Of a stretch of 64,000 nucleotides of DNA, positions 1 through 64,000 are shown piece after piece. Made by a program: the position numbers and the translations under genes. This DNA is from a virus: IMG/VR virus record IMGVR_UViG_3300003890_000014, positions 32,001 through 96,000 of that record. One strand, given 5' to 3'. Positions within the stretch are counted from its first letter, which is position 1, and each line of letters begins with the position of its first letter. The notes beneath the pieces are model-generated. The model saw only the letters and a program-made list of their open reading frames with translations, did not search any database and was not told the origin of the DNA.

Positions 1-2344
1 GCTCTGCCAGGATTGGAATATCAATTTGCTTAGTAATTGAATTATTCTCCATTGCATCTTTTAGCAGCTCTGCTGCCATATTAGCATGTTCGTCACGTAT
101 AATGCAAGTAATTTCGTCGTGAACTTGTAAAGAAATCCAACCATCGATTTTATGAGCTTTGAGACTCTTTGCGAGTTTAATCATAGCCGCATTACATACG
201 TGTGCAGCAGTGGCTTGGATTGGAAAGTTTTTAGAATTGTTTAATCCATTACGAAATTTATAGTACATGAGTTCACCGAATTCGTCTCCGTACTTTTGTT
301 TCATTTTGTGTTTATTATAAATATTTGGACCATATCTTTTATAAAGATCAGCAGTCTCATTGAGATGTCGAACCCTTCCGAATTGAGTCCTAACTGTGCC
401 ATAAGTACGAGCTTGAAACTCTTGATTTGACATATACTCTCTTAGCATTGGGTAAGCGTCAAGATAATTGTCAATAATCTGTTTTGCTTCCATAGGATCA
501 ACTTTCATTATACCAGCAATACGGTATTCATTCGCACCATATGGAACGGCCAAAGTGAAAGTTTTTGAGAGTTGTCGTTTATCAGGTTCTACCTTTTTAA
601 GATAATTTTCGTCACTTTCCCTAGCGGAAACGTCGGTTAATCCGAACACGTCAATTGCAATTTGAGAGTAAAGATCTAAACCTTCTCTCCATACTGTTTT
701 AAGACCTTCGTCCCCCGATACCCAACTAAAAATTCTAGGTTCAAGAGATGAAAAATCTGCGTTTACTACTTTGTATCCAGGAGGGGCAATAAATCCAGTT
801 TTAATTCTCTTATCGTCTCTGGGAAGGGTTTGTAAGTTGAGTCCTCCAGCACAAGAAAACCTACCAGAAGTAGTTCCAAACTGAAGCATAGAAGGGTAAA
901 GCCAACCGTTAATATTAGTTTCGATAATGGGTTTAATATATGTATTTAATAGCTTCTCTTCTTTTTTTAATTTCACAAAATCCGCCATAAACGGAAGATG
1001 CATATACTCCTCAAGTGACTCTTTATCCACTTGTGGTTTGTTAGTTTTTTTGGAGTATTTTTTTGGTTTCTCGCCATACTTCTGAAAAAGAAGCCAAGCA
1101 AGATCGTCATTTGACGCTAAATTAAAAATTTCAGGAAGATCTGGGTGAGATTCGACAAAAATAGAACGCTTTATGTCATAGATAACGCTTTTAGGCAAAA
1201 CTGGGCCAGTATCTGCTGGATCGGGAATCATCTCAATGACCTCAATTTTAGATATTTGCCCGTCTTGTTCTACTTCTTTTTCGACCTTAACTTCTATGAG
1301 TTTAGGACTATGAAGAAGCCATTCTATAGCTGGATGGCCTGGATATGCGGAAATTAAAGGTTGCAGTGCACTTTTAGCCAGTGTGGGCTTGCCCGTCCGT
1401 TTATTTGAAGGAATCGGGATTTCATAATAACGCAACACTCTTTCAGCAAATTTTCCAGTCCTGGTTTCTTTAATCTTTTCGTCTAGAATCTGCCTTACAT
1501 AAGGCTCGATATCTTTTCGGATTTTATCAAAGATAGATCCAGTTAATTCGATTATACCACGTTCTACATCTTTCTCAAGTTTTTTAAAATATTCTAAGTC
1601 GATGAAAATCCCCCCTGATTTCATGGGGATAGTACAGTTCTTATACAGAGGCATTACCTCTTCTTCATAGAAAAATTTATCTAATCGTTCTTTGACGAGA
1701 CGATCTTGTAAATACTCATATAATCGAAGGGTTAGGTCCACGTCAGCGCAAGCATATTTTCCGATTATTTCTACGTTGCCCTTATAAATATCCTTTTGAG
1801 TCTTCGTAAACTTGCCGCCATTGCGTTTTACAGATTCCCCAAGCTCTAGTTGTTCTTGGTTTGCTACTTCCTCTTCAGGGATGCCTAAATGGGCTTTATA
1901 GAGGATTGCGATGTCTTTTAAACCAAAAGGTTGTTCCTCATCCACAGTATGCTTCATGAGGATGGTATCAGCGTATAAAGCAGGTGTTAAATCAATCCCG
2001 TAACGGTTTTTGATAACTGTAATATCGAACACGCCATTATGCATTATAAGTTTCTTATTGAGCAAGAATGAGCAAAGCTCTTCGACAAAAGTTTGCTCAA
2101 CTTCTTTTGGCATATAGCTTACAAGAGTCTCGTTCTTCCATACTCTGAAAGGAATATAAACCCCTTCGTCTACAAAGGAAGTAACGGCAATACCGATAAC
2201 CTCTGCGGTTTTTTCTACCGCACTATTAGTTTCGATATCGAATGATACGTAGTCGTGCCCAGCTTCTTCTAAAAAATCAAGAACCCGATTGAGGCTCTCG
2301 TTTAAATCGGCTGAAGGGACTATCAGTTGGTACTTCTTGTCCAT
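1..2344 (-). CDS. polA: DNA polymerase family A with 3'-5' exonuclease (3' end truncated by window)
   Basis: Not in the ORF track; translated by hand from ATG 2344 (MDKKYQLIVP). Exo motifs SFDIET, HNGVFD, YACADVD; GTTSGRFS; motif A NADFSSLEPR; motif B RQLSKTFTLAVPYG; NFPIQATAA; motif C QVHDEI. Overlaps the helicase 3' end by 68 nt. Confidence 0.96.
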   Translation of the reverse strand, partial: MDKKYQLIVPSADLNESLNRVLDFLEEAGHDYVSFDIETNSAVEKTAEVIGIAVTSFVDEGVYIPFRVWKNETLVSYMPKEVEQTFVEELCSFLLNKKLIMHNGVFDITVIKNRYGIDLTPALYADTILMKHTVDEEQPFGLKDIAILYKAHLGIPEEEVANQEQLELGESVKRNGGKFTKTQKDIYKGNVEIIGKYACADVDLTLRLYEYLQDRLVKERLDKFFYEEEVMPLYKNCTIPMKSGGIFIDLEYFKKLEKDVERGIIELTGSIFDKIRKDIEPYVRQILDEKIKETRTGKFAERVLRYYEIPIPSNKRTGKPTLAKSALQPLISAYPGHPAIEWLLHSPKLIEVKVEKEVEQDGQISKIEVIEMIPDPADTGPVLPKSVIYDIKRSIFVESHPDLPEIFNLASNDDLAWLLFQKYGEKPKKYSKKTNKPQVDKESLEEYMHLPFMADFVKLKKEEKLLNTYIKPIIETNINGWLYPSMLQFGTTSGRFSCAGGLNLQTLPRDDKRIKTGFIAPPGYKVVNADFSSLEPRIFSWVSGDEGLKTVWREGLDLYSQIAIDVFGLTDVSARESDENYLKKVEPDKRQLSKTFTLAVPYGANEYRIAGIMKVDPMEAKQIIDNYLDAYPMLREYMSNQEFQARTYGTVRTQFGRVRHLNETADLYKRYGPNIYNKHKMKQKYGDEFGELMYYKFRNGLNNSKNFPIQATAAHVCNAAMIKLAKSLKAHKIDGWISLQVHDEITCIIRDEHANMAAELLKDAMENNSITKQIDIPILAE

Positions 2345-4400
2345 TATTCTCTTTCTGCTTTTTTACCTTTTGTAAACTTTCACTTAACCGTTGAGTAGAA
2401 GGTTGGGGAGTATCTTCTTGACGATCTCGATAAGCTTCATCAATAAAAGGATCAAAAGTAACATCAAGATTAGCTTGTTGACACTGATTTCTATAGGTTT
2501 CAAATTCACTACGAGTTACTTCTCTAATAGCGCCTTTGCGCCCATCCCATTTAAATACCATCTCTCCGAGAGGTCCAGAACGATTTTTACCAATATACAC
2601 ATTCATAAAAGCGTCATCACCTTGAAGTCCAGATCCGAACGGTCTCCATACGTTAATAACCGCCGTAGCGCCTTCTTCCCATGCTCCTGAGTCTTTAGAT
2701 ACTCGACTCGTTCGTAGAGGATCAGTATGATCTCCATTCTCACGAGATACTTGAGATAGAAACATAATGTGAGTCTTAGTACGTTTTGAAACATCGTTTG
2801 CAAGTAATGCATTATGCGTTGAGTTTGCATATTGATTATCAAACTCTCCAGGGATTCGACCCGCATAATCAACAAAAATCATACGAATATCAATCCCCTT
2901 AGCTTTAGCATTATTTACAGTCGTCTCAATAACCGGAAGACTTGCGGAAGATACGAAACTAAAGAGGGTAAAAGGGTATTGATCATGCACGGCTTGAATA
3001 ACCTCTTCAATGATAGTGGTATTTTTAGTATGGATATTAAAAGCAGCTTCAATTTGAGAAGGGGAATAGTGAGTACATTTTGAACCCAATTTCTCCATCA
3101 CACTGGGAAGAGACATATCAAGAGAGAAAAAAGCGTGGTGCATTTTTTGGGCGTTCAAAGTTTCCATGATATGAACTACCATAGAGGTTTTACCTGATCC
3201 ATTTGCTCCATTAATGATTGAGAAATTTTCGGGACGAAGACGAACTCTTTCATCGATCCAAGTAAGACCTGTTTTTGGATATTCTTGTAGAGCCTCTTCA
3301 CCGTACTTGATATATTGATTGGTGATATCTCTAATAGTGAGAAGATCCTTATTATTAAGACGATTCTCTTTGCAGCATGGGCCATATCCAATATCGCATT
3401 TATTTTGAAGAAATCTATCAGTCTCACAACTAAAAGTTCCACCTTTCCATTTGGTAGAATATACTTCTGAGATTTCTCGTTCCAACTCAGCTTTATCAAT
3501 CTCTTTAGCATCTGGGTATCTAGCTGCTCGTTTAGTAAGAGCTTTCTCTATAAGGAGAGTAGCGTGCTCTCGACTGAAATCTCGGCCTCGATAATGAGCA
3601 GCAAGTCTTAGTACTGAATTATGTCGTTCGCCTGGAGTAAAGTAACCTTGCTCCAAAGCGTAAAAACATCTACGCATGTTCGGAGGACAATCTGAGAAAT
3701 CAATCTCATTTTGAACATTAGGATCTTTTTTGATCTCTACGACATTATTCTCAATTGACGCCACAGCTAGTAGATACTTAGTCTTCAAACTAGTAGCATC
3801 TACTGGTACAGTGTCAAATTGCTCAAATCGAGGGTTTTTAGCAAGAGTTCTAATATCAAGTTCGGACAAATTCGTAAGCTCTTCAATAGCTAAGGGGATC
3901 TTAAAAAGTTCAGAATCTTGATGCTTTGTATTCTCGATTCTAAAAATTCGAGTCACGTTATAGACTGAAGTATCAAATACATCGTTAGGCACTCCGCAAT
4001 CCTTTGCGAAATTATAACATATAGCCTGAACTTCTTTTGGAGTAAACTTATTAGTAGTTCTTAAAAGAATGTGAATTCCCTTATTACCGCTAAAGTAGAC
4101 TTCTGTTGCGTCTAAGTATCCCAAAGCTTCAAGAGCAGTACAAATCTGTTTTGCAGAAATCCTAGCTCGTTCGAAGTTCACTTTACAATCTAGATCAAAG
4201 AATGGAGTGTTAGTCCACGCTTGACCAGTATACCCTTTGATACTGTGATTATTTTTATCCCAGTATTTTTGAGCATCCTCGCCATAAGTGTAAACTGATC
4301 TATACCAATCGATGTTTCTGTCGGTAATGATCGCTTCAACCTTATCAGGATGGACCAATATCCCACGGTCAGAGACCGTCTTAGTGACTCGTACTAGCAT
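2277..4400 (-). CDS. Fused AEP-type primase / SF4 (DnaB-like) helicase
   Basis: AEP motifs FFDLD, FSGNKGIH, RIFRIENTKH; PriCT-like GERHNSV; Cys cluster; Walker A GANGSGKT, FVDY, LSQVSRE, KNRSG. Confidence 0.88.
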   Translation of the reverse strand: MLVRVTKTVSDRGILVHPDKVEAIITDRNIDWYRSVYTYGEDAQKYWDKNNHSIKGYTGQAWTNTPFFDLDCKVNFERARISAKQICTALEALGYLDATEVYFSGNKGIHILLRTTNKFTPKEVQAICYNFAKDCGVPNDVFDTSVYNVTRIFRIENTKHQDSELFKIPLAIEELTNLSELDIRTLAKNPRFEQFDTVPVDATSLKTKYLLAVASIENNVVEIKKDPNVQNEIDFSDCPPNMRRCFYALEQGYFTPGERHNSVLRLAAHYRGRDFSREHATLLIEKALTKRAARYPDAKEIDKAELEREISEVYSTKWKGGTFSCETDRFLQNKCDIGYGPCCKENRLNNKDLLTIRDITNQYIKYGEEALQEYPKTGLTWIDERVRLRPENFSIINGANGSGKTSMVVHIMETLNAQKMHHAFFSLDMSLPSVMEKLGSKCTHYSPSQIEAAFNIHTKNTTIIEEVIQAVHDQYPFTLFSFVSSASLPVIETTVNNAKAKGIDIRMIFVDYAGRIPGEFDNQYANSTHNALLANDVSKRTKTHIMFLSQVSRENGDHTDPLRTSRVSKDSGAWEEGATAVINVWRPFGSGLQGDDAFMNVYIGKNRSGPLGEMVFKWDGRKGAIREVTRSEFETYRNQCQQANLDVTFDPFIDEAYRDRQEDTPQPSTQRLSESLQKVKKQKENNGQEVPTDSPFSRFKREPQSGS

Positions 4401-4418
4401 GGGGTTTTCTAACTGATT

Positions 4419-4802
4419 TTAGTTCTTAAGCAAAAGATGGCCGATAACGAAATCTTTATCATTTTCATTTGTTTGAAAAGATACAAGAAGAGTATCGCCA
4501 GATCTTAGAGTTAAGCTCTCTGTTTCTTTTGGAAGATATATTTTACAGTTAAGCTTGATTTCAGATCCTTTAAGATCTTGTTTGATTACGTTCGCAAGCT
4601 CGTCGTTAACAGACTTAGGAACAGTCAAAGATCCAATTCGAGAAAATGGGAATTTCTTTTCCCCATTCGAATAACCTTCTGAACGACTGCTACCACCTGA
4701 ACGACCAGAAAAACGACTACCTCCAGAATTACCTGAAGATTGCTGCATTTGACCGCCACCTGAACTGAATCGTGAATTACGTTTAAAACCTGACATTTTC
4801 AT
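4419..4802 (-). CDS. Hypothetical replication-operon protein with Gly/Ser/Arg-rich N-terminus (possible ssDNA-binding protein)
   Basis: AGGAG RBS; lies between the annealing protein and primase; beta-rich C-terminal half. Function inferred from context only. Confidence 0.5.
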   Translation of the reverse strand: MKMSGFKRNSRFSSGGGQMQQSSGNSGGSRFSGRSGGSSRSEGYSNGEKKFPFSRIGSLTVPKSVNDELANVIKQDLKGSEIKLNCKIYLPKETESLTLRSGDTLLVSFQTNENDKDFVIGHLLLKN

Positions 4803-4822
4803 TTTCTCCTAATTATTATTGT

Positions 4823-5308
4823 TTAACTTTCATTCTTCTTAAACTTACTCATGTTAAAGCGAGAGGTTGTTTTTAACTTAGCTGGGGCATCTGGTTGCCC
4901 TTCGGCACCAGCTACGTCAGCCTCGGTCGTTTTAGTGAGTAACTCTTCTTTGTTCTGCTTGAAGCGACTCATCTCGTCAGCAGAAGCAATCGATTTCTCG
5001 ATTTTAAAACCTAAAATTGCAAGGGCACGGCCAATAGCTACCGTTTCAGTGTATTCTAATACTTTTTCACCAAGAAGTTCGCTTGGGAGAAAGGCGTGTC
5101 CAGTAGCAGAAGCAAGTCCTGTGAGTCCATATTCTTGTCCGTCATTAGGATCTTTACAAATTACTGCTCTAACCAAAAGTCCATCCTGGTTAGATTCTAC
5201 AAAAGTATTAATCCTACCATTTGGATATTTACTCCAAAATTCATTAAGACGTTCGTTAACTTTGACATAGGAGTTTTCATTAAACTCTGAATCTTTAAAC
5301 TTATTCAT
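4823..5308 (-). CDS. Putative single-strand annealing protein (Rad52/Sak-like)
   Basis: YVKVNERL...YPNGRI...ATGHA...ETVAIGRALAILGF pattern; near an exonuclease gene. Confidence 0.55.
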   Translation of the reverse strand: MNKFKDSEFNENSYVKVNERLNEFWSKYPNGRINTFVESNQDGLLVRAVICKDPNDGQEYGLTGLASATGHAFLPSELLGEKVLEYTETVAIGRALAILGFKIEKSIASADEMSRFKQNKEELLTKTTEADVAGAEGQPDAPAKLKTTSRFNMSKFKKNES

Positions 5309-5714
5309 TTAAAAACCTCTTTAAATATTTAGTTGCATTTTTTAGTGATTTCATATTTTCTTTTAGATATCCAATCCCGTTATTACAGTTATTACAGAGT
5401 AATCCTCTAATTTTTCCAGTTTTATGACAATGATCGACTACCAATATCTTAGTCAATGCTTCTTCTGACTTCTCACAAATTAAACACTTATAATTTTGTT
5501 TAATCGCCATCTTCTCTCTTTGTTTCCATGTACACCCATAAAATCTTTTAAGAGCATAATTTCTAAGCCTATTAGGATTAGCTTTTCGCCACTGAGTCCC
5601 GTAAGCATATGCACACTGTTTACACCAGATAGCGTATCCATCTGGATCAGCTTTTCTTTTAAAGAAAGAGCTAACTTTTTTTCTTTTACGACATTTAGAA
5701 CAAACTTTAGTCAT
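5301..5714 (-). CDS. Endonuclease VII-family nuclease with N-terminal Zn finger (resolvase or homing endonuclease)
   Basis: CLIC...VVDHCHKTGKIRGLLCNNCNNGIG; N-terminal CSKC...DG...WCKQC. Confidence 0.85.
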   Translation of the reverse strand: MTKVCSKCRKRKKVSSFFKRKADPDGYAIWCKQCAYAYGTQWRKANPNRLRNYALKRFYGCTWKQREKMAIKQNYKCLICEKSEEALTKILVVDHCHKTGKIRGLLCNNCNNGIGYLKENMKSLKNATKYLKRFLNE

Positions 5715-6827
5715 TTATTCTCCAATCTTTACTTTATCAGATTCAACAAGTGTTGTCAATGAATTTTTCTCTTCGAGATGAGAGATTTCAGAAGCTTGTT
5801 TTCTTTTCCAACACATATCGTAAAACTCGCAAGGTCTATTATAAAGATTACAGTTACTTGGGTTCTTATAATTAATGTTATTTTTAATTGCGGTTGCAAT
5901 GTTCATATAATCGTCTAGAACTTCTTCAAGTTCTTCAGTTTGATACTCTTTGCAGATAAATTGTACTCCGGCATCGAAGTCTTTAAGAGTACATTTACCT
6001 TTGCCGCAAGCAACACATTTTATTGATCGTCCTTCTTTTGGAGCACCACATTGATCGCATCGGTACTTAACTTGCATTTTCTTCAATAGAACAATATATC
6101 CAGCTCTATTAGTCCCTACTTCTTGCCCTAATGAGGCTACATAAGTTCTAAGCTGCTCTGAGCTAATCAAGGAGTGATCAGTATAAGGAGCGCCAGAGGT
6201 CTTTAAGTCTATTATAATAGGCGCTGTGTAGTCTTCGTGAGTAACTACATAATCCACAAATCCAGTAATTTTATCACCTTCGTTATTAGTAATCGTAATG
6301 TCTTTTTGAATGAGCGGAACACCATCTTTTGATACGATTTTAAGCTTAGGTAAAAGCTTTTCATAAAAAGCCCTAATCATATACATTCCTCGAATTTGAC
6401 AGCAAAGCCACATAATCCGATTATAGAAGATATGATCTTTAGGTCGAAGATCTTCTCGTTTATTTTTTTCAGCGATCTCATCAAAAAGTTCTGACCAATG
6501 AAGCATGAAATCTAGTTCAAGTTCTTTAACCCAACTTTCAATTAATGGAAGATCTTCTTCTGCGATAATACTATTATCAAAGTCGGATACCATATAAGAC
6601 ACGTCAGTATCAAATATCGCTTTCCAGTCTGATTCAAACTTAGCGTGAGCTTCATCCAGAGATTTACCTAAGAATAAAAGGGTAATAGCATCTTCAAGAG
6701 CTTTACCGAAAGCAAATGCGGAAGGATTTTGTTTAACTTTATATTTCCTAGAATTGTAATATTTAGTAGGACAAGTCTTAAAATTAGAAGCTGCTGAATA
6801 ACTGATTTGAAAATTCTTTTTACTCAT
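5715..6827 (-). CDS. PD-(D/E)xK Cas4/RecB-like exonuclease with inserted Zn ribbon
   Basis: ISYS...CP, GFVD, IDLKTS, QLRTY, C-terminal C...CEFYDMC; inserted CDQC/CVAC. ATG 6827 preferred to TTG 6851. Confidence 0.82.
   Translation of the reverse strand: MSKKNFQISYSAASNFKTCPTKYYNSRKYKVKQNPSAFAFGKALEDAITLLFLGKSLDEAHAKFESDWKAIFDTDVSYMVSDFDNSIIAEEDLPLIESWVKELELDFMLHWSELFDEIAEKNKREDLRPKDHIFYNRIMWLCCQIRGMYMIRAFYEKLLPKLKIVSKDGVPLIQKDITITNNEGDKITGFVDYVVTHEDYTAPIIIDLKTSGAPYTDHSLISSEQLRTYVASLGQEVGTNRAGYIVLLKKMQVKYRCDQCGAPKEGRSIKCVACGKGKCTLKDFDAGVQFICKEYQTEELEEVLDDYMNIATAIKNNINYKNPSNCNLYNRPCEFYDMCWKRKQASEISHLEEKNSLTTLVESDKVKIGE
5731..5759 (-). promoter_or_regulatory. Sigma70-type promoter inside the 3' end of the nuclease gene
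   Basis: TTGACA-17 nt-TAAAGT with extended TG; faces the endoVII-primase-polymerase genes. Confidence 0.65.
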
Positions 6828-6881
6828 TTTCAGGTTCCCATATAATGGCAAATTACTTTAATCATTTCACTTCGTTGCATA

Positions 6882-8537
6882 TCAACCCAATCCCATCATT
6901 GCAGCTAAGGGGTTTGGTTGTCCATCTTTCGATTCAAGATCACTAACTACAGCGCCGCCAGTAGTGAGAAGTAGTCCGGCAATAGAAACTGCGTTCTCAA
7001 GGGCAGATTTAGTTACCTTAAGAGGGTCAACAATACCTTTCTCAAGAAGAACTACATATTCCTTCTCAGCCGCATCATAACCTTGACCTTTGGGCATATG
7101 ACTTAAAATTACGTCTGGATTTTCACCTACGTTTGCAATGATCTGTTTAATAGGCGCAGATAGAGCTTCTTTCATAATGTTCTCAGCCAACGTGCTTGAT
7201 CCTATTGCTTGAGAAATCAAATAAAGAGCATATCCACCGCCTGGTAAAATACCTTCAGCCATAGCTACTCGGCCTGCACAAAGGGCATCTTCAATTCGGT
7301 CGTAGCGTTCTTTCATTTCAAGTTCTGATTCTCCGCCCACTTTAATAACAGCGATACCACCTGTAAGTTTGCCAATTCTACGTCTAAGATTTTCTTGATC
7401 TAATTCAGGAAGATTAAGAGTTTCAAGTTGTTTTTTAAGATCATCAACTCGTTTTAGAATTTCTTCTTCAGAACCATGACCACCAAAAAATACAGTGTCT
7501 TCGGCTCCAATTTCAATTCGATCTGCCCAACCTACATGCTCTTCTTTAATATCTTTAAGATCAATAATTCCACGAGCAGTGACTTTGCCTCCAAGAAGAG
7601 AAGCCATATCTTCGAGCATTTGAGTTCTAGCATTTGGTGAGCCATCAAAAGGAGCTTTAATAGCTGCTAAAGGGAGTTTGCCTTGAACTCTAGCTTGAAC
7701 AATTTGATTTTTAACATCATCAGAAAATTCATAAGCTACAATACAAAGAGGGAAAGGATTAGCAAATCCACCATCTTGAGAAACGCCCCATACAATCTTA
7801 AGAAGCTCAGTTACATCTAGTACTTCTTTGATCTCTCCGGCATATAAAACTACGGCAGCATTATCGAGTTCGCAAATATTACGAACTTTGTCATTAACCA
7901 TTAGATAACCCAGACCGCCGAAACGTCTCCAGCCTTGGGCATATTTAGTCCCTTCAACTACCTGAAGGGAAGTATCCTTTGTATATCCTTCTTCAAGAGT
8001 GACATGCCCATCTTCACCTACTGCTTTAAGAGCCTCGTAAACGATCTGAGCAACGTCTTCGTCACCATTAGCAGAAATCTTAGCTACTTCTCGGACTTCT
8101 TCAAATCCAATAGGAATAGCAACTTCGGTTAGCTTTTCAATGATTTTAGTTTTAAGTTCTTTAATTTGATTATAAAGTTGAATACCATTCAAACCTTGTT
8201 TAATGTGTTTATATCCAGCTTTATATATAGCCTCGGCAAGTACTACCGCAGTAGTTGTACCATCGCCTGTTTGATTTACGGTATTTTGAGCTACTTGAAT
8301 AATAGCTTGAGCGATTGTGTTTTTAGCGGGGTTCCTAAACGAGATACTCTGTGCAACTGATACCCCATCTTTTGTAATGATAGGCCAACGTGGTGAACCA
8401 TCAGGATTTGAACCTTGTTGTTGAAGGATAATAGGATTACCGCCTGGGCCTAGCGTCTGTTTTACTAACGCCGCCATCTCAGTAATAGTCTCTAAAGCAA
8501 TCAGTTTAGTCTGATCAGAATTATACAGCTTCTTCAT
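6882..8537 (-). CDS. groEL: Phage-encoded chaperonin GroEL/Cpn60
   Basis: TLGPGG, ITKDGVSVA, GDGTTT, ISANGD, KLTGGIAVIKVGG, RIEDAL, GIVDPLKVT; likely start MKKLYN at 8537. Confidence 0.96.
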   Translation of the reverse strand: MKKLYNSDQTKLIALETITEMAALVKQTLGPGGNPIILQQQGSNPDGSPRWPIITKDGVSVAQSISFRNPAKNTIAQAIIQVAQNTVNQTGDGTTTAVVLAEAIYKAGYKHIKQGLNGIQLYNQIKELKTKIIEKLTEVAIPIGFEEVREVAKISANGDEDVAQIVYEALKAVGEDGHVTLEEGYTKDTSLQVVEGTKYAQGWRRFGGLGYLMVNDKVRNICELDNAAVVLYAGEIKEVLDVTELLKIVWGVSQDGGFANPFPLCIVAYEFSDDVKNQIVQARVQGKLPLAAIKAPFDGSPNARTQMLEDMASLLGGKVTARGIIDLKDIKEEHVGWADRIEIGAEDTVFFGGHGSEEEILKRVDDLKKQLETLNLPELDQENLRRRIGKLTGGIAVIKVGGESELEMKERYDRIEDALCAGRVAMAEGILPGGGYALYLISQAIGSSTLAENIMKEALSAPIKQIIANVGENPDVILSHMPKGQGYDAAEKEYVVLLEKGIVDPLKVTKSALENAVSIAGLLLTTGGAVVSDLESKDGQPNPLAAMMGLG

Positions 8538-8721
8538 TTGAAGGGATCTCCTCACTTCTGGCAACCATGCGTTCTGCACTACGCTGCGTTTCTGCGTCAG
8601 CAATAATGGATAAGATCAGATTTTCTAAATCTTCAGGCATTCCCTTTCGGATTTGCGCAATCTTATTATCGTTTAACCAACCATGAAGAAACTCAAGGGT
8701 CTTGATTTTTAATCCATTCAT
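8521..8721 (-). CDS. Small hypothetical protein, first gene of the leftward early operon
   Basis: ORF directly below the promoter, overlapping the groEL start; start may be 8721 or 8730. Confidence 0.55.
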   Translation of the reverse strand: MNGLKIKTLEFLHGWLNDNKIAQIRKGMPEDLENLILSIIADAETQRSAERMVARSEEIPSNEEAV

Positions 8722-8728
8722 ATTGTCC

Positions 8729-8757
8729 ATACTACTAAATCCTTCCTACATTGTCAA
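8729..8757 (-). promoter_or_regulatory. Sigma70 promoter (leftward)
   Basis: TTGACA-17 nt-TAGTAT. Confidence 0.75.
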
Positions 8758-8771
8758 GAGTAAAATAATAT

Positions 8772-8800
8772 TTGACTTGTGTAGTTGAAACTGTTATCTT
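8772..8800 (+). promoter_or_regulatory. Sigma70 promoter (rightward)
   Basis: TTGACT-17 nt-TATCTT with extended TG. Confidence 0.75.
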
Positions 8801-8808
8801 TAACAGAC

Positions 8809-10233
8809 ATGATAGAACTTATCGTAAACAACAGCAGTTGTCAAATAAATAATGTTCCTGATCATTTTGATATAATTCTAACTAACACACTTAGGTACTC
8901 AAATCAGAGTGTGTCTTTTGGGTATTTTAAAAATGTAAGAGCCGTAAATAGATTGAAGGATTTGCTCGCAGACTCTCGTATGGGAATGGATAGAGATAGC
9001 GTAATGAAAACATTACGCAGATTAAGCTTTATGAATCAAGGACTTGAGAAAAAACTGTTCACCGTTCTATACAAAAATGGAACTTTTCCTACTGGATTGC
9101 TTCCTAGAGTATTAAAACTATTAAAAGATTACAAATTACAATTTGTAATAAAAGATCAAAGAGTAGAACCTAAACTTAACTCAGAGAAATATGTCTTAAA
9201 AGAGTCATTCCCTCCCTTGAGATACTACCAAAAAGATGCCGCTAAAAAACTATTAGAACAAAAACGAGGAATAATCGTAGCTCCTACAGGTACAGGTAAG
9301 AGTTTACTTATGGCTAAAATGATTTGGGATTTAGGACTTAAAACTTTAGTGATAACTCCTTCAAAAGAAATCACAAATAACATGATTGATACTTTAGTGA
9401 AATTTTTTGGTAAAGGAAAAATTTCAAAGTTAAATACTAAATCAGGTAAAGTTAATAAAATCAATGTGTGTAATATTCAAGCTTTAATAAAACTAAAGCC
9501 TTCTATTTTGCAAGAAATTGATGCTGTTTTTATTGATGAGTTTCATCATAGTGCTGCTGAGACATATATGATGGTAAATGCTGAACATTTAAAGCATTGC
9601 TATTATCGTATCGGTTTAACTGCCACTAATTTCAGAAATGATGGTTCTGATCTTGGACTCGAAGCTGTACTGAGTGAAATTATTTATGAATATCCTATTA
9701 CTCAAGCTATTAAAGATGGATTTTTAGTTAAACCTACTTTCGAGATTGTAGAAAATGAAAGCCCTGCTTTCGATAAATATCAAACTGAGTACAAAAAGAG
9801 TATTGTTGAAAACGAAAACCGTAATAGAATTATCACTGAAATAGTGTCATATCATCATAATGATCAAGTATTAGTATTAGTTCAACAAATAGAGCATGGT
9901 GAAACTTTAAAAAGTCTATTGCCACAAGCCTCTTTTATAAATGGTCAAGAAAAGGATTCAGATAGACAAAGAATGCTTGAAGATTTTAGAAAAGGAAAAA
10001 TCAAATGTTTAATCGGTACTTCAGTAATAGGAGAAGGCGTTGATTTACCAAATGCTAATGTTCTAGTTATGGCGGGTGGTGGGAAAGCTCGAAGCCAAAT
10101 CATGCAGAATATAGGCCGAGTACTTCGTCCAGGAAAAGCTGAAGCTACTATTTACGATTTTACTGACGTAGGATCAAACTTTCTATCAGAACACGCCTTA
10201 CTAAGACAAGAGATTTACCGTATTTATGATTAA
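8809..10233 (+). CDS. SF2 DNA helicase (UvsW/XPB-like)
   Basis: LRYYQ, APTGTGKS, DEFHH, GLTAT, GEGVDLP, QNIGRVLR; ATG 8809 lies just below the promoter. Confidence 0.92.
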   Translation: MIELIVNNSSCQINNVPDHFDIILTNTLRYSNQSVSFGYFKNVRAVNRLKDLLADSRMGMDRDSVMKTLRRLSFMNQGLEKKLFTVLYKNGTFPTGLLPRVLKLLKDYKLQFVIKDQRVEPKLNSEKYVLKESFPPLRYYQKDAAKKLLEQKRGIIVAPTGTGKSLLMAKMIWDLGLKTLVITPSKEITNNMIDTLVKFFGKGKISKLNTKSGKVNKINVCNIQALIKLKPSILQEIDAVFIDEFHHSAAETYMMVNAEHLKHCYYRIGLTATNFRNDGSDLGLEAVLSEIIYEYPITQAIKDGFLVKPTFEIVENESPAFDKYQTEYKKSIVENENRNRIITEIVSYHHNDQVLVLVQQIEHGETLKSLLPQASFINGQEKDSDRQRMLEDFRKGKIKCLIGTSVIGEGVDLPNANVLVMAGGGKARSQIMQNIGRVLRPGKAEATIYDFTDVGSNFLSEHALLRQEIYRIYD

Positions 10234-10477
10234 GTTAGATGTAACGTGCCTATATTGTGGAAACCATTGGCAAGAATCCGTTTGGAGTACATCAAATGTA
10301 AATATTTGGTGTAAAAATTGTAAAGAAACTAAAAATATTAAGATTAAAGAAGTCTATGAAAAACACGGTAATGATGTTTTTGGTTATCGTTTTAGTCCTG
10401 CTTTCCCAGAGAAAAAAGAAGAACCTATTAATATAGCTTTAGATATGCCTAGTTGGAAGTCGTGGAGTGTTGATTAG
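10226..10477 (+). CDS. Small Zn-ribbon protein
   Basis: CLYC...CKNC; overlaps the helicase stop. Confidence 0.6.
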   Translation: MIKLDVTCLYCGNHWQESVWSTSNVNIWCKNCKETKNIKIKEVYEKHGNDVFGYRFSPAFPEKKEEPINIALDMPSWKSWSVD

Positions 10478-11256
10478 TCTCCGTATTCGTCCCAAAGCCA
10501 TTTTATAGATGGTTGCTCTTTATTTTGAAAGTAAGCTTTAAGTACTCCTCCAATTCCACCTTCCCACTGAGCTTTGAGTTTTTTAGTCCAGAACTTAGCT
10601 ACCTTATTCATAAGCCAAGATCGACTATTTTCTGAGCCTTTAATCATAAACCAATTAAGAACTTTACCATCTTGAGAGTTCTTTGAGAATGCACTAACTA
10701 AAACTCCGATACACCAAGCTAATCTCCAACCAATATGAAGACTTTCTCCTGCGCAGACTTTAGCATGAGCTATTAGAGGAAGTTGTCTACCCATCCAAGC
10801 AGAGTCATTAAACCATCCAGGTCTATTATTGTTGTATACATACTTGTATCCTGTTAATTTACAAAACCACATAGCGGGTTTAGAATACCATTTTTTACGA
10901 TCATAGGTTTCATCGTAACCTATTATTTTAGTATCTCTACCTGTTGCTAGAAAAGCTCTAGCAAACTCTCCGCCAAGTTCTTTAGATAAAGCTAAAGCAG
11001 CGTAGGTGTCATCGGGACCTTCTTGCTCATCAGAGGTAGGGTGACGCCGCAGAAGGCCAGGTTGGACTTGGCAGAGTTGTAATATGTAATTAAAATGGGT
11101 TTTATCGTGAAGGTTAAGTTCTTGATGTCGTTTAAGAGCAAAGTAAAATTCAGTAGACCATCTAGGTCCATTTTGACTATAACCTTTAGAAGCTAAGTCG
11201 CAATGAACTATTCCATAATCATCAGTGAACGGTTTATAGTCGTCACGAATGCTCAT
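10474..11256 (-). CDS. Hypothetical protein, last gene of the virion operon
   Basis: 260 aa, TAAGGA RBS, Trp-rich, PGLLRRHP and GPDD motifs, one hydrophobic segment. Confidence 0.65.
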   Translation of the reverse strand: MSIRDDYKPFTDDYGIVHCDLASKGYSQNGPRWSTEFYFALKRHQELNLHDKTHFNYILQLCQVQPGLLRRHPTSDEQEGPDDTYAALALSKELGGEFARAFLATGRDTKIIGYDETYDRKKWYSKPAMWFCKLTGYKYVYNNNRPGWFNDSAWMGRQLPLIAHAKVCAGESLHIGWRLAWCIGVLVSAFSKNSQDGKVLNWFMIKGSENSRSWLMNKVAKFWTKKLKAQWEGGIGGVLKAYFQNKEQPSIKWLWDEYGD

Positions 11257-11266
11257 AGTTTAATCC

Positions 11267-14200
11267 TTATTTACTAAACCTAAAGTTGATACCTTGGATT
11301 GAAGACTGGTTTCTTGAACTACCTCGGTTCATAGAAATCTTCAATTGAAGCTCGCTACCAGCTTGAGCTAACGAATGCTGGAACTGAGTGATAATATCAT
11401 AACTATCAACTACAGCTGCCTGATTCGAATTACCGTCAATATGCATCGTCTCATAATATGAGTAGGTATTATTAGTAGCATCTACTTCGCCAGTAACTTT
11501 CTTCGCAGCAATCGCAATACCTAAGTTCTGCGGAGTAATCATAGCTGGTTGAGCTTTGAATCCGTCATAAACAAACGATGGCGCGACTCCTGGATTAAAC
11601 TTAGCCATTTTTACATAGCCGATCTTACCTTTGAAATAATCGCTAGATGCAGATCCACCAATTCGTCCAATACGTAATCCAGCATCTCCAGCGTTAGGGA
11701 AAGTAGCGTTTGGAGTTTGCTGAGTTACATAACTTGAAACCTCAGTAAACGCAGTATGAGGCGCTGCAGTAGTTCTGTACAACTTAATTGTATTAGCTAC
11801 GGCATTATAAACTACTCGTACTTTATGATACCCTTGTGGCTCAGCTTCGTTAGCCTCAACTATACGATTGGTGCCAGAGTTGTTCATGTAGAAAAAAAGA
11901 TGACCGTTGCCTTGCCGAATTTGGAAAGTCCAGCCTCTATCTACTGATTTATCGTAATTAGATACGATATTTGAGTAGTTAGTATAAGTAGGATCGTTAG
12001 GCTTAATCTCAGCTTCAATAATGAAACTTCTTGTATTATCAATACGATGATGAAGTGGACTGTTTGTTGAACCATTCCAACTTTCGCTAGAACCGTCTAA
12101 GTCTACAGCAAAACCTAACTGAAAGTCAGCATCGGTTACGTAGTCGGCAGAAGTCACGTTTTCGTTATTAGATGCGAAATGAATACCGGACATGTCTGCA
12201 CTACGCTCGTCAGCATTAAGAGCGCCAGTAGTGGTATTAATCCTAGCAGCAGACGTATCTCCGATAGCAATGTTAAGAACCAAGTTCGGATCGAAGTTAG
12301 TCTCGGCATAACCAGCGATCTTAGCAGCACTAATAGTGGCTTTCGCATTGGAATTTAAACTTACAACTCTTCGGAAGATATGTCCGCTAAGGTCATATCC
12401 CCTGACACTCGTACCACAAGCATTTCTTCTAAATAGAAGCTGAAGTTGGTTTGAATCAATAAATTCAATAGAAGGTTCAACGCAGTTGTTAGCCACACCA
12501 TTATGAGATACACCTTGAGCTTCACCGCCTAGACCTACATCAGTAATCCACTCACCATGTACTTCAAACATAGGATCTCTGTGTTGGCCTGATTCGTTCC
12601 AAGCTACCCAAGAAGAACCGTTATAGTAGTATAGAGTACCTCCGGTAGCTTGAGATCTCCAAACTAATCCTCCAGAAGTTGGCAATGAGCCGGACACAAA
12701 CTCAATTACTAGAGCAAACGTGCCTGTTAAGCTATCGAGTGCTGCGTCATCAAAGTTGAAGTATATCCATTGGCCGTTTCCATCTGTAGTGATCTTGCTA
12801 GCGTCGATCTGATTAACAGAAGTCGCTACTACGGTAGTAGGAAGACCTCCAGAAGTATTATAAAGCTTGCCTTGGAGCATAGTTCCAGAAGGATATAGAA
12901 ATGATTGATATACTAGAGCGCCAAACGACTTTAATCTATGAGTAGAAAAACCGCTTGTAACTCTGGCTACCCTAATAGCGGTAGTACTGAAAGATCCTTG
13001 TGGTCCTAAAGTTGTTGGGTTAGATTCGAGCGTAACGTACTTACTTAGCTGAACGCCTTTGTAGTCAGAAGCATCTTCTACTTCTAGCATATAGGATCTG
13101 AAATAAGCATCAGGAGAAGTAGCAGAGAACACAGCTAAAAGATGGTTATGATTAGCTGGGTCCATCTTCAAGAAGGTATTATATCCTTTCATGAAGTTGT
13201 CAGTGTTGGTATCGTTCATACAACCATATCTAGTATCCATCTGAATCGAACTTGCGTTCAATACTGTACGCTGAGTACCAGAAGCTGTTGAAGGAGAACC
13301 GGTAGCAGCGTTGACGATCTCATAGATCATAGAACCGCCGCTGTCTGCGTGGGTTATAAACCAAAGCTTATTAAGTGTCGAAGAATATCTAGTATCAAGA
13401 AGGTCGTGGTTAGTTAACGGAGCTAGGTCATAAACCAAGCTTCCGTAAGAACCTTCGTCCCATCCGTAAAATTTAAGTTGGCTAGTAGTAGACTTACGTC
13501 CACCAATCCAAGTTCTACGATTAGGTGCAGTACCTACGATATCGACTTTAGCAGAACCTCCTGCATTAAGTTCGAAATCAGCGGCAGGGGAGTTGCCTAA
13601 TGCCGTAGCTCCACCGTTACTATACCAAGCAACACCAGCAGAAGCAGCGCCTGAATATTGGCAAAGAACTGCAATAAAGCTTAGGTCAGTAAGATCAGCG
13701 CCTACAGTAGCAGTCAAAGCTGTACTGCCAGAGTTTGCAATAACTCCTGCACCGTTGTTTCCGTGCCATACGCCTTGGTTAGCAATAGCTGGAACATCGT
13801 TGAGTACTGGGGAACCTGCAGAGATATCTGCATATACTCCGTAAACAACAGCATTACCGCCAGCACCTTGTCTGGTGTAAGTAGAGAACATTTTGCCGTT
13901 ATCGGCAACTACGATCTGGCTTCGGTTTCTAAAACGATATACGTCAGCAGATTCAAATCCATAACCCAAGCTATCGCTCGTAGAACGGGTACCTAGAGAA
14001 GTCCAGGTCTTACCGCGATCTGCAGTATAGAACCATTCAACCGTGCGGTGAGTAGCAGTATTCTCCATCATACGGTAAATACCGTATTGCTTGTTTGGAG
14101 ACATAACTGCGTCTTTCTCAAGAATAGTAGGAGCAACATTTCCGACTTCTTTAGCGAAGTTTTCGCCAGCTAGACGAACAACATCTTCACAGAAAGCGTC

Positions 14201-14866
14201 TATGATTGCCATCTGCTCAAGAGAAGCAGCGGTTAGAGCCTTAGATTCAAATTGGTAATCGAAAGGAATTAAACGAAGCTCGGCATTGTAGTTAGAAGAA
14301 CTAACGTCCAAATCAAGATCAAGAGCGTTCGTATTAGTTAGAACTACTGAGGTTTCATCAGTCCCTGAGTTATAGGTACGAGAAGAAACTACAAGTTGAG
14401 CAATATTAGTATCGGTATCTGCCAAGAAGCGATGAACTGTTTGACCATCACTTGTGGTCTTACGGGCAATAAGAACCTTCTTAGTAGTAGGGAAAAACTC
14501 AGTTACGTCTCCGCTGAATACGAAAGTATTGGAAGCTACTGCAATATTCTTTGGAGCTAAAGCTTGGAGGGTCATTACAGCAACGCCAGTTGCTTTGCTA
14601 ACAGGAGCAGAAGCTAGACGATCACGAGTATAAGTACCAGCATCCTGTCCAGCATTAAAACGAAGAGCGTCAGCAGAAGCAGCTAGGTTTACTTTAGTTC
14701 CCTTACTGTCGTCATTAAAAGCATCAATGATTTGGTTAGGAACTTTGGTAATAAGAGCATTCAATTCTTCTTGACTAAGTTGCTGGAGGATATCAGCAGA
14801 ATCGGAGCCACCTCCGCTTCCTCCTGAAAAGTTCAAATCTGGGATCTTTACGCCTTTAATAGCCAT
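11267..14866 (-). CDS. Receptor-binding/tail fibre protein 2 (Asp-box propeller-like region plus LamG/ConA domain)
   Basis: Asp-box YTADRGKTW; LamG-like SFIIEAEIKP...FKGKIGYVKM; paralogous to the C-terminal part of 14878-19794. Confidence 0.75.
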   Translation of the reverse strand: MAIKGVKIPDLNFSGGSGGGSDSADILQQLSQEELNALITKVPNQIIDAFNDDSKGTKVNLAASADALRFNAGQDAGTYTRDRLASAPVSKATGVAVMTLQALAPKNIAVASNTFVFSGDVTEFFPTTKKVLIARKTTSDGQTVHRFLADTDTNIAQLVVSSRTYNSGTDETSVVLTNTNALDLDLDVSSSNYNAELRLIPFDYQFESKALTAASLEQMAIIDAFCEDVVRLAGENFAKEVGNVAPTILEKDAVMSPNKQYGIYRMMENTATHRTVEWFYTADRGKTWTSLGTRSTSDSLGYGFESADVYRFRNRSQIVVADNGKMFSTYTRQGAGGNAVVYGVYADISAGSPVLNDVPAIANQGVWHGNNGAGVIANSGSTALTATVGADLTDLSFIAVLCQYSGAASAGVAWYSNGGATALGNSPAADFELNAGGSAKVDIVGTAPNRRTWIGGRKSTTSQLKFYGWDEGSYGSLVYDLAPLTNHDLLDTRYSSTLNKLWFITHADSGGSMIYEIVNAATGSPSTASGTQRTVLNASSIQMDTRYGCMNDTNTDNFMKGYNTFLKMDPANHNHLLAVFSATSPDAYFRSYMLEVEDASDYKGVQLSKYVTLESNPTTLGPQGSFSTTAIRVARVTSGFSTHRLKSFGALVYQSFLYPSGTMLQGKLYNTSGGLPTTVVATSVNQIDASKITTDGNGQWIYFNFDDAALDSLTGTFALVIEFVSGSLPTSGGLVWRSQATGGTLYYYNGSSWVAWNESGQHRDPMFEVHGEWITDVGLGGEAQGVSHNGVANNCVEPSIEFIDSNQLQLLFRRNACGTSVRGYDLSGHIFRRVVSLNSNAKATISAAKIAGYAETNFDPNLVLNIAIGDTSAARINTTTGALNADERSADMSGIHFASNNENVTSADYVTDADFQLGFAVDLDGSSESWNGSTNSPLHHRIDNTRSFIIEAEIKPNDPTYTNYSNIVSNYDKSVDRGWTFQIRQGNGHLFFYMNNSGTNRIVEANEAEPQGYHKVRVVYNAVANTIKLYRTTAAPHTAFTEVSSYVTQQTPNATFPNAGDAGLRIGRIGGSASSDYFKGKIGYVKMAKFNPGVAPSFVYDGFKAQPAMITPQNLGIAIAAKKVTGEVDATNNTYSYYETMHIDGNSNQAAVVDSYDIITQFQHSLAQAGSELQLKISMNRGSSRNQSSIQGINFRFSK

Positions 14867-14877
14867 TTGTTATACTC

Positions 14878-17800
14878 CTACTTCGTAAACCTAAAGTTTA
14901 TACCTTGTATGCTTGACTGATTACGTTCTGAGCCTCTGCCAGCCGTTACCTTCAATTCTAACTCACGTCCTGGGTCTCCCGCAAGCTCGTGGTTAAACTG
15001 AGCTACGACATCATAGGAGTCTACCATAGAAGCTTCGGAAGCATCAGGATTCATAACTACGCCTTGATAAAAGGGAGTGTCATAAGATCCGTCACCATTC
15101 GATTGACCGATCACCTTATTTGCAGACATGATACTTCCATGGTTCACGCAGTTGATAAGAGGAGCCTGATTCTTCCATCCGGTATAAGCGAACGACGAAG
15201 CTCCGTTTGCAAATTTTGCGTATCCAATTTTTCCATTGAAATAAGCCGTCAGATCCCCGTTTGCTCCAATGGTAAGTGAAGTGGTTGCAGACGTTTGACC
15301 CGTGGTAAACGAGGTTTGTGACGAGTATGAGGGGACCTCTGTGAATGTCCCATCATAAGCCGTAGCCGTATAGATTTTTGGAGCCAACCCAGTTCCAAGA
15401 CCAACAACTCGAATGATTTTGTAAACGCCAGCCGTGATTACTCCTGTGGCACTTCTTGCTCCGCCTCTTAGCACCGAACCAGAGTCTATAATTTCGAATT
15501 CAACTGATCCATCGGTTCCGATTCTAAGTTTCCACCCATGAGCGCCAGTCCAATGGGCGATTGGGAACATGGTTGAAGCGAGTGCCGTTGGCTTAGTTTC
15601 GATCTCAATGCAAAATGGTTTGTAATAATAAAGATCAAACGCAGAATTGTCTGAGTATTGAATAGCTTCAGAAGACCCGTCAAAGTCACAAGCGAATCCA
15701 GATTGAAACGAAGAATCGGCAACAAAGTCCGCATCTACAATGTTTGGTGAAGCGGCCACGTTTAGCGCCAAGCCAGATCGATCCCAAAACTTCTGGTTAG
15801 CTATTACGGCACCATCAGCGGTAAAAGCTCTGCTATCATCGTTTCCGAGACTTACGTTGAACACAAGCCTTGGATCAAAGTCCCCATCTTGGAATCCAAC
15901 AACCGTGGCATCTCCCTTAGTAGAAATTGCACCCGAATTGATGGTGATTACTCTCCTAAAAGGATGTCCAGAGATCCCGTATCTAAGACTATTGACTGAA
16001 TCGTAGGTTTTTCTAAATAAAAAGTTAATTTGATTATTGCTGATTAATGCGATCGAACTCTCGCATACACCCTCTTGAAGATTTGAGTCAGTTCCAGAGC
16101 TTGTGTTTTGCTCTCTTCCCAATCCAAGGTCTGTAATCCACTCGCCACTAATCTCAAAAACAAAGTCTAATGTCGCGCTTGCGCTCCATGATGAGCCATC
16201 ATAAGAGGTTACGTTTCCGCCAGCATAACCACCAGTGTTTCCTTTGAAGGATATATAATTGGAGGCACTAATTGGGAAAGTTCCCTCAAGAACAATAGCG
16301 TAAACACCCGTCAAACTTTCAACATCTGAATCATCAAAGTTAAAAAAGCACCACTGGCCGCTTGTGGATTTGGTTATTCTTGATGGATCGTAGGTGTTCA
16401 CAGATGATGCCAAAACAGTACCATTTGGATTTCCACCAGTTGTGGCTTCAATTTTCACAGAAATTTCATACCCAGGTGGTATTACGCCGTTTTGGAAAAG
16501 TCTTAGTGCTACAGTCCTAACCCTTGTTGCTGAACCAGTAAATGTTTGTGCCTGTTTTGTGGCTCCAGAATTGTGTCTTAAATTATAATTATTATCGGTT
16601 GAATACTGAGAAATCTGAGTACCTACCATTGAGTCAGTATTTTTGACTTCAATGAATCCACTTCGTCTTGCACCGCTATCGGGATGCTGAATTTCATCTA
16701 CAAAGAAAACGTGCTTATTGTTCGATGGATCAATAATCACTCTTCTATTGATCGTCTTCTGCATGAAATCTCGTTGAGCAGTGGCACCGACGCCACCATC
16801 AACTGGGGTGAGCATTCCACTTGCCGAGTTCATCACCGTGAATCCAGAGACGAGTGCAGGAGATCCAGAGACTACGTTATTGAAATAACGCATATACCAA
16901 TCGCCAGATGTTGACCTGTAACTAACATACATGATTCCGGTGCCAGTCTCATCGAAGGCGATGCCTCCGTGGTTGGCGATGTTTCCGCCGCTATCTAATG
17001 CGAATGTTGTAAATGACGTTGATGCCTCTGCAAAATAAAGACCATTCAAATTGTTAGAAGCACTTGTATATACAAACCATGTCCTTCGAGAAGGAGATGT
17101 TCCAAGAACATGAACTGACGCTGGTTGATTTGAAATTGTTGATATCGCAGAGGTTGACCCGATGTGAACAGGCGTTGCCCCAGTCCAAGTCCAAACTCTA
17201 CCAAGATTTTGTGGACCACCAGAGTTAACGCTCCACATATGAACAAGACTTCCATCCACCTTGTCTCCACCAATAGTGAGTGCGTCATAATGTTGCCCAC
17301 CATCAAAGAACATTCTACCCGCTCCGCCACTAATGTCGGGGAAATCTGTAAGAACTGGAGAACTTGATAAATTGGCATAAACTGCCCAAACCTCTCTATT
17401 CGTTCCGTTACGGTTATACATTAAAGCCATCTTGCCATTGTTTGCTACAAATGCTTGAGTAGGATTTGAAAGTTCAAGATTAAGAAAAACACTCGAAGGA
17501 GGATAAGACCCTGCTGTAGTCTTATGTCCTAAGAAAGTCCAAGAGTTACCAGCATCGACAGTGTAATAGACAGATATTTGATCGTTGCCAGATTCAGACT
17601 GATAGCCCCACGCAACTCCATATTGTTTGTTTTCAGAAAATGCGGTCCAAAAACCTGGAAGACTTCCATCAACATCTCCTCCGGTAACAAGTTTTTGAGG
17701 TGATTCGCCTTGAAGTCTGATCACGTCTGAGAGAGAAGCATCTGAGATCTTCATCTGTTCTAAAGCTTCTGAAGATAGACTCTTAGCTTCGTATTTATAA

Positions 17801-19794
17801 TCCCAAGGAATAACTCGCATTTGTGAGTGTAAGTTATTGGTAGTGACACCTTGCGCTAGGTCTACAGGAGTTCCTAGATTGGTAACTGTGATAGTAGTTT
17901 CGTCTAAGCCGATATTATAAGAAACAGCACTTACAACTAACTCTGCTATATTCCCATCAGCATCAGGAAGGAAGCCGTAACGATTAGCTCCATCAGCATA
18001 AGGATCAGAATCCTGTAAAAACTTGGCTAATAAAATCTTTTTAGTAGTGGGGAAAAGTTCTGTGACATCTCCTCCGAACTTGATGTTCTGGGAAGCTCCG
18101 TTCATAGGAACAGTTTGTCCATCTTTAGGTGCAAGAGCTTGAGCAGTGTGTACCGCTACTCCGGTAACTTTGGTCACAGGAGCTGAGCCTAAAAGTCGAC
18201 GAGTATAGGTGCCGTTATTTTGTCCGGCGTTAAAACGAAGAGCATCAGCGCTGGCTGAGAGGTTGACTTTAGTTCCTAAAAGGTTTGTGTCGAAAGAGTC
18301 TAAGATTTGGTTAGGTACTTTGGAAGCAAGAGCGTTTAGTTCGGCATTATCCAACGCTCCTAGAATATCTCCGCCATCAGCCGCACCGCCGCCTCCGGTG
18401 CCTAGATCTGACCAACTATCAGTGGGAAGATGTCTGAATTGAAGCTTTTGTGTTGTTGTATCCCAACGAATTTGTCCTTCAAGAGATGCGCTAGTTCCAA
18501 TGTGAATAGTTGATGGTCCAAGATAAGCGTCTTTCCATCGAAGAGCAGGAGCGCCAAGATCATAGGTATTGTCTGTGAGAGGTATTAAACTAGAAGTAAT
18601 AGCATCTAGTTCTGCCACAAAGTAACTTACCTTCTCTACTTCAATTTGAGCATCTGCGGGGAGAGGTTGGGTAGAAGGTCCGGCGATAATCTCATAAATA
18701 TCAACTTGGGTTCCAGAAGCTTCTTCGAAAACGACGTTGCCTACGTTATCGTTGACACCAGTAACTTTACGCTCAATATCTTGTCCGTTTACTCGAACGA
18801 CGATATCTCCACGAGTTTTACCAGAATTATAATCCTGAATAAAACTAAAACCTGTAGAAAGAGTTACACGAGTTTTGAGGGATACTGTCGAAATAGAACA
18901 GTTTTGTGCTTGAGTTCCATCAGCATATCCACGAGCAACTTGAATGGTCTTTTCAGCGAGACCTACCCCATCAAAGGTATTAACCAAGAATCGCATTTCG
19001 AAAATATCGTCTGCTATTGCTGGGAAACTTGGATGAAGAGTAATTTGATTTGAGGAATTTCCGGCATTAACTTCCATGTACTCGTCAGAATAATTTCCTA
19101 CTCCAACGGTAAAAGCAGCGACTTTGCGCATTTCGACGCCATTTCTAAAAAAGAAAGCGTTTTTATTATAAGAATAATTTTTAGTAAAAGTGATTGTAGT
19201 ACCAGTTACTCCAGTAGTTTCGGCTACTCTCCACTGAACAACTCCACCACCGCCAGATCCCCCACCAACAAACATTACGATATCTGAGTTAGAGATATTT
19301 TGTATAGTACCAGCAATATTCTTAAGAACTACATAACCAATTGCTCGACTACCTGTTCCAGCAGGAAGTAAAGCCGCAGCTTCGGAAGCAGCTGGATCGC
19401 CAAGATCGAGTACAAGATTATTTGCATCATCAAGAGAAATAAGAGCTTTTAAAAATTGACCAGAGGGAAGGGTGACTACTACGTCCGTACCTGGAGAAAC
19501 AACGGCGGTGCCTCCAGAGATTGCAGGGAAAACGATGTTACCAGAAGAAAAAGTAGGAACTTGATCATTGATGGGTTGGATCGTTCTGCGACGATTAGTT
19601 TGAGAATTAGTTACGACTACGTTCTCTACATTCACCGTGAGAGAGGGTGAAGTGGTAGCATTAAGTCTGAGAGGGGCTGTAAGTTCGCTATCAATTAACC
19701 GTAAGAGATCATCAAGCTCCATGTTTGCTTGGTTAGCAATTTGGGTTAATGTATCTCTTGAGATAAATTGTCTTACATCGGTTTTTGTAGCCAT
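14878..19794 (-). CDS. Receptor-binding/tail fibre protein 1 (1638 aa)
   Basis: Fibre shaft motif LIPLTDNTYDLGAPALRWKDAYL; Asp-box YTVDAGNSW; LamG-like FCIEIETKP...FNGKIGYAKF. Confidence 0.78.
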   Translation of the reverse strand: MATKTDVRQFISRDTLTQIANQANMELDDLLRLIDSELTAPLRLNATTSPSLTVNVENVVVTNSQTNRRRTIQPINDQVPTFSSGNIVFPAISGGTAVVSPGTDVVVTLPSGQFLKALISLDDANNLVLDLGDPAASEAAALLPAGTGSRAIGYVVLKNIAGTIQNISNSDIVMFVGGGSGGGGVVQWRVAETTGVTGTTITFTKNYSYNKNAFFFRNGVEMRKVAAFTVGVGNYSDEYMEVNAGNSSNQITLHPSFPAIADDIFEMRFLVNTFDGVGLAEKTIQVARGYADGTQAQNCSISTVSLKTRVTLSTGFSFIQDYNSGKTRGDIVVRVNGQDIERKVTGVNDNVGNVVFEEASGTQVDIYEIIAGPSTQPLPADAQIEVEKVSYFVAELDAITSSLIPLTDNTYDLGAPALRWKDAYLGPSTIHIGTSASLEGQIRWDTTTQKLQFRHLPTDSWSDLGTGGGGAADGGDILGALDNAELNALASKVPNQILDSFDTNLLGTKVNLSASADALRFNAGQNNGTYTRRLLGSAPVTKVTGVAVHTAQALAPKDGQTVPMNGASQNIKFGGDVTELFPTTKKILLAKFLQDSDPYADGANRYGFLPDADGNIAELVVSAVSYNIGLDETTITVTNLGTPVDLAQGVTTNNLHSQMRVIPWDYKYEAKSLSSEALEQMKISDASLSDVIRLQGESPQKLVTGGDVDGSLPGFWTAFSENKQYGVAWGYQSESGNDQISVYYTVDAGNSWTFLGHKTTAGSYPPSSVFLNLELSNPTQAFVANNGKMALMYNRNGTNREVWAVYANLSSSPVLTDFPDISGGAGRMFFDGGQHYDALTIGGDKVDGSLVHMWSVNSGGPQNLGRVWTWTGATPVHIGSTSAISTISNQPASVHVLGTSPSRRTWFVYTSASNNLNGLYFAEASTSFTTFALDSGGNIANHGGIAFDETGTGIMYVSYRSTSGDWYMRYFNNVVSGSPALVSGFTVMNSASGMLTPVDGGVGATAQRDFMQKTINRRVIIDPSNNKHVFFVDEIQHPDSGARRSGFIEVKNTDSMVGTQISQYSTDNNYNLRHNSGATKQAQTFTGSATRVRTVALRLFQNGVIPPGYEISVKIEATTGGNPNGTVLASSVNTYDPSRITKSTSGQWCFFNFDDSDVESLTGVYAIVLEGTFPISASNYISFKGNTGGYAGGNVTSYDGSSWSASATLDFVFEISGEWITDLGLGREQNTSSGTDSNLQEGVCESSIALISNNQINFLFRKTYDSVNSLRYGISGHPFRRVITINSGAISTKGDATVVGFQDGDFDPRLVFNVSLGNDDSRAFTADGAVIANQKFWDRSGLALNVAASPNIVDADFVADSSFQSGFACDFDGSSEAIQYSDNSAFDLYYYKPFCIEIETKPTALASTMFPIAHWTGAHGWKLRIGTDGSVEFEIIDSGSVLRGGARSATGVITAGVYKIIRVVGLGTGLAPKIYTATAYDGTFTEVPSYSSQTSFTTGQTSATTSLTIGANGDLTAYFNGKIGYAKFANGASSFAYTGWKNQAPLINCVNHGSIMSANKVIGQSNGDGSYDTPFYQGVVMNPDASEASMVDSYDVVAQFNHELAGDPGRELELKVTAGRGSERNQSSIQGINFRFTK

Positions 19795-19820
19795 TTTCTA
19801 ATCCTTATATTCTTATCAAA

Positions 19821-19829
19821 ATTATAACA
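19821..19829 (-). promoter_or_regulatory. Candidate late promoter (extended -10)
   Basis: TGTTATAAT in an intergenic gap, no -35 at 17 nt. Confidence 0.55.
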
Positions 19830-19833
19830 CAAT

Positions 19834-20166
19834 TTATGCTGATCTATCAATTCTAAAGTGTATACGATCTCCTATCACTAGGTCAAAAGTCAAAGTAACT
19901 TGAGTGCGAGGCGGTGAGCCTACGTAGTTGTAATCTATAACACTTTCTAATCTTATACCATTTAATCTTACTTCTAGTTCCTCAGAAGTATAGGTTTGAC
20001 TAAGCGGTAGGGTGATATTAGTACCCGCCGTAACTGGTCCAGTAATCTGTCCAGGTCCAGGGCTTCCTGATACCACGTCTAATGCTTCATCGTAAATGGC
20101 TACGGAACCTCCAGTTTCATCGAAGGACCGTAAAATTCCATTTACTAACCTAGTAAATTTGGCCAT
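19834..20166 (-). CDS. Small tail fibre/adaptor module protein
   Basis: LEVRLNG...DY...LVIGDRIHFR module also found inside 22281-24620. Confidence 0.6.
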   Translation of the reverse strand: MAKFTRLVNGILRSFDETGGSVAIYDEALDVVSGSPGPGQITGPVTAGTNITLPLSQTYTSEELEVRLNGIRLESVIDYNYVGSPPRTQVTLTFDLVIGDRIHFRIDRSA

Positions 20167-20169
20167 ATA

Positions 20170-22032
20170 TTATGCTACTATACCAATCATTGGTTGAACA
20201 AAAATTCGATCTGTGTTTTCAACAAACCCGATCGGTTTTGCTGCTTCATTCGCTGTATTAGTTAAAGAAGCTCCTAAAATAAAGGCTCCGCTTGAACCTA
20301 AGAATACTGGTTTACCAATATCTGCTCCAGCAAATGGAGTATCTGAAGATCCAAGTACATGAGTACCTAACATGATTACGTCGATATTTTCACCAGCTGA
20401 TACTGCACTTGTTGAGAGTGCAATACCTATAGCATGAAATTTATCACTTACAGAAGCGTCTTTATCGGCTTTATATACTCTGCCTGCAGTTTCACCATTT
20501 AGAGCAAAACGAACTAAGAAACTCGTATTAGCAGCCATAGATTCGCCAGCTACCATTACTTTCTTAGCAAGAGGAGCATGAGCAGTTTTTACCCCTGAAG
20601 CAGATCTAGAGATCGAATCTCCATCGAGTTTAACTCGAACTGCATCAGAATTGATTTCGATACCATCGCCAGGGTTTACATCAATAGCTGCGCCATTGCC
20701 GCCAGTCAATCCTGAACCAGCGACATCAGATCCGAGTTTTGCTGCAGTTACTGAGGTAGCTGCAAGTTTAGCGGTTGAGATACCAAGATCTTTAACTTGA
20801 AGAGCATTGGTAGCAATTTCGATAGTCGAGTTATCAACATTAGCTTTTGTACCAGCTGCGCCTTTAGATAATGCACCAGCAGGGTCGAATTTAATACCAA
20901 GTTCATCAGAAGAAATCTGAAGAGAAGGATTAGAAGCTTCGAGTTTAACACTCAATATTCCAGCAGAGAATGCTAGACCATCCCCTGCGGCAGAAGCGTC
21001 GAGTCTTACATCAAATCCAACTTTAGTCAATCCAGTAGAAGCGGTCGTAGCTTCAAAATACTTCTGTACCCACGATGACCCACCCCATTGACGGAGAGAA
21101 GATGTTTCGTCATCAATAGAAATCATCATCCCAACAGTAGGATTAGTTTCTACCCAAAGAGTTCCATTAAACTCAACAATATCACCAGCTTCAGCGCCAT
21201 CCCAATCTACGTGTGGTGTGCCGCCATCGTGAGAAAGTACATATCTATCGCCAAGAACTTCAGTAGGAGGGGCAACGGTATTGTCTACAATATAGTCAAT
21301 TGCAGAGTTCTGAAACTCAAAGTTTTGAATTAAAGAAAGAGCATTTTGAAGTTGTTCCCAACGAACTGCATCTCCGTTAGCGGAAGCGGGGGCTAGATTA
21401 GTTAGTTTATTTCCACCCATCGACTGGTTACCAGAAAAAGCTCTAGTTCCATCAACAAGAATATATTGGGTGTGATCATCTGAAGAAAGATTAAGAAGTG
21501 CGCTATGGCTAACTTTAGAAGCATCGAAACGGATTCTAAAAATTTCATTACCAGCGGGATTAAGAATACTTTCTTCGAGAGCATTGGTAGTATTGCTTCC
21601 AACATCTACTTGGATTTTAGGAGAAAGATAATCAGAGGTGGTGTCAGCTGCGCTCACTCGAACTTGTTTATCGTTCGATCCAGCGCCAAGGGCGGTGTTG
21701 ATTCCTTGAAGAGCGCCTTTTACAGTAGCAGCAGTTGGGGTAAAGTTTGTATAGGTATTGTCATCCCCAATTAAATCAGAACCAGAAGATGCATTTGAAG
21801 ATCCTAATTCAGACTCAGTAAAATATCTTCCATCATGAGTATGTGAATTTGTACCATCAGCAAAATCAGTTCCATTCTGAAGATTGATAAGTTTATCAAG
21901 AATGGTTTTGCTAAGATCAGTACCTGCTCCACCACCAAATTTTACTTTATCAACTACTAAAGTGTTAGTTGAGATATCTACGTTTCTAATTACACCGTCT
22001 ATGACTCGAGATAATTTGCTAATATCAGACAT
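20170..22032 (-). CDS. Tail fibre protein
   Basis: HTHDGRYFTESE, DDHTQY, GGNKLTNLA...DAV, VDNSTIE and KLA repeats typical of fibre shafts. Confidence 0.75.
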   Translation of the reverse strand: MSDISKLSRVIDGVIRNVDISTNTLVVDKVKFGGGAGTDLSKTILDKLINLQNGTDFADGTNSHTHDGRYFTESELGSSNASSGSDLIGDDNTYTNFTPTAATVKGALQGINTALGAGSNDKQVRVSAADTTSDYLSPKIQVDVGSNTTNALEESILNPAGNEIFRIRFDASKVSHSALLNLSSDDHTQYILVDGTRAFSGNQSMGGNKLTNLAPASANGDAVRWEQLQNALSLIQNFEFQNSAIDYIVDNTVAPPTEVLGDRYVLSHDGGTPHVDWDGAEAGDIVEFNGTLWVETNPTVGMMISIDDETSSLRQWGGSSWVQKYFEATTASTGLTKVGFDVRLDASAAGDGLAFSAGILSVKLEASNPSLQISSDELGIKFDPAGALSKGAAGTKANVDNSTIEIATNALQVKDLGISTAKLAATSVTAAKLGSDVAGSGLTGGNGAAIDVNPGDGIEINSDAVRVKLDGDSISRSASGVKTAHAPLAKKVMVAGESMAANTSFLVRFALNGETAGRVYKADKDASVSDKFHAIGIALSTSAVSAGENIDVIMLGTHVLGSSDTPFAGADIGKPVFLGSSGAFILGASLTNTANEAAKPIGFVENTDRIFVQPMIGIVA

Positions 22033-22035
22033 TTG

Positions 22036-22245
22036 TTATTCTCCTTTAGGGTTCTCAGTTTGGTTTAAGGGTTCTATTAAAAATTGCATTTTGACTTGTA
22101 TACCGTATATTTGTGCTATTCGATTTGCTTCATCACAAGCTTTGTCCATGATTTGTCTAAGCTTTTCGCCAATTCTTTGGCTAAGTTGATCTGCCTCTTC
22201 TTCAGACAGTTTTTCTAGATCTACTTTCCTAACTCGTTCTTCCAT
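22036..22245 (-). CDS. Small helical protein, possible fibre chaperone
   Basis: ORF between fibre genes; ATG 22245 preferred. Confidence 0.5.
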   Translation of the reverse strand: MEERVRKVDLEKLSEEEADQLSQRIGEKLRQIMDKACDEANRIAQIYGIQVKMQFLIEPLNQTENPKGE

Positions 22246-22280
22246 ATTATATCCCAATCCTTTCAAACTTTTGAAATTTA

Positions 22281-24620
22281 TTATAACTGCCCTATAATAG
22301 CAACGTTTACTATTAGATCTTTTAAAGTAGGATTAGAAGTATTTCTAGAGATTACTCCCAACCTAATAACCCAATCTCCCGCTACAAAACCACCGACGCC
22401 AATGTCAGGTTTAACATTTGTAATATCTCCAGTTTTAGATACGTATACTGGTTCTCCATAATCTGCGGTCGTTGTAATATCTTTAAGAACTCCACTAACT
22501 ACTACACTTCCTTGCGCCGCATTTACAGTGTTTGCTGCTAAGACACCTACACATGCTAAAGCTTCTGCTTCAATAGAAACATCAATATCTTCCATATAAC
22601 CTAAAGAATTCACTCTAATAGGTTTTAATTTATTAATGGTAGAACCAGTTTGATTCTCAAGTGGAACTTCGCCAGAAGCTGCGGTACCGGCACCTGCACC
22701 GATGGCGCTAATATTTATAGTAGATCCACCGTTCTTTTTGTATTTAAGATCTCCAGTATTATCTACCCATAATCCATCTTGAGCGGGAAGTGGGTCTGAA
22801 GCTTCTCGACTAAAAGTTATACCTTTAGGATCGATAATTCCGGTAACATCGATATCACCATTAAATACTGCTATCTTACCTGGAGGTCCATTTACGGTAA
22901 AAGGAAAGCCAGGAGTAACAAGAATCGTAGAACCATTATTGTAAGCATTTTGTAAACTTACTGGTCCACCACCGCCGCCTACAAATCCACCAACTACAGC
23001 ATGTCTAAAAGTAAGGCGATCTCCTACTACAAGAGGAATTTGAATCTGAACTATAGAAGAAGGATTACCTATAGTACCAACTTCAGTCCAATCATCTCCA
23101 ACAAAAAGATAAATACCATTTAAATAAAGTTCAAGTCCACCACTACCTACAATATAATACTCAGTACTATTTCCATCTCTTGAATCAAGAGGAAGACTTA
23201 AGTTGGTGGCAGGAGAAACTGGACCAGTAAATTCATTATCATTAGCTGGAGCACCAGCGACGATATCCATTTTTTCTTCATATGGATTACCATTGAGTAC
23301 TGTATTTAAAAAATTAATATTTTTAGCATTTTCTGAAATTGCGGTAACTAAGGTAGAGGCTGTGGTGAATTGTCCAGGAAGAGATGGATCTGGAAGTTCA
23401 GTATATGGTACTGAAGTAGCAGTCTCGGGGTCGAATCCTAAGAAAGTAGCAAGAGATTCAGTAGTCTCGTCATTAATTTCTTTTGCTTCGCCAGCGTCTA
23501 ATTCGCCTAAACCTCTAAGATAAAGTCTAGAACCTTCTCTGTAAGCAAGCCAATATACATCGTCATCAAGGGGTACACTACCACGAGCTGAGACTCTATA
23601 GTTTGTAGCTGTTAAACCTACTGAATCATAAGTTACAGTAGTAAGAGGATCAGGAAGTTCTATCCATAGCACTTCTCCATCAGCAATAGAGATTGCATTG
23701 CCACCTTCTTGTCGAGTAAGTTGAATATTAGAGGTATTATCAAAAAGTCTTACATAAGCAATAACGTCAGAATCAAGAGGGATTCCAGAATCATCAGTAA
23801 TAGTAAGTGCAGTACCAGTCCAATAGAATCTAGCTCCTGCAGTAGCTCCTACTAAAATACTTAAACCAGTAGCTCTAAAAGAACCACCTAAAGTAATTGG
23901 AGCTTGCTCAAACCAATAGGTTGTACCTTTAATTTCTCGAATACTGTCCATGACAGCATCAAAAAATTGTTTAAAATTCTTGATGTCTTTATCAGCACCT
24001 GTGAATTGTGTATTGACAGGTTCAGTTCTAGATGCCCATGAAAAAGCAAAAGTTGGATTTGTACCACGACCTAATCTAAAAAACAGATCTCGTTTGTCTC
24101 GGATTGCAGTGATTACACCTGAACCGTTTACATCAACTTCACAAACTTTAACTTTATCTGCATCGCCTGAAAAATTTGAGGTATTAATTACTAGGCTGGC
24201 TTTAAGAAAAGTGAAAGTATCTACAATTTGTGAAAACTCTGCGCCTTGCCCCCCAGCTGCAGTTGGGTCCCAAAAAGCTCTACTATCTGCGCCACCTGTA
24301 TCTTGAGTTACAGAAATTTCAATGTAATTAGTGGTAGCTGGAGAAAGACTTGAGGAAGATAGGGCAGAAAGACTAGGTGCTCCAATATAAAGCACGCCAT
24401 CGTCTTGGCCCATAATAAGAGAAGAATTTGCAATGGCTACTGAAATAGTGTTAGTTCCAACGCCAGTAGCATTGAATCCAGAAAATATAAAATTTTGATT
24501 GGTCCAGGCGTTTCTTTGAATCGCTTTAAAATCTGCACAAACAAAGTCCTCGATCTTATTAAAATCAGGTAAATCGAGACGTTGATTCGGGAGGATTCTG
24601 GTCCTTTGAAGTAAAGCCAT
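22281..24620 (-). CDS. Baseplate/tail fibre attachment protein
   Basis: Follows the baseplate wedge genes; N-terminal QRLDLPD; shares modules with the downstream fibre genes. Confidence 0.65.
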   Translation of the reverse strand: MALLQRTRILPNQRLDLPDFNKIEDFVCADFKAIQRNAWTNQNFIFSGFNATGVGTNTISVAIANSSLIMGQDDGVLYIGAPSLSALSSSSLSPATTNYIEISVTQDTGGADSRAFWDPTAAGGQGAEFSQIVDTFTFLKASLVINTSNFSGDADKVKVCEVDVNGSGVITAIRDKRDLFFRLGRGTNPTFAFSWASRTEPVNTQFTGADKDIKNFKQFFDAVMDSIREIKGTTYWFEQAPITLGGSFRATGLSILVGATAGARFYWTGTALTITDDSGIPLDSDVIAYVRLFDNTSNIQLTRQEGGNAISIADGEVLWIELPDPLTTVTYDSVGLTATNYRVSARGSVPLDDDVYWLAYREGSRLYLRGLGELDAGEAKEINDETTESLATFLGFDPETATSVPYTELPDPSLPGQFTTASTLVTAISENAKNINFLNTVLNGNPYEEKMDIVAGAPANDNEFTGPVSPATNLSLPLDSRDGNSTEYYIVGSGGLELYLNGIYLFVGDDWTEVGTIGNPSSIVQIQIPLVVGDRLTFRHAVVGGFVGGGGGPVSLQNAYNNGSTILVTPGFPFTVNGPPGKIAVFNGDIDVTGIIDPKGITFSREASDPLPAQDGLWVDNTGDLKYKKNGGSTINISAIGAGAGTAASGEVPLENQTGSTINKLKPIRVNSLGYMEDIDVSIEAEALACVGVLAANTVNAAQGSVVVSGVLKDITTTADYGEPVYVSKTGDITNVKPDIGVGGFVAGDWVIRLGVISRNTSNPTLKDLIVNVAIIGQL

Positions 24621-24654
24621 TTGTTAAATCCTTATATTCTTATTCTTAATTTTC

Positions 24655-24663
24655 ATTTTAGCA
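24655..24663 (-). promoter_or_regulatory. Candidate late promoter (extended -10)
   Basis: TGCTAAAAT, intergenic. Confidence 0.5.
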
Positions 24664-24678
24664 CACATCCTAAAATCC

Positions 24679-26571
24679 TTATGTAAAAACCAGAGGGCCT
24701 TGTCCAGTTAAGGCTCCCCTATAATCAGGGCTTTCGGATGGACCACAAGTCCTACAAACACATTCAAATAAAACTTCTGGGAATGAGATCAGAAATCTAA
24801 TGACTACTCCTGCTGCTAATAGCTTCTTAATGAGGTTCTGGGCAGCTTGGCGGGCTTCTTCAGTACCCACTACATAAACAGCGTAGTCTTCGCCTGTAAC
24901 CCTTGGAATAGTAGGGGAATCTGAGATGAAATTAATTTTTCTTCCAATTAAATGCTCTTGTTGAAATATATAACTTGCGTCAATCAGTAAAGTAGAGTTA
25001 TTTGGTCTGCTATTGTACTGGATTGGGCCTTCCTGTTCAGACCTTCCAAAGTTCAATAGAATCTTACCTGGCTTATTGGGAAAGCTTGCTGCGTTCGCCA
25101 CTGAAAGGGTTGGTACAATTGATCCGCTATTGACTGTGGTAGATAGTTCTGTACTAACTCCAGTTACAGTAAATAATTGACCAGTTGGATCAAACAAGTA
25201 TGCAGAAGGATAGTCAGTCACAATAAGATCTGGATCTTGCTGTAAAGTAGTTATAAATCCTAATACTATATTTGCTGTACCTCCAGTAATTTGATACTCA
25301 GAGCTTCCTTCTGTAGTTCTTAGACCTACTTTTTTATAGTTACTTCCCTGACCGTGTGTAAAAGCTTCTAAAAATGTTAGCTGATTATTTATAACTTCTA
25401 CTACCTCTTCTGCGGTCACTGCTGAAGGGTCAACAAAATCAGATGCATGAGTAAAAGTAACTGTAAAAGGATTCCCATCAATAGTTAGAGTTAAAGTAGA
25501 AGATACACCTAATCCGCTAAAGTCAAATACTTCTTCATTAGAGTAAATTTCTAACTTATCTTGTTTAGGGTGAGCAGCACCTCTTAGGGTTCTCCTAAGA
25601 ACTGGAACAGAACTAGGAATTTTAATTACTAATTCATTAGGATTGATTTCGTAAACACTAGCTTTAACTTCAGTTTGTTTTACTAAAGAGAAATTTAGTC
25701 TTGCTGGAGTATTGGCATCGCCGCCTAAAATTTGGATAGAACCTAGTAGTCCTGGCGTATTTGTTCTTAAATTTAATTTATTTCCAGAAAGAGGATCTAA
25801 AAATTTACTGGCGGTTATATTTAAGTTGTGTTCAGGGTCAGCGTTAATAAATGCGACTAACTCATCTACAGATATATTAGTGATGTCATCAAAAGCGTAA
25901 GGTTTGAATCGAAGAGTCACTGCGGGTTTGTTATCTACTTTATAGTCAAGAGTTCTTACTATTCCTAAAGAAATATTACTGTTAATAGCGATATCACTAT
26001 CCCATTCCATAGATAGGTCAAGCTCAGTATCACTATGAATAGCCGATACTTTTTTATAAGTATATCCAGAAGCAGCTGAAGCTTTAATGTAATCTCCAGG
26101 AGCAAGTTCTGTTAGAAATAGAGTTCCTGTTCCTTTAACTCTTTTTGTTCCCTTAATAAAACTAGCTGTTCCTGTTAACAGACTTACTGGACCAAAATTA
26201 TAGGTTTCAGTTGTTCCGCTATTAATATTTGGTCTTGTAAATCCAGCTCCCCAAAATACATCTAATAAAGAGATAATAGTTTTACGAACTTGTTTTGGAT
26301 AAAAAGACATTACAGGTATAAGTTTACGGAAGTCATCATCACCCATGCCTAAATTAGGGTCTCTTGGAACTCCTACGTTATTACCTAAATAATCTAGATA
26401 TCTTCCTTCTGCCTGTTCCACAAACAATTGATCTTTTGTATTTTGAATCTGAACTACAATCTCATCATCAGATAATCCCCATGCCTTTAAAAGACCACGG
26501 ATCATTACGTTACTCTCAGCTTTATAAAAACTCGGCAAACTACGAGCCATTCTCTGAAATTTATCCGCCAT
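24679..26571 (-). CDS. Baseplate wedge protein (P2 gpI / T4 gp7-like)
   Basis: AEGRYLDYLG...GVPR...DDDFRK and C-terminal LLAAGV; follows baseplate J. Confidence 0.75.
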   Translation of the reverse strand: MADKFQRMARSLPSFYKAESNVMIRGLLKAWGLSDDEIVVQIQNTKDQLFVEQAEGRYLDYLGNNVGVPRDPNLGMGDDDFRKLIPVMSFYPKQVRKTIISLLDVFWGAGFTRPNINSGTTETYNFGPVSLLTGTASFIKGTKRVKGTGTLFLTELAPGDYIKASAASGYTYKKVSAIHSDTELDLSMEWDSDIAINSNISLGIVRTLDYKVDNKPAVTLRFKPYAFDDITNISVDELVAFINADPEHNLNITASKFLDPLSGNKLNLRTNTPGLLGSIQILGGDANTPARLNFSLVKQTEVKASVYEINPNELVIKIPSSVPVLRRTLRGAAHPKQDKLEIYSNEEVFDFSGLGVSSTLTLTIDGNPFTVTFTHASDFVDPSAVTAEEVVEVINNQLTFLEAFTHGQGSNYKKVGLRTTEGSSEYQITGGTANIVLGFITTLQQDPDLIVTDYPSAYLFDPTGQLFTVTGVSTELSTTVNSGSIVPTLSVANAASFPNKPGKILLNFGRSEQEGPIQYNSRPNNSTLLIDASYIFQQEHLIGRKINFISDSPTIPRVTGEDYAVYVVGTEEARQAAQNLIKKLLAAGVVIRFLISFPEVLFECVCRTCGPSESPDYRGALTGQGPLVFT

Positions 26572-27145
26572 AACGATTTCCCTTTTTAAGATTATCTTCG
26601 GCCCATAGCGGTTGTAAATTTGTATAACGAAATGCTTCTTTATATTGTTCGTTATCTTTTAGATTGAAAATTGATAAAGGTTTTATATGATCAATATGCC
26701 AACCATTTTTACCGTAATTATCCCAAGACATTTCTGGCTGAAATTTAGATTCTAAATGCTTTTTTAATTGTTCAAATGAACAATCTAGCGCTTCAAGTGT
26801 TGATCCTTGTTTCTGATTATTCTTTAATGCTAGTCTAATTCTTGCTCTCATATTTTGAGCCAATATAAATATTTCTCGTTCTTTACGGGCCTTTTTTTGC
26901 CAGTTATTTTGTTCTATTCTTATTTTATCTTTTCTAGTAATTTTATACACATTTGATAATTCTTTTACTCGTTCAGGATTTCGTAATCTCCATCGACGTA
27001 GTCTCTGTCTTTTAGCTTCGATATTAACTAGCTCATAACTCTTACAACACAACTTACACCAAGGATGTAATCCATCTACTCTTCGAGTTTGTTTATAAAA
27101 CTCTAACAATTCTTTCTCGATATTGCATTTGCTACAAGTCTTCAT
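26561..27145 (-). CDS. HNH-type homing endonuclease
   Basis: CSKC...DGLHPWCKLC; HLESKF...MSWDNYG...WHIDHIKP...NLQPLWAEDNLKKGN. Confidence 0.85.
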   Translation of the reverse strand: MKTCSKCNIEKELLEFYKQTRRVDGLHPWCKLCCKSYELVNIEAKRQRLRRWRLRNPERVKELSNVYKITRKDKIRIEQNNWQKKARKEREIFILAQNMRARIRLALKNNQKQGSTLEALDCSFEQLKKHLESKFQPEMSWDNYGKNGWHIDHIKPLSIFNLKDNEQYKEAFRYTNLQPLWAEDNLKKGNRYGG

Positions 27146-27147
27146 AA

Positions 27148-30100
27148 TTATCCAATAATTAAGTCTGAGCTATCAAGTCTGGCCAATTCTCCATCGGCCA
27201 CGACTATATTAGAAGAATGATTTGAGATAGTAACATCGAAAACTCCGCCCACAGATTGAGCTGCTGTGACGATTTCAGATAAAACTACATCTTGACCCAC
27301 GCCTCTTGAATTCACATACTCTAAAATGGCATTTGAAATAGAGTCACTTACAGAACTGAGGCTGACACCTTCTTCTGTAGTTACATCGATAATAAGTTTT
27401 AATTTAACTAGTACAGGAGCTAGGACTTCAAATTGAGTTCCGGCGGCTCCTATGCCTGGGTAATTATTTGGATCGTGATCAATTCCGTCAATAGTCCATT
27501 GTACTTTCTGAATCAAACTTGTGAAATATTTGTATCCATCTACTCCTTCAACTTGAATATTTGAGAAATTAAATCCATTATTATCTCTAATAGTTCCGTT
27601 TCTAGCTAATGAGAATTCAGTTACATCAATAGGAGCATTTGATTGATCGTTCAAAGAAAGAGTATATGGGGCAGATGTGCCTTGAATATCTACTATATAT
27701 GCTGAACTATTGATTCTAAAAGTATCATTTATACTGATCTGATTTATCGTAGCACTTGCTAAAACAAACTGACCTGTAATATTATTATATGAGGATATAG
27801 TAGTTTTATGTCCCGCATTATTACCTGTTAAAAACTCTATAGTCATTCCAGTAAAATAAGATGGGATAGCAGAAGTTAGGACACTTGCTATAAAAGTGTC
27901 ATAAGGAACTAAAGAATCTCCAGTAGTCACTGTACCATCTAATGAGATATCTACAAATAATCCTTTTGCTAATCCAGCTATTGAATTTACAGTAAGATCA
28001 TTTACAGGTGAACCTCCAGGGATGGATTGAATTGGTATTCCTATTTCATTTGCGGTTCCACCAGTCACATAAACTTTTCCTTTGCTTCCAGGTAATTTAG
28101 TGGCAAGCTGTACAAAATCTCCGCTAATACCTACTACATCAGCATCGCCTACAATAGACAGCGTGGTGATATTAAAGTCATTAAGAAACTTAACTGCATT
28201 TTCAGCCGTTCTGGGTACAATAGAAAACTCATCGCCCGATGAAATTGGATTTGGTAAAGTATTAGGGAATATATCCTGATAGGTTATAATTCCTGAAACT
28301 CCAGAATAGGCAGTTACGAGTTGAACTGATCCTGTGTTCAAGCCTGCAGTCCAGTATATCCAAAACTCATTAAAGTATCCGGCATCAGTGTATTTAGAAC
28401 CTAAAACAGAATCGGTAAAAGTACCAACTCCTACACCTGTGACTACTCCTTTTGCTTCTAAGGATACTGCAAAAGTTTTATTAAGGCTGTCGTTATCTAA
28501 AATTGCTACTAAGTTTTGTCCTGGGCCTAAAGTAAAACCTTTAGCTGCGGGATTCCCGTTTCTATCTGAGTTACCAGATTGAACAAATGCTAAGTTTGCT
28601 AATTGATTCTCTGCTTCTGTAGTAGAAAAAGCCAGAACAGAGTTTGCTAATCCACCTTTGATTTGAACTTTTCCTGAACTTTGAAAATTTCCAGTTCTAA
28701 TTCTAACTTCATTGGTTAAAGTTGTTTCTGCTTTTCCACCAAATAACTGAGCATTTATTACTGCTACGACTTCAGCTGCAGTGGCATTCTGGGCATCGGC
28801 GAAATCAGATGCGTGTACAAAGTTAATAACTTGACATAATACAAATTTATCACCGTTTGAAATAGGATTTGAAAACCCTGCGATAGTTGAGATTTGTCCG
28901 GTTAAATTATTATATGAACTTACGAATCCTGTTTGTCCGTAGTTTGCTCCTGAAATCCATTCAATATAGAATCCATTAAATAAAGAAGCAGAATATCCAA
29001 TCAACGAAGTATCTATAAAAGTATCATATGGGGCACTGCCATCTCCAATAGTCACAGTCCCATTAAATCCACCATCTATACAAACTATCAAATCCGAAGT
29101 AAGTCCAAGACTATCAAAGTCATATAATTCAGGAATAGAATCTGAGAAGGCTCTTGTATTGATAGATCCAGCAGTTAGACTATCATTTGCAGATAAAGGA
29201 ACTTGAAGTTCTATCTGTCCATTAGATCGATTTAAAGTGTAGTCTGCATTTTTACCTTGTGAAAGAATACTGAAATTAATTTTAGAGGAGGCTACTGCTG
29301 CTCTATTTTCTCCTCTATAACCTTCAGTTAGATACAAAACTGTATCACTCTCGATACTTTCTATTTTTGTCCAAGAGCCAGCGCCATCTAGATTTGCTTT
29401 AATCCACTGTCCCTCTTGAAGATCAGAAGTAAATAAAGTTCCAGCTCCTGTTACTACCTTACTACCACCTGAGAAAGTGACAAGTCCATTGATAGAGGCA
29501 GGTATGCAAAATCCTAATGCTGTAGCAGCTCCGCCGCCAGTTACTTGCATCTTGGACATTTCGCTATTTTCTACTTCAGAAATTATTTTAATTTTAGTAT
29601 TGTCTACTGCAAGTTCAATTTTTGATAAATTAAGTTCTTGTACAATTCGGTTATATACTTCTAAAGCAAGAGCTTGAGAAGGATTTGCAAAATCATTAGG
29701 ACCAAATGATATTACTTCAGTTTGCTCAATATCTCCATTAGCAGCTACTTCAAGTTGAGGGGAGTTCCAAATTACGATATTTCCTAAACCACCTCCGGCA
29801 TTAGGATAAGCAGAGTCTAAAATAAATTTGGTATCTGATACTACAGTTAAAACTCTAGTATAAAATAGATCTGAGTCTCCAGAGAATTTAATGTAATCTC
29901 CAGGATGTACGAATTGATTAAATGGATTTACTCCAGGAACAGTTTTAGTTACAATTCTAGAATTTGGAACCACTGTAATATCTGAGTCAGTAGTGGTAAC
30001 AACATTAGTGCTTAAGTTAAAAGGTTGCGCTAAACTTATCAAAGAGGCAGTTAAACCATCTTTAGTGAGTAACTTATCATTTTTATAAAGTTTAAGAGTA

Positions 30101-31503
30101 AATACTTCTAACTCAGAGAAATTCAAAGCTTCGTTGGCTGTTGATGCTGAATCCAATTGCATGTTCTCATTTGTTCTAGTTCTAGGACTGATAATAACTT
30201 TACGACCATCTGAGTCTGTGATAGTACGTGCTTCAAATAAAGTTGCACGATTGTTGATGGCTTCCGCAATTTCAGTTGCCTCTGCTTTACTAGGAGTTTC
30301 AAAATCAGATGATGCAAAAGTAAATGTCTCTTCATCCGTACCAATATTAAGTACTAAAGTTTCTAAACCCGAAAGATTAAAAGGTTCTACTTTTTGAGAA
30401 ATAATAGTAGACTTAGCGATTGGGAAATTCTGTAATTGGAAGAATTGTTCTCCTCCAGTCGCTTGTGTAACTAATGTCTCTAATCCAATTGAACTAAAAG
30501 CGGGTTCTAAACCTCTACCGTTATCAATATAAACTTTCGTGGGACCATCGGCAATATTTACTGGAGGAATAATACTTACACTTACTACACTTGAGTTTGT
30601 ATTCTCATCAATTAATCCAATAATACCGCTCTTAATAGATTGACCAGTTCCTCTAGACAAAGCTTGAATATAATCTCTAATTCTATCTCTTAAATCTTGA
30701 TCTGATTCAACATCTCGTCCATTTATAAATGGAAGTGGGTTAGTAACAGCGGCTGTTGGGAATGGAGCACTAGGAAAGGAGATTACTGAATTGGCGGGGA
30801 CTTTAATTCCTCCTGGTTCTACTGCAGTGACAAGAATATTTGTTACTTCATCTTCGCCATCTAGTAAAACAACTTCTTGATTAATCTCAAATAAAACTTG
30901 CTCGCTTACATCTGATTCTGGAATTTCTACTTCAGTTCCAGCAGGAATACTTCTAATCCCTCCTTGAGCTAAAATCACACTCTCGTCTGTACCATGATCA
31001 TTAATCAAAGCTACATCTAACGAGATAGTCCAATATGATCCGTTATTAATTGGAGCAGAAGAATAAGAAATAGAACCTTCTGAATTAGCGGTGCCTCTCC
31101 CGATGTAGATTGCGCCTGAAGCAGGAAAACTGGAAGCATCGTCGATATTGATTATTGAAGATCCTGCGGTAGGTCCTGAAAGACCCGCATATAATTTTGT
31201 AGAGATTTTTGAAAAGGCTACGTCACTAATCGACACAAATCCACTATGTGGAGCAGACTGTTTTCTGCTTAGACCATATTCAGCGGCTCGCTTATCTAAA
31301 TCTTCCCCTTCAGTAGTATCGAGATTATAATTGCGGATAATATTCAACATCTGAATATATTGTTGAAAATCTTCTTGTGCTGAAGTTTCGAGTAATGTGA
31401 GAGCTACTGATCCATCAGTAAAATCTGTAATAGGAGTTTCCGCAGATAATTTAGCAGCTTGATCTGCTACAATTTGAGGAAATGATTTAGGTGTAAATTT
31501 CAT
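27148..31503 (-). CDS. Baseplate J-like wedge protein, greatly extended (1451 aa)
   Basis: ITDFTDGSVALTLLE, EGEDLDKRAAEYGLSR, GRDVESDQDLRDR; C-terminal VGQDVVLSEI...GVFDV. Confidence 0.88.
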   Translation of the reverse strand: MKFTPKSFPQIVADQAAKLSAETPITDFTDGSVALTLLETSAQEDFQQYIQMLNIIRNYNLDTTEGEDLDKRAAEYGLSRKQSAPHSGFVSISDVAFSKISTKLYAGLSGPTAGSSIINIDDASSFPASGAIYIGRGTANSEGSISYSSAPINNGSYWTISLDVALINDHGTDESVILAQGGIRSIPAGTEVEIPESDVSEQVLFEINQEVVLLDGEDEVTNILVTAVEPGGIKVPANSVISFPSAPFPTAAVTNPLPFINGRDVESDQDLRDRIRDYIQALSRGTGQSIKSGIIGLIDENTNSSVVSVSIIPPVNIADGPTKVYIDNGRGLEPAFSSIGLETLVTQATGGEQFFQLQNFPIAKSTIISQKVEPFNLSGLETLVLNIGTDEETFTFASSDFETPSKAEATEIAEAINNRATLFEARTITDSDGRKVIISPRTRTNENMQLDSASTANEALNFSELEVFTLKLYKNDKLLTKDGLTASLISLAQPFNLSTNVVTTTDSDITVVPNSRIVTKTVPGVNPFNQFVHPGDYIKFSGDSDLFYTRVLTVVSDTKFILDSAYPNAGGGLGNIVIWNSPQLEVAANGDIEQTEVISFGPNDFANPSQALALEVYNRIVQELNLSKIELAVDNTKIKIISEVENSEMSKMQVTGGGAATALGFCIPASINGLVTFSGGSKVVTGAGTLFTSDLQEGQWIKANLDGAGSWTKIESIESDTVLYLTEGYRGENRAAVASSKINFSILSQGKNADYTLNRSNGQIELQVPLSANDSLTAGSINTRAFSDSIPELYDFDSLGLTSDLIVCIDGGFNGTVTIGDGSAPYDTFIDTSLIGYSASLFNGFYIEWISGANYGQTGFVSSYNNLTGQISTIAGFSNPISNGDKFVLCQVINFVHASDFADAQNATAAEVVAVINAQLFGGKAETTLTNEVRIRTGNFQSSGKVQIKGGLANSVLAFSTTEAENQLANLAFVQSGNSDRNGNPAAKGFTLGPGQNLVAILDNDSLNKTFAVSLEAKGVVTGVGVGTFTDSVLGSKYTDAGYFNEFWIYWTAGLNTGSVQLVTAYSGVSGIITYQDIFPNTLPNPISSGDEFSIVPRTAENAVKFLNDFNITTLSIVGDADVVGISGDFVQLATKLPGSKGKVYVTGGTANEIGIPIQSIPGGSPVNDLTVNSIAGLAKGLFVDISLDGTVTTGDSLVPYDTFIASVLTSAIPSYFTGMTIEFLTGNNAGHKTTISSYNNITGQFVLASATINQISINDTFRINSSAYIVDIQGTSAPYTLSLNDQSNAPIDVTEFSLARNGTIRDNNGFNFSNIQVEGVDGYKYFTSLIQKVQWTIDGIDHDPNNYPGIGAAGTQFEVLAPVLVKLKLIIDVTTEEGVSLSSVSDSISNAILEYVNSRGVGQDVVLSEIVTAAQSVGGVFDVTISNHSSNIVVADGELARLDSSDLIIG

Positions 31504-32015
31504 ATTCTATTACCTTTTTTAATATTATCCAAAGCTGGTAAATACTGTAAATTATAATCTACATGTAATCCTGTTATATTCTTTCCTTTAAGCGGAATGA
31601 TATGGTCTACATGAAAACCTTTAGGACAATTTTTATAAATATCTTTAATCTTATCTAAGTTAGCCCATTTAGGAGTGGCGTTTAGCTTTGCGGCTCTGCG
31701 GTTTGCCTCTACGGCATTATAATATTTTCTATTAGTTTTTTTAGATATATTACTTAAGTGCCTAGCCTTCTCGCGATTATTTTCTCTCCATACTTTATTC
31801 CTTTTAAGAATACTAAAACTACCATTTTTATAAAGCATCTTATGCCTTAAACTTTCGCAATTTTTGCAGTGGGATGCCCGACCATCTTTATGATGCTTAA
31901 CCTTTTGAAATTCTACTATATTTTTAGTACTTAAACACTTAGAGCAAGTTTTAAACCCGAGAACTAAAAGTTCTATGTTATCCTTTATTTTGTAAGGCCG
32001 CCCTTTTGTTTTCAT
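31500..32015 (-). CDS. HNH homing endonuclease
   Basis: RRAAKLNATPKWA...HVDHIIPL...GLHV..NLQYL...N..KGN. Confidence 0.88.
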   Translation of the reverse strand: MKTKGRPYKIKDNIELLVLGFKTCSKCLSTKNIVEFQKVKHHKDGRASHCKNCESLRHKMLYKNGSFSILKRNKVWRENNREKARHLSNISKKTNRKYYNAVEANRRAAKLNATPKWANLDKIKDIYKNCPKGFHVDHIIPLKGKNITGLHVDYNLQYLPALDNIKKGNRI

Positions 32016-32019
32016 ATTT

Positions 32020-32442
32020 TTATCCGTTCAAGGTGACGAACTGTAATGGAACTTGAATCCCAGTGTTTACAATCGATACTCGTAAATCCACTAATACAGT
32101 ACTACCTAGTATTTTAACATTTGTATCAATATTTTCAAATCTTTCGTCTTGATTAAGAGACTTTAATATTTGAGTTTTAATACTAAAAGCGTCGGTTATT
32201 TTCTCCCCAATCCTAAGATCGGTGCCAATCTCTGGGTGATACAGAAGTCCTTTAGGCTCAATGTTAAGTTTTAAGAACACTGCTTGAGCTGCATTTTGTA
32301 CTCCAGCAATCAACTTAAAGTCATTGAAATTATTAAGTTCTAGATCGCCGTTCTGATTAATTTTAAGATCTACTCCAAGATTTTTTTCAGTCTCAGTTAG
32401 ATTCTTTGTTAATATCGAATCTGGACCACGTAAAATAGGCAT
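32020..32442 (-). CDS. Baseplate gp25-like wedge/sheath initiator
   Basis: GVDLK...GDL...GVQNAAQA...LLYHPEIG...QDERF. Confidence 0.8.
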   Translation of the reverse strand: MPILRGPDSILTKNLTETEKNLGVDLKINQNGDLELNNFNDFKLIAGVQNAAQAVFLKLNIEPKGLLYHPEIGTDLRIGEKITDAFSIKTQILKSLNQDERFENIDTNVKILGSTVLVDLRVSIVNTGIQVPLQFVTLNG

Positions 32443-32443
32443 A

Positions 32444-34204
32444 TTAATCTGTCCCTACTAATATATATTCTCCTGGCCTCTTAATACCGTCACCACCTGC
32501 TACATCAATATAAGGAGGTTTAAGACTGTTTAAGATCACAAGTTCTGGCCATCTAGTAGCATCTCCCATCTCATTTAATGCTATACGCTCTAAAGTATCA
32601 TTCTTACGAATAACAATCTGCCTAACATTCTTTGGTCTAGAGAATGAAATAAAGTTTTGTTCTACTGGTTGATTAGGATCTGTAAATGCTTTTTGTGCGT
32701 CTTCAAAATCCTTTTCTGCGTCAGATTGAAAAGCTGAATTAGTAGCTAACAATTGATTTAGTCCACTACCTACGTTAAATACAGATCCCATTAAAAGAAA
32801 CTCTTCATCACTGGCGATCTTAAGAGGATTTGGTTGATTCGTAGGAACACGACCTTTAATAGTGTCAAAGAAGCTGCTGCCCATATTAACAGAATCAGCG
32901 ATATTATAAGACTGTTCAATTAAAGTATTTTTAGTAGCTTGAACAAAAGATCGAGGCATAGGAACATTTGATGCATTACTAATTAAATCTCCTAATCGTT
33001 TATCGGAATCATCTTTAGATTGTTTTTTGGCTCGTTCTTCAGCATCAGTTAAAAGCTTTTGTCTTTTGTCCATTTCTGCTAAACGACGATTCTTTTCTTT
33101 AATGCCTAATGGATCAGCTAAACTAATATTAGAAAATTTACTTGAAGCTTCTCTGATTCCTAAAATAATATCTGTATAATTTCTCATCAAAATTGAAGGA
33201 AGAGATAAAACTGTAGCAGTCCCTTCAGCTAAATCCTCCATAGCGAATTGAATCTGTCTTAGAGGTCCGTTTACAGTTTGATCGATTGCTTGAAAAGTTT
33301 TTTGAAAGAAAGAGGAAGTTTCATTAATACCTGAGCGAACTTGTGCAATTCCTGAAGAGATGTTTGCAGATATATTCCCAATTTGGGATAAAAGATCTAG
33401 TTTATCTTTTTTATTATTTTTTACAAATAGAGCATTTAAGGTACCAATAGCTTTGAGTACAATACGATAATTATATTGAAGAGGAGCTTTCGAATTACGT
33501 TCCATTGTAAACTCAAGCGGTTCTACAAGAAGAGATTGTCCATCTTTTTCGTTTAAAAATACTAAAAATTTATTACCGTTAGATTTAACTTTCTCGCTTG
33601 CATATCGGAGAAAGAACTGTCTTAATCCTAAAAACTCTTCATAACCAGTTACAGTAGAAGTTTTAGAATTTTTAGATCTACCTGTTGCGGGATCAACTCC
33701 GGCTGGCTCTTTAGGGGGGTCAGTGATATTTCCACCTGCAAAAATTTGGGATTGAGATCCTTCAAATTTTCCTCTTTGACCAGGGAATACACCTGTAGTT
33801 CCTTGAATCATGATGTCTTTAAATATGACACCTTCAGTTTCTACAATAATACCTTTACGAGTTGCTGCAATATTGGTAGCAAAGATTTCTTTTTGGGTAA
33901 TAGCTTGTGGAGGGATATCTAAGTAATATGTATCAGAATTAGTTTCAGCTGCAGCTATACCTCCGCCTGTTACTTGATCGCCAGAGAAAATAGCAAAACC
34001 GTATCTTACTGTATTTGGTTTTTGGGTGTTCCCAGTCCAATTTTGGATCTTAGGGATAGATGGCAAACCGCCGTACTCGGGTTTATAAAGAGCAACGCCG
34101 CCTTTAGGAAAAGGGGTTTTGCTTCCTCCAGAGCCGAAAATCTGATTCAGAGACTCTCCAAAATCAGAGGCAATTTGTTTGAGATTTCCAATACCTATGC
34201 CCAT
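32444..34204 (-). CDS. Tail tube initiator/baseplate protein with C-terminal LysM-like domain
   Basis: IPPQAI...IMIQGTTG...YNYRIVL; DTLERIA...GDATRWPEL..LN.L..PYI. Confidence 0.72.
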   Translation of the reverse strand: MGIGIGNLKQIASDFGESLNQIFGSGGSKTPFPKGGVALYKPEYGGLPSIPKIQNWTGNTQKPNTVRYGFAIFSGDQVTGGGIAAAETNSDTYYLDIPPQAITQKEIFATNIAATRKGIIVETEGVIFKDIMIQGTTGVFPGQRGKFEGSQSQIFAGGNITDPPKEPAGVDPATGRSKNSKTSTVTGYEEFLGLRQFFLRYASEKVKSNGNKFLVFLNEKDGQSLLVEPLEFTMERNSKAPLQYNYRIVLKAIGTLNALFVKNNKKDKLDLLSQIGNISANISSGIAQVRSGINETSSFFQKTFQAIDQTVNGPLRQIQFAMEDLAEGTATVLSLPSILMRNYTDIILGIREASSKFSNISLADPLGIKEKNRRLAEMDKRQKLLTDAEERAKKQSKDDSDKRLGDLISNASNVPMPRSFVQATKNTLIEQSYNIADSVNMGSSFFDTIKGRVPTNQPNPLKIASDEEFLLMGSVFNVGSGLNQLLATNSAFQSDAEKDFEDAQKAFTDPNQPVEQNFISFSRPKNVRQIVIRKNDTLERIALNEMGDATRWPELVILNSLKPPYIDVAGGDGIKRPGEYILVGTD

Positions 34205-34238
34205 TTTCTCTTTTTATCCTTATATTATTATTTTCTTA

Positions 34239-34247
34239 AGTATATCA
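34239..34247 (-). promoter_or_regulatory. Candidate late promoter (extended -10)
   Basis: TGATATACT, intergenic. Confidence 0.45.
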
Positions 34248-34264
34248 TGTTATGTCCGCTTTAT

Positions 34265-34600
34265 TTACTCAATTGTTACACTGATTTCAAATTCCCAATC
34301 CAGCATATCTAAAGATGGTAAAGCTGGGAGAGTGGGTAATGAGGGAAGAGAAAAACCTAGTGAAGGTATGGGGATAGGTAGTGTAAAAGTTGGAAGTGTG
34401 GGTAATGTTGGGAGTGCTAGATCTAAATTAGCATCAAATGTTGGGAGTGTAGGTAAAGCTGGGAGAGTGGGTAATGAGGGAAGGGAAAAACCTAGTGAAG
34501 GTATGGGGATAGGTAGTTCTGGTATTGGCATCTTCAATACCTGATTGATCAGTACTGATCCTTCAAAACTTCCTTTTGTAGTTTGAACTAATACTGACAT
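34265..34600 (-). CDS. Proline-rich (LPx)n repeat protein
   Basis: Fills the gap in the operon on the coding strand; LPSLPTLPALPTLPT runs. Confidence 0.6.
   Translation of the reverse strand: MSVLVQTTKGSFEGSVLINQVLKMPIPELPIPIPSLGFSLPSLPTLPALPTLPTFDANLDLALPTLPTLPTFTLPIPIPSLGFSLPSLPTLPALPSLDMLDWEFEISVTIE
34317..34517. repeat. 66-bp direct repeat, two copies (34317-34382 and 34452-34517), 1 mismatch
   Basis: Direct comparison of the two copies; encodes LPIPIPSLGFSLPSLPTLPALP twice. Confidence 0.9.
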
Positions 34601-34601
34601 A

Positions 34602-35246
34602 TTAACTTATTAAACCTCCGCTCGCTGTTCCTGCTATAAGTGCTCCACCACCTGCAGAACAAGCTCCAGTTACAGTAGAATAATTTACCTGAGCATTTGC
34701 CATAATATAATTGGCAATAGCAGTGCATTTTGCTATTAGTTGCGGAGTTGGGCCAGGAAATGGTACTAAAGATGCTACTAAAGTTGCCATAGCAGGTCCA
34801 TTTAAATTTATAATTTGTCCATTGGTTCCGACTCCAGTAAAAACTCCTGGAGTAATAAGGGTATTTGTACAAGCCCCATTAATTGTTCCTACAGAAAAAG
34901 TCACTTGTCCTACAGTCTGAATATGTTGAACAATACCTTCACAGAAATTCATCAATTGAGGAGTTGCAAACGGGTAATCTATAGGGTCACTAGCAACAAT
35001 AAAACTAGAAGCAGAACTTCCTGTCATACCAGACATAAGTCCTGCAGAAGCTCCTCCTGCAATAAGCGGCCCTCCAGAAGGGGGTACTACTCCAAATACT
35101 GTTCCTGGAAGATTACTTACTGTACATTTAGTTTGAATCTCTAAAATAATACCAGTGGCCCAAGCTACAAGTTGAGCTGATACAGGAGACGGAAAAGCCA
35201 TTGCTGATCTAATTGCTTCTGCTAAGTCTGCTGCTATTAGCGGCAT
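34602..35246 (-). CDS. Spike-associated protein with three internal ~70-aa repeats
   Basis: Follows the spike gene; repeats centred on SAQL/TPQL/TPQL. Confidence 0.6.
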   Translation of the reverse strand: MPLIAADLAEAIRSAMAFPSPVSAQLVAWATGIILEIQTKCTVSNLPGTVFGVVPPSGGPLIAGGASAGLMSGMTGSSASSFIVASDPIDYPFATPQLMNFCEGIVQHIQTVGQVTFSVGTINGACTNTLITPGVFTGVGTNGQIINLNGPAMATLVASLVPFPGPTPQLIAKCTAIANYIMANAQVNYSTVTGACSAGGGALIAGTASGGLIS

Positions 35247-36502
35247 TAGATTGATCCTTTTATGGTTAATAGTAATGACTTGATAACCGTTAATGCAGAG
35301 CCTACAGCAGCATATGCTGCGGCATTTAGAGGAGGGGATGTTGGATATCCCAGATTTCCGATATGAGTTTCAGCAGCCATTGCTGTTGTCAAAGTATTCA
35401 ATTGAACTAGTGTTTGATCAAATAAATCTAATAGTTCTGCAGCTGGAGTTCCTAAAGCTACTTGGCCGTTTTGAATAGTAATTTTTGCAATAGTGTCTTG
35501 TAATATAATACCACCAGCATCTAATATCATCTTGCCTGATGCTTGGAGATTAATATCAGTATCTGAAAAAGCTTGTAGTTTACTCGGTAAAACGCTGAAA
35601 GCTTTTTTACCATCACTACTACCTAAAGTGTTCTCTTCACCTATTGTAAATACGTTTCCATCTGCTTGAACTAAGGATACAGCGCCTGATTCAGCATCTA
35701 AGAATAGGTAACTACCATCAGCTGAAGTTAGTTTAATAGAGCCATTCTTATCAATATTAAATAGGGCACCTTTTTTATGCACCATTGTAATTGACTCTTC
35801 TCCAGTAAGGTCGTTGATTTCAAATAACTGTTTTCCTGCAGTATAAACTTGGATCTTCTCCTTACCTTTATCGTTCTCAATAGTAATTCTATGACCAGTT
35901 GTGGTTTGAACTTTTCCATCTTTTCCAATTTTAAAAGTAGTTTTACTTAGAGCTGGATTTGCAGGTTGCCCATTAGCTTTCTTTGCTCCATTATAGGTAA
36001 GAATGAAATCTCCATCCTTATTAATTTCCCATTGAAAACCTCTAAATTCACCTTTTTTATGAATGCCATCTTTCTTGGTTCCGCCCTTCTTTTTAGGATG
36101 ATCAAAAGTTCCAATTATAAAAGGTTTGTCTTTGCTACCATGTAGAAAAGCAAGTACTACGGTAGTACCATTTTTATTAGCAAAGAAGTTACTGGTATCT
36201 AATTTACCCGAAAAGGCAAATTCATTTGATTCAAGAACGGTCTCTTCAAAATCATTAACTCCAAAAATAGAAGACATTTTTCTTACATTTTTAAATATAC
36301 TCTGTCCACCTTTAGCATCTCGTACACTTACATCGTATTCAATAAACTTTTTAGATATGTTAGTAGGATCATCGGTATAGATGATCTTTTCTACTTGTCC
36401 ATACATGAAACGTAGCCCTTCATCGTACACATCTTGAGCAGAAGCTTCATTTCGAGTATTAAAGTAAGAATTAATTAATGTACCATTTTTAAGTTTAGTC
36501 AT
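35246..36502 (-). CDS. Baseplate central spike (gp5/gpV/VgrG-like)
   Basis: OB-fold signature GTTVVLAFLHG...PFIIG; beta-helix repeats TTGHRITIEND, HKKGALFNIDKNG; C-terminal ETH.GNLG.PTSPPLN. Confidence 0.8.
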   Translation of the reverse strand: MTKLKNGTLINSYFNTRNEASAQDVYDEGLRFMYGQVEKIIYTDDPTNISKKFIEYDVSVRDAKGGQSIFKNVRKMSSIFGVNDFEETVLESNEFAFSGKLDTSNFFANKNGTTVVLAFLHGSKDKPFIIGTFDHPKKKGGTKKDGIHKKGEFRGFQWEINKDGDFILTYNGAKKANGQPANPALSKTTFKIGKDGKVQTTTGHRITIENDKGKEKIQVYTAGKQLFEINDLTGEESITMVHKKGALFNIDKNGSIKLTSADGSYLFLDAESGAVSLVQADGNVFTIGEENTLGSSDGKKAFSVLPSKLQAFSDTDINLQASGKMILDAGGIILQDTIAKITIQNGQVALGTPAAELLDLFDQTLVQLNTLTTAMAAETHIGNLGYPTSPPLNAAAYAAVGSALTVIKSLLLTIKGSI

Positions 36503-36505
36503 TTT

Positions 36506-38239
36506 TTATTTCTCTTTAGTCCTTAAAAAGTGACTCGTTACAACTGTAGTTGGTTCATTTGCACTTGTTGTTGGGCCAATAAATGTAGATTTATTATTAC
36601 TGAATACTTGACCTCTAGAAACTCTAAATTCAGTATCATAAGAGGTAGCGCCTGTAGGCATCACTTCATAACTATGCGTATAGCCTTCAATATGAAATAG
36701 CTGTTTAATGTCTTCTATATATAGATTTTGACCTACTTCTACGTATTTATCCACACCATCTGTAATTATAGTGCCATTATAAAAACTATGAGATAGAAAG
36801 AACCAATCTTCAAGAAGCCAAACACAAAATTCACACATCTTTTTGATATTAAAAGTTGGATCTAAAGTATATGGAGTCTCAGCTTGAAAAGTCTTTAAGC
36901 CATACCTCTGAATAGAGGGGGCGTTCATGCCCGCAGCATAAAGAGCCTCTACGTTTGTTTGGTCAATTTTTGGAGCTACGATAACATAATTAATACGTTC
37001 GTGATCACTAGTACCTATATTTTTTTGTTTAATATCAGTACTTACAATTACGTGTTGAGGTAAGTTAGTAAAAAATCCCTTTAAGTTAGCATTCTTTATT
37101 GGATCTTTTTTTCCTGTCTTAGTAAACACATTTGTAATTTGACCTTCTTTATTTGAAAAGGGAACTTGACGTACTACTAATGCAGGCTGTAGTCTTCTAG
37201 TATCTTTTTCATTTGGGGCTGGTCTTGGACCAATTGGCACTAAATCCGTATACATTTCATTGATAACTGTATTTGATACAAACTCTAAGACTGACCAGAT
37301 AGTTCCTGATGTAGGAAGGGCTTTAAATATACCTCTCCCAATTAAAGGTGATACACTCTTAAATCCTGTAGGAGTGTTAGTCTGAAGACCGATCCTAGAA
37401 GTATTAATAATATCAATAAATGATCTTCCCAGATTTTTATTCTTTTGAGCTGGAGTACCTTTTAAAGTCTGAATTAAAGAATCAGGTACGTACCAATTTT
37501 CATTGGCTAAACTAGAAGCAGCAAGTTTTCCGCCAAAATAGAAATTTAAAAGTTTTTTAACAGCCTGATCAGGAGTAAATCCAGCACCTTTTAGTTGCTT
37601 AGAGGAATCTTTTAAGAACTCGGCTCCCAGCAAAGCTGCGGCAGATTTATTCACTACGGGATTGAAAAATAAATTTGTGTCAAAGACTTTACCAAAACTT
37701 CTACCTGTGATGATATATTCAAGTCTAGGAGAAGCTGATCCTGGGTTATCTACTTCTATATATCTTACGTTTTCGATTATACCTAAAAATTTAAATCCAC
37801 TATCGACTGTATTTGTCTTTACATCATCGTCAGAGATCTCACCACTTTTTTTCATATAGATTGTGATCCAATCTCCAGGATGAATTAAATCTAAATAATT
37901 GATGTTAGTAGGTTGATTGTTTCCGCCTTTAATTTCTTTTCCTCTTTTTAAAGTTAACGTAAAATTTCCAGAACTCGAACCTTTATTATTAGAGATTGTA
38001 CAATTCAAAATGTCTTGTCGAATAGTGACTTTATTACGAATTGCGACATTCCGTTGATTAGAGAAAGCAGCCTTTGATCCTAGACTTTGATCATTAGCCA
38101 CATTAATATTTGCCAATTTTACAATTCCTGCGTCTAGATATGGGTATATTACTACAGCACAAGAAGATCTCTGACTTCGATTAAAAGAAGTAGTTAAGGT
38201 TCCATCTTTTCTACTTTTATTAATTATATTAACAGCCAT
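36506..38239 (-). CDS. Baseplate hub protein (gp27/gpD-like)
   Basis: Between tape measure and spike; FLGII..VR, ITGRSFGK, NEMYTD, RYG, NGTI...VGQ...FHIEG. Confidence 0.72.
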   Translation of the reverse strand: MAVNIINKSRKDGTLTTSFNRSQRSSCAVVIYPYLDAGIVKLANINVANDQSLGSKAAFSNQRNVAIRNKVTIRQDILNCTISNNKGSSSGNFTLTLKRGKEIKGGNNQPTNINYLDLIHPGDWITIYMKKSGEISDDDVKTNTVDSGFKFLGIIENVRYIEVDNPGSASPRLEYIITGRSFGKVFDTNLFFNPVVNKSAAALLGAEFLKDSSKQLKGAGFTPDQAVKKLLNFYFGGKLAASSLANENWYVPDSLIQTLKGTPAQKNKNLGRSFIDIINTSRIGLQTNTPTGFKSVSPLIGRGIFKALPTSGTIWSVLEFVSNTVINEMYTDLVPIGPRPAPNEKDTRRLQPALVVRQVPFSNKEGQITNVFTKTGKKDPIKNANLKGFFTNLPQHVIVSTDIKQKNIGTSDHERINYVIVAPKIDQTNVEALYAAGMNAPSIQRYGLKTFQAETPYTLDPTFNIKKMCEFCVWLLEDWFFLSHSFYNGTIITDGVDKYVEVGQNLYIEDIKQLFHIEGYTHSYEVMPTGATSYDTEFRVSRGQVFSNNKSTFIGPTTSANEPTTVVTSHFLRTKEK

Positions 38240-40512
38240 TATTCGCTCCTGTTAATTCCAATATTACTGTCTTGAGAGTTTAAATATGCTGTTGCTGCTT
38301 TTACTGATTTTGCAAACTCGTCAATTGCTTTTGCAGATTGATTAATACCTATTGTAAAAGTACTAAGTCCTGCTAAAGCGCGATCATTTGCAAGTACTGC
38401 TTCATTTTGAGATAATTGAAATTCTTTAGAACTTTGAACTCCTTTTTTTGCTGATAGCATTTCTTCTTCAGCTCGTTTTTTATCTTCAGGAGTTAGTTTC
38501 ATTCCTTTAACTTCTTCTAAACGAATCTGCTCTTCAGTACGAATACTACGCTCTCCGCTTGCTAACATTCTACGAAGATTAGGATCTTGAATTCCCATTT
38601 TATCCATCATGGCTTCTATTCCACCAGTTTTTCCTTCCATGATATCTTTAGTCATACCAGCGATATCAGCCTGACCGCCGCCTTTTCGTTTTGTATTAGC
38701 TAGAATTTTCTTAACATCTTCTTCAGTAGCATCTGAACTTAAATTCATTAAAGCACCCATTGTGCCTGTATCTAATTCTGCTCCAAATTTTCTGAAGGTA
38801 TCTTGAATAGCAGTTATGTTTCCTGCTCCAGCAATACCGCCTGTAGCTGTTGATTCTTGTTTAACTAAATCTGTTAAACTCTTAGCTTGTTGAAGAGAGG
38901 CGTCTGTGACTTCTCCTCCTCCAAAACCCTTAGCAAATCCTGCCATTCTATCTGTGACAGCTCCAGTATTTACTCTACCAAAACCAGCACTTTCTTGAAG
39001 ATACTGCGCAGTAGTTTGAAGAAATCTACCAGATTTACTTACATCTAAACCTGCAGCTACGCCTTTCTTAAGAACTTCTACTTGTTGAGCTGTGGCATTT
39101 GATCTAGTAGTTCCTCCTGCTCCTGCAAGTGCTTCAATAGATTTTGCTCCGGTGCCAACATCTACTCCATAGAATCTTTGTTGTTCTTGAAGATTTTGTA
39201 ATGCTCCCGCAGCGCCTTTATTCCCTAATATACCTCTAGCAGTGAGAAGATGTTGGAGGGTCTCTTCTGGACGATATCCTGTACTTTTAGCGCCTACAGA
39301 TTGTATATCGTTAAGAACATCGGTGGGTAGGTTCCCTCCCGCCATTGCTTGCTGTCTTAATGGGGACACTCTTCTAGCTTCGTCCATCATGGCCTGAAGT
39401 GTTCTTGTCTGTTCAACATTGGCCTCTCCTGCCATATTGGACATTATCGCACTTCCGCCTAATCCACCTGTTATTACGCCTCCTATACCTCCAATTACTC
39501 CGCCTATACCCGCTCCTACGGCGGTTCCTGCTCCTGGGATAATACTTCCTATAGCGCCGCCTAACATAGCTCCGCCTTTAATTCCTAACGCTCCTCCAGC
39601 TAAGGCTCCTCCTACTCCCCCTATTGCTTTAGGTACTAAAGATTCTCTACCCGCTTGTCTAGACGCACTCTCAATATATCTCCCTGATGCTAAATCTTCT
39701 TGCTCTCTAAATTCTCTTTCTGCATAAAGCTTTTTTAGACCATAAAATGCTGATCCTGCGCCAGTAATTGCAACTCCTGCTTGAAGCATTCCAGAGGGAT
39801 TGAATCCTTGAAGAGCTTGACCTAAAGCTCCAATCCTTCTTCCACCATCTTGTGAATTTGTAAACTTGTCCATTGCTGAAGCAAAATCAGATGGAGTCTG
39901 AGAATAATCAGATCCATACATTCTTTCGTTCTTAGCAATTTTATTTTGAATATGATTTTGAAGTTTCTCTCTGAGAGCTGCTTGTCGTTTATTTACGTCT
40001 TCGACTTCTTTTGCTCGTTTAGCTCGTACTACTTCAAGATGTTTTAATTCATCTTTTCTTAATTTTTCAGCATTTCGTTCTGCGGCTTTTGCAGCTTTTG
40101 CTGCAGCACGCTCTTGTGCCTTCTCGGATTTAGCTTGAATTTTTTCTTCTTCTTTTTGCTTCTTATCAGCAAGTTTTGTTATTCGTTGATTTTCAAGGTA
40201 ATCTAAGTGTTTCTTTTCATCTGCTGGAGTATCATAAATTTTACCAGTCTGTTTGTTAAAAGTTTGTCCTGATCTTACATTATAATATCTGCCTGTATTT
40301 TCATTAAAAACTCGTTCAATATCCTTCTTCATTTTAGAAGTAGCTTTAGTGAGTTCAACGGCAGCAGTACGGGCGCCGTCAGCAATAGCTTTACTCATAC
40401 CGCTAGGATCAATTTGCTTTTGAGTAGATAGACCTGCTTCTGCGGCTTTACGCATCTCTTCCGGTAAACCCGAGGCATCTAATTTGACTGATAATTTAAT
40501 TTCTTTTGCCAT
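38239..40512 (-). CDS. Tail tape measure protein
   Basis: Helical, Ala/Gly/Lys-rich, with a glycine-zipper hydrophobic segment; follows the chaperone genes. Confidence 0.82.
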   Translation of the reverse strand: MAKEIKLSVKLDASGLPEEMRKAAEAGLSTQKQIDPSGMSKAIADGARTAAVELTKATSKMKKDIERVFNENTGRYYNVRSGQTFNKQTGKIYDTPADEKKHLDYLENQRITKLADKKQKEEEKIQAKSEKAQERAAAKAAKAAERNAEKLRKDELKHLEVVRAKRAKEVEDVNKRQAALREKLQNHIQNKIAKNERMYGSDYSQTPSDFASAMDKFTNSQDGGRRIGALGQALQGFNPSGMLQAGVAITGAGSAFYGLKKLYAEREFREQEDLASGRYIESASRQAGRESLVPKAIGGVGGALAGGALGIKGGAMLGGAIGSIIPGAGTAVGAGIGGVIGGIGGVITGGLGGSAIMSNMAGEANVEQTRTLQAMMDEARRVSPLRQQAMAGGNLPTDVLNDIQSVGAKSTGYRPEETLQHLLTARGILGNKGAAGALQNLQEQQRFYGVDVGTGAKSIEALAGAGGTTRSNATAQQVEVLKKGVAAGLDVSKSGRFLQTTAQYLQESAGFGRVNTGAVTDRMAGFAKGFGGGEVTDASLQQAKSLTDLVKQESTATGGIAGAGNITAIQDTFRKFGAELDTGTMGALMNLSSDATEEDVKKILANTKRKGGGQADIAGMTKDIMEGKTGGIEAMMDKMGIQDPNLRRMLASGERSIRTEEQIRLEEVKGMKLTPEDKKRAEEEMLSAKKGVQSSKEFQLSQNEAVLANDRALAGLSTFTIGINQSAKAIDEFAKSVKAATAYLNSQDSNIGINRSE

Positions 40513-40514
40513 TA

Positions 40515-40934
40515 CTAATCCTTATCATTTCCCAGAACTGAAAAATCGGTGGTTATTTTATCTGGGTATTGGTTTTTTACTGCTTCTACTTCTCTAAGAT
40601 CTTCTTCTTCTGCAGCTTGAGCTAAAGCAATCATCTCTTCTGGAGACTGATAATCTTCACCCATTTCACGTTTAAGCCATTCTTCATAATTTTCAGCATC
40701 AGGATTTAACTCCTCAGATAGATTAGGCTCTTCTCTGAGTCTATGCATTTGCCTTAGAATTAGGAGTTCTTCTAGGGTCATACTCATAAGTTTATCATCG
40801 TTTGGCGGGACGTTATATTGAAAACAATACCAATTAGATAAGGCTTGCTCTAGCCCATCAAAGGTGGCTAAATTAGGATTAAGTTGATCATAAGCAAGCT
40901 TTAAGAATCGCTTACTAACATCATACTTCTTCAT
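40515..40934 (-). CDS. Tail assembly chaperone (second)
   Basis: Position before tape measure; WY...YNVPPND...MTLEE. Confidence 0.65.
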   Translation of the reverse strand: MKKYDVSKRFLKLAYDQLNPNLATFDGLEQALSNWYCFQYNVPPNDDKLMSMTLEELLILRQMHRLREEPNLSEELNPDAENYEEWLKREMGEDYQSPEEMIALAQAAEEEDLREVEAVKNQYPDKITTDFSVLGNDKD

Positions 40935-40936
40935 AA

Positions 40937-41329
40937 CTATTTCTCTTCTTTTTTAGCTTCTTCTTTCTTTTCGTCTCCGCCCCAAACTTTCTCAAACCAT
41001 TCATTTTCAAAGTTAGTACAAGCTTTAAAAATTTCAAAAATCACATTAACATCATATAGTTCGTAGCCGAAGTCTGATTTCTGCCACCATTCAGGTGATT
41101 TAATTAAAGTGTGTCTAAGAGATGCAAGAATACGGTGAACTAGAAGAGTGTCTTCATCTAGACCTTTGAGTTCTTCGTTAAGACGGGCGGTAGTCTTAGC
41201 GATCTCAGATTTCATTCGTTGATTGGGGCGTTTATAAGTAAAAGTACCATCGAACTGTTGGGCTGTTTCTGACCCTTTTATATTGATGGTAAAAGTATGC
41301 TCCATAGATGGAAGCGTTTTAATTGACAT
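40937..41329 (-). CDS. Tail assembly chaperone
   Basis: Position after tube; GTFTYKRP...PEWW. Confidence 0.7.
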   Translation of the reverse strand: MSIKTLPSMEHTFTINIKGSETAQQFDGTFTYKRPNQRMKSEIAKTTARLNEELKGLDEDTLLVHRILASLRHTLIKSPEWWQKSDFGYELYDVNVIFEIFKACTNFENEWFEKVWGGDEKKEEAKKEEK

Positions 41330-41364
41330 TTTAGTATTCTCCTTATTTTTTTATTTTTAATTTC

Positions 41365-41373
41365 ATTATACCA
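41365..41373 (-). promoter_or_regulatory. Candidate late promoter (extended -10)
   Basis: TGGTATAAT just after the tube-gene terminators. Confidence 0.55.
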
Positions 41374-41394
41374 CAGCCTAATCCTAGTATAAAT

Positions 41395-41460
41395 GAAAAA
41401 GGCCATTAGGTCAAGAAACTGATCCAACGGCCTTAAAAAAGTGGGGAGGATACCACTTTG
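41395..41460 (-). terminator. Two tandem intrinsic terminators after the tail tube gene
   Basis: AAAGTGG/CCACTTT hairpin plus T run, then GGCCGTTGG...CTAATGGCC hairpin plus TTTTT. Confidence 0.7.
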
Positions 41461-41476
41461 AGGGATAATTTACTAC

Positions 41477-41890
41477 TTACGGTCCAGCTTCATCAGATTG
41501 CTTAATGCCGACGAATGAGAGCGTCATTTGAGCTAGTGATCTAGCATCGACGTTCATGTCTTCCTGAGTACATTTTACTCGTTCGATTAAGAACAAGGTT
41601 TGACCTGTAATTCTATCGATAAGTTCAGCGGTTAACTCAGGCTGAGTTAGAATATTTTGAAGTTTAGGTCGAAGTCCGATACTAATGGCCGACTGATTTG
41701 ATACTCTAAACATGGTACAACTGAAATTAACAGTGTATCCAGTTTCAGCGTATTCAGCTGGTTCTAGTTGATCCAGGACATCTACTGGTTGGTGTGCATG
41801 AGCAACAGTATAATTCAAAGCATTAGCGAAAGCTACCTTTCGACCATTGACTCGGAATACTACTCTTGCGCCTGACGATGTTTGACTCAT
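41477..41890 (-). CDS. Tail tube protein
   Basis: SGARV...V.F...NY...VDVLD...EY; downstream of sheath; AAGGAG RBS before ATG 41890. Confidence 0.82.
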   Translation of the reverse strand: MSQTSSGARVVFRVNGRKVAFANALNYTVAHAHQPVDVLDQLEPAEYAETGYTVNFSCTMFRVSNQSAISIGLRPKLQNILTQPELTAELIDRITGQTLFLIERVKCTQEDMNVDARSLAQMTLSFVGIKQSDEAGP

Positions 41891-41961
41891 TTTATTTTTC
41901 TCCTTATACAACCCTCATGTTAAAACAGGCGAGGGGTTACGATCTTTTTGCCTATTGTTTA

Positions 41962-42243
41962 TTAACTTTCGATATCACTCTTCAATTGTGCTGCTGCATC
42001 TTTCGTAATCATCATGTTTTTAAGAGCACGATAAGAACGATCACTAATACTGCCAGAGGCTGCATCAATGGCTGCTGCGATATCGTCAGCGGCTTTTTTA
42101 TCAGCTATGGCAATCTCAAGTTCTCTTTTAGCTTTCTTATCTAGAGTAGCGTCAGCGGCAATTGCAGCGACCAATCGGTCAGCAGCAGCTTTGCTGCCCA
42201 TTGCTTCATCTAGAATCAATTTCTGTTTCTTACTTAAAGCCAT
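41962..42243 (-). CDS. Small Ala-rich protein with three ~31-aa helical repeats
   Basis: AGGAG RBS; between sheath and tube. Confidence 0.65.
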   Translation of the reverse strand: MALSKKQKLILDEAMGSKAAADRLVAAIAADATLDKKAKRELEIAIADKKAADDIAAAIDAASGSISDRSYRALKNMMITKDAAAQLKSDIES

Positions 42244-42255
42244 TTTTTTCTCCTA

Positions 42256-44055
42256 TTAAGCAGACTGCCTAATGTTATCCAAAGTAATTCGGTTTAATAC
42301 GAAATCGATTCCTTGAACTGGAGTTATAGTGATGTCAACATTAGCTACATTTCCACTAAGGCTAACAGTCAGATCTTTCCAACCAAGGTTATTATTAGTG
42401 TCATCACCTACAAGCAATTCTTCTCGCAGAAAGGTTGACATAATAGAGATAACAGTATTTTTAATTGCTTCAGCGGTTCCGGTTTTAGCTTTCTCACCAA
42501 CAAAAATTGCTTCGAGTTGCTGTCTAAGATTATAAGCAACTGTATCAGCAGCAGCAAGAACATGTGGCCTGTTAAAAACAAAATTAGCGTCTTTGCTATA
42601 AGTAGAATTATGAAGAACTACTCGGAAACCACCGCTATCAACTTCTTCAAGAGCAATTAAACCACTATCGATTGCAAGTTCAACTTGTGTTCGAGGATTG
42701 AAATCTTCATGTGAAATACCATTAGCATTCAAAAGTTTGAATGTTGCAGGAGTTCCAACTGGCATACCAGCTTGCATTCCAGCTACCATACACGCAGCTG
42801 CCCAAGGCTCTTCAGTTTTGATAGAACCATCAGAACCAAGAATATCTACATCTTGGAAAAGCATAGAAGCTCTTTCGTGATTAAGATCAAGAGAAGCATC
42901 TTGAGTATTTGCGAATGTATCTTTTATAGATACATAACAATTTCTTTCACTTCTATTCTTAGTGTTTGAGGCTAAGATACAATGTGTAACAGCCTGAAGA
43001 TTTACAGAATCTATATCAAAAGTAGAAGCTGCGTCGGTCTTTCCTTCAGCTGCTAAATCAGCAGCATCTCTCGAAATAAGAGGAACGACGATATTACAAC
43101 GAGAAGCTAAAAGGGCATCGAAACCGTCTTGGAAATCACTATTAGCAGAAGCACCTTTTACTCCGCCAGTCATAAACTTTTTGGCTTGAGTAGCAATAGT
43201 ACCTTCTACATCAGCGATTGAAACAGCTTCAATTAAGCTTGATTCGCCATTGATAATATCTAGTAACTCTTTTTGTTGAGCACGAAGAGTTTTAGGAGTA
43301 GTTTTAATATCAAGAGGAGTAGAAATTGGATCAAGATCAATAGCTGGTTTAGAAGCGGCTAATTTATAAGTTGTAGTGCAGGTATAAGCAGTATGATTAT
43401 CTACTAAATCCACGATATCCTGAATACTCTTATTTGCAAGAGGGATTGAAAGGTTATCAGCTGCGCCTGTCACAGTAATATCAAAAGATCCGCCCTGAAT
43501 GTCAAGAGTAGCGGCACTGCCTGCACCAGTATATTGGATTACCAACATTGGAGCATAAGCATTTTCAGAAAGAACTTCTTTCTTAGAACCTTTTTGTACA
43601 GTAATGATTCGTGCATTAACATTTACAATACCTGCATCAATTTTTACACTAATTAAGCTTTCGTCTTCTCCCCAGTTTTTTGAATTAAGGGTGAATAAAT
43701 TTGCAAGGGCTGCGTTCTTAAGGGTCATCGAAGCTTGAGTAGATTGATTCGTTTTATAAACTCGAATCACTGAAGCACCATTAACAACTCGTGCATCACG
43801 AGCTGGAGATACTAGTAATCTAGCTGCATCTACAATCGGTCCAGATTTATATTTATCAGAGAGGGCTGCGATGTCCTCACTCGTAAAGGTTTGAACTCCT
43901 TCTTCAGATCCAGGTGCACCACCATCGGCTTCACCGATGATTGCAACGATTCCCGTTTGTGAAAGAGGAAAACCTCCAGTCAAATTTACTTTAGTCTCAG
44001 AATATGCACCAGGCTTCCTAATGTTAGCACCAGCAAAATTTATATTAATTGCCAT
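42256..44055 (-). CDS. Tail sheath protein
   Basis: KPGAYS, IIGEADGGAP, YKSGPIVDA; C-terminal VDITITPVQGIDFV. Confidence 0.92.
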   Translation of the reverse strand: MAININFAGANIRKPGAYSETKVNLTGGFPLSQTGIVAIIGEADGGAPGSEEGVQTFTSEDIAALSDKYKSGPIVDAARLLVSPARDARVVNGASVIRVYKTNQSTQASMTLKNAALANLFTLNSKNWGEDESLISVKIDAGIVNVNARIITVQKGSKKEVLSENAYAPMLVIQYTGAGSAATLDIQGGSFDITVTGAADNLSIPLANKSIQDIVDLVDNHTAYTCTTTYKLAASKPAIDLDPISTPLDIKTTPKTLRAQQKELLDIINGESSLIEAVSIADVEGTIATQAKKFMTGGVKGASANSDFQDGFDALLASRCNIVVPLISRDAADLAAEGKTDAASTFDIDSVNLQAVTHCILASNTKNRSERNCYVSIKDTFANTQDASLDLNHERASMLFQDVDILGSDGSIKTEEPWAAACMVAGMQAGMPVGTPATFKLLNANGISHEDFNPRTQVELAIDSGLIALEEVDSGGFRVVLHNSTYSKDANFVFNRPHVLAAADTVAYNLRQQLEAIFVGEKAKTGTAEAIKNTVISIMSTFLREELLVGDDTNNNLGWKDLTVSLSGNVANVDITITPVQGIDFVLNRITLDNIRQSA

Positions 44056-44071
44056 TTCAAGCTCCTATGTA

Positions 44072-44323
44072 TTAATAGCGTTTAAAAATTTTATCAAAAT
44101 CTTCTTCCGTAGCTTCGTCAAGTTCGTTATTCTCAGCATATTTTTTCATTGGCGCTTTATGATGTGCTCGAATTTTTGAATTCCTCTTCATAAGCAGTTG
44201 AAAATATACATCAAAACTTAGAACTCTTTTAGTAGGTTTAGAAGTTTTTTTCTCTTCTGACTCTACTATTACTTCGCTATTTTCGTCTACTATATTTTTT
44301 TTATGAGACTTTTCAATTCCCAT
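44072..44323 (-). CDS. Hypothetical protein upstream of sheath
   Basis: 83-aa ORF with GGAG/AGGA RBS. Confidence 0.6.
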   Translation of the reverse strand: MGIEKSHKKNIVDENSEVIVESEEKKTSKPTKRVLSFDVYFQLLMKRNSKIRAHHKAPMKKYAENNELDEATEEDFDKIFKRY

Positions 44324-44369
44324 TATATCCTACTCCATTATTATATACTACAAAACTTAATTATTTCAT

Positions 44370-44534
44370 TTAATCTGAAATGTCGGTGATAACAACAGTT
44401 TCCTCACTATCAGGTTTAGGAGATGGTACTCTTAATGTCAGATCAAAACAGTCAAGTTTGTTATGTTTTCTTAAGTTGTCTTTTGCCCACAGTAGTTGTA
44501 GATTATCTAATCCCCAATTAGTACAGACTTTCAT
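44370..44534 (-). pseudogene. Internally deleted HNH endonuclease remnant fused to a duplicated 3' end of the upstream gene
   Basis: Hand translation MKVCTNWGLDNLQLLWAKDNLRKHNK-LDCFDLTLRVPSPKPDSEETVVITDISD; compare HNH 26561-27145 (MKTCS...NLQPLWAEDNLKKGN). Confidence 0.75.
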
Positions 44535-44627
44535 ATATTACTCGTCAGACGTATTTGTTATCACTATAGTATCCTCACTATCGGGTTTTGGGGCTGGCAC
44601 TTTTAACGTAAGGTCGAAACAATCAAC
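44375..44627. repeat. Diverged ~82-bp direct repeat (about 44375-44456 and 44546-44627)
   Basis: Encodes DCFDLTLRVPSPKPDSEETVVIT versus DCFDLTLKVPAPKPDSEDTIVIT; differences mostly at third codon positions. Confidence 0.88.
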
Positions 44628-45467
44628 AAGGTTGACTTCAGCCTGATCCCAGTCGAACTCCGTTATACAGTTCACATCTATATATCTACTAAACACATTC
44701 TCCCCCGAGAACGTATCCTCTCTATCAAATATACTAGCAGTTCCTCGGTCTAAATGCAATCCCCTGTTAATCATAGAATCTTGTCTAGATTTAAGAATAT
44801 ACATGACTATATAATACAGGTACTTAGCAATATGAATGTCATCTTTTGCATGACAGCCTAAACGTATAGTTTCTCGAAGCCTAATCATTCGTCTTTCAGT
44901 ACGCTTAAAATCAATCCAGCTCTCTATTCTGCCACCTGCTGCTAAACTAGGTTCCATACCAGAGCCTATATTGATAAATTTATTTCCTGACAAATTGCTG
45001 TTGCCAGGTTTTATATCGAACTTAGTTCCTAACGAATCCACAAAAATAAGATTTGGACATACCCCGCTTAAGTCTGCAGCGTTTATAATTGTCAATTTCC
45101 CTGTTAGAGTATCATAAGTTCCAGGATCGACTACAGGTACAATTACGGTAGGAGTCTTATCTTCTTCTTCATCTAAGTACTCATTTCCTAGATTCTGAAT
45201 TCCCTCAGACTCATCTGCACGAATAAGTTGAATTGATATGCACGGTATGACGGTTTGAATCATGGAATGCGACTGAGTGAGTTTAATTTGATTATTTTGA
45301 ATGTAAGTCTTTAGGCGAGTAATTTGAGTTATTCCAAATTGATTGATGAAATGTGCTTCTGTAAAACGACTGAATAGATCGTCTAATTTATTGGGATTAG
45401 TTTTAAGATCTCCTAATCCATCTCTGAGTACGGTTTCGATTACAAATTCTGTTAATGGAGCGCCCAT
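44538..45467 (-). CDS. Tail terminator/completion protein
   Basis: PCISIQL...E...LG; last neck gene before the sheath. Confidence 0.62.
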   Translation of the reverse strand: MGAPLTEFVIETVLRDGLGDLKTNPNKLDDLFSRFTEAHFINQFGITQITRLKTYIQNNQIKLTQSHSMIQTVIPCISIQLIRADESEGIQNLGNEYLDEEEDKTPTVIVPVVDPGTYDTLTGKLTIINAADLSGVCPNLIFVDSLGTKFDIKPGNSNLSGNKFINIGSGMEPSLAAGGRIESWIDFKRTERRMIRLRETIRLGCHAKDDIHIAKYLYYIVMYILKSRQDSMINRGLHLDRGTASIFDREDTFSGENVFSRYIDVNCITEFDWDQAEVNLVDCFDLTLKVPAPKPDSEDTIVITNTSDE

Positions 45468-45469
45468 TT

Positions 45470-46138
45470 TTATCCTTCCAACCTTTGTCTAATAACTTCT
45501 TCTAGATTCTCATTTATAAAATCCTCTAAATCTTCAAATATCTTGGCTCCGCTAAATCCACTCCAGGGATCTGAATTATCAGAGATTCTTTTAATAGCTA
45601 AGTAAGATATTGCTCCAGAAGTGAGATTTTGTGATTTTAAAATATCCTCAATTCTATTTACAGTCACTTTTTTAGCTTCTGGTTTTTTCATTCCAGGACT
45701 AGAAAAATGAGCAATGATATCTTGAGCATTTTTGGGATTAAAAGATTTGGCTGAAATTTTTTGTCCTGACTTAGTAACTAAATTATCGGCATCTTTTGCA
45801 AATGGGACATCGACATATCTCTTACCATTCTCTTTATTATACTTTGCTCTAGCGCCATTTAAAATGGCGTCAGAAACTTCACCTTCTGCAAATCCATCTT
45901 CCATCCATAAAGCGAGTTTTCCATCGATTCTAATTAAAAATTCTCCAGGATTCACTTCATTAATTTCAAATCCATTATTCCAGTGTTGTTTTGCGGAATC
46001 AGATTTAAGATTAGTTTCTACAAGATGTCCTGCTTCAGCTTTAATTTGACGAGTAAATTCAGAAGTAGCTTCAGCAATAGCTTCTTCAACTTCTCTAGTA
46101 AGTTCTTCAGGAGTTTTGTCAAATTTAAACTTAAACAT
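45470..46138 (-). CDS. Neck/tail completion protein (Ne1-like)
   Basis: LALWMEDG...RYVDVPF...KRISDNSDPW. Confidence 0.6.
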   Translation of the reverse strand: MFKFKFDKTPEELTREVEEAIAEATSEFTRQIKAEAGHLVETNLKSDSAKQHWNNGFEINEVNPGEFLIRIDGKLALWMEDGFAEGEVSDAILNGARAKYNKENGKRYVDVPFAKDADNLVTKSGQKISAKSFNPKNAQDIIAHFSSPGMKKPEAKKVTVNRIEDILKSQNLTSGAISYLAIKRISDNSDPWSGFSGAKIFEDLEDFINENLEEVIRQRLEG

Positions 46139-46140
46139 AA

Positions 46141-46905
46141 TTAGCTATTTGGATCGTAATAAGTGTTAGGAGGTAATGGGTTACCTTCTTTATCTTTACG
46201 CTCCAATAAATAGTCCCTTTTAAGTACCCAAGTTTCTGGAAGTTTTACATACGTTTTATCGTCTACCGTAACTTTTTGAGATAAGATCTCGTCAGGTCTA
46301 AGATTATACTGACTATATCGATCCCTATGAACAGCTTTAATAGCTCTAAAAATAGGGTGATGTTTATAGTAAATACTATAAACCGATTTATCAGCTGGTT
46401 TATGCGTACCAATCCATTTAATATCTCCGTTTATGTCAATCTCAAAATCAGCTCCAATATAGAACTGTTCTCGCACATTATTAATTACTGTAAATATCCC
46501 GATAACATCACAAGCTGGATACTTTAAACGATCTGTAGAAGTTGCCTCTTGTCTTTGAATTAACTCAAAGAAGTCTTCAGCAAAGTCTAATAGTTCGACT
46601 CTAGTATAAGTGTGTAGTGTTTCTCCAGAAAGAAAAGATACAAGAATTTCGTCGATATGAAAGGTTCCCTGAATCTTAAAGATCTCGGTCAAACTTTGTT
46701 GTTGGAATAATGCTATTGTCTCTCTAGGACAAAAATCGATCATAAAATTATTACATACAGTACAATTTACATCATGATCGAAAGTTTCCAGACTTGTCAT
46801 ATTAGGACACAAGGTAGATCTATACACCTTGACTCTGACACCTAAGTCTCGAATCACTTGATCTAACTTATCTGGATTTATTCCGTTCGTTAGTTTGACG
46901 CTCAT
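46141..46905 (-). CDS. Head-closure/neck protein
   Basis: GVRV...LCP...CTVC motif of SPO1-like neck proteins; YSIYY..HP; LP. Confidence 0.68.
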   Translation of the reverse strand: MSVKLTNGINPDKLDQVIRDLGVRVKVYRSTLCPNMTSLETFDHDVNCTVCNNFMIDFCPRETIALFQQQSLTEIFKIQGTFHIDEILVSFLSGETLHTYTRVELLDFAEDFFELIQRQEATSTDRLKYPACDVIGIFTVINNVREQFYIGADFEIDINGDIKWIGTHKPADKSVYSIYYKHHPIFRAIKAVHRDRYSQYNLRPDEILSQKVTVDDKTYVKLPETWVLKRDYLLERKDKEGNPLPPNTYYDPNS

Positions 46906-46915
46906 TCACAATTCC

Positions 46916-47179
46916 TTACTTCTTTTGTGAAAGTTTTTCTAATTGTTCAGAAGTTAATTGTTGATTTTTTGAGTTCTCTTGCATTATCTTTTCATAGTCA
47001 GTAGAAACTTTAACATTAGTTATGACATTACCTGTTTGACTTTGCTTCAATGAAGAACCTAAAGTAAACGGCTTAAATAGACCTGCAGCAAGTTTTACTT
47101 TCGGTTCAGGTGCTGGAGCGGGGGCAGTTTCTACTTTTTGTTCTGTAGCTGGAGTTTGTTCTGTCTTTTGTTCATTCAT
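46916..47179 (-). CDS. Hypothetical low-complexity protein
   Basis: AAGGA RBS before MNEQK; PAPAP linker. Confidence 0.55.
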   Translation of the reverse strand: MNEQKTEQTPATEQKVETAPAPAPEPKVKLAAGLFKPFTLGSSLKQSQTGNVITNVKVSTDYEKIMQENSKNQQLTSEQLEKLSQKK

Positions 47180-47180
47180 G

Positions 47181-47540
47181 TTACTTCTTTCCTTTATAGG
47201 TTTTAATGAATTCATTTATTTGACTCTTCTTCACTATATCTTCTAAAATTTGTTTAACTTGTTCAGATTTCGCTATTCTTTTATGACCTGCGGCGGTACC
47301 GTGGCTAATATAGCGTTTATGGTCTGATGGTTCCTGAATATATTGACCGCCGTGAATGCCCACACCTATGGTAGCCGGTTTATCGCTCTTATTTCCTTTT
47401 GGAGCCTTCTTTTTACTAGGCTTCTTTTTCTTAGGAGCAGAAACACCCTCAATATTAGGTTTACCCTCAGTCTTCTTACGCTTTTTAGCCTTTAATTTTG
47501 ATACAACAGCTTTTATCTGTTCTTTTGATAGTTTGGTCAT
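47181..47540 (-). CDS. Lys-rich putative internal head/DNA-binding protein
   Basis: Highly basic; GIHGGQY motif; IAKS, VKKS. Confidence 0.55.
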   Translation of the reverse strand: MTKLSKEQIKAVVSKLKAKKRKKTEGKPNIEGVSAPKKKKPSKKKAPKGNKSDKPATIGVGIHGGQYIQEPSDHKRYISHGTAAGHKRIAKSEQVKQILEDIVKKSQINEFIKTYKGKK

Positions 47541-47541
47541 A

Positions 47542-48369
47542 TTAGGATCTTACCTCTTTTTTCTTCTTAAGTCTAGACTCTTTTACTGCTAAGGATAGCT
47601 TTTCTAGAGCAGTATGAGCGTCGTCACGTACTTTCTTTACCTGATTAAAAGTCTTTTGGTCAATCTTTCTTTGCTGCTGCTTTCCACTAGAATCCAAATG
47701 AGGAGTACTGTAAACTTGAGAAAGATTCTTAAGTTTTACTCTAGTTTCAATGTAGTCTTTTATCATCTTCTTCAGCTTTTCATGATCGTCTGGGTGGGTA
47801 TTCAATACCACTTTATTTACAGCCTTATGATAAATTTTCATGTTTTCAGTGCTATTTGGATGAAAAGGTGATACTCCCCCTATTTCTTCTTCTCCAGGAC
47901 CGTGGTGAGCTGTTCCAGAGGTTACATGAACCCATATTGAGGGGTTTGCAGAAATTTTTTTGTACTCTTGACCATCGGCCCCTTGTCTAATAGTTCCTAC
48001 AGGAACACCTTTATTTTGCTCGTTCCCATCTGTCTTGGGGAGCTTTGCCATTCCCTGATTTACGGTTTTTGGGGTTACCCCTACTCTTTGAGAAGATTCA
48101 CTTAGTTGAGAGCCAACTTTTAAGGCTTTCATAAAACTTACAGCGCCTTCATTATTGATAATGCCTTTTTTTATTAAATCGGCAATTTTAGCTGTGGGGA
48201 GAGCAAACTTTATATTTTTATCATCTTGAAGAATAGTATACTGCTCATTCGAAGCACAGATCTTATATACATTATTGTACACTCGAAGTTTATCTCCAAA
48301 CTTCATTTCTGATTTTCCTAAAGACTTCTTTAGGAGATAGTCTTGAATGAATTTTACTTTCTTGCTCAC
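47542..48369 (-). CDS. Putative internal head protein
   Basis: LKKS/LGKS/FMKA motifs; PVGTIR...EYKK...W motif. Confidence 0.55.
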   Translation of the reverse strand: MSKKVKFIQDYLLKKSLGKSEMKFGDKLRVYNNVYKICASNEQYTILQDDKNIKFALPTAKIADLIKKGIINNEGAVSFMKALKVGSQLSESSQRVGVTPKTVNQGMAKLPKTDGNEQNKGVPVGTIRQGADGQEYKKISANPSIWVHVTSGTAHHGPGEEEIGGVSPFHPNSTENMKIYHKAVNKVVLNTHPDDHEKLKKMIKDYIETRVKLKNLSQVYSTPHLDSSGKQQQRKIDQKTFNQVKKVRDDAHTALEKLSLAVKESRLKKKKEVRS

Positions 48370-48372
48370 AAG

Positions 48373-49548
48373 TTATTCCTCTTGTTCTAGAGCATAAACA
48401 ATTTGATTAAATTCTTCTTTATACTGATCCCAATTTCTAAGAATCTCTCTTGCAGCTTGTTCTAAATTGCTTATATCGACTCTTTCTTCATTTCGCCTTT
48501 TCCAACTAGATAAAGCTTTTTTTACTAAATTTGGATCAACTTTTGGGGCTCCTCTATAATTATCTACAAATGCTTTTACTGATTTACGTAACTCTAATTC
48601 AAAATCTCCAAACTTAACTTTAAGAGATTTCATATCTTTTACAGGTTGTTTTTCAAGTTGATCAATACGATTATGAACCATATCAATACGTTGATGCGCT
48701 GCGTCGATTACTTGCTCTACTGTTGGGGAGGTATTTAAAGAAACAGGTACTGGAGTAGAAGGGCTATAAAGTTCTCTTAATTCCATAGTTTTTGCTATGA
48801 TAGCTAAAGTCTGAGTATCAAACTTTTCAATAATTTGACCATCACGATCTTGAAAAAATCCATTATATAATCCTGGCTCTTTTTTAGAAAGAGTAAGAAT
48901 ACCTTTAGCAAATGGGATCTTAGATATATCTTGAGAAGCCATGTCTTGAAGATACTTAATAAGCTGTGGACTAGCAGTTTGTTCAGCTAGAAGTTGATCT
49001 TTAGAATCAATTGAAGATTTTGTATCTTGAAAATCAATAGATTTATTAACTTTCTCTTTTTTCTTATTGCGAACAAATGCATGGAGTTTCTTTCGATTGT
49101 GAGTCATTATCATGCCTGCAATCTGTTTAGATTGAGGATCTTGAGTTTCTACTTCTGAGGACTCACTTCCCCCTTCAGCACCATCTGCTTTTTCAATTGT
49201 TTTTAATTTAGTGTAATATTTAGGGTCTTCTGATAAATGGTCTATCGCGATCTCTTGCGCAATAGTTTTATCATTAGTGTGTTCCATTTCAACTTTTATG
49301 CCCATTGCGAGTTGTTTTTGATCAAAATCTTTTGGTTTCTTTTTATCACCTAATCCACCAGGAAGTTTATCTTTATGTTCTGTTTTCTTCATAGAAGAGG
49401 TACAAATAGCATGAGCCGATCCTACATCGTGACCTTGTCGTTTAACATCTTGAACACATCGTTCGTGTTTTTTGGGGTCAACGCCTTTAGGAGCTTTTTT
49501 TGCAAGTTCCTCTTTTTTTCGGTTTACAAAGTCTTTCGGAGATGTCAT
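48373..49548 (-). CDS. Putative internal head protein with DUF5661-like domain
   Basis: QLAMGIKVEMEHT...EIAIDHLSEDPKYYTKL; ERCV...AHAIC; several KS/KA motifs. Confidence 0.65.
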   Translation of the reverse strand: MTSPKDFVNRKKEELAKKAPKGVDPKKHERCVQDVKRQGHDVGSAHAICTSSMKKTEHKDKLPGGLGDKKKPKDFDQKQLAMGIKVEMEHTNDKTIAQEIAIDHLSEDPKYYTKLKTIEKADGAEGGSESSEVETQDPQSKQIAGMIMTHNRKKLHAFVRNKKKEKVNKSIDFQDTKSSIDSKDQLLAEQTASPQLIKYLQDMASQDISKIPFAKGILTLSKKEPGLYNGFFQDRDGQIIEKFDTQTLAIIAKTMELRELYSPSTPVPVSLNTSPTVEQVIDAAHQRIDMVHNRIDQLEKQPVKDMKSLKVKFGDFELELRKSVKAFVDNYRGAPKVDPNLVKKALSSWKRRNEERVDISNLEQAAREILRNWDQYKEEFNQIVYALEQEE

Positions 49549-49556
49549 ATAATACC

Positions 49557-50342
49557 TTATGCGATTATGGTAGGAATTGCATTGTAATACTTCTTTGCAA
49601 TCTCCATCTGTTCCTTTACGGTTTTTCGATACGATTCTATTCGAGCCGAATAAACACTATAGATAGAAGATGCTGATAAACTCTTATTTACCGAAGCTCC
49701 ATCTAAGCCTACTGACTCACCTGTTAATCCTGGGCCGTGTACTACATCGGCCAAAATTTCAAAAACTTTCAAAGCAGCTTGAAGTCCAATAATTTCATTA
49801 ATCATAATAGGAATCTGATCAGCGCAAAAACCTGCTATATATTCAATTTCGAACAAATGCGGCCAATAGGATTGGGTTCCATAAATCAAAGGAACATATG
49901 ATCCACCTTGAGTTACAATCAAGCCGCTAAAGGTTCCTTCTACTGGAGATAATTGAATTTGGGCTGCTTCCTTCTCTAGAACATACCATTCTTTAGGATA
50001 AGAAACAAGATCTTTATTATTAGGAAACTTAGCTTTTAAAAGAGTAATTTCTTGTACAGGACGTTTCTTTAATTGGATAAAATTAAAATGGGTATAATCT
50101 AAAGCACGATAATCATAACGTTCTTTAATAGTAGCTGGAGCTATTACAATATCCAATACGTGTTCTGCAGAAGATAAAGCAGCGTTGATCTGATGTTGAA
50201 TAGTCGTATCGGGTAATGTGTTACCTTTTGTATCTGTCAAAGGTATACCAAAAAGATATCGCTCTTTTAATTGCTGAACTGTAATCAATGGTTCTAGTCT
50301 TGTAAACCCAGAATCAGAAATTGTATTAGGTGGAAAACTCAT
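49557..50342 (-). CDS. Head-tail adaptor (neck) protein
   Basis: LKERYLFGI...AEH.LDI.I...L..RPV...IEY.AGF...S.GLDG.S...YSARI. Confidence 0.75.
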   Translation of the reverse strand: MSFPPNTISDSGFTRLEPLITVQQLKERYLFGIPLTDTKGNTLPDTTIQHQINAALSSAEHVLDIVIAPATIKERYDYRALDYTHFNFIQLKKRPVQEITLLKAKFPNNKDLVSYPKEWYVLEKEAAQIQLSPVEGTFSGLIVTQGGSYVPLIYGTQSYWPHLFEIEYIAGFCADQIPIMINEIIGLQAALKVFEILADVVHGPGLTGESVGLDGASVNKSLSASSIYSVYSARIESYRKTVKEQMEIAKKYYNAIPTIIA

Positions 50343-50352
50343 TTATACCCCT

Positions 50353-50682
50353 TTAAACGTAAAACCAAGGATCATCTCTTGTTTTTACCATTAATCGATT
50401 TCCTGGATATTCCTGTATAACTTGCAGAAATACCATCCAAGGATTTGTTTCTAAGGCTGAAGATACTAGATATTCTTTAACTTCGCCTTTAACTTTATCA
50501 GAAGACTTTTCAACTTTATTAACAATTGACTGCATAAGATGAACATCATTAGGATTCTTATTCATCCTAGCAAGATCTGCTTGCCATTCTTTGAAGGTAT
50601 CATAATGTGTTTTTTTGTTCCTAAGCATAATTGTCTCAAATATTATTAAAATTGATAAAAAAAAGTTTAATAGTCTTTTCAT
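50353..50682 (-). CDS. Hypothetical protein with hydrophobic N-terminus
   Basis: Overlaps the endolysin stop; LLNFFLSILIIF. Confidence 0.5.
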   Translation of the reverse strand: MKRLLNFFLSILIIFETIMLRNKKTHYDTFKEWQADLARMNKNPNDVHLMQSIVNKVEKSSDKVKGEVKEYLVSSALETNPWMVFLQVIQEYPGNRLMVKTRDDPWFYV

Positions 50683-51158
50683 GGTTTAAAAAATCTATTC
50701 CCTGAAGCTCCTACTGACTTAATATCAATATGTACCCAGTTAGCTCCAACTCCGTTATCTTCCATCCGAAGTTGCCATTCTTCTAATTTATTGTTGTCTA
50801 GAAGCAGTTTTACTACCTCATCACATGTTAACCCATTTGCATGAAAATCACATGCCTGTCCGTATAAGTGCGGAGAACCCATCGGAACTTTCACTTCTGG
50901 AAGACCTTGAGCTTTTTTCTTGGCATTAATTTGCTCATATAATTTTTTATGATATTCCATTGTTCTAAATGTAATATGTACAATAATGGGTTTATCTAAA
51001 AACTCTCTAATTAAATCCATTTTTGAAAATAAAATTTTAAGATTCTCTAAGGACGTATCGTCTACTTCACTTCCTATTTCCGCCATTCTATTTTCTTGAG
51101 GTAACCAAAGAGCTTCTTTATAGGTAAAGTATTTAGAAATTTTATCAGAAGGTTCCAT
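50679..51158 (-). CDS. Endolysin, peptidase M15 (Zn peptidase)
   Basis: ISKYFT..E; FR; SPH..G.ACD; WVHID; AAGGA RBS before ATG 51158. Confidence 0.85.
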   Translation of the reverse strand: MEPSDKISKYFTYKEALWLPQENRMAEIGSEVDDTSLENLKILFSKMDLIREFLDKPIIVHITFRTMEYHKKLYEQINAKKKAQGLPEVKVPMGSPHLYGQACDFHANGLTCDEVVKLLLDNNKLEEWQLRMEDNGVGANWVHIDIKSVGASGNRFFKP

Positions 51159-51180
51159 AGGTTTCCTTTCTTCTTCCTGT

Positions 51181-51561
51181 TTAACAGGTTTGGGTTGGGG
51201 AAACCATTTGGAAAGCACTTTGTAGAAGAGCGAAAATAATATCTCCACCTTCATTCACCTTTACCTTTAAATTCTGACTAATAAGATTTAGAGTTTCTGT
51301 GTCTGTAAGAACAAATTGAATAACTGATCGATCATCTGCAAAAGGTTGGGTAGCGGTTTTAGTAAGAACTGTATTATCAGATTTTAATAGATCTATCGTA
51401 ATTACAGCTCCTGCGTTTGGAATGTATCTAAGTTTTCTGTCCGTTTGATTGAGTTGTAACAAGATAGTAGCATCTGATCCTTTCACAATCTGAACTGATC
51501 CAATATCAAAAAAATTATTTAAAGTTGCGTCTGAATTTATTACTTTGAGTGTGAGTATCAT
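51181..51561 (-). CDS. Putative virion structural protein (Ig/BppU-N-like beta sandwich)
   Basis: IVKGSD.TI.LQL...FVLT..ET pattern. Confidence 0.5.
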   Translation of the reverse strand: MILTLKVINSDATLNNFFDIGSVQIVKGSDATILLQLNQTDRKLRYIPNAGAVITIDLLKSDNTVLTKTATQPFADDRSVIQFVLTDTETLNLISQNLKVKVNEGGDIIFALLQSAFQMVSPTQTC

Positions 51562-51570
51562 ATTACCTTC

Positions 51571-51936
51571 TTAAAACCATTTTAGAAGTTTACCAACTGT
51601 TAAGATTGCTGTTGCTAATCCACCCAATGCCATTGCGATTTTTACAGTAGTTTTTATCCATTTTGCTGGTTCTTCCAGCATTTCAAATCTTTCTCTATTT
51701 GCTTGCTCATGTTGATCGCACCACTTTTTTAAAGTATTTACGCCTTCAATGTGTTGATCTAAAAGCCTATTTTGGTGTTCATCTAGTTCGTTAATTCTTT
51801 TAAGTTCATACTCGGTACGCTGAATATGAAGATCAACTTTCTTATCTAAAGAGACGATATTTTCTTGCATAACATCTGAACTATCCGATATACGTCGTAG
51901 TAATTTTATTATTTCATCATCTTCATTACGGGACAT
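51571..51936 (-). CDS. Coiled-coil protein with C-terminal TM helix (holin/XhlA-like candidate)
   Basis: IAMALGGLATAILTV at the C-terminus; near the endolysin. Confidence 0.5.
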   Translation of the reverse strand: MSRNEDDEIIKLLRRISDSSDVMQENIVSLDKKVDLHIQRTEYELKRINELDEHQNRLLDQHIEGVNTLKKWCDQHEQANRERFEMLEEPAKWIKTTVKIAMALGGLATAILTVGKLLKWF

Positions 51937-51999
51937 ACTCTACCTTTTAAAAATAAATTTACATGGGTTTTACAAGGGCAAGGATAACTCTTCGTTTTT

Positions 52000-52008
52000 A
52001 TTATATCA
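52000..52008 (-). promoter_or_regulatory. Candidate late promoter (extended -10)
   Basis: TGATATAAT ahead of the lysis genes. Confidence 0.5.
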
Positions 52009-52512
52009 CTAGTCTAATGATTTTTCTGGTATAGATGCTTGCTCCAAAAGCTTGTAAAGTTTATAAGGACTCATCATCTCGAAATCTTGAACATTTAATA
52101 GTTGAGGGAAAAGCTCAGGTGTTAAAGCTTTGGCTAGTCCTGTACAAAGAAAGGACCTCTCCTCTCCCCAAGCATTTACTTTTGGGAATTCTTTACCAAA
52201 AAATCTAAAAAGTAACCCTCTCCAGCAAAAATACAAAAAAGCTTTAAAATCATAGTTATGATCATCATATTGATTTACTATACTATCCCATATAACACCT
52301 TCTTGATTTGGTTGTAGTGGCACTTCCACTGAATACACTATTTCACAGTGCTTTTTAAAAGTAGCAAACCACTTCAAATTAGTTCCTAAAAGATTGCTAT
52401 GAAATACGTATTTATCTTCTAGGACTATAGCGAAGTGACTAACAGGCTCTTTTAATCCCCATCTAATAAGTATTGATAAAGGTGCTGTTGATTTTGTAAA
52501 AATTAATTTCAT
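52009..52512 (-). CDS. Permuted papain-like NlpC/P60 (YiiX/YaeF-like) enzyme
   Basis: LS.LIRW...SHFAI...YDF...FLCTGL...SP; His precedes Cys. Confidence 0.72.
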   Translation of the reverse strand: MKLIFTKSTAPLSILIRWGLKEPVSHFAIVLEDKYVFHSNLLGTNLKWFATFKKHCEIVYSVEVPLQPNQEGVIWDSIVNQYDDHNYDFKAFLYFCWRGLLFRFFGKEFPKVNAWGEERSFLCTGLAKALTPELFPQLLNVQDFEMMSPYKLYKLLEQASIPEKSLD

Positions 52513-53237
52513 TACAATTTTTTAGTTAAATAATAATTAACGCCTACTCTACGAGTTAATCCAGAGTCAACTGCATTATAAGTTATTCTTAAATATAAAC
52601 CTGCGGTAACTTTTGCATTAAGAGGATAAGTATCAATACTATGAATTGTTAAAGCTCCAGGAGTTAGTGTGCCAGGATTTTCAACCATTACAAAAGCTTT
52701 AAGAACATAAGTGGCTACTACTGGCCAAGCTTCACAGAGAAAGGAACGATAAGCTTCAGGAATAACTTCATCTTTATCATAAACACAAGCGGTAAGATAA
52801 TCTCCCATTTCACCATTCTCAATAATAATATCTCCACCCGAAACATATCTTTCTTCCGTTATTTGATAATCTATATTTTGTGAAGTATTCTTTTCTATAG
52901 AAATTAAAGAAGAGATTGCATCTCTTTTAGTTCTATATAGGGGTTGAGCAAAAGGAGCAGGATCTGGTTGGGCAGTAACAGTAACAGGAGTAGGGGCAGG
53001 TGCTGCGGGTTGGATTATTTGTTGATGCGAAGCAACCCAGGCATCATAAGAGGATTGATTATTAAAAATTAATAAATCCAAATCTTCTTGAGAAATTAGT
53101 TCTAAATTATTGGGATTCCCAACTTCTTCATTATAAGGATATTTTTCAATAGGCCAATCTTCAGGTATTCCTGTGATTCCCCTATTTGAAAGTTCCTCTT
53201 CACTTAATGTTGATGCTCTTTTAATTAACCAATCCAT
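52512..53237 (-). CDS. Putative virion accessory protein
   Basis: Pro linker plus beta-sandwich C-terminus GLYLRITY; GAGG RBS before ATG 53237. Confidence 0.55.
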   Translation of the reverse strand: MDWLIKRASTLSEEELSNRGITGIPEDWPIEKYPYNEEVGNPNNLELISQEDLDLLIFNNQSSYDAWVASHQQIIQPAAPAPTPVTVTAQPDPAPFAQPLYRTKRDAISSLISIEKNTSQNIDYQITEERYVSGGDIIIENGEMGDYLTACVYDKDEVIPEAYRSFLCEAWPVVATYVLKAFVMVENPGTLTPGALTIHSIDTYPLNAKVTAGLYLRITYNAVDSGLTRRVGVNYYLTKKL

Positions 53238-53239
53238 AA

Positions 53240-55072
53240 TTAACCTCTTGTTCTTCTCCAAGTAATATAATCAATATCTGTAGTTCTATTGGAAGTACCT
53301 AAAGTTTTTTCTAACTTAAATACAAATTTTAAAGCAGAAGTTGGAAGTGGTACTGAAATCTTCCCAATAAAAACACTATCAATATAGATAAAAGCAGCAG
53401 AGCCATCAGCAGCAGTTACGCACTTTAATCTATACCATCTATTTGCAACAATGTCAATTCCAGTGTCTAATCTTGTTTGACTAGAAGAATTTATAACATC
53501 AGCAAACCAACGGTTAGAATATGCAACAGCAGCAACATTTGCTGTTGTGAGTACATTAGTTAAATTTGCATTTGCATCTGCATAAGTAAAAGGAATTCCT
53601 GCTACGTCTGCAGTTAAAATTAAAGTTGTAGTACCAGATGCTGTAACTGGTAATGGACCATCTGCATTAATTGATGATATTAAACTACTAACAATAGTCG
53701 AGGCTACTGGGGTTGCAGTATTATCTACTGAAGTGATATTTGCAGAAGTTGACCAAGTGAAATTTGCTCCTACGACATCTCCTGTAATAATTACTGGCTT
53801 TGTTCCACCAGTCGTTACGGCGGTAACAGTTGCGCCAACATTTGTGTTAATTGCGTTTGCTAAACCAACTGCTATTTCTGCATCTGTTGCATTCGCATCT
53901 GAAGTATAGTCACAGTTAATACCATTAATTGTAACTCGATATAAAGTATTGTTTGCTCTTGTCCAAGTGGTTAATTGGATAGTCTTAGTAGTTGTATAAG
54001 TATAGGTATAATTAAATCCATTAATAACTTCTGTAAAGGTTTGTGTTGGGGCTTTTGAGGTTGTTACAGGAGTTACAGTTACAACTTGAGCAACAGCGGT
54101 TACAGCATAGGTAGGTTCAGAAGTAAAAATAACACCATTTGCTGGTGCTCCTGCTAGAATTCCATCCATTAATCCATATCTACAAGTAAATTTTTGAGCA
54201 GAATCTTGAAGAATTGGAATTCTAACTCTAATTTCAAAAGATTCAGGTTGAGCACCAAGTTTTAAACGATTTACTCCATTAAAAGAGTAAACTAGAGGAC
54301 GAGATGTTGCTGATATTAAACTTGAAAGAGTGTGAATACCTTCGTAGTCATTACCTACAACAGTTGTAGCGCCGTCAATATCTGATAGCCCATTATTGTC
54401 TACTTTAGTAAAAGCGTATTGGTTGTCATTTCCTCCATTACCAGCATAAGCGTCAAACATGAAATCTTCGAAACCATCTTTTACACCAGCAAAATCAGGA
54501 TTAGTTATATCAATCAAATCAGAAACAAGTATCAACCAAGTCCCATCTGCAGTTTCATTTGTTTTAAGAGTAACTTGAACATACGAATTTACTGCTATTT
54601 GATAAAGTTGAGTACCACCAAAAAATAGAAGTTTGATTGGGATTGATGATTGATTATAAAATTCGAATTTAGTAGAACCTAAAGCAGGAGCTTTTAATGT
54701 AGTAGCATCAGGTAATCTAATACTAAACATTGTTGAGTTGCCTGTAAAAACATTACAAAAGGCAGACTCATTATTTAAAGTTAATTCACCACCATCGGTG
54801 AGAGAAACTGCTACTTGTCTAGGAGAATAATGAGTGTGAGTGAGGTTATTAATTCTGTGAACATGATCTGCACGAGCTTTTTTTCTAGAAGTTCCTAAAG
54901 CATTATCTAGGCCGATTACAACAGGTATATCTGTGAGATTAGCTTCTTCAATAGCATCTTGAACATTTAAAGATGAAATTTGGGAAGGTCCGGCTTCCCC
55001 ATTGACTTGGGGATTCCTATCTGCTTCAAAAGGTACGGATTGTGCTACTGGTGTAGTAAACGGTGCTGGCAT
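53240..55072 (-). CDS. Putative virion fibre/lectin-like protein
   Basis: NVQDAIEE, ARADHVH, IRLPDAT fibre motifs; EDF...WYRL...YID...DIDY ConA-like domain with an insertion. Confidence 0.62.
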   Translation of the reverse strand: MPAPFTTPVAQSVPFEADRNPQVNGEAGPSQISSLNVQDAIEEANLTDIPVVIGLDNALGTSRKKARADHVHRINNLTHTHYSPRQVAVSLTDGGELTLNNESAFCNVFTGNSTMFSIRLPDATTLKAPALGSTKFEFYNQSSIPIKLLFFGGTQLYQIAVNSYVQVTLKTNETADGTWLILVSDLIDITNPDFAGVKDGFEDFMFDAYAGNGGNDNQYAFTKVDNNGLSDIDGATTVVGNDYEGIHTLSSLISATSRPLVYSFNGVNRLKLGAQPESFEIRVRIPILQDSAQKFTCRYGLMDGILAGAPANGVIFTSEPTYAVTAVAQVVTVTPVTTSKAPTQTFTEVINGFNYTYTYTTTKTIQLTTWTRANNTLYRVTINGINCDYTSDANATDAEIAVGLANAINTNVGATVTAVTTGGTKPVIITGDVVGANFTWSTSANITSVDNTATPVASTIVSSLISSINADGPLPVTASGTTTLILTADVAGIPFTYADANANLTNVLTTANVAAVAYSNRWFADVINSSSQTRLDTGIDIVANRWYRLKCVTAADGSAAFIYIDSVFIGKISVPLPTSALKFVFKLEKTLGTSNRTTDIDYITWRRTRG

Positions 55073-55464
55073 TAACTAATTTCTCCTATAGCTACATTTC
55101 CAGTTCCACTTGTTACTTTAAACCAAATTTGAGTATTTGGACCTACAGGAATCATTAAAACTTGACTTTTGAATAAATCAAAACTTTGGGTGGTATTCGA
55201 AAAACCCCATTTAATATTAGTATCCAATCCTTCCATAATAAAATATTTTCTGTTGGGTTTAGGAGTTACTCCATCAATATTGGTTACTCCTAATTTTGGA
55301 GTAGTAGCCAATGCTAATATCTTATCAACTCCACCGTTATCAAGAACATCGGCGGTTCCAAGTTCATTTTGACTGGATACTTTAGCGCCATAAGCTTTAT
55401 CTGGGCCTGTTAAGACCGTAGGATCTGCGTTTGATAAATTATCTAAATCAGAGATTGGACACAT
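55072..55464 (-). CDS. Putative small virion (decoration-like) protein
   Basis: NRKY...IKWGFS...IPVG...IW beta-sandwich pattern. Confidence 0.5.
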   Translation of the reverse strand: MCPISDLDNLSNADPTVLTGPDKAYGAKVSSQNELGTADVLDNGGVDKILALATTPKLGVTNIDGVTPKPNRKYFIMEGLDTNIKWGFSNTTQSFDLFKSQVLMIPVGPNTQIWFKVTSGTGNVAIGEIS

Positions 55465-55505
55465 ATTTACCTCATATTTTATATGTTAAATTGTCGAAAA
55501 GCAAA

Positions 55506-55541
55506 TAAAAAAGGGGAGGGGATTATAGTCCCACTCCCCTT
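55506..55541 (-). terminator. Intrinsic terminator
   Basis: GGGGAGTGGGA...TCCCCTCCCC followed by TTTTTT. Confidence 0.8.
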
Positions 55542-55566
55542 AATAACTTACTATATAACTATTATA

Positions 55567-56262
55567 TTAAGCGGTAGTTCTAAAATTCATCATTGAGAAG
55601 CCTACGCCAGCAGGACCAGCTTGAAGTTGTTTAGCAAAAACACACAACTTCTTATTGGTAGCGCCTGGTCGATTCAAAGGCATACTAAACTCAACGTGAT
55701 CTGAGGGTCGAGCAGAGGAAGTAATTTGAGAATCTAGAATTTCTGTGATATCTGTTCGGGTTGGAATGGCGGCAGCTACGGCTAAAGCAAGTTGAAAAAT
55801 TACGTTCTTATCAGAACCATAACTCCACCCACCAATCTGCATATTACCTGATATGACTGCTTTATTTTGAAGTAGTACCCAAGTTCCAGAAATAAGAGCA
55901 ACTTCACCATTGGCTACGTTAGCTTTATCGGCTGCTTCAGATTGGTCTGTACCAGCATCAAAACTAACGATCAAGGAACCATCATCGGCTACATTGAGAA
56001 CTTGATAAGTACTTGTAGCGACGTTTTTACCCATCGCTAGGATACCACGATCACCCGCTCCTGAGTTTTGAATATCATCAACTCCAGAACCAACAGCGTC
56101 TCCATCTGCAAAATAAGAGAGAGCTTTATCATTACCATCGCCTAGGCGAGTGGCCAAACGGCCTTTCTCGTCAAGACGAAGTTCTCGAAGTTCTTTATCA
56201 GTGCTTAGGCTAGGGATAGCAGTGTTATACCTACCTACCAACAAACCAAAATCATCAGCCAT
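55567..56262 (-). CDS. Putative abundant virion protein
   Basis: AAGGAG RBS, own terminator, YNT..P.L...LRLD..GRL motif. Confidence 0.55.
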   Translation of the reverse strand: MADDFGLLVGRYNTAIPSLSTDKELRELRLDEKGRLATRLGDGNDKALSYFADGDAVGSGVDDIQNSGAGDRGILAMGKNVATSTYQVLNVADDGSLIVSFDAGTDQSEAADKANVANGEVALISGTWVLLQNKAVISGNMQIGGWSYGSDKNVIFQLALAVAAAIPTRTDITEILDSQITSSARPSDHVEFSMPLNRPGATNKKLCVFAKQLQAGPAGVGFSMMNFRTTA

Positions 56263-56312
56263 AAAATATGTCTCCTTAAGTTACCCAAATTAAAGGTTTT
56301 TTAAATCTTTAA

Positions 56313-56543
56313 CTACTCTATTTTATCATTAGAATCGATAAATTTACTATTTTCTTCATCGATAGCTTTATTTATGGATATAATTTCTGGTTCGGCTACT
56401 TCTTCCATAAACTTGCTCATCTTTTCTCTGAGTATACGGGCTTTTTCATGAATTTCTTTAATCTTTTCGCTGGGTTCATATTTTTCTAAAACTCCAACAA
56501 TTACTTGTACTTCCATTGTTTGTTTGTTCAATCTAATAAACAT
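56313..56543 (-). CDS. Small coiled-coil protein
   Basis: 76-aa ORF in the operon. Confidence 0.55.
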   Translation of the reverse strand: MFIRLNKQTMEVQVIVGVLEKYEPSEKIKEIHEKARILREKMSKFMEEVAEPEIISINKAIDEENSKFIDSNDKIE

Positions 56544-56551
56544 AATTCCCC

Positions 56552-57115
56552 CTAATTTTTAATATATCCTTCTAGTGATACAAATGAATCAAATGAGGCG
56601 TGTATAAATCTATCAACTTTTGCTTCTATAGATAAAACATCTCCAAGAGCGAGTCCTTTGTGCTCTTTAAATAAAAACTCTACATTTCTATCAATTGGAC
56701 TACTTCTAAGTTGTTTTTTCACCGTTCCGTTAATTTTAAGTTGAAATAGCGATGGCGTACTTACTGTGCAATTTAACGAAATAATTTTTGTTTTTGCGTC
56801 AGTTGATGTAAATGAAAATATTTCTTCAAAAACTGCAGATGTGATAGTGTCAGCAGCTTCTGCAAAAATTGGATTTAAATGATTACTGATTGATACATCG
56901 TCATTTTCAGAATCAAGTTCAACTGGAATTACTAAATTTTCAACATTAATTGTAGCGGTAACGGGGAGAGGATTATCACTATTGATAAAATCGCCAAGGG
57001 CATCGACGAGTAAAACTCGTCTTGCATCGGCTAAATCTTCGTGCTCGTGTTGCTCAATAGAGTTTCTAGATCTAACTTGATTCTTAGGTGTTGGTTTCCA
57101 GTTAGGATCTGACAT
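56552..57115 (-). CDS. Putative virion protein
   Basis: NSDNPLPV linker and beta-sandwich C-terminus. Confidence 0.55.
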   Translation of the reverse strand: MSDPNWKPTPKNQVRSRNSIEQHEHEDLADARRVLLVDALGDFINSDNPLPVTATINVENLVIPVELDSENDDVSISNHLNPIFAEAADTITSAVFEEIFSFTSTDAKTKIISLNCTVSTPSLFQLKINGTVKKQLRSSPIDRNVEFLFKEHKGLALGDVLSIEAKVDRFIHASFDSFVSLEGYIKN

Positions 57116-57132
57116 TAGTTATCCCATCATGC

Positions 57133-57169
57133 CTTAGTTATGAAGATGAAATTATCTTCATAACCTAAG
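57133..57169. repeat. Intergenic inverted repeat without a U tract
   Basis: GTTATGAAGAT-gaaatt-ATCTTCATAAC, flanked by CTTAG/CTAAG. Confidence 0.7.
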
Positions 57170-57172
57170 ATT

Positions 57173-57559
57173 CTAATTTTCCATTATTACAACTTGGACC
57201 CCTACAACATTGGTTTTTACGCCCATAGAAATCTTATCATCATCAGATGCTCCGCAATGAAAAACTTCTGAGGAATTTGGTGGCAAAGCTAAAGCATTTG
57301 CTGCCGAAAGAACTCCTGGGTCATCACTCATTTTTCCAGACCAAAAAAATGCTGTAGATCCAGTAGTATTTACTACTCGAACAACTGCAAAATTACTTAC
57401 TGGGGTTAGAGTCGTAGAAGTTGCAATAACACTTTTAATTGTTGCTGGACTTCCATTAATACTTTTTTCTGAACCTGATGGATCATGATGTTGAGCATTT
57501 GCAATAGAGCCTGGGCTTCTCGCATGATTATTTAGACCAATTTTTGGGTTGTGCGACAT
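57173..57559 (-). CDS. Putative virion decoration protein
   Basis: GAGGAG RBS; VRVVN.T...LPPNSSEVF. Confidence 0.55.
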   Translation of the reverse strand: MSHNPKIGLNNHARSPGSIANAQHHDPSGSEKSINGSPATIKSVIATSTTLTPVSNFAVVRVVNTTGSTAFFWSGKMSDDPGVLSAANALALPPNSSEVFHCGASDDDKISMGVKTNVVGVQVVIMEN

Positions 57560-57571
57560 TTCATACTCCTC

Positions 57572-57898
57572 TTAATTTTCCTCGGTTTCACCGTGGTATT
57601 TATCATCGTGCTTTCTTCCCTCTTCGTGATTAATTTTATCAACTTTTCTTTTAAGTTTTTCAATTTCATTTCGAAAGAAGAATAACAAATCTCTGTATCT
57701 TTTTTCATTGGATCTAACAAAATCCAATTCCAAATCTTTCCCTACGCCAAGTCTGTCTTCGAAAACAAAAGAAACCACTGGTTTATCGTTTTTTCCGATA
57801 CCCAATTCAGATCTGATATATTTTAACCCGTTCATTTCTAAGAATGGACACAAGGCTAAACTATCAGTGCGGAATTCTTTGGACTTTTCATTAGACAT
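57572..57898 (-). CDS. DUF5659-like small protein
   Basis: TDSLAL..FL..NG...VSFVFE. Confidence 0.5.
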   Translation of the reverse strand: MSNEKSKEFRTDSLALCPFLEMNGLKYIRSELGIGKNDKPVVSFVFEDRLGVGKDLELDFVRSNEKRYRDLLFFFRNEIEKLKRKVDKINHEEGRKHDDKYHGETEEN

Positions 57899-57919
57899 CT
57901 ATCTGTAACTCCAAGGTCC

Positions 57920-57939
57920 AGTATAGCACTATTTTAACA
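57920..57939 (-). promoter_or_regulatory. Two tandem candidate extended -10 promoters
   Basis: TGTTAAAAT and TGCTATACT. Confidence 0.5.
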
Positions 57940-57945
57940 CGAAAA

Positions 57946-58593
57946 TCAAGTCTTGTGTCTCCAAGATTCGTTGGAGTGGGTTCCATCAAAGGAGTTGTTC
58001 TTTTGTTTGTTCTCTGTGTCCGTCAAATACTGAAGATTGTCTAAAGTATGTAACCCGCACACGTTTTCGTTGATTAGGGGGATTATATGGTTTATAGTGT
58101 GTCCTTCGGGGCAGGCTTGGTAAAAGGCTTTGATACCGTCTAGGTCTGCCCACCGAGGGGTGGCATTTTCTCGTTGGAACCTGCGTTTGGCAGACTGTGC
58201 TCTAGCTGCTAACTTTACCTCTGGTTTTGCTCCTCTAATTTTGGCATATTCGGATATCTTTTCTTTGTTAAGTTCGTAATATTTATCATGATATTCTTTC
58301 ATGTATTTATCGTATTTTTCTCGATTAGATTCTACCCATTTCTTATGTCTGGTGTTATATAACTTTTTGTTTTCTTGGTAATCTTTAGCATTCCACTCCT
58401 TTTTGCGTTGAATTACTTTGGGAGAAGACCAATACTCTTTTAATTGATCTTTTTTTCGAATTCTATATTCCTTCATCCTAATTCTTTTACAAAACTTACA
58501 CTCTTTTGAATATCCATTTGCGGTTTGAGGATGTTTGCAAAATTCTACTAATTCATACTCTTTTTTACATACTAAACAAGATTGTTTTTCCAT
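57946..58593 (-). CDS. HNH homing endonuclease
   Basis: CLVC...CKFC; ATPRWAD...INHIIPL...GLH...NLQYL...N..K.N. Confidence 0.85.
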   Translation of the reverse strand: MEKQSCLVCKKEYELVEFCKHPQTANGYSKECKFCKRIRMKEYRIRKKDQLKEYWSSPKVIQRKKEWNAKDYQENKKLYNTRHKKWVESNREKYDKYMKEYHDKYYELNKEKISEYAKIRGAKPEVKLAARAQSAKRRFQRENATPRWADLDGIKAFYQACPEGHTINHIIPLINENVCGLHTLDNLQYLTDTENKQKNNSFDGTHSNESWRHKT

Positions 58594-58599
58594 AAGTTA

Positions 58600-58629
58600 A
58601 CTATAGTATATTGGACGAGCGTAAGTCAA
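58600..58629 (-). promoter_or_regulatory. Sigma70 promoter for the HNH gene
   Basis: TTGACT-18 nt-TATAGT, 6 nt before ATG. Confidence 0.55.
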
Positions 58630-58632
58630 CTT

Positions 58633-58670
58633 AAAAAAGAACCCCTAGAAGATTTCTCCGCTAGGGGTTC
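58633..58670 (-). terminator. Intrinsic terminator after the major capsid gene
   Basis: GAACCCCTAG...CTAGGGGTTC followed by TTTTTT. Confidence 0.85.
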
Positions 58671-58697
58671 AAATTACTTAATTATATCAGTAACTTA

Positions 58698-60149
58698 CTA
58701 GGCCCTGCCAATGTTTTCGAACAAGAGGTTCTTGCGGGGAGCGAAAACGATTGGAGTTCCGTAGAGCAATTGCATCCAACGGTAAGACGTTGCAATGATT
58801 GCTAGGTCCATTTTCATCAATGGAGCAAGTTGCTTGAATCGAAGCACTTCTGCTTCGTTACTGAGCAAGTATGCTTGAGAGAGACCTGGGAGCTTATGGT
58901 TAAGATCCTTAAAGGTCGCACCAGCGCCTACAGAAGCAGGAGCTACCATACCGATAAATTCATGACCACTTGCGCTATCAGAACGATAGACAGCATAAGC
59001 AACTGCGTTAGCAGTAGCTGGGATGATGATTTCAACACGGTCGCCAGCGACCACAGCTTGAGATGCGTCAGCAGACAATGGGCCTTCACCAGCTTCACTG
59101 ATAGCAGACACTTTATAGTGTTTGGTTCCAGCATCAGCAGCTGCAAATTTAGAATCTGGGTCAGCAGCTACAGCAGAAGGTGTCAATGCGCCTGGAGCAG
59201 CAGGAGAACCAGAAACTGGATCAGCAGAGGTTCGTTTTGGGCGAAGGAAAACATCGCTAACAAGAGCGTATTCGCCAGCAGAACTTACGAAGCTCTGAAG
59301 AACGAAACCAGCTTTACCATTAGCAACACCCATTGGGTTAACTCGCTCTTTAGGATAGAATTGACGAGCCAAATCCGAATGAGCTTTAGTGTCGAGCATA
59401 AGAACAGAAGGCATACCGAAGTTTTCAACAACAATACGTCCACCATCTTCAAGAGCATCTTCATCAAGAATAGCTCCTCTCATATCTTTAATCACAGATT
59501 CTTCAACGCCGTATCCAGTGAAAGCCTTAGCTTTAGCGGAAGCATCGGCATTACCCTTACGGATTTGCTTATCGAGTCCATCCCAAGCAAGGTCAGCTTC
59601 TGGAAGAAGAGCTGCATCAGCTCCATCAAATTTACCATTGTTAGAATAATGACCATGGCCATCGAAAAGATTTCGTTCAACGATTTCAAGAATACGCATT
59701 GTTCCGTTTTTAATCTCACGAGCGATAGCATCGCCATGAGCATTTCGGACCAACGTATAAACGTGAGTCAATTCACGAGTCACGCCGATAAAGCGCACTC
59801 TTTGAATTTGACGTGAATAGTTAGCATCTTCCGATCGAGGAAGAGCGCCTTCACGAATAAACCCACGACCTTGATCACCGTAACGGTCAAGTCGATTGTA
59901 TTCTTCAATCGTGTTGAATGCTTGATCTTTCGAAAGCATTGGCCACAATTTAATATTTTTCATTTCATAGGTCACAGACTTCAGAGAAGCATCAAGGCTT
60001 TCTACCTGTAATGCGCCACCACCCGAAAGGGTAGTAGGAGCGCCAGCATAGCCAGCTCCTGCTTCTAGGGCTTTATTAAGTTCCTCCACTTCTTTAGCGG
60101 AAGTAATCCCAGCGCCCTCGCCGAAATTAACAAAATTATACGTAGACAT
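58698..60149 (-). CDS. Major capsid protein (SPO1/Twort-like)
   Basis: KAL.AG.G...GGALQVESLD, EEYN, FIREG, E..LF.G, DGL; FN3-like insert YKVSA...GE; QLAPLMKMDLA...LYG. Confidence 0.93.
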   Translation of the reverse strand: MSTYNFVNFGEGAGITSAKEVEELNKALEAGAGYAGAPTTLSGGGALQVESLDASLKSVTYEMKNIKLWPMLSKDQAFNTIEEYNRLDRYGDQGRGFIREGALPRSEDANYSRQIQRVRFIGVTRELTHVYTLVRNAHGDAIAREIKNGTMRILEIVERNLFDGHGHYSNNGKFDGADAALLPEADLAWDGLDKQIRKGNADASAKAKAFTGYGVEESVIKDMRGAILDEDALEDGGRIVVENFGMPSVLMLDTKAHSDLARQFYPKERVNPMGVANGKAGFVLQSFVSSAGEYALVSDVFLRPKRTSADPVSGSPAAPGALTPSAVAADPDSKFAAADAGTKHYKVSAISEAGEGPLSADASQAVVAGDRVEIIIPATANAVAYAVYRSDSASGHEFIGMVAPASVGAGATFKDLNHKLPGLSQAYLLSNEAEVLRFKQLAPLMKMDLAIIATSYRWMQLLYGTPIVFAPRKNLLFENIGRA

Positions 60150-60160
60150 TCATGTACTCC

Positions 60161-61030
60161 TTATTTAAGTTTCAGTTCGTTAAACAACATATCTCTTACC
60201 ACTTTGTCTGAAATATTACCTGTAGCTTCAAACTCAGCGATATTATGAGATGTTACTCCTTTTCCTGCTAACTGGAGGTCAAGCATCTTAGCAGCTACTT
60301 GAGACTTCGTAAGTTCTTGGTATTGGGAATCTCCAGACTTTTCAAGTGGTTCAAGATTAGCAATCGAACGCCTGTCGTATGCGGGTTGGGAAGCCATTTT
60401 TTCAACCTTATCGGTCAAACTTTTAATTAATTCGTCTTTTTCTTCAAGAGCTTTTTTAAGAGGTGCGATAGAATCTTCCATAACTTTGGAAAGAGTCTTT
60501 GCAAGATCTTCTTCTTTATGATCTTTCTTTTCTTCTACAGCGGGGTCTGCTTTAGCAACAGTTTCTTCTTTTTCAGATTCTTCACGCCATGCTTTAATCA
60601 ATTCAATTTCATCTTCATCAAGATGAGCAGAAAGTTCTTCGATGGACTTCTTCATTTTCTTTTTATCCTTCTTCTCTTTCTTTTCTTCTTTATCTTCGTC
60701 TGCGTCATCATCGCAATCTTCAGCTTTTGCGACTTCTTCAGTCTTAGGTGTTTCATCAGACTTTTTCATCTTGTCTTTCTTTTCTTTTTCATCATCCTTG
60801 TCGTCTTCATCTTCATCATCTTCTTTCTTAGCTTTTTTAGCTTCAGAAGCTTGCTGTTCTTCTTGATGAGGCGAACCGGATTTAATTTCATCTTTTCCAC
60901 CATTCACTGCAAGTTTAGTAGGCATTGCTTTAATAACTTCTTCAGTTTTAGTGGCGGGTGCTGCAGCTTCGGGTTTCATGATATCATCGACTAATTTCTC
61001 AATCGACTTTTTAATTTCTTGTTCAGTCAC
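60161..61030 (-). CDS. Scaffolding protein
   Basis: Acidic/Lys low-complexity region and coiled coil, between protease and capsid. Confidence 0.72.
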   Translation of the reverse strand: MTEQEIKKSIEKLVDDIMKPEAAAPATKTEEVIKAMPTKLAVNGGKDEIKSGSPHQEEQQASEAKKAKKEDDEDEDDKDDEKEKKDKMKKSDETPKTEEVAKAEDCDDDADEDKEEKKEKKDKKKMKKSIEELSAHLDEDEIELIKAWREESEKEETVAKADPAVEEKKDHKEEDLAKTLSKVMEDSIAPLKKALEEKDELIKSLTDKVEKMASQPAYDRRSIANLEPLEKSGDSQYQELTKSQVAAKMLDLQLAGKGVTSHNIAEFEATGNISDKVVRDMLFNELKLK

Positions 61031-61051
61031 AGTTAATCTCCTTTTGATCTT

Positions 61052-61897
61052 TTAATTATCAATCTTATCCACAAAAGTTTCAAGCACCCATTCTGCGAGC
61101 TTTAGGGGGTCTTCAGAAGGATATGCCTCTTTAATGCTTTTCAATAATGATTTTACCATCTTTTTCTTTTCTTTTTTACTCTTTCCGTCATAAGTCATAC
61201 TCTTAGGTTGCTTTTCAAGACTTTCCTTAGACATTGCTTCACCACCTGAGCGGGAGGTCGGAGCACTTGCATAACCTATTCCAGCGGCTAAAGCTTTCTG
61301 AGCAAACTCTACCAGCTTCTCTAATTCTGCTTTTTTGATAGAAATAAATTCTTCACTAGGGGATTCAATGGTTTCTGAACTATCTGGAATTTCTGGTGAA
61401 TTCAAAGATTTAACTAACTCTGCGTAAGTATAAGGATTTACTGGATCTAAAGTAAGAGCCACCTTATCAATACGAGCTTTTTTAATAGTTTTAGAGTCAG
61501 TAAAATCACGTTGTAAGATTTTACCTTCTACTGACATATGAACTCTAGGTCCATTACCTTTTTTCAATGATCTCAATATATTAAAGAATGCTTTTGATCG
61601 CTCTTGATGTTTAAAAAGATATCCTTTAACCATTAAACACTTCTTACCGTCTATATCTTTAAACTCTGCGTCTTCAATTTGACCAAGTACGTTTTCAGGG
61701 CCTTTGGCGTGATCCCAATTAAAAAGACCTCTACCAGCCTTTAATACCGAAATATCTAGACCATTTTGGTCAATTGTTTCACCTTGGAGATCTTCATCAG
61801 GAGTAGATGCAATTCCTTGTATTTTCCACTCTTCGTCTCCATTTTCTGCTTTGACAAGTTCTACTGGAACATAAAACTTAAAATCTTTATCTTTCAT
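61052..61897 (-). CDS. Prohead protease
   Basis: IQGIAST...DLQGE...FNWDH...MSVEG...VALT..PVN. Confidence 0.9.
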   Translation of the reverse strand: MKDKDFKFYVPVELVKAENGDEEWKIQGIASTPDEDLQGETIDQNGLDISVLKAGRGLFNWDHAKGPENVLGQIEDAEFKDIDGKKCLMVKGYLFKHQERSKAFFNILRSLKKGNGPRVHMSVEGKILQRDFTDSKTIKKARIDKVALTLDPVNPYTYAELVKSLNSPEIPDSSETIESPSEEFISIKKAELEKLVEFAQKALAAGIGYASAPTSRSGGEAMSKESLEKQPKSMTYDGKSKKEKKKMVKSLLKSIKEAYPSEDPLKLAEWVLETFVDKIDN

Positions 61898-61958
61898 CTA
61901 AAGATCCCCTATAATAAACTCGTTAAGTCTATTATATACCATACCCAGTGTTTTTTAT

Positions 61959-62234
61959 TTATTTTTTGACTCCCAACACTAGAAGTCGTTTTTTAATCTT
62001 TTTGAGGGCATTCTGCTCAATAGTCGTTATAGCAGATATAGACAATCTCAGTAATTTCGCTATTTCCGATAATGTATGAGATCTATTGTTATGACGAAAA
62101 TATACCCAGAAACAATTCGAATATTTTGGAGAATTTACCCACCATTCGTTATCTTTGGATAATCTTCCTAAAAATTCCCCTTGTACTTCATGATGCTTAC
62201 ATTTACAATCTCTAAAGTGAGGATACTTTCTCAT
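61959..62234 (-). CDS. Stand-alone sigma70 region-4-like HTH protein
   Basis: TLSEIAKLL.LS...I..IEQNALKKIK; N-terminal Cys/His residues; start ATG 62234 or TTG 62273. Confidence 0.72.
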   Translation of the reverse strand: MRKYPHFRDCKCKHHEVQGEFLGRLSKDNEWWVNSPKYSNCFWVYFRHNNRSHTLSEIAKLLRLSISAITTIEQNALKKIKKRLLVLGVKK

Positions 62235-62319
62235 ACTTATTCCCAAACTATCATTTTCACAATTAAAAAGCAACTACCGTGCCATTAATTGTCGTTCTAG
62301 TATGTAAAAATTTTGGGTA

Positions 62320-62348
62320 TTGACTTTTTCATTTTTATGTGATAAAAT
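62320..62348 (+). promoter_or_regulatory. Sigma70 promoter
   Basis: TTGACT-17 nt-TAAAAT with extended TG. Confidence 0.75.
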
Positions 62349-62528
62349 TTAGTCTATAAGAGCTTGTGAGCGACTTTAAGTCGCTTTGATAGCACAACTT
62401 AGAATATATCAGACGGGTATAAGTGTATCAAGAGGTTCCCTCTTTCCCAATCAACTCATTTTTTTTTAATGCTAAAAAAGGCTTACTATAGTAAGCATTT
62501 TTCCGTTTTTTTTTCAAAAAGAATATCC

Positions 62529-62557
62529 TTGACGTTGACCCTTTATTTTGATAATGT
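62529..62557 (+). promoter_or_regulatory. Sigma70 promoter
   Basis: TTGACG-17 nt-TAATGT with extended TG. Confidence 0.6.
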
Positions 62558-62606
62558 ATTAAACATAAGAGACCTTCTAAAATGGAAGGGCCACTCTCCT
62601 TCACTA

Positions 62607-62646
62607 GGGGGTTGGGTTATTGGTTATCCCAGCCCCCGTTTTTTTA
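62607..62646 (+). terminator. Intrinsic terminator in the leader of the aminotransferase operon
   Basis: GGGGGTTGGG...CCCAGCCCCC followed by G and a T run, 10 nt before ATG 62657. Confidence 0.78.
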
Positions 62647-62656
62647 AAGGATTAAT

Positions 62657-62908
62657 ATGAAAGTAATAAACTACAGACAATTAATCATAAATCTAGAAGA
62701 TGAAAAATGGCGGATACTTTTAGTTGAAGGGGAAGAGGCAGCTAAAGTAAAATGGGAAGAAATCGATAAAAAAATTAAAAGACTTTGGAAGTGGAGTTCT
62801 CAAGAACCTTCTACTTTCTTTAGGCCCATACTTCGCTTAATTACAACTAAACAAAATTTAAGGGTGATAAAGAATGAAAGTTTGGAGCCAAGGCAAGATC
62901 CTAAATAA
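62657..62908 (+). CDS. Hypothetical protein
   Basis: AAGGGA RBS; overlaps the next gene. Confidence 0.6.
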   Translation: MKVINYRQLIINLEDEKWRILLVEGEEAAKVKWEEIDKKIKRLWKWSSQEPSTFFRPILRLITTKQNLRVIKNESLEPRQDPK

Positions 62909-63764
62909 TAAAGCTCCTATTGATAGCTTTAACTATGCAATGCATTATGCTTGTCCAGTTGTTTGGGAAGGTATTCGTTCGTATAAGCAAGATGATGATA
63001 CTACCAAAATTTGGAAACTTAAAGATCATATAGATCGTCTTTTTGATTCAGCTAAAGTTTTAGATATTAAAATCCCATACTCCAAAGCTGAAGTAGAACA
63101 AGCTTGTGAAAATATTGTACAAGCTTCAGGAGGGGGAGATCTTTATCTTAGACCCATTGTTTATCCAAATAAAGACGCCGAGTCTATTAAACCATCTATA
63201 GATGAAATAAGACTTGATATATATTGTTGTCCAGTACCCCCATTTCATCCTTCTAAAGAAAATGGCATTAAAGCTAAAATTTCTTCTTTAGTACGAAGTT
63301 ACCCACAATATAATATGCAGGCAAAAACAGCAGCAAATTACAATTTTATTCAGCTCGCAAGACAAGAACTCCAGAATGGGGTAGAAGATGTGTTTCTGTT
63401 AGATGCTCAAGGATATATAGTAGAGGCGATAGTAGCCAATATTTTTCTAGTTAAAGGAGACGTGATTATGACCCCTCCAAATGCAGGAAGTATTCTTCCT
63501 GGAATTACTCGTAGATATATAGCTGAGATTTTGCAAGACGCATCTAAAATGTTTTCTAAGTATAAAAAGGTGCCACTAGTAGTAGAAAAAAATATCACTA
63601 GAGCCGATGTTTATACAGCTGATGAGATTTTTCTTACTGGAACTTATGCAGAAATAGTTCCTGTAATTGAAGTTGATTCTAGAATTATTGGAGAAGGAAA
63701 GCCAGGATTTTATACTAAACTTCTGAAATATGAATATTTAAAAGCAGTAAAGGGACAAAAATGA
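62874..63764 (+). CDS. ilvE: Branched-chain amino acid aminotransferase-like enzyme (PLP fold IV)
   Basis: HY...EGIRSY, HIDRL..SA, YLRP, AKTAANY (PLP lysine), E...ANIF, ILPGITR, ADEIFLTGT.AE. Confidence 0.88.
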   Translation: MKVWSQGKILNNKAPIDSFNYAMHYACPVVWEGIRSYKQDDDTTKIWKLKDHIDRLFDSAKVLDIKIPYSKAEVEQACENIVQASGGGDLYLRPIVYPNKDAESIKPSIDEIRLDIYCCPVPPFHPSKENGIKAKISSLVRSYPQYNMQAKTAANYNFIQLARQELQNGVEDVFLLDAQGYIVEAIVANIFLVKGDVIMTPPNAGSILPGITRRYIAEILQDASKMFSKYKKVPLVVEKNITRADVYTADEIFLTGTYAEIVPVIEVDSRIIGEGKPGFYTKLLKYEYLKAVKGQK

Positions 63765-63994
63765 CACCGTTCAATGCAAAGGAATATACCGTAGAGTATG
63801 TTAGGGGTAATGTTAAGATTATAAAAAAGAATATATTTCTTGAGAATGTGACAGATATGGTTGATTTAGAATTTTGGGAATATAGATTAGAGCAAGTTAA
63901 TCAGGATTTTGTAGTAGCTTTTAAGAAGTTAAATAATAAAATTGTATATACAATTTTTTGTAACTCTAGAAGCAAAGGAAGTAAATTTAAATGA
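63761..63994 (+). CDS. Hypothetical protein
   Basis: ATGA overlap with the aminotransferase stop. Confidence 0.6.
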   Translation: MTPFNAKEYTVEYVRGNVKIIKKNIFLENVTDMVDLEFWEYRLEQVNQDFVVAFKKLNNKIVYTIFCNSRSKGSKFK

Positions 63995-64000
63995 GAAATT

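Follow-up and report, generated by a model that had tools for sequence, protein, structure and literature searches.

The 3′ end of a tail-terminator gene in an uncultured virus is followed by a short open reading frame (ORF) that is probably the fossil of a free-standing HNH homing cassette, one that replaced the 3′ end of the gene it targeted. The stretch of DNA analyzed here (the window; 64,000 nt) comprises bases 32001-96000 of a 112,813-bp uncultured-virus record with a G+C content of 37%, and the locus comes from one metagenome assembly, in which it lies on a single contig. The order of elements at the terminator is a full-length host gene, an HNH-derived ORF and a repeat of the host gene's 3′ end. 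An earlier note on this DNA had reported a 54-codon ORF located 3 nt past the stop codon of the tail terminator, and our coordinates and translations agree with that description. The features are given below, with positions counted from the first base of the window.

44538..45467, minus strand: 309-aa neck/tail-terminator gene, host gene of the putative cassette; an ORF of full length with the usual C-terminus of its family
44544..44627, minus strand: copy A, terminator residues 281-308, the 28 sense codons preceding the final Glu codon
44535..44543, minus strand: junction, consisting of the final Glu codon, the TAA stop and a 3-nt spacer (TAT), after which the ATG of the relic follows
44370-44534, minus strand: relic ORF of 54 codons (54 aa), its ATG 3 nt past the terminator stop
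44520..44534, minus strand: putative relic of an HNH gene start, MKVCT, five residues with the pattern M-K-x-C
44457..44519, minus strand: relic of an HNH gene end, the final 21 residues, with the last helix motif NLQxLW..DN..K.N
44373..44456, minus strand: copy B, a second, putatively displaced version of the terminator's last 28 codons that continues the reading frame of the HNH relic
44370-44372, minus strand: TAA stop belonging to copy B
44072..44323, minus strand: conserved 83-aa gene that separates terminator from sheath, the normal downstream neighbor
42256..44055, minus strand: tail sheath gene (phrog_279, E = 4.7e-51)
26561..27145, minus strand: intact 194-aa HNH endonuclease of the same genome, with which the earlier note had compared the relic
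31500-32015 and 57946-58593: the two other intact HNH genes of the window
5301-5714: endonuclease-VII-like gene

The terminator gene ends with the conserved DCFDLT block followed by a proline-rich and acidic tail. Copy A, which is the terminator end currently in use, starts at DCFDLT, the last conserved block of the family. The relic ORF and the terminator gene share one reading frame (TAA, TAT, ATG), and the two copies, of 84 nt each, are repeated with a period of 171 nt. This repeat (blastn E = 2.7e-7; tblastn E = 8.6e-13) is one of only three internal repeats found at E < 1e-3 in the 112.8-kb genome. Two minor sequence features were also recorded at the locus. A sigma-70-like -10 hexamer occurs at ~44340, between the relic and the 83-aa gene, and an 88-codon antisense ORF (44380-44646, plus strand) covers both repeat copies; the latter is unsupported and most likely arises only because coding sequence is repeated on the opposite strand.

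The 309-aa host gene had no match in Pfam or PHROGs. An AlphaFold model built on 39 homologs (pLDDT 79) was compared with known structures using Foldseek and was found to resemble the neck chain 8qkh_G of Staphylococcus phage 812 (E = 4e-10) and 8q01_M (E = 9e-10), both with a TM score of about 0.5; further matches were to the neck/terminator ("gateway") proteins of E217, Pa193, Pam3, A-1(L), T4 and PVC. Because of this fold match and the position of the gene one small gene upstream of the sheath gene, the label "tail terminator" used in the earlier note holds, and the predicted fold supports a myophage neck/tail-terminator protein. The terminator family contains at least 120 homologs, nearly all of them 289-331 aa long, and the gene in the window is therefore complete. 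At the DNA level the region matched none of 50,697 phage records, and the sole match in a protein search was to Myxococcus phage Mx1, with 22% identity. A group I intron or an intein was considered and rejected, since the host gene already has its complete, normal length ahead of the insert; an Rfam search of the whole window, in which no family attained its gathering score, also speaks against a group I intron.

The two gene ends differ at 24 of 84 nt, and the differences are distributed 4/2/18 over codon positions 1, 2 and 3. Identity is 71% at the nucleotide level and 75% at the amino acid level, with seven of the 28 residues differing, all of them conservatively. Synonymous sites are saturated (pS 0.85) at a pN of 0.12 (Fisher p = 8e-9). 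The description of the second copy as mostly synonymously diverged is thus borne out, by 18 third-position differences out of 24 and by only seven amino acid changes. Orthologous ends of separate phages, taken from phage pairs 68-83% identical over the whole terminator protein and themselves 72-78% identical in amino acids, showed codon changes at 57-71% of conserved residues, and the value for A versus B was 62%. Because orthologous ends of separate phages diverge in the same way, copies A and B are allele-like and do not have the appearance of a local duplication; judged by their sequences, they resemble gene ends from two separate but related phages that have come together in one genome. 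The word "recoded," which the earlier note had applied to the replacement end, is an overstatement, as the synonymous divergence equals that of ordinary orthologs, and selection for recoding is unnecessary as an explanation.

These data also bear on the possibility that a local tandem duplication diverged in place and that the HNH-like piece between the copies is an unrelated scrap. Such an event would leave a direct repeat, as seen here with its period of 171 nt, but a redundant copy should gather non-synonymous changes and stop codons. When 24 random substitutions were simulated on copy A, seven or fewer amino acid changes and no stop codon were obtained with a probability of P = 5e-6, and saturation of synonymous sites with a protein that is still 75% conserved is likewise not the expected outcome. 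In addition, a simple tandem duplication in relatives, which had been set in advance as a finding that would speak against the homing interpretation, was sought and no relative shows one, nor was any gene-end duplication seen in relatives. We consider an origin by local duplication extremely unlikely.

The middle piece of the relic is derived from an HNH gene. Residues 6-27 were aligned by hhalign with a profile of 10 intact phage HNH sequences (probability 95.6%, E = 1.2e-8), and the alignment falls on the C-terminal end of the profile. An hmmsearch of the six-frame translation of the genome with the HNH profile recovered the relic (E = 2.7e-5) together with the three intact HNHs and the endonuclease-VII-like gene, and nothing else of note. 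The middle segment, for which a lack of HNH similarity in profile searches had been named beforehand as evidence against the proposal, therefore does show such similarity. A phmmer search of 1.84 billion representative proteins with the 54-aa ORF matched a full-length HNH (E = 1.5e-4) in the motif part only; the remaining matches were the ORF itself, a repetitive low-complexity protein (P0122) and a marginal match lacking an aligned stretch (P0124). By BLASTP, the best intact match to the relic was the HNH encoded at 130-819 of contig L072 (15 of 18 residues identical), and the HNH at 838-1476 of contig L032 shared 14 of 19. The profile phrog_1035 matched the relic at E = 0.039 with the same profile end as for the intact 194-aa HNH, and no Pfam match, PF01844 (HNH) included, was obtained with the 54-aa ORF.

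The start of the relic is less distinctive. The intact HNHs at 26561-27145 and in contigs L006 and L029 begin with M-K-x-C, a pattern that MKVCT follows, and the spacing is similar, the relic starting 3 nt and the 194-aa HNH 2 nt past the upstream stop codon. Comprising five residues, which are weak evidence when taken alone, this sequence is suggestive of a remnant of the HNH gene start. Thus, where the earlier note had seen the first and last residues of an HNH with the middle deleted, the profile matches confirm the last residues and leave the first ones as a suggestion. In an alignment with 10 intact HNHs, the relic covers none of the columns that precede the last helix, and both His153 (invariant) and Asp152 (nearly invariant) fall among the missing ones. 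The beta-beta-alpha-metal core has lost its H-x-D-H strand and first Asn, and of the CxxC...CxxC zinc finger only M-K-x-C, with one of the four Cys residues, is left. With neither a zinc finger nor a catalytic His/Asp strand, the predicted product is that of a gene stump and cannot be an active nuclease. In a separate observation, a 199-aa HNH (P0123) encoded on a 1.9-kb metagenome contig was found to carry the C-terminal NLQPLW..DN..K.N motif twice in tandem, the first motif copy being the one closest to the relic; this arrangement may represent an end replacement inside a nuclease gene itself.

Relatives of the locus were collected as about 35 distinct contigs from IMG/VR, JGI metagenomes and one GTDB genome. 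All of them have a single terminator end and no insert at the site. The distance from the terminator stop to the sheath start was 248-379 nt in 21 measured loci and 482 nt in the window, where the gap carries exactly 171 nt extra. In close relatives the gene order is a 222-aa gene, the terminator, the 83-aa gene and the sheath, with the 83-aa gene at the same position throughout the group with 35-74% sheath identity; the loci beyond the 21 measured ones likewise keep the gene order and lack an insert. None of the about 35 related contigs from IMG/VR, JGI and GTDB carries an intact HNH in the interval from the terminator to the 83-aa gene. Of the two kinds of allele that the earlier note had anticipated, those with a single 3′ end are therefore common among these contigs, and those with a full HNH at the site were absent. 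Likewise, neither phmmer against the 1.84 billion representatives nor a word-based search found a longer protein in which a full HNH is fused to the terminator tail. Among distant relatives, the sheath of L024 (L024:5229-7403) has an extra in-frame insertion of about 125 residues and that of L025 (L025:5229-7402) has a broken frame with two ORFs. An intron or a homing-endonuclease gene was considered for these sheath interruptions and rejected, as one is an extra in-frame domain and the other a broken frame, and there was no Rfam match.

The 54-codon ORF might instead be a working small gene, for example an assembly modulator or a decoy that carries the C-terminal arm of the terminator, and its conservation would then stem from selection at present and not from its past. 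Its frame is open over 54 codons and was preserved by the presumed deletion, all seven differences between B and A are conservative, and a start 3 nt past the upstream stop permits translational coupling. However, the only true match among the 1.84 billion representatives is the ORF itself, in a cluster that holds nothing else; its Shine-Dalgarno sequence is weak and those of the neighboring genes are strong; and the ORF is absent from all ~35 distinct related contigs. We therefore regard a working gene as very unlikely. Translation of the 54-aa peptide is possible on the basis of its sequence, and a function is unlikely given that the ORF has no homolog.

The anatomy of the locus and the allele-like, mostly synonymous divergence of its ends fit a homing element that replaces gene ends, as the earlier note had proposed. 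During co-infection, the nuclease of a donor phage would have cut the terminator gene of the recipient near DCFDLT, and repair of the break would have copied the donor's gene end (probably copy A) along with the nuclease gene. On its other side, the break would have recombined within a downstream gene-end fragment, so that the recipient's old end (probably copy B) was left behind the nuclease gene and fused to it in frame. The terminator gene would in this way have remained whole with no need for an intron or intein, and copy A, as the imported end, would be resistant to cutting. A later single in-frame deletion of roughly 150-190 codons would then have removed the zinc finger and the catalytic core, and what is left over, the HNH start, the last helix and copy B, would make up the 54-codon ORF.

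Comparable arrangements have been described outside of phages. In Torulaspora and Lachancea yeasts, WHO elements cut a sensitive allele of FBA1 and donor repair swaps its 3′ end; the old FBA1 end is pushed downstream, where it decays, as do former nuclease genes (Coughlan et al., 2020; PMC7282813). The window shows this same order, namely a full host gene with a resistant 3′ end, an endonuclease gene and a displaced fragment of the former 3′ end, and in both cases the ends are diverged alleles (85% nucleotide identity in yeast versus 71% here), the nuclease decays after homing and splicing is not needed (PMC7282813). WHO elements differ, however, in that they encode intein-like LAGLIDADG enzymes with zinc fingers in a diploid eukaryote, whereas the present enzyme is an HNH of a phage. 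In the window the replaced end comprises only 28 codons, and the nuclease ORF runs on in frame into the displaced end; there is one relic here and a cluster of WHO elements in yeast; and cleavage and homing have been demonstrated in yeast but are proposed from sequence for the phage. A second parallel is provided by the mobile endonuclease ORFs (mORFs) of fungal mitochondria, which form gene hybrids in Allomyces atp6 and in Glomus atp6, atp9, cox2 and nad3 (PMC3630166). These hybrids consist of the gene core, a foreign C-terminus, the endonuclease ORF and the native C-terminus, in that order, and their duplicated ends show mostly synonymous differences, with some parts in phase with the host gene (PMC3630166). 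The mORF enzymes are of the LAGLIDADG or GIY-YIG type and reside in organelle genomes, unlike the phage HNH, and the native end was identified there from close relatives, whereas the best relative here has 71% amino acid identity.

By analogy with these systems, copy A would be the imported end and copy B the displaced native one. Copies A and B are mutually closest, sharing 21 of 28 residues, compared with at most 19 of 29 columns shared with any of 119 family tails. With the closest relative at 71% amino acid identity at best, no family tail among the 119 separates A from B, and codon spelling within DCFDLT, where relatives differ freely at third positions, singles out neither copy. At the seven differing positions, a by-eye comparison with the nearest family tails counted four lineage-specific (derived) residues in B and one in A, a count that is not significant but fits B as the unused copy.

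Free-standing homing endonucleases of phages include mobA-mobE of T4, and both intronless homing by SegF and SegG and trans-homing of the defunct I-TevIII by MobE belong to this field. The window locus resembles the free-standing phage HNHs in its packing between conserved genes, in decay to a defunct copy and in its probable spread by co-infection repair. Classical phage examples either occupy the space between genes or interrupt a gene (mobE in Aeh1 nrdA, mobA with gene 60), and to our knowledge classical free-standing phage HNHs have not been described as carrying a replacement gene end. A literature search, which was not exhaustive, found the present layout described only in fungal mitochondria and yeast and not in phages. 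The locus is real and well delimited and, as a probable fossil of a mechanism known outside phages, is new in its enzyme type and its host, with a single decayed copy. Phage homing endonuclease genes are usually described between genes or inside introns and inteins; this locus suggests that HNH elements of phages can, in addition, invade the coding end of a structural gene, which stays whole because the corresponding end from another phage comes with the element. Replacement of gene ends has been demonstrated experimentally only for the yeast WHO elements and is inferred for fungal mitochondria. If the process were general, selfish nucleases would shuffle the ends of virion genes between phage lineages, and puzzling short ORFs and repeated gene ends in annotated phage genomes would find an explanation. 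The relic would document, in a phage, the decay stage of a cycle of invasion, fixation and decay.

The intact HNH closest to the relic motif offers a parallel. Contig L072 (IMGVR_UViG_3300017738_000357) encodes an intact 229-aa HNH at 130-819 in an unrelated context, a T7-like replication module. A perfect 17-nt direct repeat (119-135 and 805-821) brackets this gene; shuffled controls had repeats of at most 10 nt. Each repeat copy includes the final four codons of the upstream gene, its stop codon and an overlapping ATG, and the HNH ORF begins on the first repeat copy and ends, in frame, through the second copy of the upstream gene end. In its sequence, this gene shows the same design as the window locus, in miniature and intact. 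A bracketing repeat of this type was absent from the other HNHs examined.

The main rival to a homing cassette is a single accidental event, in which an illegitimate (unequal) crossover joined the 3′ end of an intergenic HNH to the terminator tail of a co-infecting relative, with later deletion of the HNH and no cassette carrying a replacement end. The same anatomy and the same allele-like divergence would result. The HNH/B junction falls where both partners can encode K-L (the L072 HNH reads KHNKL), so that a short microhomology is possible, and an occupied allele was not found elsewhere among the about 35 related contigs. On the other hand, such a crossover needs an intergenic HNH at the site, and no relative has one; it leaves both the in-frame fusion and the in-frame spacing of 171 nt as coincidences; and the L072 HNH, by also reading into a duplicated gene end, points to a recurrent mode rather than an accident. 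We consider a single crossover unlikely, and a gene-end-replacing HNH cassette remains our preferred reading.

Metagenome assembly must also be weighed, as strains of A-type and B-type could have been stitched together or a full HNH collapsed. The record is one assembled contig, and a second contig with the same proteins is probably from the same assembly. The precise junction of stop codon, 3 nt and ATG, the in-frame block of 171 nt and the fusion of HNH to copy B are nevertheless unlike strain-merging errors, and the exact stretches shared by A and B, on which an assembler could jump, are at most 11 nt long. An artifact is accordingly judged highly improbable. There is a slim chance that the 171-nt block has not lost all activity: it might still be a miniature non-autonomous unit mobilized in trans by one of the three intact HNHs, with A as the immune end and B as a recombination handle, or the 54-aa peptide, with its extra C-terminal arm of the terminator, might be made and used in tail assembly.

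The terminator neighborhood is an HNH hot spot in this phage group. Intact HNHs lie between the 222-aa gene and the terminator in four distinct relatives, L006, L016 (the same contig as L028), L029 and L037, and belong to two subfamilies. A fifth such locus, L044, is a 1.6-kb fragment near-identical to L037, and in L032 the HNH is found one gene further upstream of this site. The three HNHs and the endonuclease-VII-like gene of the window are tightly packed between virion or other genes and have in common an N-terminal CxxC...CxxC module. No flanking gene-end duplicates were found around these four genes or around the HNHs of the relatives, and the gene-end duplication mode is therefore not general for the HNHs of this phage group. 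The HNHs of L016 (L016:3454-3999) and of L037 and L044 (L037:1959-2501; L044:737-1279) occupy the same insertion site, and their N-terminal zinc-finger modules are identical at 31 of 58 residues. Their nuclease cores fall into separate subfamilies (26 of 84 residues identical), and they resemble different HNHs of the window, with 49-58% identity. Taken at the level of sequence, this pattern suggests that site-specific DNA-binding modules have been swapped between nuclease cores.

Two direct repeats were recorded elsewhere in the window. One, at 34317-34382 and 34452-34517, is 66 nt long with 98.5% identity and its copies lie 135 nt apart. The other, at 14576-14767 and 18151-18342, is 192 nt long with 70% identity between copies 3.6 kb apart, and presumably consists of paralogous gene segments.
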